From an uncultured Planctomycetota bacterium (GTDB lineage: Bacteria; Planctomycetota; Planctomycetia; Isosphaerales; Isosphaeraceae), in NCBI GenBank assembly GCA_963823665.1, contig CAWGMQ010000008.1, positions 1,440,001 to 1,504,000 of the forward strand: a stretch of 64,000 nt of DNA, read 5' to 3'. The notes below the pieces were generated by a model, which did no database searches, was not told where the DNA came from, and saw nothing but the letters and a program-made list of their open reading frames with translations. Both the position numbers and the translations under genes were made by a program. Of this stretch, positions 1-64,000 are shown piece by piece. The first letter of the stretch is position 1. Each line of letters opens with the position of its first letter.

Positions 1-380
1 ACCGACATGACGAACGTGCAACCCGGCTGGCCGAGGAGGTCGGCTGCCGCAGCGTCACGTGGTCCATGCGGGCTAGCACCGTCGCGGATGTCGTGATCAA
101 CGCGACACCGGTCGGAATGCACCCCAACGTGGACGACACCCCGCTGCCGCCGGCGGCATTCAGCCGGCCGGGAATGATCGTCTTCGACACGATCTATCAT
201 CCCGAGAACACGATGATGATCAAACTGGCGCGGGAACGAGGCTGTAAGACTGTCACAGGAACAGACATGTTTATCCGCCAGGCTGAGGTCCAGTTCAAAC
301 TGTACACCGGACGAGACGCACCGATCGACGCGATGCGCGACGCTCTCACGCTCAAGCTCACTCCGCTGCGCCAGACTTGA
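1..380 (+). CDS. aroE: Shikimate dehydrogenase, C-terminal part (5' end outside window)
   Basis: Motifs DVVINATPVGM, IVFDTIYHP, GTDMFIRQAEVQFKLYTG; directly upstream of shikimate kinase. Confidence 0.9.
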   Translation, partial: RHDERATRLAEEVGCRSVTWSMRASTVADVVINATPVGMHPNVDDTPLPPAAFSRPGMIVFDTIYHPENTMMIKLARERGCKTVTGTDMFIRQAEVQFKLYTGRDAPIDAMRDALTLKLTPLRQT

Positions 381-381
381 C

Positions 382-948
382 ATGAAAGACGACCCGATGC
401 CGCCAGAGCAACGAGGCCGCGGTCTGGCACTCGTGGGCTATCGAGGAACCGGCAAAACCACGGTCGGACGGCTGCTTGCCAGAGCGATGAACCGGAGATT
501 CGTGGACGTCGACCTGGAAATCGAGGAGCGATCGGGCCGCTCGATCGTGGCGACGTTTGCCGAAGTGGGGGAAGCGGCGTTCCGCGACTGGGAAGAGCGG
601 ACCATGGCCGATGTGTTTGAGCAATACCCCCAGGCTGTCGTCGCGACCGGCGGCGGGTCGGTCATGCGGGAACACAACCGGAGCCGGATGCGCGGGTTCG
701 GGCAAATTGTATGGCTCACCGCGGACGCCGGCGAGCTGGCACGACGGCTGCAAGCCGACGAGCGTGGACAGGCCGTCAGGCCGGCTTTGACCTCGAGAGG
801 GGTGATCGAGGAAATCGCGCACGTATTGCGAGAGCGCACGCCGATCTATCAAGGACTGGCCGATCTGGTCATCGAGACCGGTGGCAGAAGCCCCGAGGAA
901 GTCGCTCTGGCAATTCTTCCAGGCATCGCGACCTGGAGCTCGACCTGA
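382..948 (+). CDS. aroK: Shikimate kinase
   Basis: Walker A GYRGTGKTT, FVDVDLEIE, GEAAFRDWE, VVATGGG, ER-PIY motifs. Confidence 0.93.
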   Translation: MKDDPMPPEQRGRGLALVGYRGTGKTTVGRLLARAMNRRFVDVDLEIEERSGRSIVATFAEVGEAAFRDWEERTMADVFEQYPQAVVATGGGSVMREHNRSRMRGFGQIVWLTADAGELARRLQADERGQAVRPALTSRGVIEEIAHVLRERTPIYQGLADLVIETGGRSPEEVALAILPGIATWSST

Positions 949-987
949 CGGAAGCAACCCCCTCCTTCGCTCTTTCGGAGCCTCGCC

Positions 988-1939
988 GTGTTCGCCACCT
1001 GGCCCGTACTGGTAGGTTTGGGGGCCGGATTCTTCGTGATCGGGACGGTTGTGGGAAGTTTTCTCAACGTTTGTATCTACCGGATTCCGTGGCAAAAAAG
1101 CGTGATATGGCCTCCTTCCCGGTGCCCGCGGTGTTTCGCAGCGATTTCGGGCGTTGATAACATCCCCATCGTGAGCTGGATCGTTCTGCGTGGAGAATGC
1201 CGGCGATGCGGCTTGCCGATCTCGCGCCGCTACCCGCTCGTGGAAGCACTCACCGGGGCGCTTTTTCTCGGCGCATTCGCGCTCGATGTGATTGCAGGAC
1301 CGCGCGGCGCGTGGGGAACGATACCCCCGATTCAACTGGCAGCAGCGGCCTACCACTGTGTCTTTCTCGCCATGCTCCTGGCCGCCGCAGTGATCGATGC
1401 TGACCTCTGGATCATTCCGGATGAGATCACAGTCACCGGGATGTTTCTCGGAATTGTGATCGCGACGATCTGGCCGCAGGTCCGGGCCTCGCCGGCGGTT
1501 GCGTCGGGCCATCTCGCGGCCTTCTGGACGGGCGTCCTGGGTGCTTTGGTGGCCGCGGCCGTGACTTTCGCAGTTCGCCAATTCTTCTCGTTCGTATTCC
1601 GGCGTGAGGCAATGGGTATGGGCGACGTGACGTTGATGGGCATGATCGGTGCATACCTGGGATGGCAAGCGGCCGTTCTGACTTTCTTCCTGGGTGCGTT
1701 TCTGGGCTTGGGGCACGCGCTCTGGAAGTTGGTACGGTACTTGAAAAAATGGCTCGATCGGCGGCCAATTATCGACCAGCGATCGCGAACTGCCTTATGG
1801 ACCGTACTTGAGTTTGGCCGCGGCATTGCTTTATTTTGCATGGCAATGGGTCTGGCCAATCTGTTCGCGGAATCTCTTCTTACCGCTGTACGTGATATTC
1901 TGGTGGACGTTAGGAGTCAATTTCGACCAGCCCAACTGA
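988..1939 (+). CDS. pilD: Prepilin peptidase (A24 family); apparent 1-nt frameshift near 1755
   Basis: GSFLNVCIYRIP, CPRC/CRRC zinc site, GMGDVTL catalytic motif. The C-terminal ELPYGPYLSLAA motif lies in another frame ending TGA 1937-1939. Confidence 0.85.
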
Positions 1940-2049
1940 GACGATTTTGGTCGCGAGCAGATGATGCCGGAGAGGCCCTCCGGAGCGATCGAATTCGGTC
2001 GCAGGGCAGTGCGGCTGGCCCCGCGGCCCTCTTGCGACGGAGTTTGCCA

Positions 2050-2428
2050 ATGCCCTACGAATACAAAAGGCGCCGGCCCTCGATCATCCGCAACTTCTGG
2101 GTCTATCGCCGGTTGATCGGGACAGCGGTCGTGCTCGGGCGTGATGCTCTGGTTCATCATGGTCAACCACGAGCAGGTGACCGTCCACTTTCCGTTTGGC
2201 CTGGGCACGTTAACCAGCACGAGCGGAATTGTCATGCTCTTGAGTGCCTTGGTCGGAGCGCTCGCCACGATTCTGGTCACGACCGTGATTCTCGCCATCC
2301 GGCGCATGCGTCGCACTCAAAATCCGCACGATCCCTCCAGGACAACTGCCACCGTCGACGAACGACCGCCCGTGGACTACGCTGCGAAAACCAGCGAAGG
2401 CTTTTCCAATGCTCACTGGTCAAACTGA
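2050..2428 (+). CDS. LapA-domain small membrane protein; apparent frameshift near 2140
   Basis: MPYEYKRR...IGTAVVLG joins MLWFIMVNHEQVTVHFPFG...VMLLSALVGAL; two TM helices with N..V.v.f pattern. Confidence 0.6.
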
Positions 2429-2601
2429 CGAAAAGAGATCTGTGAGTCGGACCATTAGGGCACATCGCGTTTCAAGCGGGCAGGACAAGTTTTTGAGATC
2501 GGCACAAACGGCAAAACTGGACGAACCGCCAGGCGCCAGGCGGCAAGCCGGGCCGTCCAATCGCGCCAGCGCTCACCTGCCTTTCGCCGGCGAACATCGG
2601 A

Positions 2602-3210
2602 GTGCTCACGGTTCTTTGCGCCGGTGTGTGCTCGGTTGTGGGATGTTCCGGGCAATCAGGGCTTTTGACAGGTGGTCCGACGATGGGCCAGCTCAAGACC
2701 AGCTTGAGCCACCTCGAGTACGAGAACGAGCAGTTGAAGAAGTCAACTGCCAAGCTCGAGCGAGAGAACCGATCGCTGGAAGACCGGCTGGTGCAGGAGC
2801 AGATGGAAAACGGCGACGTGACCGCGCGACTGGACGACGCCCGCAATCTGCTGCGTGAACGCGGGATCGACGACGACGTGAGACTGGGATCGCACCGAGC
2901 CGGTGAAAGCACGGGGGTCTCCGCGGGCGAGCGCGACGGCGCCGAGCGCTCGAGCTTCTCTGACGGGTCGCGTTCGCGGCGACGGAGAACGCCGTTTGCA
3001 CAGATCTCAGGAGGAGGTGATTCGGTGGCTCCGATCGACGTCGGTGATCCAGCCGAAGACGACTCCACCGGGCGCCGGAAGGCGGGCACCGGGGGAAGAG
3101 CAAGGCGAGCCTCGGAGGACGACTCGGATCGCCACTCCTACCAGCGGGCACCTCGAGACTGGCAGCCCGTGGCCGACAGTTCGGACGACTCGGAGATCCG
3201 GATCCGCTAA
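2602..3210 (+). CDS. Putative lipoprotein with coiled coil
   Basis: Hydrophobic N-terminus with VVGC lipobox-like motif; heptad coiled coil LEYENEQLKK...; low-complexity C-terminus. Confidence 0.6.
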   Translation: MLTVLCAGVCSVVGCSGQSGLLTGGPTMGQLKTSLSHLEYENEQLKKSTAKLERENRSLEDRLVQEQMENGDVTARLDDARNLLRERGIDDDVRLGSHRAGESTGVSAGERDGAERSSFSDGSRSRRRRTPFAQISGGGDSVAPIDVGDPAEDDSTGRRKAGTGGRARRASEDDSDRHSYQRAPRDWQPVADSSDDSEIRIR

Positions 3211-3249
3211 AGCGCCGGAAACGAGCGCGGCGATCGGCCCGCAGGCAAG

Positions 3250-4028
3250 TCACGCGTGCCTCCTCGAGGGTCCCGCGATCGGAAAACGCACGGTCATCGA
3301 CGTCCCGGCGTTCCCCGCTGATTCGACGGTGACGGACCCCTGGAGCTGCATCACGAGCTCATGGCAGATGGCCAGCCCCAGTCCGCTTCCCTCGATCCCC
3401 GCGCGCTCGTCTCGGGGCAGACGGACAAATGGCTCGAAGACTCGCTCGTGGGATTCCATGGGTATGCCCGGGCCCGGAATCAGCAACGGTGACGTGCCAG
3501 GAATCGGCGACTGCTCGCCCGGAGATGCGAACCTGGCCTCCCGCCGGGGTGTACTTCAGGGCGTTGGAGGCGAGATTTCCGAAGATCTGCTGGCAACGCG
3601 ATGCGTCGGTGACGACCGACGACTCCGGGTGAGTGATATGACATTCCCACTTGATTCGACGCGAGGCAGCGACCGGCGCGAATTGCCTGTCGATCTCATT
3701 GACCAGGGCGCCGATCGTGTAAAACCCGAGGCAGAGCGGACGAGCACCCTGCGCGGCGGCCGCGTAGTCGAGGGAGCTACGCGTGAAGCGAAGCAGAGTC
3801 GTCGCAGAGCGACACCATCGTCTTGAGATGCTCGCGCTGGTCTTCGGCGACCGGCGACGGTGACTCCCCGAGGATCAAGTCGAAGCCCGCCCGAAGCGAG
3901 GCCAGTTGACGGCACAATTCATGGCTCAGGTTCGCCAGAACCGACGTGACTTGGGACCCGTCGGACAAGAGCGGCGAGATTCGCAGACCGTGAATACCAG
4001 CCGAAATTTGGGGCAAGCGGACATCCAT
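3250..4028 (-). CDS. Cytoplasmic histidine kinase (HisKA + HATPase_c, no sensor domain); apparent frameshifts near 3798 and 3473
   Basis: H-box LSHEL, N-box QIFGNLASNALKYT, G1 VADSGPGIP, F-box VFEPF, G2 GSGLGLAIC, reconstructed across three frames. Confidence 0.82.
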
Positions 4029-4145
4029 GGCCTGATTGTCCCTGCAGGATTGCTCTTGAGCCGTGCATCGCGGCACCATCTTCGCGCATCCGCGGACGAA
4101 TGCCGGAGGCATGCAACCGGTCGCAACGAGCCCGGCACGGGCGCT

Positions 4146-4407
4146 TCAGGAGACCTCGATTTGGTTCGCCAGAAGGGGATGGCCGTCGGTCAGGTCCAGC
4201 ACCGCCTGATGCGCCAGTTGTTTCGCGTGGTAGGTTCGCGATCGCCCATGCAGGACGATCTTGTCATCCGAATAAACCACATGAAGATCACGAATCCGCC
4301 CGCTGGCGACACGGTTGATGTGACCTTCGATGAACTGTGCAACTTCAAGGTGATTCTTACCGCATTCGAACCGGCGCAGCTCTGTTCTCGAGCTGTACAT
4401 CCGCATG
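4146..4407 (-). CDS. Small BON-like domain protein
   Basis: IRDLHV...IVLHGRSRTYHAKQLAHQAV...NQIEV matches the BON-like fold common in planctomycetes. Confidence 0.65.
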
Positions 4408-4827
4408 CCAGTCTCCCATCTGTTCGAGCTCTTCGGCCGGGCCACGTCTGAGCAAACAGCGTGCCGAACCAAGGGATTGGGAGGCCGTCTCAAAGCATCG
4501 AGCTTCGGGACTGGGAACGAACGAGATTCTATAGACTAAATCGAATGTGAATCTGAATTAGTCGAAGAGGAGTCGGTCGTACCATCCTTGATCCCATCCG
4601 GCAGTCAGTCGAATCCGAGCGTCGTACGGCATGTTGCCCGGGTCTGGATCCAGGCCAGGCATCCGGGCCTGACTTTTTCCACCGAGGCAAGCCAGCACAA
4701 TCCGGCTCGCCTGACCTCGGCAAGAGCACAGCCTCATCGAAGGATCAATTGCGAGGGGACCGATCGACTCGCCTGAGGGTGCTCCAAGCACACCCAGACT
4801 AGCGAGTGGCGAGCCGGCCGTCAAACA

Positions 4828-5484
4828 TTATTCTCCGTGCGGCATTTCGATGTGGCGGCGGAGTGGTCTCGACGGCGTTGGCGGCGCGTCCTGATCGGGC
4901 GCCTCCAGCAGCTCGTCGGTCTGGATGATCGACTCAGCGAGCTTGGCCATCGGGATGCGCCGATCCTGGCTTTGCCGCTGCAACAACCGAAACGCCTCGC
5001 TCTCACTGAGCTGCCGGCGCGACATCAGAATGCCTTTCGCCCGCTCGATCAACTTCCGCTCTCGCAGAGTTGACTTGAGCTGATCAATGTCCTCCTGAAG
5101 GACCTTCAGCTCACGCGCTCGCGCGACTGCAACTTGTATTGCAGCGTGCAAGCTCGGATTGGTCGCCGGCTTGAGCAGATACGAGATCACGCCATCCTCG
5201 ACGGCTTGGTCGATCAAGTTCGGGTGACCGTGAGCGGTCAGAATGATCACCGGAGTGCCGGGATCAACCGCGATCTGCCGCGACGCGGCCAGTCCGTCCA
5301 GGCCGGGCATCTCGATATCCATGAACGCGACATCGGGAAGTGTGCGCCGACACATCTCGATCGCCCGTTGACCGTCGCTCACGACGGATACCACGTCGTA
5401 GCCCAGCGATTCCAGTTGATTCTGCAACGCGACCGCAACCGACTTTTCGTCATCCGCGATCAATACTCGATAGGGACGCGTCAT
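4828..5484 (-). CDS. ANTAR-domain response regulator (PdtaR/NasT-like)
   Basis: REC (LIADDE, FMDIEMP, LTAH, LLKP), coiled coil, ANTAR (ERKLIERAKGILM...SESEAFRLLQRQSQDRR). Confidence 0.92.
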   Translation of the reverse strand: MTRPYRVLIADDEKSVAVALQNQLESLGYDVVSVVSDGQRAIEMCRRTLPDVAFMDIEMPGLDGLAASRQIAVDPGTPVIILTAHGHPNLIDQAVEDGVISYLLKPATNPSLHAAIQVAVARARELKVLQEDIDQLKSTLRERKLIERAKGILMSRRQLSESEAFRLLQRQSQDRRIPMAKLAESIIQTDELLEAPDQDAPPTPSRPLRRHIEMPHGE

Positions 5485-5794
5485 CGCCGTGATCCTTGGT
5501 TACGCGATCAGAATAGATGAAGAGCGAACACGCAGTTTGAATGCCGTTCCTGAAATTCCAGAAGCGTGCACTCGAGAAAATCTCAATTCCGAATCCGGTT
5601 GAATGACGCCTGGAGATCGCACAATCATTCACCGATTGTTGTACGCCCGAAGTCATGACATTATGCACATGCTCAAACGGGCTTGACGACTTTCAGCCGA
5701 CCGTCAGAATGCCGTTCGTGAAGACGAGTCCCCGAAAGGCGAACTGATCAATCGTTGATCTCTAATTAGACTACTACGAAGGAAAACTGCACGC

Positions 5795-6298
5795 GTGACT
5801 CGCCAATCTTGCTTGATCTTGGCATTTGACGATCTGGTTGTCGGCGATGAGTGGGAAAGCGGGCGGAGAACCATCACCGAAACCGACGTCGTCCTGTTCG
5901 CCGGCCTTTCCGGGGATTTCAATCCGCTGCACGTCGACCATGCCTCAAGCCAGACAGGCCCATTCGGGCGGCCCGTGGCCCACGGACTCCTCGGCATGTC
6001 AATCGCCACTGGCCTGATCAGCCAGGCGCCCCGGATCGATACCATCGCTTTCCTGGCCATCCTCGAGTGGAAGTTTCTCCATCCTATCGCTTTCGGTGAC
6101 ACCATTCATGCCGTCTCGAAGGTCGCGTCACTCGCGCCCCACGCCAACGGGCGTCGTGGGGTCGTCACCTGGCATCGCCGTGTCTTCAATCAAAATGCAC
6201 GCCTCGTTCAGGAGGGTCTCACTCAAACTCTCGTGCGAGCACGATCACGTGATACATCGCCCGAGACTAAGATTGACCCTGAGAGCCTCCCTGACTGA
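5795..6298 (+). CDS. MaoC/hotdog-fold dehydratase
   Basis: FAGLSGDFNPLHVD and PVAHG hydratase motifs. Confidence 0.9.
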   Translation: MTRQSCLILAFDDLVVGDEWESGRRTITETDVVLFAGLSGDFNPLHVDHASSQTGPFGRPVAHGLLGMSIATGLISQAPRIDTIAFLAILEWKFLHPIAFGDTIHAVSKVASLAPHANGRRGVVTWHRRVFNQNARLVQEGLTQTLVRARSRDTSPETKIDPESLPD

Positions 6299-6421
6299 AT
6301 GTCGTTCCACTCGAGAGCGCAGCTCTGCCACGAAGTTACACTATCTTATCATCGAAGTCCTAATACTTTCGATGACATTTCACCTAAAAATTCCTGAAAA
6401 CTTTTCCATGAGAGCAAGCAG

Positions 6422-7243
6422 ATGGAACGCAGATCTCCGCCGGCAGAACGCTCGACCGCCCTGGTGACGGGTGCGGCACAGGGGATCGGCAGAGGGATCG
6501 CGCAAGCGCTCTCGAGTGCTGCGTACAGAGTCATGCTCGCTGACATCGATGACGCGTTGCTCGCCGAGGCCGCTGCCGACTTGAAAGGACAGGGCTTCGA
6601 CGTCGTCGGCCAGCATCTCGAGGTCAGAAGCGCAGAAGACTGGACGAGCGCGATCGAGGTCCTCAGCTCGCGTTGGGGAGGGCTCGATGTCCTGGTGAAC
6701 TGCGCAGGCATCAGCCCGCGCGGAACGGCTGAATCGACCGACGAGGCACTCTGGGAACACACGCTCGGCATCAACTTGAAGGGCCCTTGGCTCGGCATCA
6801 AGGCCGCACTTCCACTGTTGCGAAAGCGCCGCGGCACGATCATCAACATCGGGTCAACACGCGCCACGCGGCCGATGCCCGGCCTGTTTTCCTACGGCGT
6901 GAGCAAGGCCGGCTTGTGGGGTCTTACGCAGCAAGTGGCGGTCGAATACCTGAACGAATCCGTCACGTGCAACATGATTGCGCCGGGCTGGGTCGACACT
7001 CCGAATGAGCGATTGATCCAGGCAAAGTTCGGCCGTCCAGACTTTCCCCAGGGGATCCGCAACTTGACCACACCGGAGGAAATCGGTGCCGCCGTGGTGT
7101 TCCTGGCTTCAAGCTCGGGCCGCAAGATCAACGGAGTGATTCTCTATATGGACGGCGGCCTCCAGATCGCCGATGACGCAGGCATGGTCTACTTGCCCGA
7201 TCGCATCCGCCCGCCATACGAGCAGCGAATCGAAGAATCCTGA
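6422..7243 (+). CDS. Short-chain dehydrogenase/reductase
   Basis: TGAAQGIG, VNCAG, YGVSK catalytic motif. Confidence 0.92.
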   Translation: MERRSPPAERSTALVTGAAQGIGRGIAQALSSAAYRVMLADIDDALLAEAAADLKGQGFDVVGQHLEVRSAEDWTSAIEVLSSRWGGLDVLVNCAGISPRGTAESTDEALWEHTLGINLKGPWLGIKAALPLLRKRRGTIINIGSTRATRPMPGLFSYGVSKAGLWGLTQQVAVEYLNESVTCNMIAPGWVDTPNERLIQAKFGRPDFPQGIRNLTTPEEIGAAVVFLASSSGRKINGVILYMDGGLQIADDAGMVYLPDRIRPPYEQRIEES

Positions 7244-7347
7244 TCGTGACGATCGAGTCGGCATCGTCTTGATCATTGCGCTCTGTGGTCCTACATTCAC
7301 GAAATCGATGGATGTCCGACTAGCGGGCCGGTCAGGGGGTCACAACC

Positions 7348-8163
7348 ATGAGCGAATTCGTCTATTGCCTCAACACGAGCACGATTCGGCCGACGCCTCT
7401 CCTCAAAAAGATCGCGATCGCCGGCAAAGCAGGCTTCGCGGCGATCGAGCCGTGGAACGACGAGATCACCGAATATCTCCAGCAAGGAGGAAGCGTCGCC
7501 GAGCTGAAACAAGCAATCGCTGATGCCGGATTGAAGGTCGTCAGCGTGATTGCGCTCCACAGTTGGGTTACATCCGAGGGCGACGCGCATCGCCGCGTGC
7601 TCGATGAGTGCCGTCGCCGGATGACCCAGGCCGCCCAGCTAGGAAGCCCCTATATCGTCGCCAGCCCGCCCCAGGAAGTGGTCGACGTGAACCGCGCAAG
7701 CGACCGCTTCGCCGAGCTGCTCGAGCTGGGCGAGCAGGCCGGCGTGGTCCCGTCCATGGAGTTCCTCGGCTTCGTCGACGGTGTAAAGAACGTGGCGACC
7801 GCTTGGGCTATCGCCGCCGGCAGCGGCCAGCCCCGAGCGGAAGCGACCATCGTTGCCGACGTCTTCCACATGATGCGCGGCGGAGGCTCGATCGACGATT
7901 TGCTCTCGATCACGGGCGATCGACTGGCCTGCTTCCACATCAACGATCTACCGCCCGTGCCCGACCCGCTGAAGCAGCGAGACGAGGATCGAGTGATGGT
8001 CGGCGAGGGAATCGCTGACCTCCCGCGGGTGATCGCCAACCTGCGAACGATCGGATATCGCGGTCCGATATCGCTCGAGCTGTTCAATCGCAAGCTATGG
8101 GAGCAAGACCCACTCGAGGTCGTGACGCGTGGGCTCGAGCGGATACGCAGTTTGGTCGAATGA
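7348..8163 (+). CDS. Sugar phosphate isomerase/epimerase (xylose-isomerase-like TIM barrel)
   Basis: Metal ligand motifs MEFLG, DVFH, FHIND, SLELF. Confidence 0.88.
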   Translation: MSEFVYCLNTSTIRPTPLLKKIAIAGKAGFAAIEPWNDEITEYLQQGGSVAELKQAIADAGLKVVSVIALHSWVTSEGDAHRRVLDECRRRMTQAAQLGSPYIVASPPQEVVDVNRASDRFAELLELGEQAGVVPSMEFLGFVDGVKNVATAWAIAAGSGQPRAEATIVADVFHMMRGGGSIDDLLSITGDRLACFHINDLPPVPDPLKQRDEDRVMVGEGIADLPRVIANLRTIGYRGPISLELFNRKLWEQDPLEVVTRGLERIRSLVE

Positions 8164-8184
8164 TGATCGGAGTTTTCCGGGCGC

Positions 8185-8982
8185 TCAGTACTTCGCCAGC
8201 TCGCTCGGTGCGCTCGTCCTGGTTGATCTGGCGCGAGGCGTCAGCCGCCCCGTCCAGCATCATCTTCAGCTCGCTGCCGACCGCGATGAACTGCCATCCT
8301 TCACGCGCCCGCCGCAGGGCGTCGGCCGCGGTGAGAACGTGCAGCCCGCAGGGAAGCCGGTTTCGCTGTGCCGCTTCCCGGATCCGCGTGAGCGTCGACT
8401 CGAACAGCTCCTTCCCAGGCTGCGCGCCGTCGGCGTGCGCATCGAATAAGCCAGGTCGTTGGGACCGACGAACACCGCATCGACACCAGGCACCGAGTAA
8501 ATTTCGTCGGCGATCTCCACCGCCTTGATATGCTCGGTTTGAATGATGACCAGTATCTCGTCATCGGCCTTCCTGTAATACTCGGCGGCGGTGGCCCCGT
8601 AATTCAGTGCGTGCATGCCTCCGCCGACGGAGCGGTTCCCGCGCGGCGGGTACTTCGTAGCGGCAACGATCGACCGTGCTTCAGCGGCATCCATCACCAT
8701 CGGAGCGACGATTCCCATCGCGCCGCAGTCGAGCACGCCTTTGATCAGCTCATGCCGGCCCGTGGGGATGCGAGCCAGCGGAACACAGCCGGCATCGGCG
8801 ATGGCGCCGAACATGAACGCCGCGGTCTGGATGTCGGTGTGAGTGTGCTCCATGTCCACCGTGAGCCAGGGAAATCCGGCGCGGGCCATGAACCGCGCCG
8901 CGGCAATGCTCCCCAGCGACAGCCACGTGCCGATCTGAGGTTTGCCGGCCGCAAGCGCCCTCTTGACTGGATTCTCTTTCAA
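8185..8982 (-). CDS. HpcH/HpaI aldolase; apparent frameshifts near 8430 and 8215
   Basis: [27 protein letters not shown] motifs. C-terminus ([19 protein letters not shown]) lies in other frames. Confidence 0.85.
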
Positions 8983-9250
8983 GTCACTTCCTCTTGCGAA
9001 AAGCGGTCGAGACCCACGGAGAAGCTCCCGCGGCGGGATTCTCACCACGAGACGAGTCTCGCACGACAGCCCTGCGGAGGCAAGAGTGGCGCCGTGTAAG
9101 CACCTCGCCGCCGGGGCCCTCCGGGTAAAGCTCTTCACCCATTCTTCACCGTTGCTGCTTGGCCTGTGCCGGTAAGATCAAGCTGGTTAGGATGTCCGGA
9201 GCGACACCCCTGTAGCATGACGGTCCCTTACCCGCAGCTCGACCCGATCC

Positions 9251-10394
9251 ATGCGAATCACACTCGTCACGGAAACCTTCTTTCCGCAGGTCAACGGCGT
9301 GTCGAGGACGCTCGGCGAGCTGGCTCGACACCTGCGCGCTTGCGGTGACCTGGTACAGCTTGTCTGCCCCGATTACGGAACAGAAGCCAGGCAGGAAGGC
9401 GTTCTCCCGGTCCCCTCGGTCGTCCTGCCGTTCTATAAAGAGCTTCACTTGCCCCGACCGCCGTTTGGACGCGTGCATCGTGCGGTTGCGGCATTTCGCC
9501 CGGAAATCATCCACATCGCGACCGAAGCAACACTGGGATGGAGCCTCCTCCGGCACGCACTCAGGTCCAGGATCCCGGTCGTTTCCAGTTTCCACACAAA
9601 CTTCGACCAGTACAGCACCCATTACGGACTCGGTTGGTCCAGAAGTCTGATCTGGCGCGTATCTGCGCTGGTTTCACAACACCACGCAAGAGACGTACGT
9701 TCCCTCGAACACGACAATCCGAGATCTCGAAAAACGCGGCTTCGAGCGACTGCACCTGTGGCGCCGAGGCGTTGATAGCGAGATCTTCCGGCCCGACCGG
9801 CCGGGAAGATACGACGTGCGCCGCGCCCTCGGCTGGTCGCCGGACGACGTGGTCATCACCTATGTCAGCCGGATCGCGCCCGAGAAGAACGTCGATTATC
9901 TCGCGGATGCCCTCACAATCGTGGCGGCGCGGCGGCCGGACGTGCGGATCCTGTTCGTGGGCGACGGCCCATCGCGCCCGGCCCTGGAAGCCCGAATCGG
10001 CGGCATCGCTCACTTCGCGGGCTACCGAAGCCGAGCCGATCTCGCCGACCACTACGCAGCCGGCGATGTCTTTGTCTTCGCCAGCCGCACCGAGACTCTC
10101 GGGAATGTCGTCCTCGAGGCGATGTCTTCCGGTCTCCCGGTCGTGGCGCTCGAGGCCGGCGGCGTGAGCGAGACCGTCCAGTCCGGCTCGAGCGGAATTC
10201 TGGTCCCGCCTGAAGAGCCCGCCGAGCGATTCGCAACGGCCGTCCTCTGGTTGATCGAGCAATCGGATGAGAGACGCCGGATGGCCGAGGCCGCACGGGC
10301 TTACGCGGTCAGTCAGACCTGGGAAGCGATCATGGACTCGCTGCGACTTCGATATCACAGTGTCATCGGCAAGTCCGTCGATGTGTTGACCTAG
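9251..10394 (+). CDS. Glycosyltransferase family 4; apparent frameshift near 9659
   Basis: TETFFPQVNGV, HIATE, SFHTNF, RIAPEKN, ETLGNVVLEAMSSG (EX7E). Confidence 0.88.
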
Positions 10395-10667
10395 GCGCCC
10401 GCTCAGCTCGGAGCCGCCCAACCGGGACGACCGTGCCGCATCCCCCCCTTTGACAGCGTGCTTCGCGTCGGGTACACAAGATAATGTTCGCCGCGACGTC
10501 CCTCCTCTTTCAAGACCCGCCATGAACCGTTGCCCATCCGTCGTGGCCACGAACAACACTGGGCGAATTCTCCCGATGCGGCACACCGGCTCTTCGGGTG
10601 CGCCGATTCCAGGGGCGATTCCCCGCCGAAAATCTCGATCCACTCGGTTTTAGAGGCATGAATTGCG

Positions 10668-13323
10668 ATGACGAGGCGAGCACGATCACGAACGGCATTC
10701 AGGCTGCTGGGTGTGGCCGCTCTGGCGTTAATCACCGCGACTGGAGGTGCAGCCGCCCCGCCCACCGAAGCCAAACCCGAGCTGGTGCTCAAGAAGGGAG
10801 ACCGGATCATCCTGATCGGCAACACCCTCGCCGAGCGCATGCAGTATTTTGGTCATTTTGAGACCTTGCTACACGCCCGCTTTCCCGGGCTCGAGCTCGT
10901 CGTTCACAACCTGGGCTACTCGGCCGACGAGCTCAACCTGCGGCCCCGACAGGCTCACTTCAATGATCATGGCCACACACTCAAGGACGAAAAGCCCGAC
11001 GTCTTGATCGCCGCGTTCGGATTCAACGAGTCGTTCGCAGGGCCGGCCGGCCTGGCGAAATTCAAGAAGGACCTCGAAAACTTCATCAATACGTCGACGT
11101 CGACGAAGTACAACGGCAACGCAGCCCCCCCGGCTCGTGCTCCTCTCGCCGATCGCTCAGGAAGACCTCAAAAACCCGCACATCACCGATGGCAAGCAGA
11201 ACAATGCGAACATCGAGCTCTACAGCCGCGCGATCGAAGATCTTGCCGGCAAACTCGGCGCGGTCTTCGTCGACCTCTTCGGCCCCACCAAGCAGCTTTA
11301 TGGCTCAAGCGACCAGCCGCTCACGATCAACGGCGTGCATCTGAGCGACCTCGGTTACAAACGGCTCGCGCCGATCATGATGGACGCTCTCTTCGGACCG
11401 GCGCCCGAGCCGCCAAAAGCCGATTTGACTGCCCTCTTCGCCGCCGTGCAGGAAAAGAACCTCCAGTTCTTTTACGACTACCGCGCCGTCAACGGCTGCT
11501 ACATCTACGGCGGCCGCAAGGCCCCGTTCGGCGTCGTAAATTTCCCCGCCGAGTTCGCAAAGTTACGCATGATGATCCGGGACCGCGAGCGACGAATATG
11601 GGACGTGGCACAGGGCAAGCCCGTACCCCAGGCAATCGACGACAGCAACACCGGCGACTTCGTCGCCGTAAAGACCAATGTCCGGGCGCCGATCAAGATC
11701 ACCACTCCCTACGAGGAAGCCAAATCGTTCACGCTTCCGGAGGGATACGCGATCAACTTGTTTGCTTCGGAGGTCGAATTCCCCGACCTGGAAGACCCTG
11801 TCTCGATGACCTTTGACTCGAGAGGCCGGCTCTGGGTCACGACCATGCCTTCGTACCCCATGTATCTCCCCGGCAAGAAGCCGAACGACAAGGTTTTGAT
11901 CCTCGAAGACACCAACTCCGACGGAGTGGCCGATCGCTGCAAGGTCTTCGCCGACGAGCTTCACGTTCCAATCGGCATCGAGCTGGGCGACGGCGGCGTC
12001 TATGTCTCGCAAATGCCCAGCTTGATGTTCCTCAAGGATTCCGACGGCGACGATCGCGCTGATTCGCGCGAGCTCGTCATGCACGGGTTCGATACCGCCG
12101 ATTCGCATCATGCGATGCACGCCTTTACGTGGGACCCGGGTGGTGCGCTCCACTGGCAGGAAGGCACCTTCCACTACTCGCAGGTCGAAACGCCCTACGG
12201 CCCCAGGCGGTGCAACGAGGCCGGTATCTTCCGCTGGGAGCCCAGGACGAAGAAGTTCGACGTGTTTGTTTCCTACGGCTTCGCCAACCCGTGGGGGCAT
12301 TACATCGACCGCTGGGGCCAGAACTTCGTGGCCGACGCCTCGGGCGGGGCCAATTACTACGGGACCGCTTTCTCCGGCCAGGTGATCTACCCGCAGAAAC
12401 ACGGCGGCATGAAACAGTTCTTCCCGATGCAGTGGCGGCCCACGTGCGGCTGCGAGCTGGTTTACAACCGGCACTTTCCTGACGACACCCAGGGCGACTA
12501 TCTGCTCAACAACGACATCGGTTTTCAGGGCATCCTGAGGTATCGCGTCAAGGAAGACGGCTCGGGCTTCTCCGGCACGCCGGTCGAGCCGCTGCTCAAG
12601 TCGTCCGATCCAAACTTCCGTCCAGTCGCGCTCCAGTTCGGCCCGGACGGGGCCTTGTACGTCGTCGATTGGTTCAACCCCCTGGTCGGCCACATGCAGC
12701 ACTCCCTGCGCGACCCCAACCGCGACCACACCCGCGGGCGCATCTGGCGCATCACCTATCCCAAGCGACCGTTGCTCGAGCCTGCCAAGGTTGCAGGCGC
12801 CACGGTGCCCGAGCTGCTCGACCTGCTCAAAGTCTACGAAGATCGAGTGCGCTATCGCGCCCGCCGCGAGCTGCGCGAGCGGCCCGAGCAAGAAGTCTTG
12901 AAGTCTCTCGAAACCTGGATCGCCCACCTCGATAGGAGCGACCCCGAATACTGGCGGCAGATGCTCGAGGCACTCTGGCTCCGTCAGAGTCTCGACCAGA
13001 TCGACGAGAAGCTTCTCAAACAGATTCTCACCTGCCCGGAGCCGAAGGCCCGCGCCGCGGCAACCCGCGTCGTCTGCTACTGGCGCGACCGCGTCGCCGA
13101 GCCACTCGAGCTCTTGCGCAAGCAGGTCAACGACGACCACCCTCGCGTCCGGCTCGAAGCCGTTCGCGCCTTGAGCTTCTTCGAGGGGCCCGCGGTCGCC
13201 AAAGCGCAGGAGGTCGCGCTCGAATCGCTCTTGCACCAACAGGACGAATATCTCGAATACACGCTCAACGAAACCACCAAGACACTCGACCGGCGCGCCA
13301 AAGACCAGGGAGCGACCAGGTAA
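10668..13323 (+). CDS. PVC-type membrane-bound dehydrogenase-domain protein: signal peptide, SGNH/GDSL-like domain, beta-propeller, HEAT repeats; apparent frameshift in C-run near 11130
   Basis: IGNTLAERM, GFNES, INGVH (SGNH-like); INLFASE, FDSRGRLWV, FGPDGALYVVDW, RGRIWRI; HEAT-like repeats. Confidence 0.85.
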
Positions 13324-13347
13324 CTCGGGACCAGACGGCGGAGTAGC

Positions 13348-15165
13348 GTGATGTCGTCGCTAAATGGGATCGCAAAGCTCTATCTGGCTGCGGCCCTTTC
13401 CATCGCCCTGATATCGGCAACCAGCGCCCTCGCTCGCCCATCAAGCGAACCCGCCCCGCCCGACGACAGCCCGATGGTGAAGCTGCTCAAGAGCAAGCGC
13501 GTCCCCGAGGATCGCCAGGGCACGGTCGTCGAGCTGATCGGTAAACGAGGAACCGCCGACGATCTCGCATTCATCTACGGGCAGACAATCGCCGCGGACG
13601 GGTTCGCCCCTTCCGTGCGAGTCAAGGCTCTCGAGGCCCTGGCCGCCGCCGCCGCCAATCGCAATCTCAAGCCGCCCGCAGGCCTTGATAAGCTCTTGCC
13701 TCTGGTCCAGCGTGCGACATCAGAATCAGGAGCATCGGTCGGAAGAGCTGCAATACGCTTGGCGGGCATCTGGAAGCTCGAGCCGGCAACGAAGTCACTC
13801 GCCGAGATCGCCCGATCGGAAAGCGTCGACGAATCCCTGAGAGCCGGCGCATTCGACGCCCTCGCAACAATCGGCGGCAAGGCCGGCTCGGCCCCGATCG
13901 AAGCCCTCGCCGGCGAAAACTCACCGCAAGCCACGCGGCTCCTGGCCATCGCCGCCCTCGCCAAGCTCGATCTGAACGGCGCTGCCACGCGCGCTGCGGA
14001 GTTTCTCTCCAGGCCACCCCAGCCCGGCCGCAACCTCGTCCCCCTCTTGCAAGCCTTTCTCGACCGGCAGGGCGGTTCCGAAATGCTGGCGAAGGTAGTC
14101 GGCGGCCGCACCATCCCGCCTGATTCAGCCAAGCTCGCCCTGAGAGCCGTCTACACGCTAGGCCGATCAGACCAGGCGCTCGTGGAAACACTTTCTCGAG
14201 CCGCCGGCATCGCCGAGCTCAGCAAGCCGCTCTCGGCGACCGAGCTCAGCAACATGGTCTCCGAAGTCGCCGCCAATGGAGACCCGGCACGCGGCGAAAA
14301 CGTCTTCCGCCGCTCCGACTTGAACTGCATGAGCTGCCACGCCATTTCCAAGGCCGGCGGGGATGTCGGCCCGGATCTGAACGCCGTCGGCTCGATCTCA
14401 CCGCCGGACTATATCATCAACTCGATATTGAACCCCGACCAGGCCATCAAGGAGCAATACAACACGCTGGTGGTCCTGACCGTCGAGGGGCAGGTTTTCC
14501 AGGGAATCGTCACCGACAAAGACGACCAGCGCGTCGTCCTCAAGGACGCCACGGGAGCAACCCGCGTCGTCCCCGCGGCATCCATCGAAGACCAGAAGAC
14601 CGGCGGGTCGCTCATGCCCAAGGGCCTGGCCAATCTGATGACCCGCGGCGAATTCCTCGACCTCGTCCGCTTCCTCTCCGAGCTCGGCAAGCCCGGACCC
14701 TATGCGATTCGCCCGGTCCCCGCCATCCAGCGCTGGCAGGTCCTCAAAGAAGTCTCGGACGACCTCGCGAAGTCCGTTCCCGAAGCCGGCATGTTTCGCG
14801 ATCAGGTCAAGGGCGCTCCACCCGAAAAGTGGGCCGTGGCCTACGCCAAGGCCGACGGCTCGCTGCCGCTGGACGAGTTGAGATCAAAGAATAGCGGCGA
14901 CGTGCTCTATCTACAGGGCGCGATCGATGTCTCGGCGGCCGGCGCCGTGAAGATCGATGCTGACTCCGCCACTGGGGCCCGGCTCTGGTTTGACGAAACC
15001 GCCGCGACGCCAGGATCAGCTTCGTTGACCTTACCGGTCGCAACAGGCCGGCATTCAATCACCGTCAGAGTGGATACGCACACCCGCCCGTCGCGCACGA
15101 TCCGCATCCAGGTGGCGAAGCCTCCGGGTTCCACGGCCGAGTTCACCGTGGTCGGCGGTCGATGA
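13348..15165 (+). CDS. Secreted HEAT-repeat protein with PVC-type c-type heme-binding domain
   Basis: Signal peptide; GDPARGENVF, CMSCH heme motif, GPDL, SILNP, SLMPKGL. Confidence 0.88.
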   Translation: MMSSLNGIAKLYLAAALSIALISATSALARPSSEPAPPDDSPMVKLLKSKRVPEDRQGTVVELIGKRGTADDLAFIYGQTIAADGFAPSVRVKALEALAAAAANRNLKPPAGLDKLLPLVQRATSESGASVGRAAIRLAGIWKLEPATKSLAEIARSESVDESLRAGAFDALATIGGKAGSAPIEALAGENSPQATRLLAIAALAKLDLNGAATRAAEFLSRPPQPGRNLVPLLQAFLDRQGGSEMLAKVVGGRTIPPDSAKLALRAVYTLGRSDQALVETLSRAAGIAELSKPLSATELSNMVSEVAANGDPARGENVFRRSDLNCMSCHAISKAGGDVGPDLNAVGSISPPDYIINSILNPDQAIKEQYNTLVVLTVEGQVFQGIVTDKDDQRVVLKDATGATRVVPAASIEDQKTGGSLMPKGLANLMTRGEFLDLVRFLSELGKPGPYAIRPVPAIQRWQVLKEVSDDLAKSVPEAGMFRDQVKGAPPEKWAVAYAKADGSLPLDELRSKNSGDVLYLQGAIDVSAAGAVKIDADSATGARLWFDETAATPGSASLTLPVATGRHSITVRVDTHTRPSRTIRIQVAKPPGSTAEFTVVGGR

Positions 15166-15274
15166 AAGCCCGTCGCCGGCTTGAACCGGTCGGCGAAGAG
15201 CCACCGCTCGCTCAGGAACAGGCCGGAATTAACCTCTCGATTTCGGTATTCACCCCACCACCAACGAAACCCCT

Positions 15275-15299
15275 CGTTCCGACGCTCCGCGTCGGAACG
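15275..15299. repeat. REP-like perfect hairpin between convergent genes
   Basis: CGTTCCGACGC-TCC-GCGTCGGAACG, 11-bp perfect stem. Confidence 0.75.
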
Positions 15300-15464
15300 G
15301 TGTTTGTGCCGCTCCGCGGCGCGCTCGACGTAAGTCGGCGGAAATGGTTTCCGGCCCGTTCCTTGCGCGTCAAGAGAGCACACGTGCGCCGAAGCGAACA
15401 GGTCCGGACGAATCCGGACCAGATCGCTGCTGAATGCACGACCGACTTCATCTCTGCCGAAACG

Positions 15465-17822
15465 TCACTCACTCTTTTTCTCGCCATCTTTGGGCTTGCG
15501 AATCTCTCCCTCCCCAAAGAAGGTCTTGAGCTGAGTTTCGCTGTTGATGAGGGCAAAGTTCTCGAACGTTGCCGAGTACGGTTTGTCCGAGATATTGCTG
15601 GCACACAAGCCGATCTTGAGCTTCGAATTGAAGCCGACCTCGACTTCTTGCAGCGGCAGGGGCGGCGAAGTCAGGTCTTGACTGAACCCAGCCTGCACGC
15701 GATCCTTTCGTCGCCTCAGAACGAGATAGACCGTTCCCTCGGGCACGGGCGGATACACCTGGTTCTCCACGTGTTTTCCGTCCTTCACAACCTCGAAGAG
15801 CACCTTGTGAATCGGGTGCAAGTCGTCAAGGGAAACGCCCGCCGTGCGCTCGACCCTGACGAAGTTGTTTATGTCCTGATAGAGAATCAGGCCCGCTCCC
15901 TGGAACGTGAATTGCAGGTCGTTGCCCACGCGATCCTTGGGCAGCTTTGCGCCCGGAGCCATCTCGCCGGTGACCTCGACCATGGCGGCGAAGTCGCCTT
16001 CCACGTCAATCAGGGTCATCGGGGCGTTGTGCAGCGGCTTCTTCTTGTTGGCCCGCTGGCGGATCAAAGGCGCCAGCGTACGAATCTTGCCGCCAGGAAC
16101 GGTAATCTTGATCTTCAGGTCATCTTCATCCTTGACCAGCTTGCAGTCGTTTTCGGGATCGATCAGCGGACCGAGCATCGTGATGCTCGCGCGCTCGAGT
16201 TCCTTCAGCATTTGCATGACTTCGCGCAAGTCGTGGATCGGGCCGGGCTTCTTGGGCAGTTCGATCTCCTTGGGCTTGGCATAGACCAGCTTGCCCTGAA
16301 GATCGCGGTGCGCCATCTGAATGACGATCTTTCGCGCCGCGTCTCCTGTGCCACTGAGCGCAACCTGCACATTCCCGGCCGCCATCGCGAACTTGGGATC
16401 GCGCTGGAGCTGGACGGCCGTGGTATTGGGCAACGGCGGCCATGTCCCGTCGCCATTGGGGCTGACCGACCCGGCCGAAGCCGGCGCGACGTGAATCAGA
16501 ACATCCTTCACCTTGGCCTTGGGATCGACGATCTGCGCCTTGATCTGGAGGCTCGCGCTGCTCGCCTGGATGTCCTTTAGCTCCATCATCAGACCACCGA
16601 CGCGGCCCGCGAGTGCCCCGCGAAGCTCGTCCGCCGGTACAACGAAGCCAATCGTATCGACCGACCCCATCTTGGCCACCACAACGCCGACGAATTTCCC
16701 GGTCTTTTCCTCGACAACCGGACCGCCGCTATTGCCCGGTTGCATTGAGCCGTCAACCTGATACAGGTCCAGCAGCCCGAAATCGTCTTTCACGAGCCGG
16801 GAAATCCGTCCACCGGTGATCGTCACTCCCGGATTGCCTTTGCTTTCATTCACTTTGGACAAAATCCCGCCGAACGGGAAACCCGCAGCGGTGTAAGCCA
16901 TTCCTTCGGTCGCGTCGGACTTCTTGAGCACGTCGAGCGGCTTGGGCGGCCTCTTGACATCATTGACGACGAGGAAAGCCAGGTCCTTGCTGATATTGCC
17001 CGAGCTGTCTGCTGCAATGATCTGGGCCGGGTGAGATTCTTCCTGATTCGGGCCCTGCGCACTCCGGAACACAGCCTCGATCTCGATCGTGGCCCCTTTG
17101 GGTACCAGCCGCGCTGGCAACTCGGAGAGGTCCGTGTCCACGACATGCCGGTTGGTCGCCACGACCACTTGGCTTCCCCGCACATCGATCACAAACCCAC
17201 TACCAGATGCGAAAGTCTTGCCCGCGATCTTGTTCTTCAAGTAGACGGTCGCATCCTTCAAACGCCGGGCGACCTCAATGCTATCGAGCACCGGACTCGG
17301 CGCCACAGCATCAGGGGTCTCTGCAACGGCGACCGTGCGCGTGATGACCGGCGCTGCCGGCTCGGGTGCCGGAATGTTTGCCACCGCCTGGCCTTGAGCG
17401 GGCGGGTTCGCCGGGCCGTTTCCGCGCATGAGGACAACAACCAGAATTCCGAGCAGCAGCACCGCGACACCGCCAATTCCACCCACGACGAAGATCATCG
17501 GCGACTGGCCCGATCCTTGAGCGGGCTGTCCCCTGGTTGGCTGCGCGGCCGCAATCGAGCGACGCGAGCCCGTGCTCCCGACAGGCGGAAGCTGCTCGAC
17601 CTCCTCGAGGTCCGCGTAAGCGGATGAGCGGGGCTTGGCGGCCGCCGGCCGCGGACCGGCCGACGACCCTGGTTTCTTCATCGCGGCGGACGAAGTCCCG
17701 CCCGACGCACCCTTCACGTCGAACATCTCGCCGCACTTCGGGCAGCGAATCCGCGCTGCCTTCGACTCGTCAGGAATCGAGCCCTTCGACTGGCATGAAG
17801 GGCAGATCACAACCTTGGCCAC
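15465..17822 (-). CDS. Membrane-anchored trypsin-like serine protease with N-terminal zinc ribbon and C-terminal beta-sandwich (DUF1349-like)
   Basis: CPSC...CPKC, TM helix, catalytic triad TNRH / DLA / GNSGGP; GTG start after GGAGG. Confidence 0.85.
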   Translation of the reverse strand: MAKVVICPSCQSKGSIPDESKAARIRCPKCGEMFDVKGASGGTSSAAMKKPGSSAGPRPAAAKPRSSAYADLEEVEQLPPVGSTGSRRSIAAAQPTRGQPAQGSGQSPMIFVVGGIGGVAVLLLGILVVVLMRGNGPANPPAQGQAVANIPAPEPAAPVITRTVAVAETPDAVAPSPVLDSIEVARRLKDATVYLKNKIAGKTFASGSGFVIDVRGSQVVVATNRHVVDTDLSELPARLVPKGATIEIEAVFRSAQGPNQEESHPAQIIAADSSGNISKDLAFLVVNDVKRPPKPLDVLKKSDATEGMAYTAAGFPFGGILSKVNESKGNPGVTITGGRISRLVKDDFGLLDLYQVDGSMQPGNSGGPVVEEKTGKFVGVVVAKMGSVDTIGFVVPADELRGALAGRVGGLMMELKDIQASSASLQIKAQIVDPKAKVKDVLIHVAPASAGSVSPNGDGTWPPLPNTTAVQLQRDPKFAMAAGNVQVALSGTGDAARKIVIQMAHRDLQGKLVYAKPKEIELPKKPGPIHDLREVMQMLKELERASITMLGPLIDPENDCKLVKDEDDLKIKITVPGGKIRTLAPLIRQRANKKKPLHNAPMTLIDVEGDFAAMVEVTGEMAPGAKLPKDRVGNDLQFTFQGAGLILYQDINNFVRVERTAGVSLDDLHPIHKVLFEVVKDGKHVENQVYPPVPEGTVYLVLRRRKDRVQAGFSQDLTSPPLPLQEVEVGFNSKLKIGLCASNISDKPYSATFENFALINSETQLKTFFGEGEIRKPKDGEKKSE

Positions 17823-18138
17823 GGTGCGCCCTCCTGTTGATGACTGATAAGATGATGTGTACTCTGCCGTCGAGACGCGAACGAGCGCGATCCGGCTCAA
17901 AGAACTGCTAGGCGCGGATCGCGCGTAACGTGCACTTTGCCATTTCAACCAGTTCCGCCCAAGGCTGCAACGATGTTCTGCCGGAAGTCTCAAAACACCC
18001 CTGATCGATTCCGGCCACTCAACCGACTTCTGGCCGTCACAGAAGCTTCGCGCAGCCCAGGTTTCCGGGCAGGGCGTAGCTTCCGCCGATCCGGCCAAGA
18101 TATCCTGAAGCCAGTCGAGCCTTGAGGAGCGCGTGCAC

Positions 18139-19416
18139 ATGGGCGTCACCATTCACTATCGCGGCCAAATGGCCGATCTCGCTCGCATCGAAGATTTCGA
18201 AGACCGCTTGATCGACTTCGCACTCGAGTTCGGCGGCCAGGCCCAGATCTGGCGAACCTGGGCCGACGACAACCCCGAGCGGTTAGTCCGCGGTGTGATC
18301 CTTGAGCTCGCACCGGGCCAGGAGTCGACCAGTCTGCTCATCTCCCCCGAGGGCTGGCTGATCGGATTGCTCGAAATTCAAGATGCCGAAGAAGGGCGGC
18401 TCGCCGGAGCCCCCCTGGGTCTCCACCAAGACCCAGTTCGGCCCCCTCGAAGGCCATGTGGCGCTCGTCGAGATGTTCGCCGCGCTCAAGCGCGAGTTCC
18501 TGCCCGATCTCGAAGTCTCGGACGAGGGAGGCTACTGGGAAACGCGCGACCTGGCCGAGCTGATCCGCAGACGAACGTTCATCGACGGAGCAATCGACGC
18601 CTTGGCCAAAGGGCTCAAGCAATTCGGACTCAGCGCCGAAGCGGCCGAGGATCCGGAAATCCTGGCACGACACGTCGAGCGGGTCGCGGCACACGTTCAT
18701 CGCAGCCTCGGCCGCCCGGCCGAACACCCCCCGGTGGAGTTCGACGACGAAGACTCGGCGGACGCGGATGCGACAGAGAAGCAATGGGACGAGCTCTACA
18801 AGCACAATCGCCGCCAGCAGGAACGACTGCGCGCGCCATCGAAGAGCTCACGAGCCGTGGCCTCGACTACAAAACAGCGTTCGAACAGGCCATGCGCGAG
18901 ATCGTACCCGAGCTCCCCGAAGACGACCGCGAGCCTGCCGAGGCGCAGTGGCTCGACGACGACCAGGATTCGTTTGAATCACTCGAAGACGACATCGCAG
19001 GGCAGGGCACCGGCTTCGACGAATCCGACGACGATCTGCCGGCCGAACGCCATCCACTCTTACAAAAGGCGACGGACTTCTACGTCGGTCTCGATAAGCT
19101 CCTCCCCGAAGACGACCCGCCACTTGCTCCTCTGGTGCGAACACTTTACCAAGGTGCCGGAGAAATGGTGGGCGGCCTGGCTCAGGCCCTGTCCAGAGCC
19201 GAAGCAGGCGCCGTCGACCCCGGCCTCCGCCTCGTTCAGCTCAAGCGCGCCCTGCGCGGCGTCGCATTCGCCCGCGGCGCCGTGTTCCCGCTCCGATCGA
19301 CCTTGGGAAAAGAAGAGTCTGACAAGCTCTTCGCCACGCTCGAGAAAATGACTTCAGAGATCGTCTCCGAAATCGGCAAGCTTCGATCCCAGCTCGCAGG
19401 CGATGATTCCACGTAA
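18139..19416 (+). CDS. Hypothetical protein; apparent frameshifts near 18410 and 18835
   Basis: MGVTIHYRG..., then PPWVSTKTQFG...VSDEGGYWETRD in a second frame, then back to the first frame; coherent acidic protein. Confidence 0.65.
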   Translation: MGVTIHYRGQMADLARIEDFEDRLIDFALEFGGQAQIWRTWADDNPERLVRGVILELAPGQESTSLLISPEGWLIGLLEIQDAEEGRLAGAPLGLHQDPVRPPRRPCGARRDVRRAQARVPARSRSLGRGRLLGNARPGRADPQTNVHRRSNRRLGQRAQAIRTQRRSGRGSGNPGTTRRAGRGTRSSQPRPPGRTPPGGVRRRRLGGRGCDREAMGRALQAQSPPAGTTARAIEELTSRGLDYKTAFEQAMREIVPELPEDDREPAEAQWLDDDQDSFESLEDDIAGQGTGFDESDDDLPAERHPLLQKATDFYVGLDKLLPEDDPPLAPLVRTLYQGAGEMVGGLAQALSRAEAGAVDPGLRLVQLKRALRGVAFARGAVFPLRSTLGKEESDKLFATLEKMTSEIVSEIGKLRSQLAGDDST

Positions 19417-19499
19417 GAGGCACCTCCGCGTGCCGACCCTCATTTTTGCCAACCCTGATTCGGCAGCCGCCCCCCATGCAACACCGTTGCGCCCCCCCG

Positions 19500-19625
19500 A
19501 AAACGCCGTCATGGCCGTCAGCGCCTTACAGGGCTTGGAGTTACGTCTGACGGCACGCCTTTGGCCCTGACCGCTGTTTTGAAGTATCGTCTTGCGCTTA
19601 ATAGACTTACGCCTGACGGCGTTTT
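19500..19625. repeat. Cluster of GCCGTCA/TGACGGC direct and inverted repeats (iteron/ori-like)
   Basis: GCCGTCA 19505 and 19514; TGACGGC 19548 and 19614; TGACCGC 19568; AAAACGCCGTCA / TGACGGCGTTTT inverted pair. Confidence 0.6.
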
Positions 19626-19628
19626 TGT

Positions 19629-21107
19629 CTAATCCCCCGTTTTTCGGATGGTGATCCGCCGGTTCTTGTAATCTCTCTCGAACAAGATGAACATTCCCCG
19701 GCTGCGAAGTGCCGGCGCGATGCGCCGCAGCTCGTTCGTCAAACCCGATGGTGTTTTGGGCCAACGGGCGAGCGAGCCCCGCTTCTTACCCACCATTTCG
19801 TTGAGTTCTTCGAGCAACTGAGTCGCCGTTCCCCGCCACTTGATCCCATAGCGTGCTCCTTCGAGTAGGGCAGTCGCCACGCTCGACTCTTCAATCTGCG
19901 TCGCCGTCGCTTCCTTTCGATTCCCTTTGTAGGCGGAAAGCATGGTCCCCGGTTTCCAGCCCAGCGCCCGTCCGACTGCTTCGCCGAACGCCGCAAAGTC
20001 AGCCATGCGCGGCAGCTTCGGAACATTCACCGAAGGCAACTCGCGCAGTCCACCGGCGACCGCGTCAAAGAGTGCTCCAAGAATCCGCGGCTGGTCACTC
20101 AGGAACGCGGCCCAGAACTGATCCTCGCGCCGACGATTGACCGCCCGGATCGGCGCCAGCCGCAGAACAACCGTACGGTCGCTCAAATCGCCACGCCGAA
20201 CAAACTCTTCGATTCCGTTCAAGATCACCGGTCGCTGCGCATGCACACACGTCCGCTGGGTATTTGAAAACAGCGCCCGGCCCGCGAAGCCTCCTCCCGT
20301 CGCCAGCAGGCAAAGCCCATCCGAGAGCCACGAGGAAATCACACCGATGTTGTCGTACGCAAGCAGCCAGCCGTTCACCGCGGTGACCATCATGTCGCGA
20401 GTGCTGCGAGGCTCGGAGAGCAGAGGCGCCGATTGCGGGTCGATCAAGAGCCGCACGATTTTGGCCAGCGTGCTCTTCGCCGAGCCCTGTTCACCGTAAA
20501 GCGCCAGGATCGGGTACGGCCCCGCTGGCCGCAATGCCGCCGCCATCCAGACGACCAGCAGCCGAAAATCGCGATCGCACAGGTTGACATACGGCCGAAG
20601 CAATTCGATCGACCCTCCGCGAACAGGCAACGGCAGCGGCAACTGCCCTCCCGGCCTCTCGAACTGCACGCCGGGCCTTCCGACAACGCTCCATCCGCCG
20701 GCCCCAATCTCGACCGCCTGCCCGCTCGAGTCGCCGAGGTCAACGTAATAAACCGGATCGCCGTTCCCTCCGCCGCCACCAGAGCCGACACGCACGAAAA
20801 TGGACGGCGTGCCCCCATCAAACCGTGCAAACGCCTCGAGCGCCCCGAGCACGCGCCGCACGGCGTCGTTCGAAGGCAGCTTCTGGCATTCGCGGAAATA
20901 ACCCCCGATAAGCCAGTCGCGAAACGCGCCCGACCTGAGCTCATAAACCTCACTCCGGTTGTCGACAGGAACCCGCGCAAACAACCGCCCATCCGTCGAC
21001 CGGAAAAACTGCGCACGCTCCGCCAGCCGCATGAGTCTCTCGACCGGCTCTTCAACGACGAGAGTCGTCGTCGCGATGTCCTCGGTATGTGCAGTGTCGA
21101 CCGTCAT
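19629..21107 (-). CDS. P-loop ATPase of the mobile-element primase/helicase type
   Basis: Walker A GEQGSAKST, Walker-B-like LAYDN, RPVILNGI, DLSDR, PRMADF, WPKTP C-terminal domain. Confidence 0.7.
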   Translation of the reverse strand: MTVDTAHTEDIATTTLVVEEPVERLMRLAERAQFFRSTDGRLFARVPVDNRSEVYELRSGAFRDWLIGGYFRECQKLPSNDAVRRVLGALEAFARFDGGTPSIFVRVGSGGGGGNGDPVYYVDLGDSSGQAVEIGAGGWSVVGRPGVQFERPGGQLPLPLPVRGGSIELLRPYVNLCDRDFRLLVVWMAAALRPAGPYPILALYGEQGSAKSTLAKIVRLLIDPQSAPLLSEPRSTRDMMVTAVNGWLLAYDNIGVISSWLSDGLCLLATGGGFAGRALFSNTQRTCVHAQRPVILNGIEEFVRRGDLSDRTVVLRLAPIRAVNRRREDQFWAAFLSDQPRILGALFDAVAGGLRELPSVNVPKLPRMADFAAFGEAVGRALGWKPGTMLSAYKGNRKEATATQIEESSVATALLEGARYGIKWRGTATQLLEELNEMVGKKRGSLARWPKTPSGLTNELRRIAPALRSRGMFILFERDYKNRRITIRKTGD

Positions 21108-22027
21108 CGTAACTTCCGTCTCCCAATCTGCTCTGACGGCCTTGCGCCAGAAGGCGAGCTCCGCCACGCCCCTCGCCGCGCAATTCCCGCCGGCCACCGC
21201 CCATCCTCGTCATCTCCGGCAGACCCGCTACAAGTCCCAAGTAGGGCTTCACTCCCAATCATCGGCCGCTCAGCCCTCCGAGATTCGTTTTAAGGCGTAT
21301 ATAAGCCTTTTTAACGTTCAAACTGCCCACCCCGATCGACCACTTCGTTTTGTATATTCGCCGCGCGTTCTTACGCCACAAGGATTAAGGGAACACATTT
21401 GCTCGGTCGAGATGGCGAGCGACGGTCCGAATTCGAAGCCAAAACCTCGCCTGTGACCACGTCCCGTTTGGTCCAAAATCGCCACGGAGTGTCTCACGCC
21501 AGGATTCCAGTTGGCTGCCCTCCGCAAGTGCCCATGCGAAAAGGGTTTTGGCGGATCCCTCAACCCTTTGCCCTTGATAAGAAATGATAATCCATGATTA
21601 AAGAACGGAGAATCGCGCCCTCCTCCTCGTTCAGAGTTCGGCGGGAAAACCCTGCGCTCACCGGATGACATGGTAAACCTGCGTGACGCTGCGCAGACGT
21701 CCCGCCGAGCGGTAAAACCTGCCTGGAGTTCGAAGCGAATCTCAGCCTCTTTGCCGCCGGATCGTCGACACCGAATTCCGCCGATAAGGCCCGCTTTTGA
21801 TCCGCCCACGCAGTCCCTCGAATCGGCCCGGTCTTGGGTTCGTTCGCGCATTTCAGCCACGTTGTCAAGTCACCTTTCGTGGGTGTTTTCGTGATCTAAC
21901 CTTCACTCTAATTCCTGGTTACGCATTTCCGACCACCTGAGCTGCGTTGGGTTCGTTCGTCACATTCTGCGGCTCACAGGATTGGCGTTTCTGGAGCAGC
22001 CAGACCTGGGGTGCCCGAGTGATTTTG

Positions 22028-22086
22028 CTCCCGGGAGGGCGAAGCTCCTGCTGAGCCTCCCGGGAGGGCGAAGCTCCTGCTGAGCC
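22028..22086. repeat. Tandem REP-like unit CTCCCGGGAGGGCGAAGCTCCTGCTGAGC(C) x2
   Basis: Two adjacent identical ~29-nt units read directly. Confidence 0.8.
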
Positions 22087-22250
22087 AAGACCCGCAGACG
22101 CCGCGCCCGCGGCGCCCCGTGACGACCAAGAACGCAATCGAAATGTACGCTCTCATTCGTGAGATTGGTAAGATTCGTGGTCAAGCGTCCCCGGCCTTGT
22201 CGAACGACAGCGTCGCCACGCTTTGCACGCTCCAAATAAGTAGAAGTGGA

Positions 22251-22278
22251 TGGGACGAAATGGGACGAAATGGGACGA
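22251..22278. repeat. Short tandem repeat TGGGACGAAA x2.8
   Basis: TGGGACGAAA TGGGACGAAA TGGGACGA. Confidence 0.8.
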
Positions 22279-23274
22279 TTCAGCCCAAGAAAGTCTGTTT
22301 TTTCTCGCTCTCTTGAACCCCTCCGATGGCTATCCGGAACGCCTTGAAGCCGTACGGAAATACTGAGGACCAAAGAAGATAACACCACGAGGCCCGCTCC
22401 GTGCTCCCTCGCCCTGACGGGTGAAAACTCACCCCGGCCGTGGTCCGGACCTGTCCCACTCGCGGCCGAGCCCAAAACTCGGCGACATTTCGCCGCGTAC
22501 CGGTCCCCCTTTGCACGCGCAGTCCGGCTCCGTTCTTCCCACTGCGCAGGCGCGTCCATGCTGAGTAGACATCCTCGAGCACGCGCTCGAGCGAACGAAG
22601 GAGTCATTCCCGGTTCCAGAGAAGTGGGTGGCTCGCCCCCCGCGCCGACTCCAGTGTCGGCGATCGAGATCGACCTACATATATTATGCGACGGGTTTCC
22701 CGGATTTGGCCATTTCGCCGGCAAGAAAACCTGAATTCTTCTTCACGTCGCAACGGATAGAACGACCAACTCGATCGAAATTGCGAATTTGCGCGGGCCG
22801 CGGCCCAAAAACGGGGAAAACCCTAAGGCTTCAGCCCTCGGAGGAGGCGACAGCACGTAGCCAGGGTACGTCAGCCCCTGGAACTGGAACAATCGATTCG
22901 CCAAACCCGCGACCGGAACCCCCCGTGAGAGTGGTCAAGATAATTGACTGACCTCCGATCAGGATAATCGATGGAAATCGTGTGATTGGATGGATGTACT
23001 GAGTACCGGTGGCCTCTTCTCTTCTGTCCCGGATCATCGTTCCGTTCCCTCTTATCTCTAGGTGACGGAACGGGGAACGGACCGATGATCTCGCTCACAC
23101 TCGGGTGGCTAGAGGCGAAGGACAGCGGCCACGCCTCCACACGCCACCGGCATGATGGCCGTTGTTCCCGTTCTCATCTTCTCTGACAATTGTCATTGAA
23201 CGAACCTCGCGCTCGGGTTAGGATGGCCTAAAAGTCCGGCTGCGGATCTTGCTTCGTCCGGAGACGCCGCTATC

Positions 23275-24738
23275 ATGCCGACCCGATCCGAAAGCCGTGT
23301 CACGGTGAGCGGCAAGCCCTCGAAGGCGGTCGAATTGCTCCGCAAGCGGCTCCGCCTGAGCGTGGGCGGGATGATGATCGTCGTGCTCGGGATCGGGGGC
23401 GTGCTCGGCTGGGCCGCCCGCCGCGCCCACGAGCAGCGCGACGCCGTCGCGGCGATCACGACACCCCGCCGGAACACGCGAGGCCGCGTCTTCTACGATT
23501 GGCAATTCGTAGCTGGCAAGTTCGACAAGGCCTCCAAGCCGCGAGGGCCGAGCTGGCTGCGTGAGGCACTCGGCCCCGACCTGTTCGACACGGTGGTCGG
23601 AGTCACGATTGAAGGCGACAACGTGGACGATGAATTCGTGGTGAACGTCGGCAAGCTCCACGGCGTCGAGATGGTCGACGTCGTGGGGCACGCCGCCCCT
23701 GACCTGACGCCCGCCGCGATGGCCCAACTCTGCACCCTGACTCGCCTGAAAAAACTGAACACTCGGGGGGTCGCGATTCCTCGCGGGTTCGTGACCGGCC
23801 TGGCGGGAAGGACCGGGCTGCGCAGCCTCTGGTTGCCGCAGGCGGCCGTCACGGACGACGAGATGGCGATCATCGGCTCCTTTACCGACCTGGAATTCCT
23901 GCAACTGGACGGAAGCAACGTCACCGACCAGGGCTTCGCCCATGTGGCGAACCTGAAGAAGCTGACCATCCTGGACATGCCGGGTGTCCGCATCACGGAC
24001 CTCGCTCCGGTCGCAGATCTCGTGCAACTCGATCTCCTCTTCCTCGCCCCGGGTAGGGCCACTCCCGCGCGGTCCGTCCCCGGCCCCGGCGGCCCGTCGA
24101 GCCTGGGGCCACTCCGCCGCCTGACGAAAGTCACGCAGCTCACCCTGGGGACTACGCGGATCGAGGATCGAGAATTGGCGGTCGTCGCCGGGCTCCCCAA
24201 GCTCTACAACTTCATGATCGGAGGGAGGGGGATCACGGAGGCCGGTTTGGCCCGGATCGCCGAATCCAAGAGCCTGGCTTGCCTCAGGCTCGCCGACACG
24301 TCGATCGCGGACTTGCGGCCTCTCTCCCCGCGCCTCCATGCGATCTCGACCCTCTGGATGGAGAACTCCCATCTCACCGACGCCGGGATCGAGCCCCTGT
24401 CGAGGGAGATTCGACTCACGGACTTGACCATCGCGGGTTCGAGGATGACCGACGCGGGACTCAATCACCTCGCCTCGCTGACTTCCCTCTCGAGGTTAAG
24501 GCTCGATCGGTCCGCGATCACGGATGCGGGGCTCGCCCGCCTGAAGTCTCTCAAGTTACTGGAAACCTTGTCGCTGACCGAGACCAAGCTGACGGATTCC
24601 TCAGTCGAGACGCTGGCGGGATTCCAGTCCCTCAAAAGCCTCAACCTCGACGGGTCGGGGATCAGCCCGGCGGGTATCGAGCGACTGAAGCAGGCCCTCC
24701 CGAAAGCTCGGATCTCGTCGGCCAGGATGCCCGAGTGA
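23275..24738 (+). CDS. Membrane-anchored leucine-rich repeat protein
   Basis: RLRLSVGGMMIVVL N-terminal TM; repeated LxxLxLxxxxVTDxGLxxL units. Confidence 0.9.
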   Translation: MPTRSESRVTVSGKPSKAVELLRKRLRLSVGGMMIVVLGIGGVLGWAARRAHEQRDAVAAITTPRRNTRGRVFYDWQFVAGKFDKASKPRGPSWLREALGPDLFDTVVGVTIEGDNVDDEFVVNVGKLHGVEMVDVVGHAAPDLTPAAMAQLCTLTRLKKLNTRGVAIPRGFVTGLAGRTGLRSLWLPQAAVTDDEMAIIGSFTDLEFLQLDGSNVTDQGFAHVANLKKLTILDMPGVRITDLAPVADLVQLDLLFLAPGRATPARSVPGPGGPSSLGPLRRLTKVTQLTLGTTRIEDRELAVVAGLPKLYNFMIGGRGITEAGLARIAESKSLACLRLADTSIADLRPLSPRLHAISTLWMENSHLTDAGIEPLSREIRLTDLTIAGSRMTDAGLNHLASLTSLSRLRLDRSAITDAGLARLKSLKLLETLSLTETKLTDSSVETLAGFQSLKSLNLDGSGISPAGIERLKQALPKARISSARMPE

Positions 24739-25481
24739 TCGAATGACGGTCGGCGGCAGGGCCAGCTCGCCCGGCGTGGTGGGTCGCCTCCTCCGAGCCC
24801 GCCGGCCCGCCCGCGTGGGTTCGCCGGCGGTAGTCGGCCCGTGTCGAGGCAATGGGGTATGAGAGGCGGTGCCGGACGGCCCGACGGCAGGGTGCGTTTT
24901 TCGGGGCAGGAAGCGCACCGCTGAACGAGCGAATAGGATTCTTTCCCTCTTGGGGTCTTCGCGCGAGCCGACGAACCGTGAGCCGCGTTGCGCGCGTCGG
25001 TCCGACGACACCGAAGCAGTTTCTACGAAGAATCAGCCGTGCCCTCACTTGGCAGTTCATGAACATCCCGACGGCACCTTGGAGATGGGGCGACTGAAAT
25101 GGGTGCCGCGATTCGCCTCCCCTTGGTCGGAGACCATACCCGAGGAACGGAGACGGCTGAACCGCTCACCACCACCCCGGCGCTGTGGGCTGCACGTCTC
25201 AGTGCATTGAGCGAGCGTTCCGTTCCCTGACACTCTATGAGGAACGGGGAAGGACTTGGCGAGGCCCCTCTGTTTCCAGGCCGCCGCTCACTGCGCAGGG
25301 TCGAACGCCTCGGTATGAGCCGTTCCAGCAGGGTCCGTGCCGCAGGCACTAGGTCGACCCCGGTCAGGGGGTTCCCAAGCTTTTTTCGTGGTCTTCGACA
25401 GCGTACGATCTCCTGCTGTGTCGATGAACCCCGCTGATCAAGAGCGGACACGACGCATCCTCTGCGGGTGGTCGTTGACCA

Positions 25482-26062
25482 TCACGTTATCTCGATCAGC
25501 CGACGGCCTGGGACGGTAAGCGGCGACAGGAATCGCAAGAGATACGCCCAGTCCTGGCAGGGGTCTTTGCTGCGATGGACTGCTTCCAGAAGCGACAGAG
25601 GTAGAACGAGGACGTCGACGACTGGCACGACGCGAGCTCGTGCAAGTTTCCAGAAAGGCGTCTTCGGAACGTAGTCGCGCCAGAAGCCCTGCCATCGCGC
25701 GATAGTCGCTCGGTCAACACCAAACAGGGTCGAAAGGTCGCGGACTCGGCGCGGCGTTGGACCTTGCCGCATGGCGCTGACCAAGATCACCACGGCACCA
25801 AGGTAGACCTTTCTGCCGAGAAAACGGACCGATGGCGGCGGCGTCCTCTTTCTGCAGCCATCGCGATCACAGCAGAAGCTGAACCGCGCGCGATACTCCT
25901 CCGGCAGATGATCCGGCCCGCCCCTCGGTACCCGCGGGTAGTTGGCAGATTGCAGGCGACCACCGCACGAGGATCCATTCTGCCGAGTAGAATCGGCCAG
26001 GTCCTTGTCGATCGACAAAAGGAACGACCAGAAACTCCCACTTCAATGCAACTCATGCCCTA
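25482..26062 (-). pseudogene. Degraded zinc-binding/HTH accessory gene typical of DDE-transposase + ExeA-ATPase elements
   Basis: FSFCCDRDGCRKR.PPSVRFLGRKVY and GVDRATIARW HTH; in-frame TGA near the 5' end (HELH*SGSFWSFLLSIDKDL). Confidence 0.6.
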
Positions 26063-26099
26063 TCACGGTCTGCTCCTTGGACTGAGAACAGTGAAAGAG

Positions 26100-26163
26100 G
26101 ACACGCCATGCCAAGGCTCTCACTTGATCACGCCAACTGATAGTGGTTCTCGCCAAAACCTCA
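26100..26163 (-). mobile_element. Putative transposon end (5'-TG... with three TTGGCR repeats)
   Basis: Minus strand reads TGAGGTTTTGGCGAGAACCACTATCAGTTGGCGTGATCAAGTGAGAGCCTTGGCATGG; repeats spaced 20 and 22 nt. Confidence 0.45.
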
Positions 26164-26200
26164 AATAAGTTGATCAGAATCCGCGGATTTCGCATCGATT

Positions 26201-27004
26201 ATGTTGACCACGCTCACGAGAGGGAAGCGATTTACAAAGGCGGATCTATCGCGAATCGCATCGCTCGATGAGCACGCTCGCAAGCCGGGCCTGAAGGAGG
26301 TTCTTGCCAGCTCATTTGAAGGCGCAAGCCTCCTGGAGGCACTCTTCGAGATGGAGGCGTCCTTACGCGCTGGGTTGCGCGACCTCGTGCCAGATTTGAT
26401 CGTCGGCCCACGTGCTACCGCGCTGCTGGCTTTTCTGGGGGAACCCGACGATTTGGCCTGGCTCGTTGAGCGAGCTAGCGCCGTGGAGAACTCGATAACA
26501 GAGCGCGGAGTGGCTGGGATGGTCGTAGGGGCGATCTTGCAGCCGCGATCCGAGAAGGAATGGCTATTTATCGAACGGTGCGCACGAGGTGAATACGGCG
26601 ATGGCGACGTTCCAACAGGCGCGACCCGGACATGCGCGGTCGCAACACTCTGCTTGATCGGGTCAGCCAGAAGCCGTCGGACTCTTGAGCAACTAGACAT
26701 GGCCCATCTAGACCCGGCCCATAAGGAAACCTTCGCCGCGGCGACAGCCGCTGTTCGTTTTTTTCAAGCAGACTCAAAGGTCCTGTCGGATCGCGACCTC
26801 AATCTGCTGGCCAGCCGGTTGACTACCCACGTCAATACACTTCGCGGAATGCCAAACGACGGTCCCTACTTCAACAAGAAACGAGACAAAGCCTACATTT
26901 TCATCGATTCCCTCATTTGGTGCGACGTGAAGGGCAGCGCAACGTTTCGTCAGGTAGGCGGCATCTGGAAGCTAAGCGGACTATTTCTGGAGGCTCCAGA
27001 ATGA
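26201..27004 (+). CDS. Hypothetical protein
   Basis: 267-aa ORF with protein-like composition; no motif recognised. Confidence 0.55.
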   Translation: MLTTLTRGKRFTKADLSRIASLDEHARKPGLKEVLASSFEGASLLEALFEMEASLRAGLRDLVPDLIVGPRATALLAFLGEPDDLAWLVERASAVENSITERGVAGMVVGAILQPRSEKEWLFIERCARGEYGDGDVPTGATRTCAVATLCLIGSARSRRTLEQLDMAHLDPAHKETFAAATAAVRFFQADSKVLSDRDLNLLASRLTTHVNTLRGMPNDGPYFNKKRDKAYIFIDSLIWCDVKGSATFRQVGGIWKLSGLFLEAPE

Positions 27005-27267
27005 GTACCTTCGCCTAACCAGCCATTCGTCGGCCACAGGTCGCGCCCCTGTACCCGTTTTGGGCGGGAAACCGGGGAGTGGAACTCGGTCGCGATTGGC
27101 AGGAGATGTTGTCATGCCAAGAACAAGTACAGTAGCACGTGCTTCGCACGGACGCCGATTTCGAGCCGTTCGAGCACGTCATGGTTGAGACGCATCGGCG
27201 ACAACCACTCCGTCCCTTCGTGCAAGATCACATGCAAAACCATCCACGTCCCTGTTTCCGTCCTATA

Positions 27268-27931
27268 TCCATCTAAAAATACCGCCGTACCCGACGGCAA
27301 TACTCCGCGTATTCCTGCCTGTAGCGCTCCTTCAAATACGCCTCTTCGCGCAAGACCTGACGGTGAAACAGCCATACGCCCGCACCGGCATAAACCAACA
27401 GCATCCAGTTCGAGAAGATCAGGAATTGCCCGATCAAAATCAGCCCGAACACCACATAAATGGGATTGCGGCTCAGCGCAAAGATGCCGCCCGTGATCAG
27501 TTTATCGGGCCCGTCTGTGTCGATGCCGATACGAAAGCTCCGCCCGAATGAGACGAGACTCCACAGCAACAGCAACAGCCCCGCCAGGCAGAAGGCCACC
27601 CCCGCCCACGAGACGACCGCCGAATGGAAAAACTCCTGCGTGCTGACCGTAGCCCACCCGAATGCCGCGGCGAACACAAGATAAAAGTAAAAGAACGCAA
27701 ATGGCGGAATCAAGAAATCGGTATTATCCAGAGCACCGAATTTCATGGCATTGATCCCGCTCCTTTTCAGCAGGAAAGCCCGGGTCAATACCATCCCAAG
27801 CATCAGTAACAGGGTCAGTGCTGCGAAGTATTTCTGCATGAGCTTCCTGAAGCGTCGTCCCCCCCAGCCGACTGGTGGCGCCTCCGTCCCCCGTGCCGTC
27901 GGTGGTTCGCGGAACGTAGAGTGCGTGAAAC
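27268..27931. repeat. Direct repeat copy 1 (~660 bp; pairs with 29993-30651)
   Basis: Aligned by eye at offset 2725; 27379-27722 appears identical to 30104-30447. Confidence 0.95.
27273..27839 (-). CDS. Isoprenylcysteine carboxyl methyltransferase (ICMT/PEMT) family membrane protein, copy 1
   Basis: Multi-TM; LITGGIFALSRNPIY, REEAYL...YAEYCRRVRRY. Confidence 0.88.
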   Translation of the reverse strand: MQKYFAALTLLLMLGMVLTRAFLLKRSGINAMKFGALDNTDFLIPPFAFFYFYLVFAAAFGWATVSTQEFFHSAVVSWAGVAFCLAGLLLLLWSLVSFGRSFRIGIDTDGPDKLITGGIFALSRNPIYVVFGLILIGQFLIFSNWMLLVYAGAGVWLFHRQVLREEAYLKERYRQEYAEYCRRVRRYF

Positions 27932-28394
27932 CCACCGCCACTAAAGCTCGATCCGACGCTTTGGAAACCACGCTCATGCCGGCGCCGCCGTGCGCGGCTG
28001 GAAGCAAGCAATCTAACGCACCGCCCCGCCGCACACAACCGGATGTCGCGCACGGCCGGCACGATGCTGTGGTGCGTGCACCCCTGGACTCGCTCGACTC
28101 GCTCCCGGCCCACAATCTTGTTGAAATCAGCCAAACACCCGCGGATCATGATGCTGCGACCGACGCTCGTCATGCACAAACGCCTTGATCTTCTCGACGC
28201 GATCGAGGATCGTCAGGGTAGCCGTCCTGACACGCTCACTGCCGCTCATGAGTACGCGGCGAAACCGAAACCATCGGGGACCGGCTTCGCCTACCGTCCG
28301 ACGCCTTTCTGGCTTGACGGCCGTCTTCTTGTTCTCCCGTGCACCCGCCGATTCTGCTGGCAAGCCAGGAACTTGGGCGCTAAAGCGAATGCGA

Positions 28395-29264
28395 ATGCCA
28401 AAACGAAAGCGAGACTTGCGGAGAACGGTAATTTGGGTCGACGATGACGCGCTCTATCTGCGTTACCATGCGGATTTGCTCCGCGACTATACAGGTTGGA
28501 ACATACTTGCTACGAACACATGCGAGCATGCGCTGGCGTTGCTCTCTTCTCGGAATCCGCAAGTTTCCGCCGCCATTATCGACGTCATGATCGCGAACGT
28601 CGCCCCGCTCGATCCGTTGAGCGCAAAAGGAGGATTTGCAGCAGGCATCGCCCTCGCACGGCGAATCCGCGAAATCAGTCCAAAGCTCCCCATTCTGGCC
28701 GTGAGCCTGTTGCAAGAGGCTTCCGCCTGGTTCCGCGAGAACTCGAGGATGTCCTTTCTATCCAAGGGCTCATCCGTTGTTGACATCGCCAAAGAATTGA
28801 CCATGTTGTGGGGGAGAAAACGCGCGACGATTCCATTCTCACTCTTCATCGTTCACGGACATGATGATCTGGCAAAGCTTGAGTTGAAGAACTACCTCCA
28901 GAACGTTCTCAAGCTGGGCGAGCCCGTCATCCTGCACGAACAACCCGATATGGGCCGCACCGTTCTGGAGAAATTCGAAGACTATGCTGCCGCTGCGAAC
29001 CTGGTATTCGTGCTCCTGACGCCTGATGACAGCGCTGCCGCCGCGGACAGCGCCGAGAGTAAAAGGCGCGCCCGCCAGAACGTGATCTTCGAGATGGGCT
29101 ATTTTCTCGCGAAGCTGGGCAGGAAAGCCGGTAAGGTCCTACTTCTTTACAAGGGACCCCTTGAGCTTCCGTCGGACATCTCTGGGCTGATCTACATCGA
29201 TATCAGTGCAGGTATTCCAGCGGCTGGGGAATCATTACGTCGTGAGATCTTCTCGTCTTCGTGA
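28395..29264 (+). CDS. Receiver (REC) domain fused to CAP12/Pycsar-type TIR domain
   Basis: REC: WVDDD, IIDVM, AVSL, FLSKG. TIR: FIVHGHD, ILHEQPDMGRTVLEKFE, VLLTPDD, RARQNVIFEMGYF, ELPSDISG. Confidence 0.88.
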   Translation: MPKRKRDLRRTVIWVDDDALYLRYHADLLRDYTGWNILATNTCEHALALLSSRNPQVSAAIIDVMIANVAPLDPLSAKGGFAAGIALARRIREISPKLPILAVSLLQEASAWFRENSRMSFLSKGSSVVDIAKELTMLWGRKRATIPFSLFIVHGHDDLAKLELKNYLQNVLKLGEPVILHEQPDMGRTVLEKFEDYAAAANLVFVLLTPDDSAAAADSAESKRRARQNVIFEMGYFLAKLGRKAGKVLLLYKGPLELPSDISGLIYIDISAGIPAAGESLRREIFSSS

Positions 29265-29285
29265 CAAGATCTTCAGGAGAAGCCG

Positions 29286-29669
29286 ATGAATTCGCCGGGC
29301 GGTCGTCCAGATGAAACGTCTCTTGTCCACTCCGTTGAAGCTGAGGTCCGCGTGGGCAACGAGCAGGGCCTTCACACTCGGCCATGCTACGCCCTCGGCA
29401 TGATTGCCGGCCAGTTTCAATCGGACATATCCATCGTGCTCTCAAATGGGGCCGACCGTGCATACGACGCGAAGTCGATGCTCGATTGGGCTAGCATGGC
29501 CTTGGAATTTGGCTCGTATCTCACCATTCGGGCTGTTGGAAGCGATGCAGCACGAGCGGTCGCCACGATCAAAGAAGCCGTCGAATGCGGCGATCATGAG
29601 GAAATGTACAAGTTATACGATCGACTTGCGAGGGAAAACCTGTGGCTTCCTCTCAAAGAGCGCTGGTGA
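29286..29669 (+). CDS. HPr-family phosphocarrier with C-terminal extension
   Basis: NEQGLHTRP (His15 motif), DAKSML (Ser46 motif), G.DA..A..I; AGGAG upstream; 21 nt after the REC-TIR stop. Confidence 0.85.
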   Translation: MNSPGGRPDETSLVHSVEAEVRVGNEQGLHTRPCYALGMIAGQFQSDISIVLSNGADRAYDAKSMLDWASMALEFGSYLTIRAVGSDAARAVATIKEAVECGDHEEMYKLYDRLARENLWLPLKERW

Positions 29670-29807
29670 CGTGGCTAAGTGCCTTGCCTCCTTTCACAAG
29701 TAATCGGCCGGTTCAGCGCGAAGCTCAGCCTTTATCCTCCACTCCTTGTGTTCAGAACCAGCCCCCCGCACGACGAGCCCGCTTCCGCTACGATTTCACA
29801 ACTCTTC

Positions 29808-29837
29808 CTTCGTTACCTTCGTGACCTTCTGTTCAAA
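29808..29837. repeat. Short 9-nt tandem motif (CTTCGTTAC CTTCGTGAC CTTCTGTTC), REP-like
   Basis: Three 9-nt CTTC-initiated units read directly. Confidence 0.5.
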
Positions 29838-29992
29838 ACCCACAAATTTGGCGTTCACCGCTGCCCCAAGTCCGCATGGTGGAGCGACCACAGCGTGCCC
29901 GACTGGTCGCGTGCCCTATCGCACGCTACCTGCCTTCCTGCCTTCCTAATCAAGACCCCTTACCATCGACGATCTCCAATCAATAATCCATG

Positions 29993-30651
29993 TCCATCTA
30001 AAAATACCGCCGTACCCGACGGCAATACGCCGCGTATTCCTGCCCGTAATGCGCGTTCAAATACGCCTCTTCGCGCAAGACCTGACGGTGAAACAGCCAT
30101 ACCCCCGCACCGGCATAAACCAACAGCATCCAGTTCGAGAAGATCAGGAATTGCCCGATCAAAATCAGCCCGAACACCACATAAATGGGATTGCGGCTCA
30201 GCGCAAAGATGCCGCCCGTGATCAGTTTATCGGGCCCGTCTGTGTCGATGCCGATACGAAAGCTCCGCCCGAATGAGACGAGACTCCACAGCAACAGCAA
30301 CAGCCCCGCCAGGCAGAAGGCCACCCCCGCCCACGAGACGACCGCCGAATGGAAAAACTCCTGCGTGCTGACCGTAGCCCACCCGAATGCCGCGGCGAAC
30401 ACAAGATAAAAGTAAAAGAACGCAAATGGCGGAATCAAGAAATCGGTCTTATCCAGAGCACCGAATTTCATGGCATTGATCCCGCTCCTTTTCAGCAGGA
30501 AAGCCCGGGTCAATACCATCCCAAGCATCAGCAAGATGGTCAGTGCTGCGAAATTCTTCTGCATGAGCGTCCTGAAGCGGCGTCCTCCCCAGCCGAATGC
30601 TGGCGCCTCCGCGTGCCGTCGGTGGTTCGCGGAGCATAGGGTGGGTGAAAC
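29993..30651. repeat. Direct repeat copy 2 (pairs with 27268-27931)
   Basis: See copy 1. Confidence 0.95.
29998..30564 (-). CDS. ICMT/PEMT family membrane protein, copy 2
   Basis: 188 aa, near-identical to 27273-27839. Confidence 0.88.
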   Translation of the reverse strand: MQKNFAALTILLMLGMVLTRAFLLKRSGINAMKFGALDKTDFLIPPFAFFYFYLVFAAAFGWATVSTQEFFHSAVVSWAGVAFCLAGLLLLLWSLVSFGRSFRIGIDTDGPDKLITGGIFALSRNPIYVVFGLILIGQFLIFSNWMLLVYAGAGVWLFHRQVLREEAYLNAHYGQEYAAYCRRVRRYF

Positions 30652-30762
30652 TGAAGTGCGCCCCTCGGATTAGACCACCTGAGGGCCGCCTGGTTCTCGG
30701 CTCGGGTCAACGCTCCGGTGCGGCGTGAGAGGTCGGGCCATCGATATTACTCGAAGAACAGT

Positions 30763-30946
30763 TCAGCCGCCCAAGACATCGCCGAGCCAGGCCCAGGCAT
30801 AAGTCCACTTCTGGCGAGCGAGGTAGACTGTGATGCCGAGGGAGGCCGCGATCTCCTCGTGACCCAGGCCGGCGAACTGGCGGAACTCGATCACCTTGGC
30901 CGCGACAGAGTCCTCAGTCGCGAGTCGCTTGAGGGCGTAATCGAGA
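30763..30946 (-). pseudogene. C-terminal (region 4) remnant of an ECF sigma factor
   Basis: LDYALKRLATEDSVAAKVIEFRQFAGLGHEEIAASLGI...WTYAWAWL; N-terminus replaced by a tandem repeat. Confidence 0.7.
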
Positions 30947-30988
30947 GAGACCCAAGAGACCCAAGAGACCCAGAGACCCAGACACCCA
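30947..30988. repeat. Tandem GAGACCCA(A) x5
   Basis: GAGACCCAA GAGACCCAA GAGACCCA GAGACCCA GACACCCA. Confidence 0.8.
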
Positions 30989-31414
30989 TTCTCTGCAGTC
31001 GACAGTCGGTCCCCGGGAAAGCCAGACGCACGTGGCTCGCACCGGTTTGCGTCCCGCGATCGCTGGGTGCCTCGCGGCCTCCGTGGGCGAATTTCGCCAT
31101 TGTTCTCAAGAGCTCCGGCTCCCCGCCGCGCTGCCCTCGGCAAGCGTCGGAGGGGCTGACTCGAACAGGAAGCTCGCCAGCGCTGGGCTCCTGGTCCGAG
31201 GGCCAGGATCGCCTGCGTCGTGGTGCGGACGTGCTGCCCGTCCCCCTGCCGCAGCGCTGCCGGGCACGGCGGCGGGGTTTTCGGGAAAGGCGTGGAATTC
31301 GCCGCCCGATCTAGGACAATGCGTTTTGTCTCACCAAACCTCTGAACGACCTGAGAGGCCGCACGGAAGCCAGGCGCCGCCCGCGACTCCCGACTGCTCG
31401 AAGGACGGTGACCG

Positions 31415-34400
31415 ATGCCGCCGACGAACGCCAACGATCCACTCCGCACCACCGATCACGCGCCGGATTCGGCACCGGTGGGTGCAGACGTCACTGACAA
31501 TTTCGCGGAAGGCTCACCTCCTGTCGATGGGAGCACGGCCGCGTATGTGCCGGGCGAGCGCACGCAGCCGATGGGTACGAAGTCGGAACGTGCTTCCGCA
31601 TCGATTGCAGTGCCCGGCTACGAGATCGAGGTCGTGCTCGGCCGCGGCGGCATGGGCGTGGTGTACAAGGCGCGGCACCTGGCCCTGAAGCGCATCGTGG
31701 CGCCGAAGATGGTGCTGGCCGGCGGACATGCCGGGCCGCGTGAGCTGGCGCGCTTCCGCATCGAGGCAGAGGCGGTGGCGCGGTTGCAGCATCCCAACAT
31801 CGTGCAGATTCACGAGGTCGGCGAGACCGGCGGACACGCGTACTTAGCGCTTGAGTTTGTCGAAGGGGGCAACCTCGCGGGCAAGATCGACGGCAAGCCG
31901 ATGCCGGCCCGGGACGCTGCCCGGCTGGTGGAGGCGCTGGCGCGAGCGATGCAACTGGCGCACAGCCGCAATGTGGTGCATCGCGATCTGAAGCCGGCCA
32001 ACATCCTGCTGACAGCCGACGGCACGCCCAAGATCACGGACTTCGGTCTGGCCCGGCAGCTCGATAGCGACAGCGGCGAGACGCAGGCCGGCGCGGTGAT
32101 GGGCACGCCCTCGTACATGGCCCCGGAGCAGGCGTCGGGGCACGCCCACGAAGCCGGGCCTGCAGCGGACATCTATGCCCTGGGCGCGATCCTCTACGCC
32201 TGCCTGGCCGGCCGGCCGCCGTTCCAGGGCACAACGGTCGTCGAGACGCTCGACCAGGTACGGACCCAGGAGCCGGTAGCGCCGTCGCGCTGGCACGCGG
32301 GGGTGCCGCTCGACCCGGAGACGATCTGCCTGAAGTGCCTGCGCAAGGAGCCGGAGAAGCGCTACGCGTCGGCCGCGGAGCTGGCAGACGACCTGGTGCG
32401 GTATCAGGAGGGCGAGCCGATCCGGGCGCGGCCCGTAGGTCGCCTCGAACGGGGCGGCAAGTGGGTGAAACGCAATCCGCTGGTGGCCGGAGCGGCGCTG
32501 GCCGTGGTACTGGCCCTGCTCATTGGCATCGGGGTGAGCACCTGGCAAGCGGTGCGGGCGACCCGGGCCAGCAGCGCCGCCAGGGCCGCCGAGGCCCGTG
32601 CGGACGAGAAACGACGGGAAGCAGAGCGGCAGAAGGAACGCGCCGACGAAAACCAGCAGCGATCACGGCGATTGCTCTACGCCGCGGACATGAATCTCGC
32701 TCAGCAGGCGCTCAAGCTAAACAATCTCGGCCGGGCGCACCGGTTGCTGGACCGGCATCGGCCGCAGCCCGGCGAAGAGGACCTGCGTGGCTGGGAGTGG
32801 CGCTATCTCTGCCAACTGACCCGCAGCAGCGCCCTCGCCACGCTCACCAACCGGCCGGTGCGCGGCTTCGACGTCAGCTTTTCGCCGGATGGCAGCCGCT
32901 TGGCCGTGGCTTGGTGTGACGGACACGTGGACTTGTGGGATGTCCCGGCGCGACGATTGCTTCGGGCGCTGGCGGATCGCGAACAGTCTGCCTTGCCACA
33001 CGTGGCCTTTTCCCCGGTTCGCAATCTTGTGGCGGCCACCTCCGATCCCAAGGTGGTAACCCTGTATGACGTCGACTCCGGCCGGGAATCGGTCCTCTGG
33101 CGGGCGCCCCAGGAGGGCTCGCGGAACGTTCGTAACCTGTCGTATTCGCAGGATGGTTCCAGGGTGGTCATCTACACGGCAGCCACCGGCAAGGTCGGTG
33201 AAGTCTGGGTGGTGAATGTGGCCTCCGCCACGGTCGAAAGCCGCCATTCAACTCATTTCTATAGTACGGGCTTTTTCGGCGCGGCCCGTCTCGCGCCCGA
33301 CAATCGGCGTCTTTATCTCGCGAGTTCGGACCAAGGGGACGAGCGCTGCAGCATCCAGTGCCTCGATCTCGCCACCAATCGGGAGATTTGGCAGACGGAA
33401 ACGCAACGAGATGCCGGCGTGGCCGACCTCGCGATCTCCGGCGACGGGAAAGTGCTGGTCTCCGCATCGGGATTCGCAGACCCCGCCATCCGTGTCTGGG
33501 ATGCCGCGACCGGCCGGCTGCTACGACAACTCGACGGACACACCGCCTGGGTTTGCGAGGTGGTTTTTTCCAGGGACGGGCGGCAATTGATCTCCGCGGC
33601 GAGCGATCAAACCATCCGCTTCTGGGATACCAGCACCTGGACCGAAACGCGCGTTCTGCGCGGCCACACTGACGAGGTGTGTGCCGTCGCGATCTCACCG
33701 AAGGAACAACTCGTGGCCAGCTCCAGCAAGGACGGCGACCTTATGCTGTGGAAAGCCGACGGAGGGAGCGCAGCAGATGGTTACTATCGTCTGCCGGAAG
33801 ACCTGAGGTCCGCGGAGGTTGGGCCGCAGGACCACTCGCGCATGGTACTGTTGCCAAGGGGCAAGCCGCCCCACCTGGTCGATCTCAAGCTGGACGCTCC
33901 CCCGGTCCCGTTGACTGATGTCGGATCTTCCACGGACGTCCTGGGCTGCTTCGGCACCAACATCCTTTGCCAATGGGACGGTGCCAACCGGATCATTGTT
34001 CGCGAGCTGCACGAGACGAATTTCACCCAACGGGGAATCATCGCGGTGGAATCCGGCCAGCGCCCGAGCCGGGTGGCCTATAACGTTGCGCGCAACTCTC
34101 TGGCGTGGGCCGAAGGGACCACATCGAATTCGGTCTTCGTGGCGAGCCTGGCGGAATCCGGTCGTCGCATTGAGTTCAAGAGTGATGTCCCCGGGCTGGT
34201 TCCCGACGGCTTCAGCGAAGATGGGAAATACCTGGTGGCCGTAACCACGGCCAGGGATACCTTGTCCCTGCTTCCGGCCAGGGATGCCCTGTGCGCCTGG
34301 GATGTCGAAACCGGCCAGATCGTGGCGTCCATCAACGAGACGCTAAATCTTACAACCTTTGGAGCAGAGGGGCGCGTGCTGGTCGTGACTATCCCGAAGG

Positions 34401-34867
34401 GTTCCGACCATGAGATCGTATTCTTCGATCTGGCCCACCCCGACCAGACACCGCGGCGTTCTAGCGGGAAACTCCCGGTCTATGGATTGGCCGTTTCGCC
34501 CGACGGCGGACTGGTGGCTGCTTCGACCGCGGGTGGTCTGGTGCAGCTGTTTGACCCCGCCAAGGGCGAGTTGATCGAATCGCTCCACGGTCATCTCAAT
34601 TCGGTCACCGGCCTGAACTTTTCTTCCGACGGACGACGATTGATTGCCGAGGGTGGCGCGCGGGAGGCGATCAAGCTCTGGGATGTCGGCACGCGGCAGG
34701 AACTGTTGACCTTGGCGGGTACCGGCTCCGTGCTCCGCATTGCTCGGTGGACTGCCGATGGCGACGTGATCCTCGCCGGTCCGCCCTGGCAGTTCTGGCG
34801 GGCACCGTCATGGGAGGAAATCGCCGCGGCAGAGGCGAAGGAGACCAAAGAGGCAGAGCGGCCGTGA
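31415..34867 (+). CDS. Hanks-type Ser/Thr kinase with TM segment and WD40 repeats
   Basis: GRGGMGVV, VAPK, HRDLKPAN, DFG, GTPSYMAPE; LRGWEWRYL; multiple GH...WD repeats. Confidence 0.95.
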   Translation: MPPTNANDPLRTTDHAPDSAPVGADVTDNFAEGSPPVDGSTAAYVPGERTQPMGTKSERASASIAVPGYEIEVVLGRGGMGVVYKARHLALKRIVAPKMVLAGGHAGPRELARFRIEAEAVARLQHPNIVQIHEVGETGGHAYLALEFVEGGNLAGKIDGKPMPARDAARLVEALARAMQLAHSRNVVHRDLKPANILLTADGTPKITDFGLARQLDSDSGETQAGAVMGTPSYMAPEQASGHAHEAGPAADIYALGAILYACLAGRPPFQGTTVVETLDQVRTQEPVAPSRWHAGVPLDPETICLKCLRKEPEKRYASAAELADDLVRYQEGEPIRARPVGRLERGGKWVKRNPLVAGAALAVVLALLIGIGVSTWQAVRATRASSAARAAEARADEKRREAERQKERADENQQRSRRLLYAADMNLAQQALKLNNLGRAHRLLDRHRPQPGEEDLRGWEWRYLCQLTRSSALATLTNRPVRGFDVSFSPDGSRLAVAWCDGHVDLWDVPARRLLRALADREQSALPHVAFSPVRNLVAATSDPKVVTLYDVDSGRESVLWRAPQEGSRNVRNLSYSQDGSRVVIYTAATGKVGEVWVVNVASATVESRHSTHFYSTGFFGAARLAPDNRRLYLASSDQGDERCSIQCLDLATNREIWQTETQRDAGVADLAISGDGKVLVSASGFADPAIRVWDAATGRLLRQLDGHTAWVCEVVFSRDGRQLISAASDQTIRFWDTSTWTETRVLRGHTDEVCAVAISPKEQLVASSSKDGDLMLWKADGGSAADGYYRLPEDLRSAEVGPQDHSRMVLLPRGKPPHLVDLKLDAPPVPLTDVGSSTDVLGCFGTNILCQWDGANRIIVRELHETNFTQRGIIAVESGQRPSRVAYNVARNSLAWAEGTTSNSVFVASLAESGRRIEFKSDVPGLVPDGFSEDGKYLVAVTTARDTLSLLPARDALCAWDVETGQIVASINETLNLTTFGAEGRVLVVTIPKGSDHEIVFFDLAHPDQTPRRSSGKLPVYGLAVSPDGGLVAASTAGGLVQLFDPAKGELIESLHGHLNSVTGLNFSSDGRRLIAEGGAREAIKLWDVGTRQELLTLAGTGSVLRIARWTADGDVILAGPPWQFWRAPSWEEIAAAEAKETKEAERP

Positions 34868-34896
34868 ATGCGACCTCCCTCGCCGGCCACCGGGCC

Positions 34897-35255
34897 CTAC
34901 CTGACGACCCTGGTGAGCACCAGATCGCCGATCCACACGGTCCCCGTCCGCCCTCCGACGTTGAAGACGATCAAGTGGAGCGACGGGCGTTCGCCGCGAC
35001 GGTAGCGTCCGGCGAGCTCATCGGCCAGGCGGTTGAGCAGGACGTAGCGTTCGGAGCTGAGCGTGGCCATAGTCAGAGACCTTCCTGCCCGCCGGGCAGA
35101 TCAGCGAGGACTTGTTTGACGCGCCGGAGGGCCCGGAAGTCGCGCTTGGCGGCGGCTGATTCCTCGATGCCGAGCACCTGGGCAGCCTCGGCGGCGGTCA
35201 GCTCCTCGAAGTGCCACAGCGACACGATCTCTCGATCCACCGGGTCGAGGGATCA
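34897..35255 (-). pseudogene. Remnant of an ECF sigma factor 3' end (stop 35073) plus the 5' stub of a following kinase-like gene (ATG 35070)
   Basis: LDPVDREIVSLWHFEELTAAEAAQVLGI...RALRRVKQVL*, then MATLSSERYVLLNRLADELAGRYRRGERPS, which truncates. Confidence 0.65.
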
Positions 35256-35455
35256 GGTCCACGCAATCAGCCAAGTTGCGCTCCATACAGGCTCCCCCTA
35301 ACCTATTACCTCCGCCAGCCGGCTCTCACTGGACAGGCGGCCGGAATTATCTTGGCTCCCGGGCGAGATGGGGCGTGGCCCGGAGCGACGACCACGAGCC
35401 GCTCGATCGTACCCGGCCCCGATTCATTTCCGCCCGGAGCCGCAGTTCAATGTTC

Positions 35456-38400
35456 TCAGCACGCCTTGGGCTTGGCATCCGCCTTAGATTTGTTTGTCTC
35501 CTCATCGAGCTTACGGATCGTGTCGCGGGCGACAGGCGCCGTAGAGTCGGAAATGAAGCGGTCCTCGGCAGCCCTCTGCAAGAACTCGCGGGCCTCGAGC
35601 GGCCTGCCGTGCTTTTGCAGGAACATACCGACGATAAAATCCAGAAGCCACACTTCGCTGGGATGGAAGTTCTGCCGCTGCTCGGCGATTGCCGGCAAGT
35701 CGAGCGACCGGCCGCCGTCGCGATCGATGGCCTCGTGAAAGAGCCGCCAGATCGCCGCAGTATGAGGAGATTCCGGCTCGTGGCGTGTTTCCAATAGCTC
35801 GAACAACTGATCGCGCGCGGCCTGATCATCGACGAGGTCAGCGACGAGCCAGGGAAGCATGCATCGGCTCGCCGAAGGCGACGACTCATACAACCGGCGC
35901 AGCGCCGGCAGCGCCTTCTTGAACTGGGAACTGCTCACATAAAATCCTCCGACACGCTCCAGCGTATCGGGTGCAAGCTCGCCCGCATTTGTCGTCGCCC
36001 ACTCACTGGCGAATGCAAACGCCGCGTCGATGTCCCCGGTTCCCGTCGTCCGGCAGAGTGTATACCAGCGGTCCCAGGCCTCCGACCCATACCGCTCGCT
36101 GGCGGCGCGGGCCCACTTTTCGGCCTCCTTCCAGTCTTTTCGGCCGACGGCGCATTTCTCGGCGCAGATCATCGCCCAGCCGGCACCGGTCGCCGCGGCA
36201 GCTTCGGCATAAGGCCGGGCCTTCTCCCACTGCTTCTGGCTCATGTAGTAAGTGGCAAGCGCGACGCGAAACTGAGCCTGTTCAAGAGCGGGACCGCCTC
36301 CTTCCTCGAGATACCTCTCGATCACTTCCAGCCACCGCGAGCTGTCGTGTTTCTTCGCGTAGATCTCGGCCAGCTTCGCATAAGCCCAGGAATCGCGCCA
36401 CCGCTTCAGGTAGTCCAGCAGCACCCGCTCAGCTTCTTGCGTGTTTCCCAGGGCGTCGTAACGGCGGGCAATCGCACCCAGGAGCACCGGCGAGCCCGCG
36501 GCTTCCTTCCCCCATTCTGCCATGTGAGGCTGCGCGGTCCCAGTCGTGTTCGATCTGGATGCTCTTGGCATACTGTGAATGCGGACTCACCGCGAAAAGC
36601 AGCCTGTCGGCTATTGGGTCTTGCGCCCCGCCCGTTTGCAGCGCGTCGCGAATTCGCAACGAAAGGTCACGCACGACGTGGTCGGAGTTTCTATCCATGA
36701 ACACGCGAATGGCGCGTGCGTGGCTGCCCAGCGCGGTGGCGCCGAATCCAAACAGCTCGCCCGTCGCGGGCTCGAGATTCATCACGTTGAATTGCTCGAT
36801 GAACGAATCGACCGGCCCCTTTCCGGGTCTCGCCGGGCTCGCAGAAAACGTGTGAAGAAAGGGTTCCAGCGGATGCCCGGCGATCGCGCCGCGCGCCTGA
36901 GACCAGAACCCCTCGCTCGGCTTATTTCCAAACGCTTGCATGTAGACGAGCCGCCGATAGACGAGCAGGAACTGCGTCTCACGAATCAGGTGGCCCAGGG
37001 CGCTCCAGGACAGCTCGCCCGCGTCCTGGTCCGATCCCGCGGCTTGCTCGAGCAGTTTCGCCAACTGAACGGAGCTGCCGGGGTTCTTGACGAACGCTTG
37101 CACCGAAAGAGGCAGTCCCGCGAACCCCTTCAGCTTGAAGGGAACTGTCTCGTCGAGCGCCTTGGGTCCGAGCGTCGTCACGACCTGAAGGGTCGAGACT
37201 CCCCGGCAAGCGCAGATCGCGTCGAGCGCCCGGAAGCAGTCGGGTTCAAGCGTGATGACATTAAACGCGGCCGTGAGCGTGGTGTTGGGCAGCGGAGGGA
37301 ACTCAAGCACCGTTAGCCGCAGCGCCGCCGCCAGCTTGGAATTCGGGCTGCCTCGGGATTCGAGCGCCTTGTCATCACATCGAGCCAGCGCGGAGATCGG
37401 CTCGACCCACGCTGGTCGAGCCGCTTTCTTCGCCGCGGAATCGGCCAGAGACTCGGCTGCCTTCAAGTCGGCAATAGCATTCGCGTGCAAGCCCGAAAGC
37501 GCCAGAGCAAAAGCCCTGTGCCACAACCCCCACGCCTCTTTCGGCCCCCGCGCAACCAGCCGCTGTGCATATAGCAGTGCGCGGGCTTTGTATGCCTTGT
37601 GAGCAGGGTGCCACTGAAACTCGCTGAGTAATCCCAGGAGCGCATAGCCTCGAGCCAGAGCCCCCACTCGCGCGGGCGATTCCCCGTCCGAGCGAATCAG
37701 CGCGTGCAGGTCTTTGATCGCCGCAAAGACCTCCGGGAAACCGAGGCTGCCGAGCCGGCTCTCGATCGCTTCGGGCACCGAGCCTTCGGCCTTCGTCGCG
37801 TTCGGTTTGCCGTCGAGCCCGAGCTGGCGCAGTACGGCGGGAAACTCGGTTCGCGAGAGTTCCTCGGTTTGCTTGGCCAGATCGGCCAGGTCTTCGGGAA
37901 TCGGGTCGCCACTCGCATTCTTGGCGGTGCCGGCCGGAATCCTCGTCAAATCATGCTCGAATAGCGGCGCGGAATCCGCTTTCTCCGGCTGCGAGACGAC
38001 CACGCGAATGAGTCCGTTCGGCCCGGAGATCGTGTGAATCTCCGGGCCAGAGCCCGCCGGCGATTGAGCGTTCTGCCGCTCTCCCACCACGTCGTCTCGA
38101 GTAAGCAAACCCAGCTCGTCGCGGGCAGCGATCAGGAAGGCCTGGCGGATCAGCTCCCGCTGGAGGATCCCCGCCCTGGCGTTAGGAGCCGGCGCGCTTT
38201 CTCGAATACCGAAAGGCATTCCCAGCGCGAGAATCGCTCGGGCCCCTGCGCCGTTCTGCGGCTGGTAAACCCCGATCCGGGTCCGCGCCAGAGTCGGGCG
38301 GGAGCTCGAGCTGTTCGTGGCCGCCCCGGTCTTCGCGCCGGCCCCGTCCGCTGCTGCCTGCACGGGCAATTCCGACTTCTTGATTTCCTCGGGAGGCATC

Positions 38401-38627
38401 CCGAACTTCCGGTACCCCGCGTAACCGAGCGCAGCCACGGCAACGCCGGCGGTCGCGAGACCAAGTCCAATGAGCACGGATCGCCTGTTCCCTCCCGGCG
38501 CCGGCTTCTCGGCTGCGCGAGCCAGCCACTTCCGGCATTGCGGACACTTGAAACTGCTGCCGGGCTTTCCCGGCGGCGTGGGAAACGTGGCCTGACAATA
38601 GCAACAAGTCATCTCGCCCGAGGACAT
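35456..38627 (-). CDS. Zinc-ribbon + TM + TPR-like helical repeat protein; apparent frameshift near 36525
   Basis: CCYC...CPQC, TM helix, long helical repeats continuing into ORF 35456-36571. Confidence 0.75.
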
Positions 38628-38774
38628 GACGTCGACCTCGCTTGATTGAGAAGAGGACCCGGCCGGTGATTCCAACAAGCGGCCGCAGTATATCAAAACG
38701 CGGCGCGGTTTACCGACATGTCGATCGACCCGCGCCGTGCTCGTCCTTCCCCGCTTTCGTCATTCTGTCGGCGG

Positions 38775-39347
38775 CTACCAGATTAACCTGCTCATCCAAC
38801 GCGACTTCGCCTGCGTGTAGATCGCCTTCTTGGCCCGTTCAACGCCCCTCGCCTTCTCGACCTCGCTCTTCAACTCCTCAATTGTCCGGACGTTCGTTGC
38901 CTCCACGTTCATCTTCTTCCTACGCACTTGGTGAAGCTGCTGCTCTGCCACTCTGATCTCGCGCTCGTTCTCGGTAAACTCGGGCTTGGTGATGTTCGTC
39001 TTTTCCGCCTGGCGCCTCGATCGGTCAAGTAATTCGTGAGCGATCTTCAAATCATTTTCGGCCAACGAGATCTCAGCCTCCACCGATTTGACATCCTGCT
39101 TGGCAATAGCCTGTGCGAACTCCGCCAGCGCCGTCTCGGCAACTTCTCGGGTGAGCCTCGATTGCACGTAAGCGGCTTCGGCGTCCCGAACGCGGAGCCG
39201 GTGCATGACCAACCCAAGAACGCAGCCGCAGACCAACACAAGGGCCATCAGCGCACGAAGGCTGATGCGGATCTGGAGCCGACGCCAAGGTTCAGGAGTG
39301 GCCCCTCCCTTCGGCGACTGAGATCGTATCACGGTCGCAGATACCAT
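38775..39347 (-). CDS. Membrane-anchored coiled-coil protein
   Basis: RISLRALMALVLV TM followed by heptad coiled coil; overlaps the DUF1559 stop. Confidence 0.65.
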   Translation of the reverse strand: MVSATVIRSQSPKGGATPEPWRRLQIRISLRALMALVLVCGCVLGLVMHRLRVRDAEAAYVQSRLTREVAETALAEFAQAIAKQDVKSVEAEISLAENDLKIAHELLDRSRRQAEKTNITKPEFTENEREIRVAEQQLHQVRRKKMNVEATNVRTIEELKSEVEKARGVERAKKAIYTQAKSRWMSRLIW

Positions 39348-40108
39348 TCCTTTAGTTCGATTCGCTCCCCGCCCGCGATCGTGAGGAGCGCCCTCAGCGT
39401 TTCCGGACGGAGGTTTGACGGAAGATTGGTGACCATGTCGTCCACGGTAAGGACATGCGGACCGGGATAGCTCGATCCCCAGGCTGAGTGATTGCTCGAG
39501 ACGCTCGGTTGAGTTCGGTCGTTGAGCTGGAAACTCATCGTCTTCCAGTCAAGTTCCCTGGGCTCCATCCAGTGAATCCCGGCGTTAACGACCTCGACGA
39601 CGATGAGCGTGTTCTCCGGCCCATCGGTCACGTCGGCCAGCCTGCGCGACGTACCGTCGCTCGGGAACATGGTGCCTGGCCCCACGACCGCGACATAATT
39701 GGTGCCGGTTGTTCCCGTGGTCGTCCGATCGCATGGGCAATTCAGCGTGTTGTCGGGAGTGAGCCCGTGCAGCGTTCGGTTTCTTGGGCTGTCCCAGGCC
39801 TCGTCGAAGTGGAACCCACCCGCGAGCCGGCCGCCGAACCATTGGTCGGTGCGATCGAGTTCAGCCATCAGCACAACGCGCCAGCTATAAAGCGGCTTGC
39901 CCTTCGCATCGGCCACGTACGCCGGCGGAAAGCACCCATACTTTGACTCGTAATTCAAGAGGGCCAAACCGATCTGTTTGAGGTGTCCGGCGCACTGGCT
40001 CGACCGTGCATCTTCGCGCGCACTGTCGTAAGCGCGCTTACTGCACGTCATCGCCGTACACACCAGCGCGACGACCCCGACATACCCCATAGCACGACGC
40101 ACGGTCAT
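39329..40108 (-). CDS. DUF1559 (planctomycete pilin-like) protein
   Basis: ARSSQCAGHLKQIGLALLNYE, FPPAY, SWRV, VTDGPENT...E, WMEP. Confidence 0.9.
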   Translation of the reverse strand: MTVRRAMGYVGVVALVCTAMTCSKRAYDSAREDARSSQCAGHLKQIGLALLNYESKYGCFPPAYVADAKGKPLYSWRVVLMAELDRTDQWFGGRLAGGFHFDEAWDSPRNRTLHGLTPDNTLNCPCDRTTTGTTGTNYVAVVGPGTMFPSDGTSRRLADVTDGPENTLIVVEVVNAGIHWMEPRELDWKTMSFQLNDRTQPSVSSNHSAWGSSYPGPHVLTVDDMVTNLPSNLRPETLRALLTIAGGERIELKEWYLRP

Positions 40109-40252
40109 TCGTGAGCTCCCATGGCTCGTGAAGCGACCAGCCTCGCCCCGCGATCCGACTCCACCTCCATGTTCTCAGTGTCCTCGATAGTTCGACCGCT
40201 GACAATCATTCGCAATGCCGTCCGCGCAGCCTCTACTGCGGGTTCACGTAAA

Positions 40253-40677
40253 TCACCGTCGCAGAAACCATTCTTTACTTTCGATTCTTTCGCCGCCATC
40301 GATCGTCAGGAGTGCCTTCAGTGTCTCCGGTCGGAGGTTCGCAGGAACAATCGTCACCATGTCGTCCACGGTAAGGACATGCGGACCGGGATAGCTCGAT
40401 CCCCGGGCTGGGTGATTGCTCGACACACTCGGGTGAGTTTGGTCGTTGAGTTGGAAACTCAGCGGCTTGCCCTTCGCATCGGCCACGTACGCCGGCGGAA
40501 AGCACCCATACTTCGACTCGTAGTTCAAAAGGCCCAAACCGATCTGCTTGAGGTTGCTGATGCACTGAGCCGAGCGCACGGCCTCGCGAGCAGCGCCGAT
40601 TCGCGCGCGAGCCACGTCAGCGGCAGACAGGCCAGCGCGACGAGCCCGACATACCCCATAGCACGACGCACGGTCAT
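40253..40677 (-). pseudogene. Internally deleted paralog of the adjacent DUF1559 gene
   Basis: Same start MTVRRAMGYVG; ADAKGKPL joined directly to SFQLND, so ~120 aa are missing; frameshift near 40610. Confidence 0.8.
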
Positions 40678-40779
40678 TCAGGACCTCCCACCACCCACCA
40701 CGCGACCGCCCGCTCTGCCCAGACGAGAGCCTCCGAGCCGGGAGCGCAAAACGTCTCTTTGCCCTCTGTCCGAGTCTTG

Positions 40780-41529
40780 TTACTGGGCACAGACGCCGCC
40801 ATCAACCGGCAGCGTGTGGCCGGTGACGTATCGGGCTTCGTCGGAGAGCAACCACACGACGGCGTCGGCGATCTCGTCTGGCTGGCCAATTCGACCCATC
40901 GGCACGAACGCGGCGTAGCTGTGCGGGTCGCCCCCGGTCCCGCGCGCCAGGAGCGGCGTCTCGACGGGTCCGGGGCCGACCGCATTCACCCGGATGTTCT
41001 GCTTGGCGTAGTCCAGAGCCGCCGCCTTGGTCATCCCGGTGACGGCGTGTTTGCTCGCGACGTAGAGCGACCAGCCGGGATACCCGTTCAATCCAAAGAT
41101 CGACGACGTGTTAACAATCGCCCCGCCCCCTGTCGCGAGCATGCGCTCGATCTCGTACTTCATGCAATAGAACACACCCTTGATGTTCACGTCGAAGAGG
41201 AACGACGCCTTGTCGAGATCCTGCTCGTGCAGCGGCACCTGCTGGCCGTCGACGCCTGCGTTATTGAACGCAATGTCGAGGCGCCCGTACTCGCTCGCAG
41301 CCCGCTCGACGAGCGCCTTCACGTCGCTTGGTCGGCTAACGTCCGTTTTCTGAAACACAGCCCGGCCCTGCATTCGCCGGACGAGTTGCACGACCTCTTC
41401 GCCCTTGCCAGCATCCCGGTTGCCGATGACCACAGTCGCCCCGGCCCTCGCCATCGCCAGCGCCGTGGCCTTGCCGATGCCCGTCCCACCCCCGGTCACG
41501 ATGCCGATCTTCCCGGTCAAGGTCGCCAT
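40780..41529 (-). CDS. Short-chain dehydrogenase/reductase
   Basis: TGGGTGIG, FNNAG, YVASK, VDGG. Confidence 0.93.
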   Translation of the reverse strand: MATLTGKIGIVTGGGTGIGKATALAMARAGATVVIGNRDAGKGEEVVQLVRRMQGRAVFQKTDVSRPSDVKALVERAASEYGRLDIAFNNAGVDGQQVPLHEQDLDKASFLFDVNIKGVFYCMKYEIERMLATGGGAIVNTSSIFGLNGYPGWSLYVASKHAVTGMTKAAALDYAKQNIRVNAVGPGPVETPLLARGTGGDPHSYAAFVPMGRIGQPDEIADAVVWLLSDEARYVTGHTLPVDGGVCAQ

Positions 41530-41878
41530 GCCACGCTCCCTTCGACGCTAAAAACGTCCATTCGCTTGTGTATCGAGTCGATCCTTGAAAAACGCAGGCA
41601 TCCGCGGACGGTGCGCAGTCGAATGGCGCTCTGGAATCTCACTCCCTGGTTTCCTGTCTTCCTCATTCTCTCGCCATGACCATCACTCTAACGCAGATCA
41701 TCACCAGGGTCTTTGCCTTCTTGCCGCGTTCCTCGGCTCGACCAAGGGGCACGAGGTCGCTCGGCACCATTACATTGTTCGCCGCGGCTTTTCGACCGAT
41801 CACGTTTTGTCCGAAGGGGATGGTCGCAAGACGCACGGGGTCTGATAGAATTGAGACGACCCATGGGGAGATGCGTTA

Positions 41879-42823
41879 ATGGTGAACAAAAAAAAGACAG
41901 GACCGCGCAGAACCGTTGCCAAGCGTAAGAGGCATGCTGCTTTCATCTCCGCTCCTTTTTTCATTGATACCAACGTGCTCGTCCAAGTTCTGAAGGATCG
42001 AGATGTCGAGCCGATTCGCCTCGATGAAATGGAATCGGGCCAGCGCCTCCAGGAATTGGTTAGGAAATCGATCAACCGAGCCGACTTCGTGATCGCCGTT
42101 CTGGGTGATCTGAATCCCAACGTATTGTTCGAGTTGGGCGTCGCAACGGGTTTGGGCAAGCATGTGCTCGTGCTCGGCTCTCCCAAGCACCTCATGCCCG
42201 CTGATCTCGCCGGAATGACTTATCTCAGAGCAGATCCCGCAGACCCACGCGATCGTGAGGCCATCGAATTTGGCTTGGACCAGCTCCTTTCGGCACCAAG
42301 CTCAAAGCGCGCACCGCAGGTCTCGCGCGGTCGCAAGACGCGGGCGATTGGCAAGTCGGCCGACAAACTGATGGAAGAATTGAAGATACTGCGGGAGGAC
42401 AACGGAGGTCGCGAAGCGGATCTCGTCCGTATAATCTCCGAGGCGATCGAAAAAAGTGGTGTATCGACCGTCTCGAAAGAGTCCCCGCTACGGTCGGCAC
42501 GGACGGGGGATCTCGCTGTTTGGTCCGATGACCTGGAGCCTTGGATCGGTAACCCGATGATAATTCAGGTCAAGCAGCGATTGACTAGCAAGAGGGACCT
42601 CGAAAAAGCGATTCAAGACCTTTCCACGGCACTCGATGAAACGCGCTCTCGACGATGCCTTCTGGTCTATCTGGACGCGAAGCCAGCAATTCTCTACGGC
42701 AGCTTGTACGACCCGAGGATCATCGTCTTGTCCGCCGAAGAACTTATTGGCGGGCTGAAGGAGGTTGGACTGGGCGACCTCTTGCGCCGTACGCGGAATG
42801 AATACGCGCAATTGAGGGGCTAG
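41879..42823 (+). CDS. TIR/nucleoside-2-deoxyribosyltransferase-like domain fused to a Mrr-type PD-(D/E)xK nuclease-like domain
   Basis: FISAPF...INRADFVIAVL..LNPNVLFELGVA; C-terminal DLAVWSD...MIIQVK. Confidence 0.7.
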   Translation: MVNKKKTGPRRTVAKRKRHAAFISAPFFIDTNVLVQVLKDRDVEPIRLDEMESGQRLQELVRKSINRADFVIAVLGDLNPNVLFELGVATGLGKHVLVLGSPKHLMPADLAGMTYLRADPADPRDREAIEFGLDQLLSAPSSKRAPQVSRGRKTRAIGKSADKLMEELKILREDNGGREADLVRIISEAIEKSGVSTVSKESPLRSARTGDLAVWSDDLEPWIGNPMIIQVKQRLTSKRDLEKAIQDLSTALDETRSRRCLLVYLDAKPAILYGSLYDPRIIVLSAEELIGGLKEVGLGDLLRRTRNEYAQLRG

Positions 42824-42860
42824 GATACCCGCGTACTCACGCCAAAAAATCAACCGGTAC

Positions 42861-43367
42861 TTGAGAACAGCAGATACCGCCAGCACAAACGACGAAAGAG
42901 GCGAAGTATTCGAAACTCTAGTTTCTTATCTGTTCTCGAAGATACCGGGGGTCCCCCAGATCAGGCGAAATTCGACAAGCGTCTTTCGGTCCGAGGAACT
43001 CGACCTGGTCATTTGGAATGACAAGCATCCAAGGGGCCTGATCTCATTAAGTACGTGGATTCCAGTGGAATGTAAGAGTAGCCACAATCCAATTGGAAGC
43101 CACGAACTTCAGGCTTTTATCTCGAAGGTCGAGCGGAGGGCGTTGGACTTCGGCATCCTCGTCGCGTGGCACGGGATCACGGGAAATGCAGAAGCCTTGA
43201 CCGGCGCGCACGATCACGCTTCTGTCGCGCTAACCAAGGGTATCCGCATCATCGTCATCACCCGACAGGATATCGAAAATCTGGCTTCGACTGACGATTT
43301 GGTGGGGCTTATCCGCACGAGATTGTGTGACTTAATTATTAAGAGAAGCCCGCTGATTCTCGGTTAG
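42861..43367 (+). CDS. Mrr-type (Mrr_cat) restriction endonuclease; true start may be slightly upstream (frame open from 42816)
   Basis: RGEVFE, ELDLVIWND, VECKS, IGSHELQAF, GILVAWHGITG. Confidence 0.8.
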   Translation: MRTADTASTNDERGEVFETLVSYLFSKIPGVPQIRRNSTSVFRSEELDLVIWNDKHPRGLISLSTWIPVECKSSHNPIGSHELQAFISKVERRALDFGILVAWHGITGNAEALTGAHDHASVALTKGIRIIVITRQDIENLASTDDLVGLIRTRLCDLIIKRSPLILG

Positions 43368-43584
43368 TCGTAACTTTGATTCGACGCTCAGCGACCGGCG
43401 GCCGGTGGCCCGATTCCCAGCACGATAAAAACCCCGTCGTTTCTCGGACTCTCGCAAAACAGCACGCTCATCGAAAACACTCTGACGACCTGCGACAGTG
43501 GATGACCACAATGATCCTCGCATACTCGCTGCGTTCCTTCGCTCGCCCGTAGAGCAAGAAGGCTCCGCTCGACCCCATCGCACT

Positions 43585-43684
43585 GTTCGGCGCGGGTCTC
43601 TGACGCCGCCACACCCCCGACCGAAGGTCTCCGACCGTTCGGCGCGGGTCTCTGACCCCGCCGCACCCCCGACCGAAGGTCTCC
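43585..43684. repeat. Two tandem 48-nt REP-like units
   Basis: GTTCGGCGCGGGTCTCTGAC(G/C)CCGCC(A/G)CACCCCCGACCGAAGGTCTCC at 43585-43632 and 43637-43684. Confidence 0.85.
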
Positions 43685-43723
43685 AATACACTCGAAGCCA
43701 CCCGCTCTACACCGCCCTTCGCG

Positions 43724-44479
43724 TCAACGATTTTCACTGAGCCACACGCGAAGCTCTTCGGCCGAGTTGATGACGCGTTCCTTCTCCAACAGTCCGTCAG
43801 GTATCTCTTCCGGATTCGACCCCGTTGGCCGTCCCGTGGCCTTATTCACGACCCACCCGGTCTTGGGCGTTCGCACGTAGCCCTTGAAGAGCGACCTTTG
43901 GTCGCGCCCGAGGATTGCCGCCACGGCCCCGAACGTCGCCCTCTGATGATGTCGTTCGAGTGCGTCGAGAATTCCATCGAGCGTCAGTACCGGAGAATAG
44001 TCCTTCGTCTTGGGATCATCAGCCCGACGCGGCGAAGAACTCTCGAACTTGCGCGGGACGATCTCGGCTTTCTGCTTGGGCGGATCGATCTGAGCCACCG
44101 GCAATCGCTCCCCCTTCCCCGGGACGATCTCAACCACGACCCGTTCGGGCACGCGCGGCGGTGACTGCTCGTCACTGCGCTTCGACAGCCAGACCGTGAC
44201 GAGCACGGTGAGAATCGTCCCAGCCAGACCGATCATTGCTGCGAGAACGGTCGGCTCACCTAACCAACGCGGAAGTGTTCGTAGTGCCGTCTTCCGGGTG
44301 ACCGCATTCGAGGTGAACTCCGACGGGTAAGAGGATATGACCACCCGTCTTACCTCCGCTCGCCACATCGCGATCCTTTTTGTCTCATCTCGGACCTGTG
44401 GAAAAGCTAAAGCAAAGTAGCCGGGGCCTGGTGTACCGAGGTCCCCATCGGGCGCCCGTCGAACAACAATCGCCGTCAA
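43724..44479 (-). CDS. Single-TM protein with a small C-terminal domain reminiscent of alkyltransferase-like DNA-binding domains; start uncertain
   Basis: TM VLAAMIGLAGTILTVLVTVWL; RATFGAVAAILG...WVVNKATG. Confidence 0.5.
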   Translation of the reverse strand: MTAIVVRRAPDGDLGTPGPGYFALAFPQVRDETKRIAMWRAEVRRVVISSYPSEFTSNAVTRKTALRTLPRWLGEPTVLAAMIGLAGTILTVLVTVWLSKRSDEQSPPRVPERVVVEIVPGKGERLPVAQIDPPKQKAEIVPRKFESSSPRRADDPKTKDYSPVLTLDGILDALERHHQRATFGAVAAILGRDQRSLFKGYVRTPKTGWVVNKATGRPTGSNPEEIPDGLLEKERVINSAEELRVWLSENR

Positions 44480-44663
44480 CGTCGGCAGCGGTGGAGTGCT
44501 GCCCTGACATTCGCGGCTGATCCACCAAGCGCCTCGAACAACCGTTCGTCATTCGCCCTGAGGTCTGTGTATGGCGGCGACAAGGGCTGCAAAGCCCGCA
44601 CGAGATCGCCGTTGGAGATCAATGGATCGCGAAGGCTTCATCACTAACCACCGCCGCGCTCGC

Positions 44664-45956
44664 CTATTTCGGCACCGGCGTGGGCTGCTGGCCTTGCTTC
44701 TGCAAAGGCGCGGCCTTCCTCGTGCTGGCTTCCTTTTCCAGGTATTTGAGCCACTCTTTGTATTGCGGCGATTTGACAAAACGCGCGTAGTCGGGCACCG
44801 TGGTCAGGTCCATGAACGTCATGCCGAGCGTTTCATGGATCCTCTTGAGCCACGCCAGGGTTCTCATCGTCTAGATCGTCCTTGAGTGAAAGGCCAATGT
44901 GCAAAAAATAGGCCGGCTTGAACGTGGGCTCCTGTTCGACGACCAGCTTGCACAGCCGCTTGGCATCCGCGTGATCGCCGCGCTCCGTGGCGAGCGAAGC
45001 ACGCATGTAATTAAGATAGGGATCGCCGCCCACCAACTTGTCCAGCCGGTCGTAGCACTTCAGCACTTCCTCGGGCTTCTTGGTGAGGAAATAGTAATCG
45101 ATCAACTGCAAATCGAGGCAGGGATCGTTCGGAAATAGCGACCGGAATTCCTCGAGTGTCGCCAGATACACGTTTTGATCGGCTTCCTGCGCGGCCTGAG
45201 TCCGCAGCAGCATCACCATCTTCGCCTTCTTGGTCCCCGGCCGAAGCTCATCGAGCATTCGCAGCGCGTCTTTCTTTCTCCCCTGCGCCATCGCCTCGGA
45301 GATCGGCTGGATCTTGGGTAGGTCGAGAACGAAGTCCTGTTCCTTGCTCACAAGCTTCTCGAGAAACGAACGCGACTGCGAGGCGGCGGCGGGAAGAAGC
45401 GCGCGATGAACCGATTCGGTGAAGAACTCCCCTGTGGCATAAAGGTAGAGGTCGCTGGCGCGGATCTTGTGGTCCGGGCCTTGCTTTACGATGAACTCGA
45501 TATAGTTCACGCCTCGGCTCGCGGGGCCGAGCAATCGAAACATGACCACTTGCCGTCCGTGGCTGATCCGGGTCCGGAGAAAGTCGAATTGGCCGCCTGC
45601 CTTGGTATTCTGAATGAGTGAATCCGCGAAACCCACGTTAAGGGCCAACGCCTGCCTCATTTCCCGGATCCAGCCCGACACGACATTTGGAGGAGCGCCA
45701 AGATTTGCCGTCGCGGTCGCAAAGATCGCCTCCCAATCAATGAGCGAGTTCAAGGCTGTTTTATTTCCGGATGCAACAGCCTTCACGACTTCGCTCGCAT
45801 ACTGTTGACAGTCCTTCTCCGCGATCAGTTCCACCCGGGTTCTCGTTCGGGGCCGCCGGCAGACCGGCGGCCGCTTTCGGCGCAGTCGCAACCTCGGATT
45901 TCGGCTGCCCGCATCCCGGAAAGCCGGCAAACGCGACAGCTAGCAAACGAAGCATG
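44664..45956 (-). CDS. TPR-containing putative lipoprotein; apparent frameshifts near 45835 and 44865
   Basis: MLRLLAVAFAGFPGC lipobox; TPR-like helices in ORF 44833-45930; tail in ORF 44664-44867. Confidence 0.65.
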
Positions 45957-45989
45957 AGCCGATTAGACCATCTTCCGCAGCGCACGAGC

Positions 45990-48284
45990 TCACCTCTCAA
46001 TCCTCTGAATCACCTGCCCATTCTGCCCGTTCCAGATAAACAGCACGCTATCCGCCCCGCCCGCGGCGATGCGTGACCCATCGACCGATGCAGCCACACT
46101 GTACACGTAATCGCCCGCACCGCCAAAGCCGCGGGCGATCCCCCCGTTATCGGGGTTCCAGATGCGCACCTGAGTATCCCCAGACGCTCCCACCACCTCC
46201 GGCTTGCCCGCAATCCAGCGCACCGAAGTCACCTGCTTGCCCGCCGCCTGAAGTGTGCGAAGCTGGTCGCCCGACTGGAAATCCCAAACCTTGAGCACAT
46301 TGTCGCCACCGCCGGTCACCAGCTCCTTCCCATCCGATTTCCAGTCCACCGCCAGGACGTGGTGTGTGTGCCCTTCGTACGAGCGCAGCAGATTGCCGTC
46401 AGCAATATTCGTGACCTTCAAGAACTTATCCGCCGAGGCCGACGCGAGCTTCGTTCCATCCGGGCTGAAGCGGACCGAGAAGACCGTGTCGGAGTGAAGC
46501 AATGGCCACGACCGCCCGAGAAGTCCCTTGCCCACCTCCCACATCTTGACCTCACCCGAACGCGACGCATCCCCGCCGCCGGCGGCAATCAGACCGCCGT
46601 CCGGGCTGAAGTCGAGCGCCAGCACCCGCGAAACATGCGGACCCAGCGTCTTGTGCAGCGTCCAGACTCCGTCGAAACTCCACGTCTTCAGCGTGCCGTC
46701 GGCCGATGCCGAAACGATTGACCCCGCATCACGGAAGACAACTTTCTGAAGCGGCTGAATCGCAGCCCCGCCTGGCGCCGTGTGCCCGAATGCGATCACG
46801 CCCAGCCCCGTTGCGGTTTCCCACACCTTCAGGCCGCCCTTCGCGTCGCCGGTGACGATTCGATCGCCCCTGGGCGAGAACGCGACACTCCGCACCGGAG
46901 CATTGTGGCTGCCAAGCGTTCGAATCACCTTCCCGTCCAATCGCGCGATCAGCCGGGCGGTCTTGTCGGCGGAACCCGTCAAGATCGTCTGCCCGTCCGG
47001 GCTGACTGCGACGGTAAGTACAGGCCCCGCGTGACCGGTCGCCAGCGCAGCACCCTGCGCTTTGCCATCGGTCACGCCCCAGAGTCGAACGGTCCCGTCA
47101 TCGCCGCCGGTGACAATGGTGTGCCCGTCAGGCGAAAGCGCGAGCGCTCGCACCGCTCCCTTGTGACCGGAGAGCACGAGCGGTGACTTCGGCGAGGTCG
47201 TCACGCCCCAGATGCGCACTTTGCCGTCTTCGGAGGCCGAAGCAATCCGTGGGGCGGACACAGAGCTCGCGAGGACCGCCAGGTCTGTTACAGCAGCCGT
47301 GTGCCCGCGCAGCACCAGACGCTCGCGGCCATCAGCAGCATCGAGCCATCGAATGTTTCCATCCAGGGCGCCCGAGAATAGCGTCGTCCCGCCGGCGGCA
47401 ATCGCCAGCGCCGTGACAGGCGTCGTCCCGCTCAACGTCCGAAGCATTTTGCCCTCGGCAAGATTCCACACGCGGATGGTCTTGTCCTGGCCTCCCGAGT
47501 AGGCCGAGAGACGGTCCGGCGCGACAGCGAGTGAAAGAACCGCTCCGGCGTGGCCGGCCATGGTTTTCGCTAAAAGCCCCGTCGGGACAGTCCAGATCGT
47601 GACGATCTGATAGCTTCCCGCGGCCAGATACCGGCTGTCGGGGCTATATCGCAAGGATTGAATCAGGTCCTTATGGCCTCCCAGCGACACGATCTCGAGC
47701 CCGGAGTCGACGTCATAGACTTGCACGGCATTTGCACGCCCGGCGGCGACACGCGTGCCGTCCGAAGTCATATCCACCGCATTGATCGGCTGCACGCCCG
47801 GCGGAAGATCGCCGAGCACGATCGTTTTGGGCGCCGCATTCCGGGGCTCGCCCTCGGTGGAATCATCGATCGCGCCCTGGTCGATCCACAACTTCAAAAG
47901 GCCGAGCTCGACCGGAGTCATCGGCTTGTTGGCCGGTTTGTCTTCCGGTGGCATCAAAGGAGCGACTCGGTGTGCGGCCATTTTGAACATCAGGCTCTCG
48001 TCCGCCTTTCCGCGCACAATCGCCGGCCCGCGCTTCCCTCCCTTCAGCATGCCCGCGACCGATTCAAGACTCAGCCCCTTCTCCGGGAGCACGGAGCCGT
48101 GGCATCCGGTGCACTTGTCCTCGAGCAGCTCGACAATCTCCTTGGAATAGCTGACCGGTTCCTTACGGCTGGAGACTTTTACTTCAATGGGCTTGAGATC
48201 CGACTTTGGCGCGGTCTGCGCGAACGCGGTGACTAAGGTGATACAAATCGCGATTCCAGCGGCGAGACCTGGTAAACGATTCAT
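45990..48284 (-). CDS. Planctomycete cytochrome c domain + WD40 repeat protein
   Basis: Signal peptide; CTGCH, MPP, WIDQGA; many GH...W WD40 repeats. Confidence 0.92.
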   Translation of the reverse strand: MNRLPGLAAGIAICITLVTAFAQTAPKSDLKPIEVKVSSRKEPVSYSKEIVELLEDKCTGCHGSVLPEKGLSLESVAGMLKGGKRGPAIVRGKADESLMFKMAAHRVAPLMPPEDKPANKPMTPVELGLLKLWIDQGAIDDSTEGEPRNAAPKTIVLGDLPPGVQPINAVDMTSDGTRVAAGRANAVQVYDVDSGLEIVSLGGHKDLIQSLRYSPDSRYLAAGSYQIVTIWTVPTGLLAKTMAGHAGAVLSLAVAPDRLSAYSGGQDKTIRVWNLAEGKMLRTLSGTTPVTALAIAAGGTTLFSGALDGNIRWLDAADGRERLVLRGHTAAVTDLAVLASSVSAPRIASASEDGKVRIWGVTTSPKSPLVLSGHKGAVRALALSPDGHTIVTGGDDGTVRLWGVTDGKAQGAALATGHAGPVLTVAVSPDGQTILTGSADKTARLIARLDGKVIRTLGSHNAPVRSVAFSPRGDRIVTGDAKGGLKVWETATGLGVIAFGHTAPGGAAIQPLQKVVFRDAGSIVSASADGTLKTWSFDGVWTLHKTLGPHVSRVLALDFSPDGGLIAAGGGDASRSGEVKMWEVGKGLLGRSWPLLHSDTVFSVRFSPDGTKLASASADKFLKVTNIADGNLLRSYEGHTHHVLAVDWKSDGKELVTGGGDNVLKVWDFQSGDQLRTLQAAGKQVTSVRWIAGKPEVVGASGDTQVRIWNPDNGGIARGFGGAGDYVYSVAASVDGSRIAAGGADSVLFIWNGQNGQVIQRIER

Positions 48285-48396
48285 ACGGTTTTCACTCGAT
48301 GCCAGACGCTCGTTTCGCGTGCTCGTCGAAAGAAAGTTGGCCAGCTTCGTCGAACCCGTAGCTTGCTATGCCAGCGTACCCCAGCTGCCGAGGACT

Positions 48397-48893
48397 TCAA
48401 ACCGACGTGTAGCGCATCAGCCAAGGCACCCGATCTCCGCATCCTCGCTTGCCAACTTTGTCAGCCGCTGTTGTTTCATCGTGGCGATGATAACAGCGTC
48501 GCCGGTCAACAGCCCGAATTGCTGACTTTAGTTTGCCGCGTTGAGCACGAGGTCCACACTTAGCGGAAGGACCTGTATGCCAAGTTGTGCGACGGTCACA
48601 ACTGCTTGTTGATAGAGGCTGAGATTGGGGATCTCAACGTAGTGTTTCTTGAGGCGCGCTGCCAATCGGGAAATAGGCCAACCGAGGCGCCCCATGGCTT
48701 CGATTGTCATGACACGATGCGCGACATCGGCCAGGCAGTGTGCTGAGGTTGAGCCCTCGATCTCGTTGAGTTCAATCCGCTCCACCAACGCGGTGCATGC
48801 CGCACCGAACTTGTCGTGGTTCGTGAAGTGATAGACGAGAGTATTCGCGTCGACAAATACCGCGTCGCCCCTCTGAATATCAGCAAAGGTCAT
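48397..48893 (-). pseudogene. PIN-domain (VapC-like) toxin interrupted by an in-frame TAA and a later frameshift
   Basis: VFVDAN; after TAA at 48528 the frame continues SQQFGLLTGDAVIIATM...LASED, then DRVPWLMRY* in another frame. Confidence 0.8.
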
Positions 48894-49102
48894 GGCGACC
48901 CCAACATACCGACATCCGGGTCGCGAAGTGCGCTCTCAAGTGATTCGGCATCGCCGGCCCATGGCACCATCCCGGCCGTTCTTCTCGCCAGGCTGGTTGC
49001 CGGCCGAACTGTAATTGTGACCTTTTCATGTTCCTTGAACGGCAAGGGTTCGATGGGTTTGAGCACGCCGTTCTCGTAGATGGCCTCGACGGTCAAAGTC
49101 AT
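48890..49102 (-). CDS. AF2212/DUF104-like antitoxin
   Basis: EAIYENGVLKP.EPL...E.EKV; ATGA overlap with the PIN gene. Confidence 0.85.
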   Translation of the reverse strand: MTLTVEAIYENGVLKPIEPLPFKEHEKVTITVRPATSLARRTAGMVPWAGDAESLESALRDPDVGMLGSP

Positions 49103-49198
49103 GCGTTCGGCTCCGGAACCACAATCGATCCTATTGCATTGAATATACCGCCAAAGCAGGCTCCCGCCAACTGCGGCTATCGAGGGATTTGGCGCTGC

Positions 49199-51745
49199 CT
49201 ACTTATCAATCACCACCCCCACCGGCTCATCCGCTTCAATCACTTCCCCCTTGATGCTCGCCGCCGCGCGCACGACCACCGGAATGGCATTCCCCGGAGG
49301 GCTATCCTTCGCGGCCTGGATCACCATTTTCGCCTCCGACTGGGCCGCATCGACCGAAACAGGTGCCGCACGGAGCCTCAGCGCCTCACCCGAGACCAGC
49401 GACAGCGAGATCGGCCCGGTGCATCCGTTCTGGCGAACGATCTTCACCTCGATCTCGAGCGAGCCGCCCTGCTTCAAATTGCCGCCTTTGTTGTTCACAG
49501 TCATGTTCACCGGTGCCGGACGCACCAGCACCGTGATCGGATTTGATGGCTCGATCAGGTTGATACTCGGCTTCTCCTTCGCCTTGGGATCCTTGTTGAA
49601 CGGATAAGCACCCGTACCGCGGAGGACAAACGTGTAAATACCCGGCGCCAGATTCTTGCCCATGAAGAAGGGGAAGAGCCCCGTCTTGGCCTCCTTGGCG
49701 ATTGGGACTGGGCAGGCCAGCGTCTCCGGAGGCAAGTCAGTCGCCGCAACCGAAACCGTTTCCGTGAAGCCCGCGCGGCGGGTCACGCTCACGTTCAGGT
49801 AGCAGAGCCGGCCTTGTGAAAGGACGATCGAGTCGGGCGCAGCGGTGAGGGCCAGAGCCGCCGGCTCGCCACGAACGGCGATCACAAACCCGTTTGAGAC
49901 CCGGGCCGGCGCGACTGCCGGCGCCGTCGGGCTCGGCGGCCAGATCATGCCGCCCGCGATGGCGATGCGCTCGAGCGATGGCCCCTGCGGCGAGACACCA
50001 GCAAGGAATTGAAGGTCGTCCTTGCGATCGCCGAACCGGCTCAGGCCGGCCATCGTCACTGTTCCCACCGCGTTCTGCGCATTCTCGGCGGCTTCGAACA
50101 CGATTGGCGCAATCACCTGATTGGCCCCGATCGTCACCCGAGCGGCGCTGACACCCGGCGGAAGCTCACGGGCCTCGACTCGAATGGGTCCGGCAAATCC
50201 ATCTCGGCGGATCGCCGCGACATACGCCGGCGTTCGCCCGCCCGCCCGAATTGTGACCGCGTCGGCACCGGCCGGACTGTTCGGCAGAAGAACAACGGAA
50301 AAGTCCGGTTGCTCGCGGCGAATCACCAGGCGATACACGAGCCGTGGATGTCCACGCTGAGAGGAATACAAGTCCGATATCAAGATCTGGTACAGCCCGT
50401 CTTCAGGCACCTGCCAGCGCACGGCGGCGTCGACGGTCTGCGTGTTGAATCGCGGGCCGGCCCCGGCATCCGGCAGGTCGTCGCCACTGGCGAGGTCCTG
50501 CGGCGGCTGCCCCTTGGCTCCCACTTTCTGGATCAGGAACGCCGGGTCGGCCATCGACCCGATCCGATCGGCCAGCGCCTCGATCCACCAGATCTCCCCC
50601 TTCTTGCCCTCGAATCGAAAGAGGTCGTTGTCGCCGCGCGGAGCAAATGTTCCGCTGATGTCGCACGGCGGAACAACCCTTTGCGCATGCGCATCATCAT
50701 CGTTCGGCTCGTGCTCGAGCACGACTGGGTTCATCGACCTCGCGACAAACAGCCGGTTCGACACCACGGGCATCGCCCCCGACGAGTTGATCCGCACGAA
50801 CCCGATAGCGACGCCCAGCCGCGGCACGGGTGCAGCCGGTGCGACAAAACTCCGCGCGGCCGCCGCGGAATCGCCCCCAAGAAGGGCCGCGTCGCGAATC
50901 GCCTGCGGCAATCTCAAACGCTCGAACTTATGGCCATCGGTTGCCAGCAGCGGGTCGACGAGAGCGCCCGGGCCCAAGCCCCGGCCGATCAACGTGAACT
51001 CCGGCGCCGCCCCGGGCCCGACTGCCGCCGGAAGCACCGCATCAAGCTGCGGCCCGTCATGAACAGTCAGACGATAGACGTGGTCGGGCGACCCTGCGAA
51101 GGTGGCGTCATGCACCTTGATGACGTACCGGCCGTCCGCCGGCAACGTCACGTCGAGGAACGGGTCGAGTCCGAAGACATCACGACTCTCCGCGAGCTCG
51201 GTCCCCGCGGGCGTCAAGATGCGGAGCGTCGCATCCAGCCGGCTGTCGATCCGTTCGGCCTCCAGATCAAAAAACAGCCGCTGACCTTTCTTGCCCTCGA
51301 GCGAGAAACAGTCGACGTCGGTTCTGCCATTGATCTCGCCGTGGATCACCGAGTTGACGAGGATCACGCCGGCCTGCTCGGGTGCGTTGTTCGGCTCAAT
51401 CTCGATTGATTCCGGCCGGTCGCCCACGACGATCGTCCGCGGGTTGCTCACGCCGTACGTTCCGATCGCCCGCAGGTCGTGATGCCCCAGCGGCACATCC
51501 GGCCCGGCCGAGATCCGGAAGGTCAGGTCCTTGACATGGACAGCATGGAGTCCCGGATGATCGAACCAGAGCCCGCTTGCCCCTTCCAGATCCGTTCCGC
51601 GCAGCGTGAGCTCGGCCGTCTCACCCGCGCGCACCCCGGGTCGCGACACACTGTTCAGCCGCGCCTGCGGATATTGAGCGAGGGCAACCGGTGAAAGCAC
51701 GGCGGAAGCCACCGCCCATTGCATCACAATCGCCAGCCTGCGCAC
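49199..51745 (-). CDS. Secreted PPC-domain (pre-peptidase C-terminal) repeat protein
   Basis: Signal peptide; EIEPNN / EHEPND, DVDCF / DNDLF, LPADGRY, YRL motifs. Confidence 0.88.
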   Translation of the reverse strand: MRRLAIVMQWAVASAVLSPVALAQYPQARLNSVSRPGVRAGETAELTLRGTDLEGASGLWFDHPGLHAVHVKDLTFRISAGPDVPLGHHDLRAIGTYGVSNPRTIVVGDRPESIEIEPNNAPEQAGVILVNSVIHGEINGRTDVDCFSLEGKKGQRLFFDLEAERIDSRLDATLRILTPAGTELAESRDVFGLDPFLDVTLPADGRYVIKVHDATFAGSPDHVYRLTVHDGPQLDAVLPAAVGPGAAPEFTLIGRGLGPGALVDPLLATDGHKFERLRLPQAIRDAALLGGDSAAAARSFVAPAAPVPRLGVAIGFVRINSSGAMPVVSNRLFVARSMNPVVLEHEPNDDDAHAQRVVPPCDISGTFAPRGDNDLFRFEGKKGEIWWIEALADRIGSMADPAFLIQKVGAKGQPPQDLASGDDLPDAGAGPRFNTQTVDAAVRWQVPEDGLYQILISDLYSSQRGHPRLVYRLVIRREQPDFSVVLLPNSPAGADAVTIRAGGRTPAYVAAIRRDGFAGPIRVEARELPPGVSAARVTIGANQVIAPIVFEAAENAQNAVGTVTMAGLSRFGDRKDDLQFLAGVSPQGPSLERIAIAGGMIWPPSPTAPAVAPARVSNGFVIAVRGEPAALALTAAPDSIVLSQGRLCYLNVSVTRRAGFTETVSVAATDLPPETLACPVPIAKEAKTGLFPFFMGKNLAPGIYTFVLRGTGAYPFNKDPKAKEKPSINLIEPSNPITVLVRPAPVNMTVNNKGGNLKQGGSLEIEVKIVRQNGCTGPISLSLVSGEALRLRAAPVSVDAAQSEAKMVIQAAKDSPPGNAIPVVVRAAASIKGEVIEADEPVGVVIDK

Positions 51746-51774
51746 CCGGCGATCGATGGCTCACGTTCGACATT

Positions 51775-52320
51775 TCACGGATCGCTCGGTCGCACAGGTC
51801 GTGAGGCCAGTCCGGCGGGCTGTGCGGCTCCCGGCTTGGTCGAGCCCGATTTCTTCCGACTGGCCGTTCGCGGCTTTGTCCGCGCCCGAGGGCCGTCGAG
51901 GCTCACCATCGACTTTACAGCCGGGCGCCGGCCGGCCGGAAGTTCAAAATAGGGCCCGATCTGCTCGAGCGTGACTGCGCCGAGCCCGCGCACCCTCGCG
52001 CGTGCGTCTTCCAGTGATTCGAACGGCCGGTCCTCTCGCGCCTTGACCCATCGATCCACCAATGCCGCGCCGACGTGCGGCAATGCGGTCAGCACCTGCG
52101 GCGGAACCGTGTTCGGATCGAGCCGCAGTCCAGGCACTGGGACGACAACCGTGTTTCGAGACGGTTGCGCGGCTCCGCCGCCGAAGCCCAGCCCCAGCGC
52201 TGCCGCGATCACCGCCGCCAGCAACACGAATCGCGCCTTGATCAGCGGGCCGGCAAACTGGCCGGCCTCCGCGCATCCCGGACGTGCTGATACTCGATTT
52301 TGTGGACGCGGGTCCACCAT
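51775..52320 (-). CDS. ComEA-like helix-hairpin-helix DNA-binding protein
   Basis: TM helix; LDPNT...LTALPHVG, RPFESLED, VRGLG. Confidence 0.8.
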   Translation of the reverse strand: MVDPRPQNRVSARPGCAEAGQFAGPLIKARFVLLAAVIAAALGLGFGGGAAQPSRNTVVVPVPGLRLDPNTVPPQVLTALPHVGAALVDRWVKAREDRPFESLEDARARVRGLGAVTLEQIGPYFELPAGRRPAVKSMVSLDGPRARTKPRTASRKKSGSTKPGAAQPAGLASRPVRPSDP

Positions 52321-52588
52321 GCTGCACATGCGTTTCGTAAAGCACGAAGCTATTTGATGTTACGTCATGTCGGCGTAGCCAGGTTCAGAGTACAATCGCG
52401 ATGGGTCTTGATCAAGCAGCAGGGGCTGCGGTTTACGCGCGGCCAAGGGCTGAAAGCCCGTGGCTATTAACCGATGCCCCCTTGGGGCATAATCTAAGTC
52501 ACGCAACATCAGAGAGCGCCAGCGAGGCACCGCTCCTGACACCAACCCGAAGCGCTAGCGAGGAAACGCACCTCAAGGAGTCGCATCC

Positions 52589-54097
52589 ATGTGGGTCCGT
52601 AAATGTGATTTCGACGCGGAGAACGACTTCCTGCCGCCGATCCCTTCGCGAATCGCCTCCAATGAGGAATTTGTGCCGCCTCCTCAATCCGCCGAGCAGA
52701 AGGAGTACGAGGACCGGCTGGCGGCGATCAGCGAACGCGTGGCAAAGCGCCAGGGACGCTCGCGCCGTGACTTTCTTCGCAGCGGCAGTGGCATGGCGGC
52801 GGCTCTCGTGGCACTCAATCAGGTCCATGGTGACTGCTACGAAGTTGCTGCCGACGAGGTTGACGACCCCAAGGCCTTTGAGGAGCACTGGCCCAAGGAT
52901 CAGTTCATCTTTGACGTACAGACGCACCACGTCGACGTCGCGAGTAAATGGTACGACGACACTCCGGCCGGGCGCGGAATCAAAAATTTCTTCCTGACGC
53001 TGAAGCCCAAGGCCACGTCGATGGCCCACGCGGTGGAGCTTCTGAACCGCGCCCATTACGTGAAGGAACTCTTCGGCGACAGCGACACCGTGATGGCGGT
53101 GATCAGTGGCGTTCCCAGCCGGGAATGGGACAAAAACCCGTTGCCTCCGGACCAGATGGTGGCCACTCGCCAGTTCGTCAACGACCTGGCCGGCTCGCGC
53201 CGGGTGCTTTCGCACGGCCTCTTACGGCCCAATCTGGGCAAGCCCGAGCTCGAGGAGATGGAGCGCCAGGTCAAGGAGTTGAAGATCGAGGCCTGGAAGA
53301 TGTACACCGGCGCCGAGATCGGCGAAAAAGCCTGGCGGATGGATGACGAGAAGGTCGCTTACCCGTGCTGGGAAAGAACCAAGGCACTTGGCATCAAGAA
53401 TCTCTGCGTGCACAAAGGGCTGCCGCTGGGCGCGTTCAATGAAGAGGCATGCCGGCCGCTCGACCTGGAGAAGGCTGCCAAGGACTGGCCCGACTTGAAC
53501 TTCATCGTTTATCACTCCGGCTTCCGCGGCTATGGCTGGCTGGCCAGCGGCACCGGCATCAAAGTGGTGGATCCCAAGAGCACCGATCCCCAGGAAATCC
53601 CCTGGATCAGCGACATCCTGCGGATCCTCAAGCGCAACCCCGGTATCAAGAACATCTACTTCGAGCTCGGCAGCACCTTCGGAATCCTCGCTTCGTCGGC
53701 GCCAAAGCTGTGCATGCACATGCTCGGACAGATGGTGCAAGTCGCAGGGCCCGATCACATCCTGTGGGGAACAGACTCAATCTGGGGCGGCAGCCCGCAG
53801 GGCCAGATCGAGCTGCTGAGGCGTTTGAAGATCTCCGACGACCTGATCGAGAAACACGGCTACGCGCAGCTCACGCCTGAGGTGAAGAACCAGATCTTCG
53901 GCTTGAATGCCGCCCGGATCCTGGGCGTCGACCACGAGGCCGCGCGCAAAGCCATCAAGACCGACAAGCTCGCCGAGCTCCGCCGCGATCGGCGATATGA
54001 TCCAAAGTCACGCACGAACATGCAGTACGGCTGGGTCTGGGAAGAAGATGGCGGAGTTCCCACTGTGCCGGTCGGTGTAGGTCAGGCTTTAGCCTGA
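52589..54097 (+). CDS. Amidohydrolase_2 family metal-dependent hydrolase
   Basis: DVQTHH, CVHKG, YHSG, LWGTDSIW, IFGLNAAR. Confidence 0.9.
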   Translation: MWVRKCDFDAENDFLPPIPSRIASNEEFVPPPQSAEQKEYEDRLAAISERVAKRQGRSRRDFLRSGSGMAAALVALNQVHGDCYEVAADEVDDPKAFEEHWPKDQFIFDVQTHHVDVASKWYDDTPAGRGIKNFFLTLKPKATSMAHAVELLNRAHYVKELFGDSDTVMAVISGVPSREWDKNPLPPDQMVATRQFVNDLAGSRRVLSHGLLRPNLGKPELEEMERQVKELKIEAWKMYTGAEIGEKAWRMDDEKVAYPCWERTKALGIKNLCVHKGLPLGAFNEEACRPLDLEKAAKDWPDLNFIVYHSGFRGYGWLASGTGIKVVDPKSTDPQEIPWISDILRILKRNPGIKNIYFELGSTFGILASSAPKLCMHMLGQMVQVAGPDHILWGTDSIWGGSPQGQIELLRRLKISDDLIEKHGYAQLTPEVKNQIFGLNAARILGVDHEAARKAIKTDKLAELRRDRRYDPKSRTNMQYGWVWEEDGGVPTVPVGVGQALA

Positions 54098-54228
54098 CAA
54101 GAAATCACATGTGCGATCCCAGCTCGGCAACGGCGCCGTGATCGACAGATCTTCTCTCGACCACCGGCGCCCTCTGCCCCAAGCCTGGCCTGCTATTTCT
54201 CATATTACAGAGACCCAGCCCCTCCGGC

Positions 54229-54942
54229 TCAGCCAATGTCGGCGAACGCCGACACATTCCTCCTCTTTAATTTGTAAGTGAAGACTCCGATCACTCCGAG
54301 GAGCGACAGGACGACAGAGGAAGGCTCGGGGACTGCGGACGCGTTGTACGCAAGGTTATCGAATTCGAAGGCGTACTGCGTGCTCGACGCCACGATTGTA
54401 TTGAAGCTTTCTGTTGAATTTATGTTCACATAGTAAGTTCCTTGCATGCCCTGATCGCCGTTCGCATTGGATGTCACATCAGTTCCCGTGACCGTTCCAA
54501 CCGGAGTTGCGCCGTTATACAAAGTCAGAGTGTTGTAGGTGTCGACGGAGCCCCAGAGCAGACCGATATACATCTCTTGGCCTGGAAGGGTCAGAGTGAC
54601 CGAGCCGATGCCGGTCGAGAGGTAAGTCGTCCCGTCGGGACCGTCATTAGGGTCACCGAACAGCGACCCGTTTCCGTTTGAGAGGTACGGCGCGGCATAA
54701 ACATTTGTTAACGATCCCTGCACGGCCTGGCCGTCAGTGGTGAACGAAACGCCGACGCCTCCACTCACTCCGCCCGTGCTCCCGAGCGGCAAGTCGTTGA
54801 AATTCACGTAGTTCACGCCCGTCGGCGCACCGCCAACCGATGCAGTGATCGTCAGGCCGGCTCGTGCAGCCGGGCTCGTTCCGATCAGGCAGAGAGATAG
54901 CACGCCGAGGGCCGTGCATCTAGACAGAATCCTATGCATCAT
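54229..54942 (-). CDS. PEP-CTERM exosortase-substrate surface protein
   Basis: Signal peptide; WGSVDTYN, AFEFDN; VPEPSS + TM + KLKRR. Confidence 0.92.
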   Translation of the reverse strand: MMHRILSRCTALGVLSLCLIGTSPAARAGLTITASVGGAPTGVNYVNFNDLPLGSTGGVSGGVGVSFTTDGQAVQGSLTNVYAAPYLSNGNGSLFGDPNDGPDGTTYLSTGIGSVTLTLPGQEMYIGLLWGSVDTYNTLTLYNGATPVGTVTGTDVTSNANGDQGMQGTYYVNINSTESFNTIVASSTQYAFEFDNLAYNASAVPEPSSVVLSLLGVIGVFTYKLKRRNVSAFADIG

Positions 54943-55367
54943 AACAAGTGTGTTCCTTTGTGGCGGAATCGAATGCGCAATGTCGATCAAGCTGGCCCAA
55001 TACGCACTGGGCCGGTCGAATTCGAGCCGATCAAACCGGGACCTACCGCATGGAATGCGGCTTCAGAGCCGTTGCTTTGAGCGCCGGCGCTCCCGCTTGC
55101 ATTCGTCCTGCCGCACTCTTAACGCTCTAGGACCGGCTTTGTGAAATGAATAAAAAAGGGTGTGGAGTTCTGGATTCATTTGATGAAACAAATTCGTGAA
55201 CTCGCCTGTGCGTGTTTAAAAAATGAGAACCTAGGGTTGCCTGGGCTCGGACGCACTTTCGCGGAGCGAACGGCGACTATTTTTTCCGCGATTCTTGAAC
55301 GCGCGACCCTCCTGTCTGTCAGTATCTTGAAGGAAGGTCATGCGACAGACCAGAGAGGATTAGCCGG

Positions 55368-58300
55368 ATGGAGAGCGAATCGTTCAAGAGCACGCTGCGT
55401 CAGATCGGAACCCTCTACACCCTCGGCACGCTCGGCGGGCGCTCGGATGCCCAGTTGCTCGAGCTATTCCTCGCTCGCAATGGCACAACTGCCGAGGAAG
55501 CGTTCGCGGCCCTGGTCGAGCGGCATGGTCCGGCGGTCCTGGGTGTCTGCCGCCGGATGCTGCCGAGCTCGCACGATTGCGAGGACGCCTTTCAGGCGAC
55601 GTTTCTCGTCCTCGCCCGTCGGGCCGCCGCGATCGGCCGGCGCGAGCGACTCGCGAGCTGGCTCTTTGGTGTCGCGGTCCGGACGGCCAAAGAGTCGAGG
55701 CGACGAGCCGCGCTCCAGCGCGCAGGGGAAAAACGGCTGATGGAATTATCCAGGGTTGAGCCTGAACCGACGGAAGACCGCAACGACCTGATCGCTTTCC
55801 TCGACGAGGAATTGAATCGCCTGCCCGAGCGCTACCGGGCCGCGCTGGTCGCCTGCGAGCTGCAAGGGAAATCACGGCGCGAGGCCGCGGCGCAGCTCGG
55901 CGTGCCCGAGGGAACGCTCTCCACTCACCTGGCGCGCGGGCGAAAGCTTCTGCGAGAACGATTGGTCCGCCGCGGTGTCAACCTGGGCGCCGCACCGTTC
56001 GCGGGCTTATCACGACCGCTTGTCGAGGCGGCTGTCCCGGAACGGCTGCTGGGCCTGACAGTGCAGGCAACCCTGGGTTTTGTCTCTGAAAGCACCGCAG
56101 CCAGGGCCGTCCCATCAGCGATTGCAACCTTGGCGGAGCGCGTGCTCAAGCTGATGTTCCTGACCAGGCTGACGGTGATTCTCGCGTCTTTGACGGCTGC
56201 GGGCACGGGTGCGGTTGCTGCGGTTGTGCTGTGCTTCGCCGCAATCGCTGCGGGAATGCCCAGTCCCGATCCGCCCAAACCGGGTCCGGATGACGTGCCC
56301 GGCCGGGTTGTGGATCAGTCCGGCGCTGGCAGTGCCCGGAGTCCAGGTCTGGGCGATCGAAGGCCCCGGATGGACGCCAACGACGGTGGCGAAGACGACG
56401 ACCGACAACGAGGGCCGGTTCGTTGTGTCGTGGCCGCCGGACGCGCGTGGTTTGCGGGAGGTACAGAATTTCGCGGTGTTCGCCCGAGCCCCGGACGGCC
56501 GGGTCGGCTGGCAGCATCCGACCTGGCTCAACACCGTCGACCGCAAAGGAGTCGAGATCGAGCTGAAAGCGGGCGCCGATGTCCCCGGCCGGCTGACCGA
56601 TCAGAACGGCCGGCCAATCGGCGGTGTCGAAGTCGCGCCCGAGCTCATCCGTCGGTCGGGCCAAACGAACTCCGGCGATTTCATCCGTTTCAGCGCCGAG
56701 CTGACTGCTTTACTCCGGACGACGACCGCGGCGGATGGCTCATTCGTGCTCAAGGGCATCCCTCAAGGCGCCGGCATCTTTGCCACAATTGCCTCCCCCG
56801 CCTTCGGCTCGCCGACGATCTCCTGGGACACTGCCCGGCCGGTGACGGTTGTCCTTGATGGTCGCCTGGGCCGGATCAACGGCCGGCTCAAACCGCCGGA
56901 TCCGCGCGCGCTTCCGGATCAGCTCGCGCTCGGCTTGTACAGCTCGCCCTTGCCCGCGAGCGCAGTACCCGGCCCGTACGAGGTGTTCTGCCGGCGGAAC
57001 GGCACTGCGGACAAGGACGGCGTCTTTCAGTTCGACGGATTGCCACCGGGCCGATACACGGTCAGCGCGTACTTCGACAGTGCCGGCATCATCGCCACCA
57101 GGCCGGAATTTGAGATCGAGGTCGGCCCTGGCGCCGTTGCGCAGCTCGAGATTCCACTCCAACGGCTGCCGACGATCACCGGCCGGCTCGTCGATGCCCA
57201 GACCGGCAAGGGTATCGCGGGGGTGAGCCTCGTCTCCTTGTTGCGCGAAGAGGGCAAGAACTCGAACATTTGGTGCGGCGAGGCCACGACCGACGCCGAA
57301 GGACGGTACGCCATCCCGGCGCGGCCGGGCAAGATCCTGATCAACTTGAAGGACGTGCCCAAGACTCACCTGCGGCTCGACCACAGCGAATTCCCCAGCC
57401 TCGACGTGAAGACTGACCAGACCTGGCCCGAGCTGAAGCTTTCCCCAGCGATAGGGCTCGACGGGATTGTGGTCGATAGGACCGGCAAACCGGTCGCCGG
57501 GGCCGAGGTATTCGTGGACGTGCCTGACCCTCCCGGAGTCCACTCGCACGACCGTCCGATCGTCACCGGACCCGGCGGAACATTCCACATCGACCAGCTC
57601 GAGGCCGACGACGCGGTTTCACTGCACGCTCGCGCGGGCGGCGCGACGACCGACGGGGCCATTGTCGTCGAAACCGGCGCGGCCAACGACAAACGCAAAA
57701 TCACCCTCACGATCGACCCCGCGCACGCCTGCCGGATCCGCGGATTGGTGACCGACCTGACCGGCAAGCGGATCGCGGGGGCCAATCTGATGTTGAGGTG
57801 GCACCGATCCTACGTCACGAAGAAGCCGAATCGCGCGTCAGGAGTCGGAAGCCCGATCGCGATGTACACCACCACGGACAACGGCTTGTTCGTATTCAGG
57901 GACCTCTGGCCCGGCGACCGATACTCGATTGTCATTGAGGCCAGGGGCCATGCGAGGATCGAGACCCCTGAATTGACCGCTAAGGCCGGCGAGACACTTG
58001 ACGCCGGCAAGATCGTGCTGGCGAACACCAGCGGTTACCTCGCCGGCCGCGTCATCGGCTCCGACGGCAAACCCATCGCGGGAGCAAACATATTCAACCA
58101 CGGTGACGCACCTGGGCCGGTGGCGACTTCGAGCGATGCAGATGGCCGGTTCCGGCTCGCGGGCGTGTTTCCGGGCCGGAAGTATGCATTCGTTCGCAAG
58201 GAGGGATACCGATTCACCGGCATCAAGGCCGATCAAGACGCCGATGGCTTGACCATCACGCTGAAGAAGAGCAGCGAGCCGCTCCCCGTTTGGAAGCCTG

Positions 58301-59715
58301 CGTCGGTCTCAAGCTACGAAGACCAGCGTGCCTTCGCCAGGGGAGTCTTGATCCGGCTGTGGGAAAAGTACGGAGCCGACCCGGAAAAAACCGGCGCGTC
58401 CCAGTGCATCGAGGACATGGCCCTGATCGATCCTAAGCTCGCCTTCGAGTGGTCGTCGCAGCATGGCCGCCGTTACGACGACGCGGTACGTCTCGCTCAG
58501 GCCCGGGGCCTGGCCGAGACCGATGCGCCCGCCGCACTCGCGCTGCTGAAAAAGGAGCCCGTTTCCGCCAGCCAGCCCATCTTGCAATCACTGGCCCAGC
58601 GTTACGCGGAGAGAGACCCGAAGAAGGCAATACCATTCGCTGAGGAAGCGGCGGAGCAGGCGCGGCGGCTGATCGCATTCGAACGGCCCGTGGCGATGGC
58701 CCGGGCTGGTGCGGTCCTCGTCAAGCTGGGCCGTGCCGATGCCGGCCGCAAGCTGATCGAAGACGCGGCCCGGGACGCGACCAAGCTCCTCACCAAGGAT
58801 CGCGCGGGCTATTACCGCTCGCTCGTCGCCGAGGTGCTGGCCCCGTTTGATCTGAAACAGGCTCTCGCGCTCATCGAGCCGATCGAGGACGATGACAAGA
58901 TGCCGACGGCAAAGAGTGCCCGTTACGCGCGGATCGCCAGCGCCATCGCGAAGAGGGATACGACGCGGGCCGTCGCGATGCTCGACTCGGTCGATGGACC
59001 CTCGTTCCACCATGAGCTTGCCCGGACGGAGATCGCCTACAAGATCGGTGCCGACCGGCCTGATACCGCGATCAAGATCATCGAAGGGATCAATCGCGAC
59101 CGGCGGGCCGCCCACTGGCAAGCGGCGGCGTTCGGCTGGCTGGCGGTGGCCCTGGCGCCGCGCGATCGAGCGCGAGCCTTCGGGCTGATCGAACGGGCCC
59201 TGGCCATGATGGTCGATCATCCGGATGGCGGGAATCGAGCGGACGATGCGATAGCCGTGGCCGCCCGCATTGCCATCTGTGCGCGGCGGATCGGGTACCC
59301 CGACATGGAAAGCGTGGTCATGCAGGTGATGGCGACCCGCTCTGTCGTCGACTCACCCTGGGAGCGCAACTGGCTGTTGCGGTGCGCCACGCAGGCCGCG
59401 CTGGCACTGGCCCTGGTCGATCCCGACGCGGCGCGAACCGTGCTCGAGGAGACGGAAGCGCGGAGCGGCCCCGATGCGACCAAAGAACATGACGTCCGAG
59501 AGCAGCGGCTCATGGCCTGGGCACTCGTCGACCTCAAGCGGGCTGAGGCACTCGTCGATGCCGGGCTCACCGAGCTCGACGGGGCGAAAGAGGTAAATCT
59601 CTGGGGGACAGGCATCTTCCAGACGGTCGAGTTCCTGCTCAAGCCGCCCCATCGCCGCGAAGAAGTGCTGGGCGAGCACTCGTCTGGGGGCTTCTGGTGG
59701 CCGGGTTATGAGTAA
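55368..59715 (+). CDS. ECF sigma-70 factor fused via TM to carboxypeptidase-regulatory-like repeats and a helical C-terminus; apparent frameshift near 56331
   Basis: DAFQATFLVL, WLFGVA, LPERYR...GTLSTHLARGR; repeated GRVVD..G.P..G...TDA.GRF units. Confidence 0.85.
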
Positions 59716-59928
59716 CGGACCACGAACACAGCCGGCCCAGTGATTCGGACGGGCCGTGCTCTCCACCCTTAACCTTGCCCGTTGCCGCAATTCCGTGTTC
59801 GCACACAGGAGCATGTGCTACATTTACCGAGTGCGGTTCGCCACCTGATCGACCCGGCCGGCGCAAGGCCCCTGAAAACCGTGAGTATTCCAGCACTCGT
59901 CGTGTGTCAGTTTGCAACTAGGTGACGA

Positions 59929-61675
59929 ATGATCGAAGCACCGGAGAACCGGCCTCGCTTGCCCTTTGCCCAGCGCAAGCGCCGTCGCGGCGCGAGCGCT
60001 AGCGGTTTGCAAGCCCGGTCGCGGAGGATCCGGCCGTGCGCTCGATATTCTTGAGAATCGCACGACGCCCTCGACTTTCCTGGTCACAAACGCCTTCGAC
60101 CCGGCCGGGCGGCTCGTTCCCGGATCGCTGCGCTGGGCTATCCTGAGGGCGAATCGCTCTCCCAGCCGAAACCCTATCGTCGAGATCACCCCCTCGGTTG
60201 GCGGCTCGATCACGCTTCGCGCCGGCGAGCTTCGGATCAGTAACGGCCTGACGATCGAGAACGCCGAGCGCGCCGCCGTGACCATTCAGCAGGCCACGCG
60301 CAACTCGCGCGTCTTGCACATCCTGGCCAATCCGCGTTCCAAATTCGTGACGGTCACGGGCCAGGAGTCCGCGAGTCCGATTATTCTGACCGGCGGCCGC
60401 ATCCATAACGGTAACGGCGGCGGGATCCTCGTCGACAACCCACAGAACGTCCTGACCCTTCAGTACGCGAGCGTAGTCGGAAACTCCGCGGCCGAGGTCC
60501 GCAACCCCTTGTTGGGTGCCCGGGGCAACGGAGGTGGAATCTATTCGAGCGGTACGCTGACGCTCGATCACGCCACCGTTTCGGGCAATATCGCCCTCGG
60601 GATCAACAACGCATCCGGCCACGGCGGCGGCACCTACACCGATCGGGGCATCACGCTCTTCGACAGTCACGTCGACGGCAACAAGGCGCGGAACAGCTCG
60701 GGCATTTTCAACGTTTTCGGTTCGGTGGAAGTCGTAAACGGCAGCACCGTCAACAACAACTCCCCGACCGGCAACGGCTTACCCTTCGGCGACCTTGGCG
60801 GCGGCGGGATCGGCCAGACCGACGGCAACGTCGTCATCGCCGACAGTCAGGTTTCCAACAACCGCTCAAACGGAATGTACAGCGGCGGCATCGGGATCCT
60901 CATCGGCGGCATTACTGTCACCGACGGCAGCCAGATCGACGGCGATAGCAACAACGGCCCGGGCGGCGGAATCGCCGCGAATTTCGGCGGCGCAGTCGTC
61001 ATCAACGACGGCAGCCAGGTCGACGGCAACACCGCCGCGGGAATCGGGGGCGGAATCGTCAACTTTTCGGAGAACTTCGGGATCGACATCGACGACAGCC
61101 AGGTCGCCAACAACACAGTGACAAACGTGCAAGACACAAGCGCAGCCGCGGGTCTCGCCACGCTCGGCGAGAATCCCGTGATCGCAAAGATATTCGTCGG
61201 CATCGGCCGGGGTGATCCCAGCCTGAAGCAGGCGCTCCAACTGTTCGTGAACACCTGTGCGCAGCGGGTCGGCCTGATCAACACTGCGGTGAGCGCGTTT
61301 CCCTCTGGCGGTCAGATCCAGATCGGCGCCGGCGTCGCCAGCCCGCTCAACGGCGCGATCGTGATTTCAGGCGGCAGCACAATCAGCGGAAACCAATTCA
61401 CCGCCGTACGATCATCGACGATCCCGGCGGCGGGCTACGGTGGCGGTATCTTCGGCAACCTTGGCTCAATCGCGATCGACGGCAGCACGATCAGCGGAAA
61501 CGTCGCCTCGGTCGACGCCGGCGGGATCTGGAACGGGTTCTCCCTGACCCTCGGCAACAGCACCGTCACCGGCAACAGCGCCGCGCAGACGGGCGGGGGA
61601 ATCTATAATCAGGGAACCTTCGTCTCCATGAACAATAACATAAGCGGCAACCTGCCCGATAACATCTACCCCTGA
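59929..61675 (+). CDS. Secreted Gly/Asn-rich beta-helix (polymorphic repeat) protein; apparent frameshift near 60035
   Basis: Arg-rich leader, LDILENRTTPSTFLVTN, GSLRWAI; repeated GGGI...SGN.A units. Confidence 0.8.
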
Positions 61676-61882
61676 CCGTCATGCGAAGCATGGGGCCGAT
61701 GCCTGGTACCTGGTGGTGGGCCACCAAGGCCCGGGCGGTCGGATATGTGGTTCGCCGGGCACCAAGACCTTTACTCTGCGATTTGCCGCGGTATGATCAG
61801 CGGAATTCTGAAACGAGCCAGACATCTCGCGTGCGTCGAACGTACTCAGATACGCGGTAGACCCTCAACAGCGGAAAGCAAC

Positions 61883-62182
61883 ATGAGGACGATCGCATTC
61901 ACCATCGCCGCGCTGATCGGGCTCGCCAGTACAGCCCACGCTCAAGACCGAGTAAACCGTCGCTACACCCAGCGAACCGACCACTACTCCCAGGTCTTCA
62001 ACTACTGGGCCTACCACCTGGGAACCGACAGCGGGTTCACTCCCGTCGCCACCTTCGGCGGGTCAGGAATCGTGGTCGGAACCAGACTCACGTGCAACGC
62101 CTGTGGGGCGGTCGGGCACACGAGCTGCGGAGCCAATGTCCCGCTCTATGCCACACACTACACTTGGGAAATGATGCCCTGA
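61883..62182 (+). CDS. Small secreted protein
   Basis: Signal peptide MRTIAFTIAALIGLASTAHA; CNAC...H..C. Confidence 0.6.
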   Translation: MRTIAFTIAALIGLASTAHAQDRVNRRYTQRTDHYSQVFNYWAYHLGTDSGFTPVATFGGSGIVVGTRLTCNACGAVGHTSCGANVPLYATHYTWEMMP

Positions 62183-62203
62183 ACCTTGAGCCGGAGTGGC
62201 TGC

Positions 62204-62467
62204 TCAAGTTCCGCCATCGGTGCGATACGAGCGTAAAGCACGACCAACCAGCGGGACACACGCGCCCTTGAATTCATTGCACGCATGACACGCGAGCCAG
62301 AGGTTCTGTTCAACGGTCTTCCCGCCTCGGGATTCAGGAATAATGTGCTCGATGCTCAAACGAAAGCCCGATATGCTCTGCGGTGTCCGACAATAAGCGC
62401 AACAGTAGCCGGCGGTCATAGCCACGCGCTCGCGCAGCCCGCGCGGGATCCGGGCTTTGCCGGGCAT
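62204..62467 (-). pseudogene. HNH endonuclease, probably C-terminally truncated
   Basis: CAYC, IEHIIP..RGG, NLWLACHACN; sequence degenerates right after the HNH motif. Confidence 0.7.
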
Positions 62468-62469
62468 CG

Positions 62470-62879
62470 CTAGAAACCCTCGGGCTTCGGCAGCGGATGC
62501 CCTCGGTACTTCAACAACAGGATGGCGTAAGACCGTTTGAGCATTAGACGGTCGCCCTCGGCGCGAAGCTCACCGAGCACCCTCTCTCTCAGTCCGTCAA
62601 CGCACCTCGCTGGTTCGACTCGAGAAGGCGTTCCAGTCGGTGCTGTTTAGCCGGCACCAGACTGCTCTTCGCAATCTTCAAGAGAGCTGCATCACCCAAA
62701 TCTTCCATCGCATCGAGTTCCGCACGGTACTCGACCGGCACTTTTTCCAGTGATGGCGTCGCGGCCCGGACGATCTTCACGAGGGCCTTTCCCATCGGTC
62801 AGTTCATCCCTTTGGCAGCGCGGCGGAGGCGCTCGTAAACATCTTCAGGTCGCTGAAGCGTTAGCACCGGCTGCCTCAT
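62470..62879 (-). pseudogene. Antitoxin-like partner gene upstream of the HNH, with nonsense codons and a frameshift
   Basis: MRQPVLTLQRPEDVYERLRRAAKGMN*PMGK...RLLESNQRGALTD*, then DRLMLKRSYAILLLKYRGH in a shifted frame. Confidence 0.65.
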
Positions 62880-63071
62880 GATTCCGGCCCTTCCCCTGCC
62901 GATGACTGCGATTGGAACCGCGCCCATTGTAAGGCTCGTCGTGATTTGTTGGGAATGCCATGGCGCGCGTCGCGACGAAAGGGCATAGTGTCCCTTCCCG
63001 AAGCGACGGGCGAGAATTGTAGTGGAATTGATTGCGATCGGCCGACCAACGCGCGTTCATCGCAGCCGAGC

Positions 63072-64000
63072 TTAGCGGACGAGCTCTTCGACCGCATCAC
63101 GGAGTTGCTGAGCGTGGAGGTTCTTGTGCCGTATGATGCCTGCGCCGTCAATTACGTACGTCACTGGAATATCCGACACGTTCCACTCGTTAGCGATCGA
63201 ACGCTGCTGACCATCCCACCAACACGGCCACGTCACTTCTCCACTCTTGATGATCTTGCGGAGAGTCTCTTTTTCAGGGTCCGCGTTGACGCTCACGACC
63301 GCGAAATGCTTGTCCTTGAGTCTTTCAAAGAGATCGCGCTCGAGCGGATACATCGCGCGACACGGCCCGCACCAGTTTGCCGAGAAGGTGAGCAAAACGA
63401 CTCGGCCGCGGTAATCCGAGAGCTTGAACTGCCTCCCGTCGACGTCATCGCCGACGATTTCCGGGGCAAGTTTGCCTGGGACTAAGTCCCTGAGCTCATG
63501 CAGTTGTCGCGCTGCGTCCTCGCCAAGGGCGACGTCGTCATGTTTCTTGCCAAACATCGGCACGTCGGCAAACTCGCTTAAGGCCCGCGCAAAAAGGCAT
63601 TCAGCCTCCCGAAGCAATGCGGCCGGGTTCGCACTCTTGAGCTTCTGCACTGCTCCGTTGCCCCAGCGCTTCTCAAGGCGGACCTCTACTTTTGAATCCT
63701 CCCGGGGATTTTGCATCTCGAGCACGAACTCAGCTTGGTTCTTGAGGAACCTGCCGAACCAGTAGCATGCCATGCCACGCACTTCTCGGTGAGGGCTCTT
63801 TGCGAGCGCTTCCCGGTATAGCTTTTCAGTGGCGTCAGAGGCTGCGTCGAGAAACATCATCCCACCCATCGCTAAACCGATCCTTTTGTGGTCGATATGG
63901 TGGCTGGCGAGCAACCGCCGGGCCCGATCGGCCGCGACCGAGAGCGCTGGCTCCTTTGAACCCCATGTGGGTGACATCTTGCTGACCCAAACCAGCGCGT
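63072..64000 (-). CDS. TlpA/redoxin-family thiol-disulfide oxidoreductase (5' end likely outside window)
   Basis: APEIVG.DVDG..FKLSDYRGRVVLL, WCGPC, IPVTYVIDGAG. Confidence 0.9.
   Translation of the reverse strand, partial: ALVWVSKMSPTWGSKEPALSVAADRARRLLASHHIDHKRIGLAMGGMMFLDAASDATEKLYREALAKSPHREVRGMACYWFGRFLKNQAEFVLEMQNPREDSKVEVRLEKRWGNGAVQKLKSANPAALLREAECLFARALSEFADVPMFGKKHDDVALGEDAARQLHELRDLVPGKLAPEIVGDDVDGRQFKLSDYRGRVVLLTFSANWCGPCRAMYPLERDLFERLKDKHFAVVSVNADPEKETLRKIIKSGEVTWPCWWDGQQRSIANEWNVSDIPVTYVIDGAGIIRHKNLHAQQLRDAVEELVR

Follow-up and report, generated by a model that had tools for sequence, protein, structure and literature searches.

What input could govern a TIR effector that is fused to a receiver domain, and is encoded beside an HPr in place of a histidine kinase? 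The question is raised by a two-gene cassette within the window, as we call the whole 64,000-nucleotide stretch of DNA that was analysed, in which gene 1 encodes the receiver-TIR (REC-TIR) protein and gene 2 encodes the HPr (Table 1). We put at about 45% the probability that HPr here takes over from a kinase in feeding an NADase that is gated by phosphorylation and serves abortive infection.

Table 1. Features of the cassette and its flanks, with nucleotide positions numbered along the window and residues along the protein
Feature	Position	Strand	Details
Left copy of 0.67-kb direct repeat	27261..27931		ICMT/PEMT-type methyltransferase gene 27273-27839, minus strand
Weak sigma-70-like promoter match	28121..28149	+	upstream of gene 1; 2 found vs 0.8 +/- 0.9 expected
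REC-TIR gene (gene 1)	28395..29264	+	289 aa; possible start at 28389
Receiver (REC) of gene 1	about residues 10-140		D16, D17, D63, S104, K124
PF10137 TIR of gene 1	about residues 149-286		contains E233
Spacer between gene 1 and gene 2	29265..29285	+	21 nt; Shine-Dalgarno-like GGAG before ATG
Divergent HPr paralogue gene (gene 2)	29286..29669	+	127 aa; H30 = His15, S64 = Ser46
Right copy of 0.67-kb direct repeat	29987..30651		methyltransferase gene 29998-30564, minus strand

The cassette and its host genome

By sequence and structural model, gene 1 is shown to encode a receiver, predicted to be phosphorylatable, on a Cap12/PycTIR-type TIR domain with a conserved glutamate. Firstly, the TIR domain matches PF10137 with 110 bits over residues 150-271 (cut-off 24.7). 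Secondly, although the PF00072 match lies below its cut-off (residues 12-109, 23 bits against 30.2), the receiver assignment was accepted because the profile of the REC-TIR family matches solved receiver domains, and because the AlphaFold2 model (pLDDT 87.4) matches receivers with target-normalised TM-scores of 0.80-0.87. Thirdly, the residues of the phosphorylation site (D16/D17, D63, S104 and K124) are intact, as is E233, whose equivalent we take to be the catalytic glutamate of Cap12/PycTIR-type TIR domains; among the matches listed, E233 is kept in 66/66 REC-TIR relatives and D63 in 64/66, the remaining two being gapped. Hence the fusion of an intact receiver to a TIR domain, as claimed in the original prediction, stands. 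Fourthly, the E233 motif aligns with Cap12 and PycTIR chains (PDB 9lmq, 7un8 and 8jsj), and the structures matched by the model include 9lmq and 9lmr, bearing out the proposed kinship to these TIR domains. The domain layout likewise agrees with the suggestion that the receiver occupies the place of the cyclic-nucleotide sensor of Cap12 and PycTIR. Hence phosphorylation is the likely switch, as in DtcC of the Detocs system. The TIR domains of Cap12 and Pycsar turn into NADases upon oligomerisation, according to the available text of PMC13142454, and by analogy that of gene 1 is probably an NADase. The database call for gene 1 begins at an ATG two codons further upstream, giving 291 aa.

Gene 2 exceeds the cut-offs of both PF00381 (60 bits against 23) and TIGR01003 (55.3 bits against 47.9), its H30 and S64 align with His15 and Ser46 of HPr, and an extra C-terminal helix at residues 104-119, common to a small group of tailed HPrs, is confidently modelled; the earlier description of an HPr with His15, Ser46 and a C-terminal tail was thus correct. 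It shares its fold and both motifs with HPr, Crh and NPr, and differs from them in being an extra paralogue outside PTS operons with an added helix. The spacing of the two genes, which share a reading frame, and the GGAG ahead of the second ATG agree with the two-gene operon and 21-nt gap originally described, and a domain search confirmed that the genes next to the pair include no histidine kinase, cyclase, EI/EII or HprK. Promoter and terminator scans at the cassette were near chance. A REC-TIR-HPr fusion or read-through was rejected, as there are 0 fusions among 120 matches listed; it is also disfavoured by REC or TIR being carried by 0/25 HPr matches scanned, and by two related gene pairs (L036 and L167) being out of frame. 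A sequencing artefact was rejected for the pieces covered: short contigs of other public runs match both genes with 0-1 differences, covering each in pieces, with no listed piece spanning both.

The cassette is horizontally acquired cargo, lying outside any recognisable defence island. Its GC3 is 0.61-0.65, against 0.76-0.82 in six other window genes, and the two repeat copies flanking it are identical at 641/665 bases (96%). No empty site without the cassette was seen. Only 4/40 window proteins match PADLOC, each through generic domains only; the best such match of gene 1 is PDC-S35 (161 bits), which resembles its TIR alone, the models leaving the receiver uncovered.

The direct repeats on either side may be traces of an integration by recombination, and could permit excision. 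Multi-copy mobile or repeated DNA lies nearby (window 25500-26216, 27135-27221 and 29774-29875), the second of these resembling what is presumably a REP-associated transposase remnant. At window 41879-43364, 12 kb away, a possible second defence module pairs the gene of a weakly TIR/NDT-like protein with a following gene for an Mrr-type restriction endonuclease domain, and elsewhere in the host genome a second, distant PF10137-like TIR protein has a helical C-terminal part (L002:1393-2319, contig C3).

The host genome (G000; 16.46 Mb, 92% complete) encodes Enzyme I and three other HPrs, to which gene 2 is 28-36% identical; one of the three lies in an apparent hpf-ptsN cluster of the usual kind. 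The frame of this Enzyme I (L279:859-2487) begins at profile position 56, and hence the gene may be broken or mis-assembled; the counterpart in G401 is in two pieces, and both could reflect long-read frameshift errors. HprK had no PF07475 match in this 92% complete genome. A kinase of the cassette type was not found elsewhere in it, the best matches having about 25-30% identity over their full length, and generic kinases gave 38 matches.

The REC-TIR family and its partner genes

REC-TIR proteins are a widespread, patchily distributed family, rare per genome. Three scans, with the genome and metagenome scans contributing their best 80 matches each, gave 239 loci listed, of which 67 encode REC-TIR and 172 a TIR domain without such a receiver. 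Among the 120 REC-TIR matches listed, 112 contain both Pfam domains, and identity to gene 1, self-match aside, is 43-59%. Where 401 genomes were sampled per group, full-length REC-TIR was found in G000 only for its own phylum and in G435 only for the phylum of G435, while REC-TIR occurred in 2 genomes of the G436 phylum, and 4 genomes of the window's own class had a match, one of them TIR-only. The loci added by these samples were L313 and L317, both without HPr, and L315, a repeat of L018. None of the 1143 plasmid records matched covered 80% of the protein, none of 4 phage records matched held a full-length one, no RNA record with it was listed, and in a second viral scan L167 was again the sole full-length REC-TIR.

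Layouts were counted over 66 REC-TIR loci among the matches listed, the frameshifted L050 being left out. A complete trio of kinase, lone receiver and REC-TIR occurs in 30/66, ordered kinase-REC-effector in 17 and effector-kinase-REC in 13; a further 6 loci are partial trios at contig ends, 4 have a kinase only, 7 lie beside other two-component genes, and 12/66 have no recognised partner gene. The trio kinases are sensor-less proteins of 260-300 aa, consisting of HisKA and HATPase only. The two gene orders largely correspond to a clade each (support 98 and 95) in the REC-TIR trees, which are quick trees, one of them leaving out 4/67 rows shorter than 240 aa. Ordinary sensor kinases stand beside REC-TIR in L021, L027, L028 and L031. 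A kinase lies within 2.5 kb in 46/62 listed loci without HPr, mostly together with a lone receiver; this goes in part against the original prediction, which had named a normal pairing with a histidine kinase as refuting it. Hence the family is a Detocs-like two-component module in which variants with HPr make up a minority, and the status of HPr as a minority partner counts against the model in which it is the input. The 12 partnerless loci suggest that REC-TIR may also work with host kinases alone.

Examples of the trio are L008:3747-5843 and L016:4992-7108, with 28 further loci. A TrmB-like SAM-dependent methyltransferase directly follows REC-TIR in 3/66 loci listed (L026:5837-6433, L030:5779-6309 and L103:700-1293), two of which also have an adjacent kinase, and an Amycolatopsis contig carries four PF10137-type TIR genes within 4.5 kb (L084:3321-7803).

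The pairing itself recurs, as co-occurrence of REC-TIR and HPr had been predicted to do: among the matches listed, an HPr directly adjoins REC-TIR in four other loci. A profile of G000 HPrs only found those of L036, L121, L167 and, weakly, L131, and all four exceed the Pfam HPr cut-off; a broader profile including the four found no further pairs in the REC-TIR loci listed and none in 172 control loci (1.37 Mb). Among the matches listed, HPr neighbours therefore occur in 4/67 REC-TIR loci against 0/172 TIR-only loci (Fisher p 0.006), with about 0.04-0.1 expected by chance, and a kinase lies within 2.5 kb in 0/4 HPr loci against the 46/62 others (p 0.007); both p values overstate, as the loci are related and were drawn from the best matches of the scans, and in L036, whose upstream flank is 66 nt, and L121, which is 1.7 kb long in total, a kinase may have escaped notice. 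Counting the window cassette, kinase, HPr and REC-TIR are found together in 0/5 HPr loci. The gene pair of L036 overlaps by ATGA and that of L167 is separated by 5 nt. Although gene 2 is 23-31% identical to its four counterparts, His15 and Ser46 are retained in every cassette HPr. In both genomes that could be checked, G000 and G435, the cassette HPr is an extra paralogue (the second copy in G435) and Enzyme I is encoded. The pairing of gene 1 with HPr is very probably functional. Three independent origins of the pairing are not claimed: the HPr-linked proteins fall at three positions in the best trees, and a single clade was not rejected (AU p 0.25). At L036:1248-2522, a 424-aa gene directly after the HPr has a C-terminus resembling an HNH nuclease, with no Pfam match at 0.001.

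The tail helix of gene 2 occurs in three of 149 other HPr matches (P0126, P0127 and P0130), from which a tail profile was built. P0126 and P0130 keep His15, with Ser46 replaced by Asp in the former and Asn in the latter. P0130, the nearest tailed HPr, shares its source with P0005, a close REC-TIR that groups with gene 1 (support 98), the longest contig being 5873 bases in both, which indirectly suggests a further REC-TIR/tailed-HPr pair; a close relative of gene 1 probably has a tailed HPr too. The emphasis originally placed on the Ser46 motif of gene 2 appears misplaced, as this is probably not the key site, given that no HprK was found in the host and that the two most similar tailed HPrs carry Asp or Asn. 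P0127 is a tandem double HPr, with a tailed first domain that is degenerate and without the His.

Phosphotransfer and its alternatives

The proposed mechanism starts from a two-gene module that would have been acquired horizontally and derived from a Detocs-like two-component defence system. Its TIR would cleave NAD+ on oligomerising, as is established for the TIR family, and the phosphorylation state of Asp63 would control this. Relatives mostly use a sensor-less kinase and a lone receiver, instead of which the window cassette and four others would rely on a dedicated extra HPr. This HPr would be the input, with His30 loaded from PEP by host Enzyme I; once loaded, it would dock on the receiver and most likely hand its phosphate to Asp63, much as an HPt domain would. 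Phosphorylation would either activate the TIR, as in DtcC, or hold it off. The switch would then be flipped when PEP/PTS flux shifts or when phage takeover interferes with HPr, draining NAD+ and aborting the infection.

HPr is favoured as the input replacing the kinase because it occurs only where a kinase is missing, and because His15 is its most consistently kept site; that HPr and kinase never meet in the five loci also helps the idea of HPr as the donor. Receivers accept phosphate from phosphoramidates, making His-to-Asp transfer chemically plausible. Direct transfer from the HPr histidine to the receiver aspartate is nevertheless a tentative proposal, at somewhat under even odds. The original prediction called this reaction not established, and the literature searched did indeed yield no precedent for HPr-to-receiver phosphotransfer. 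Bc1009 of B. cereus is an HPr-like protein whose gene likewise sits with a kinase/receiver system, the RsbKY cluster, and which was once proposed as a phosphocarrier; its cluster differs in having a kinase and no TIR, and when tested it showed no phosphocarrier action for SigB activation, its deletion being without effect (available text of PMC9912610). Somewhat unlikely is the general scheme in which a dedicated HPr paralogue acts as a His-phosphotransfer protein, phosphate passing from PEP through Enzyme I and HPr-His to REC-Asp, so that cellular PEP status would gate an NADase suicide effector without kinase or nucleotide messenger; a single undescribed family of TIR defence modules would then accept either kinase or HPr as its input.

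The complex predicted for REC and HPr scored 0.35, against 0.10 for the best control, in runs that agree in at least 96% of contacts, with a partner pLDDT of at least 81. The mark for a complex was reached by 116/157 solved pairs and 2/215 mismatched pairs, and with a score of 0.60 or under by 18 solved pairs only, plus both mismatches; the prediction of the complex, as originally suggested, is graded as weak support. It fits equally well with the main rival explanation, that HPr is a real partner acting by binding. In that case HPr would be an antitoxin-like clamp or decoy that keeps REC-TIR inactive (or active); the hold would depend on the phosphorylation of HPr itself, or would last until HPr is lost through a phage protein or host shut-off, with Asp63 served by host kinases or acetyl phosphate. 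CcpA and Rsd are examples of partners that HPr regulates through binding, the conserved extra helix could serve as a docking element, dozens of generic kinases are available in the host (the 38 matches), and the same co-occurrence of HPr and REC-TIR would be expected. However, an HPr merely replacing the lone-receiver buffer should be accompanied by a kinase as well as REC-TIR, which is the case in 0/5 loci, and the tailed group retains His15 with a variable Ser46. We regard binding without transfer as unlikely.

The reading of HPr as a kinase-replacing input also includes an anti-phage role for the cassette, which is moderately probable. Among 213 neighbouring proteins in 39 REC-TIR loci, counted without a matched control, defence-type genes lie within 5 kb in 12 loci, of which about 8 are convincing once generic kinase and methyltransferase matches are set aside. 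They comprise BREX (L019), R-M (L167, L112 and L029), Lamassu-like (L130 and L116), DUF262-like NsnA (L008 and L026), helicase (L109 and L110), HerA-like (L096) and type IV REase (L007) genes; capH/capP genes are also found beside some relatives, and L131 adjoins apparent glycine-cleavage genes. The window itself is not a defence island. The same wiring could instead serve stress or dormancy, with PEP/PTS status triggering NAD+ turnover or an NAD-derived signal: no defence system adjoins the cassette, 27/39 loci are without a defence-type neighbour, and ordinary sensor kinases precede several relatives (the four loci named above). However, the trio mirrors Detocs, the distribution is patchy with relatives near BREX, R-M, Lamassu-like and capH/capP genes, and the characterised PF10137 TIRs are immune effectors, as far as the available text of PMC13142454 describes them, making a stress role quite improbable. 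It is likewise improbable that REC-TIR is an orphan trio remnant without its kinase, and HPr a gene without relation to it that happens to lie alongside where mobile genes accumulate, as the 12/66 listed orphans, the duplicated and mobile DNA, the want of a close homologue for gene 2 and the failure of the five cassette HPrs to form one tight family might imply, since four further HPr loci and a probable fifth stand against about 0.1 expected and 0/172 controls listed, the reading frames overlap or nearly do so, and the key residues are all intact.

Relation to known defence systems

The cassette would work like Detocs with a Cap12-type TIR, yet it belongs to none of the Detocs, CBASS and Pycsar systems. 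Detocs consists of a kinase with TPR (DtcA), a buffer receiver (DtcB) and a receiver-effector (DtcC), as set out in the available text of 10.1101/2023.01.24.525353. Like DtcC, gene 1 is a receiver fused to a putative metabolite-destroying effector with its phospho-Asp intact, and most of its relatives use the same logic of kinase, lone receiver and receiver-effector. There are nevertheless differences. Firstly, the effector is a PF10137 TIR, outside the types named for Detocs in the available main text (PNP, REase, TOPRIM, transmembrane and hydrolase, with no TIR; 10.1101/2023.01.24.525353). Secondly, the kinases of the relatives are without the TPR sensor that DtcA has at its N-terminus. Thirdly, the window has neither a kinase (DtcA) nor a lone receiver (DtcB), and HPr is in their place. 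No models named DtcA, DtcB or DtcC were among the PADLOC 2.0 or NCBIfam matches. With Cap12 (TIR-STING) and PycTIR, gene 1 shares the PF10137 family and the Glu motif; unlike them, it lacks both STING and cNMP-binding domains and lies near no cyclase, its sensor being the receiver, and Cap12 models score it at 23-26 bits (cut-off 450).

A 2020 paper reportedly contains a bioinformatic prediction of Detocs-like systems, and the trio may already figure in the bioinformatic work to which the Detocs authors credit their prediction. In the open-access papers and preprint main texts searched, a description of neither the REC-TIR trio nor the REC-TIR and HPr pair was found, in keeping with the original statement that no described system of this architecture was known. 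The terms receiver, histidine kinase and HPr do not occur in the main text of a TIR-system survey from 2025 (10.64898/2025.12.03.692087), and the accessible parts of PMC9503650, PMC11237479, PMC12189002 and PMC12609611 have no bearing on REC-TIR layouts.

Hence a Detocs-like family that combines a TIR effector with a kinase devoid of a sensor is apparently undescribed, as is its sub-type with HPr in the place of the kinase. If HPr donates phosphate to the receiver, this would be a direct junction of the PTS and two-component signalling and, if true, an immune system that senses metabolic flux, where others sense a phage molecule or cyclic nucleotide. The recurrence of REC-TIR with HPr suggests an undescribed wiring of anti-virus defence to central metabolism.
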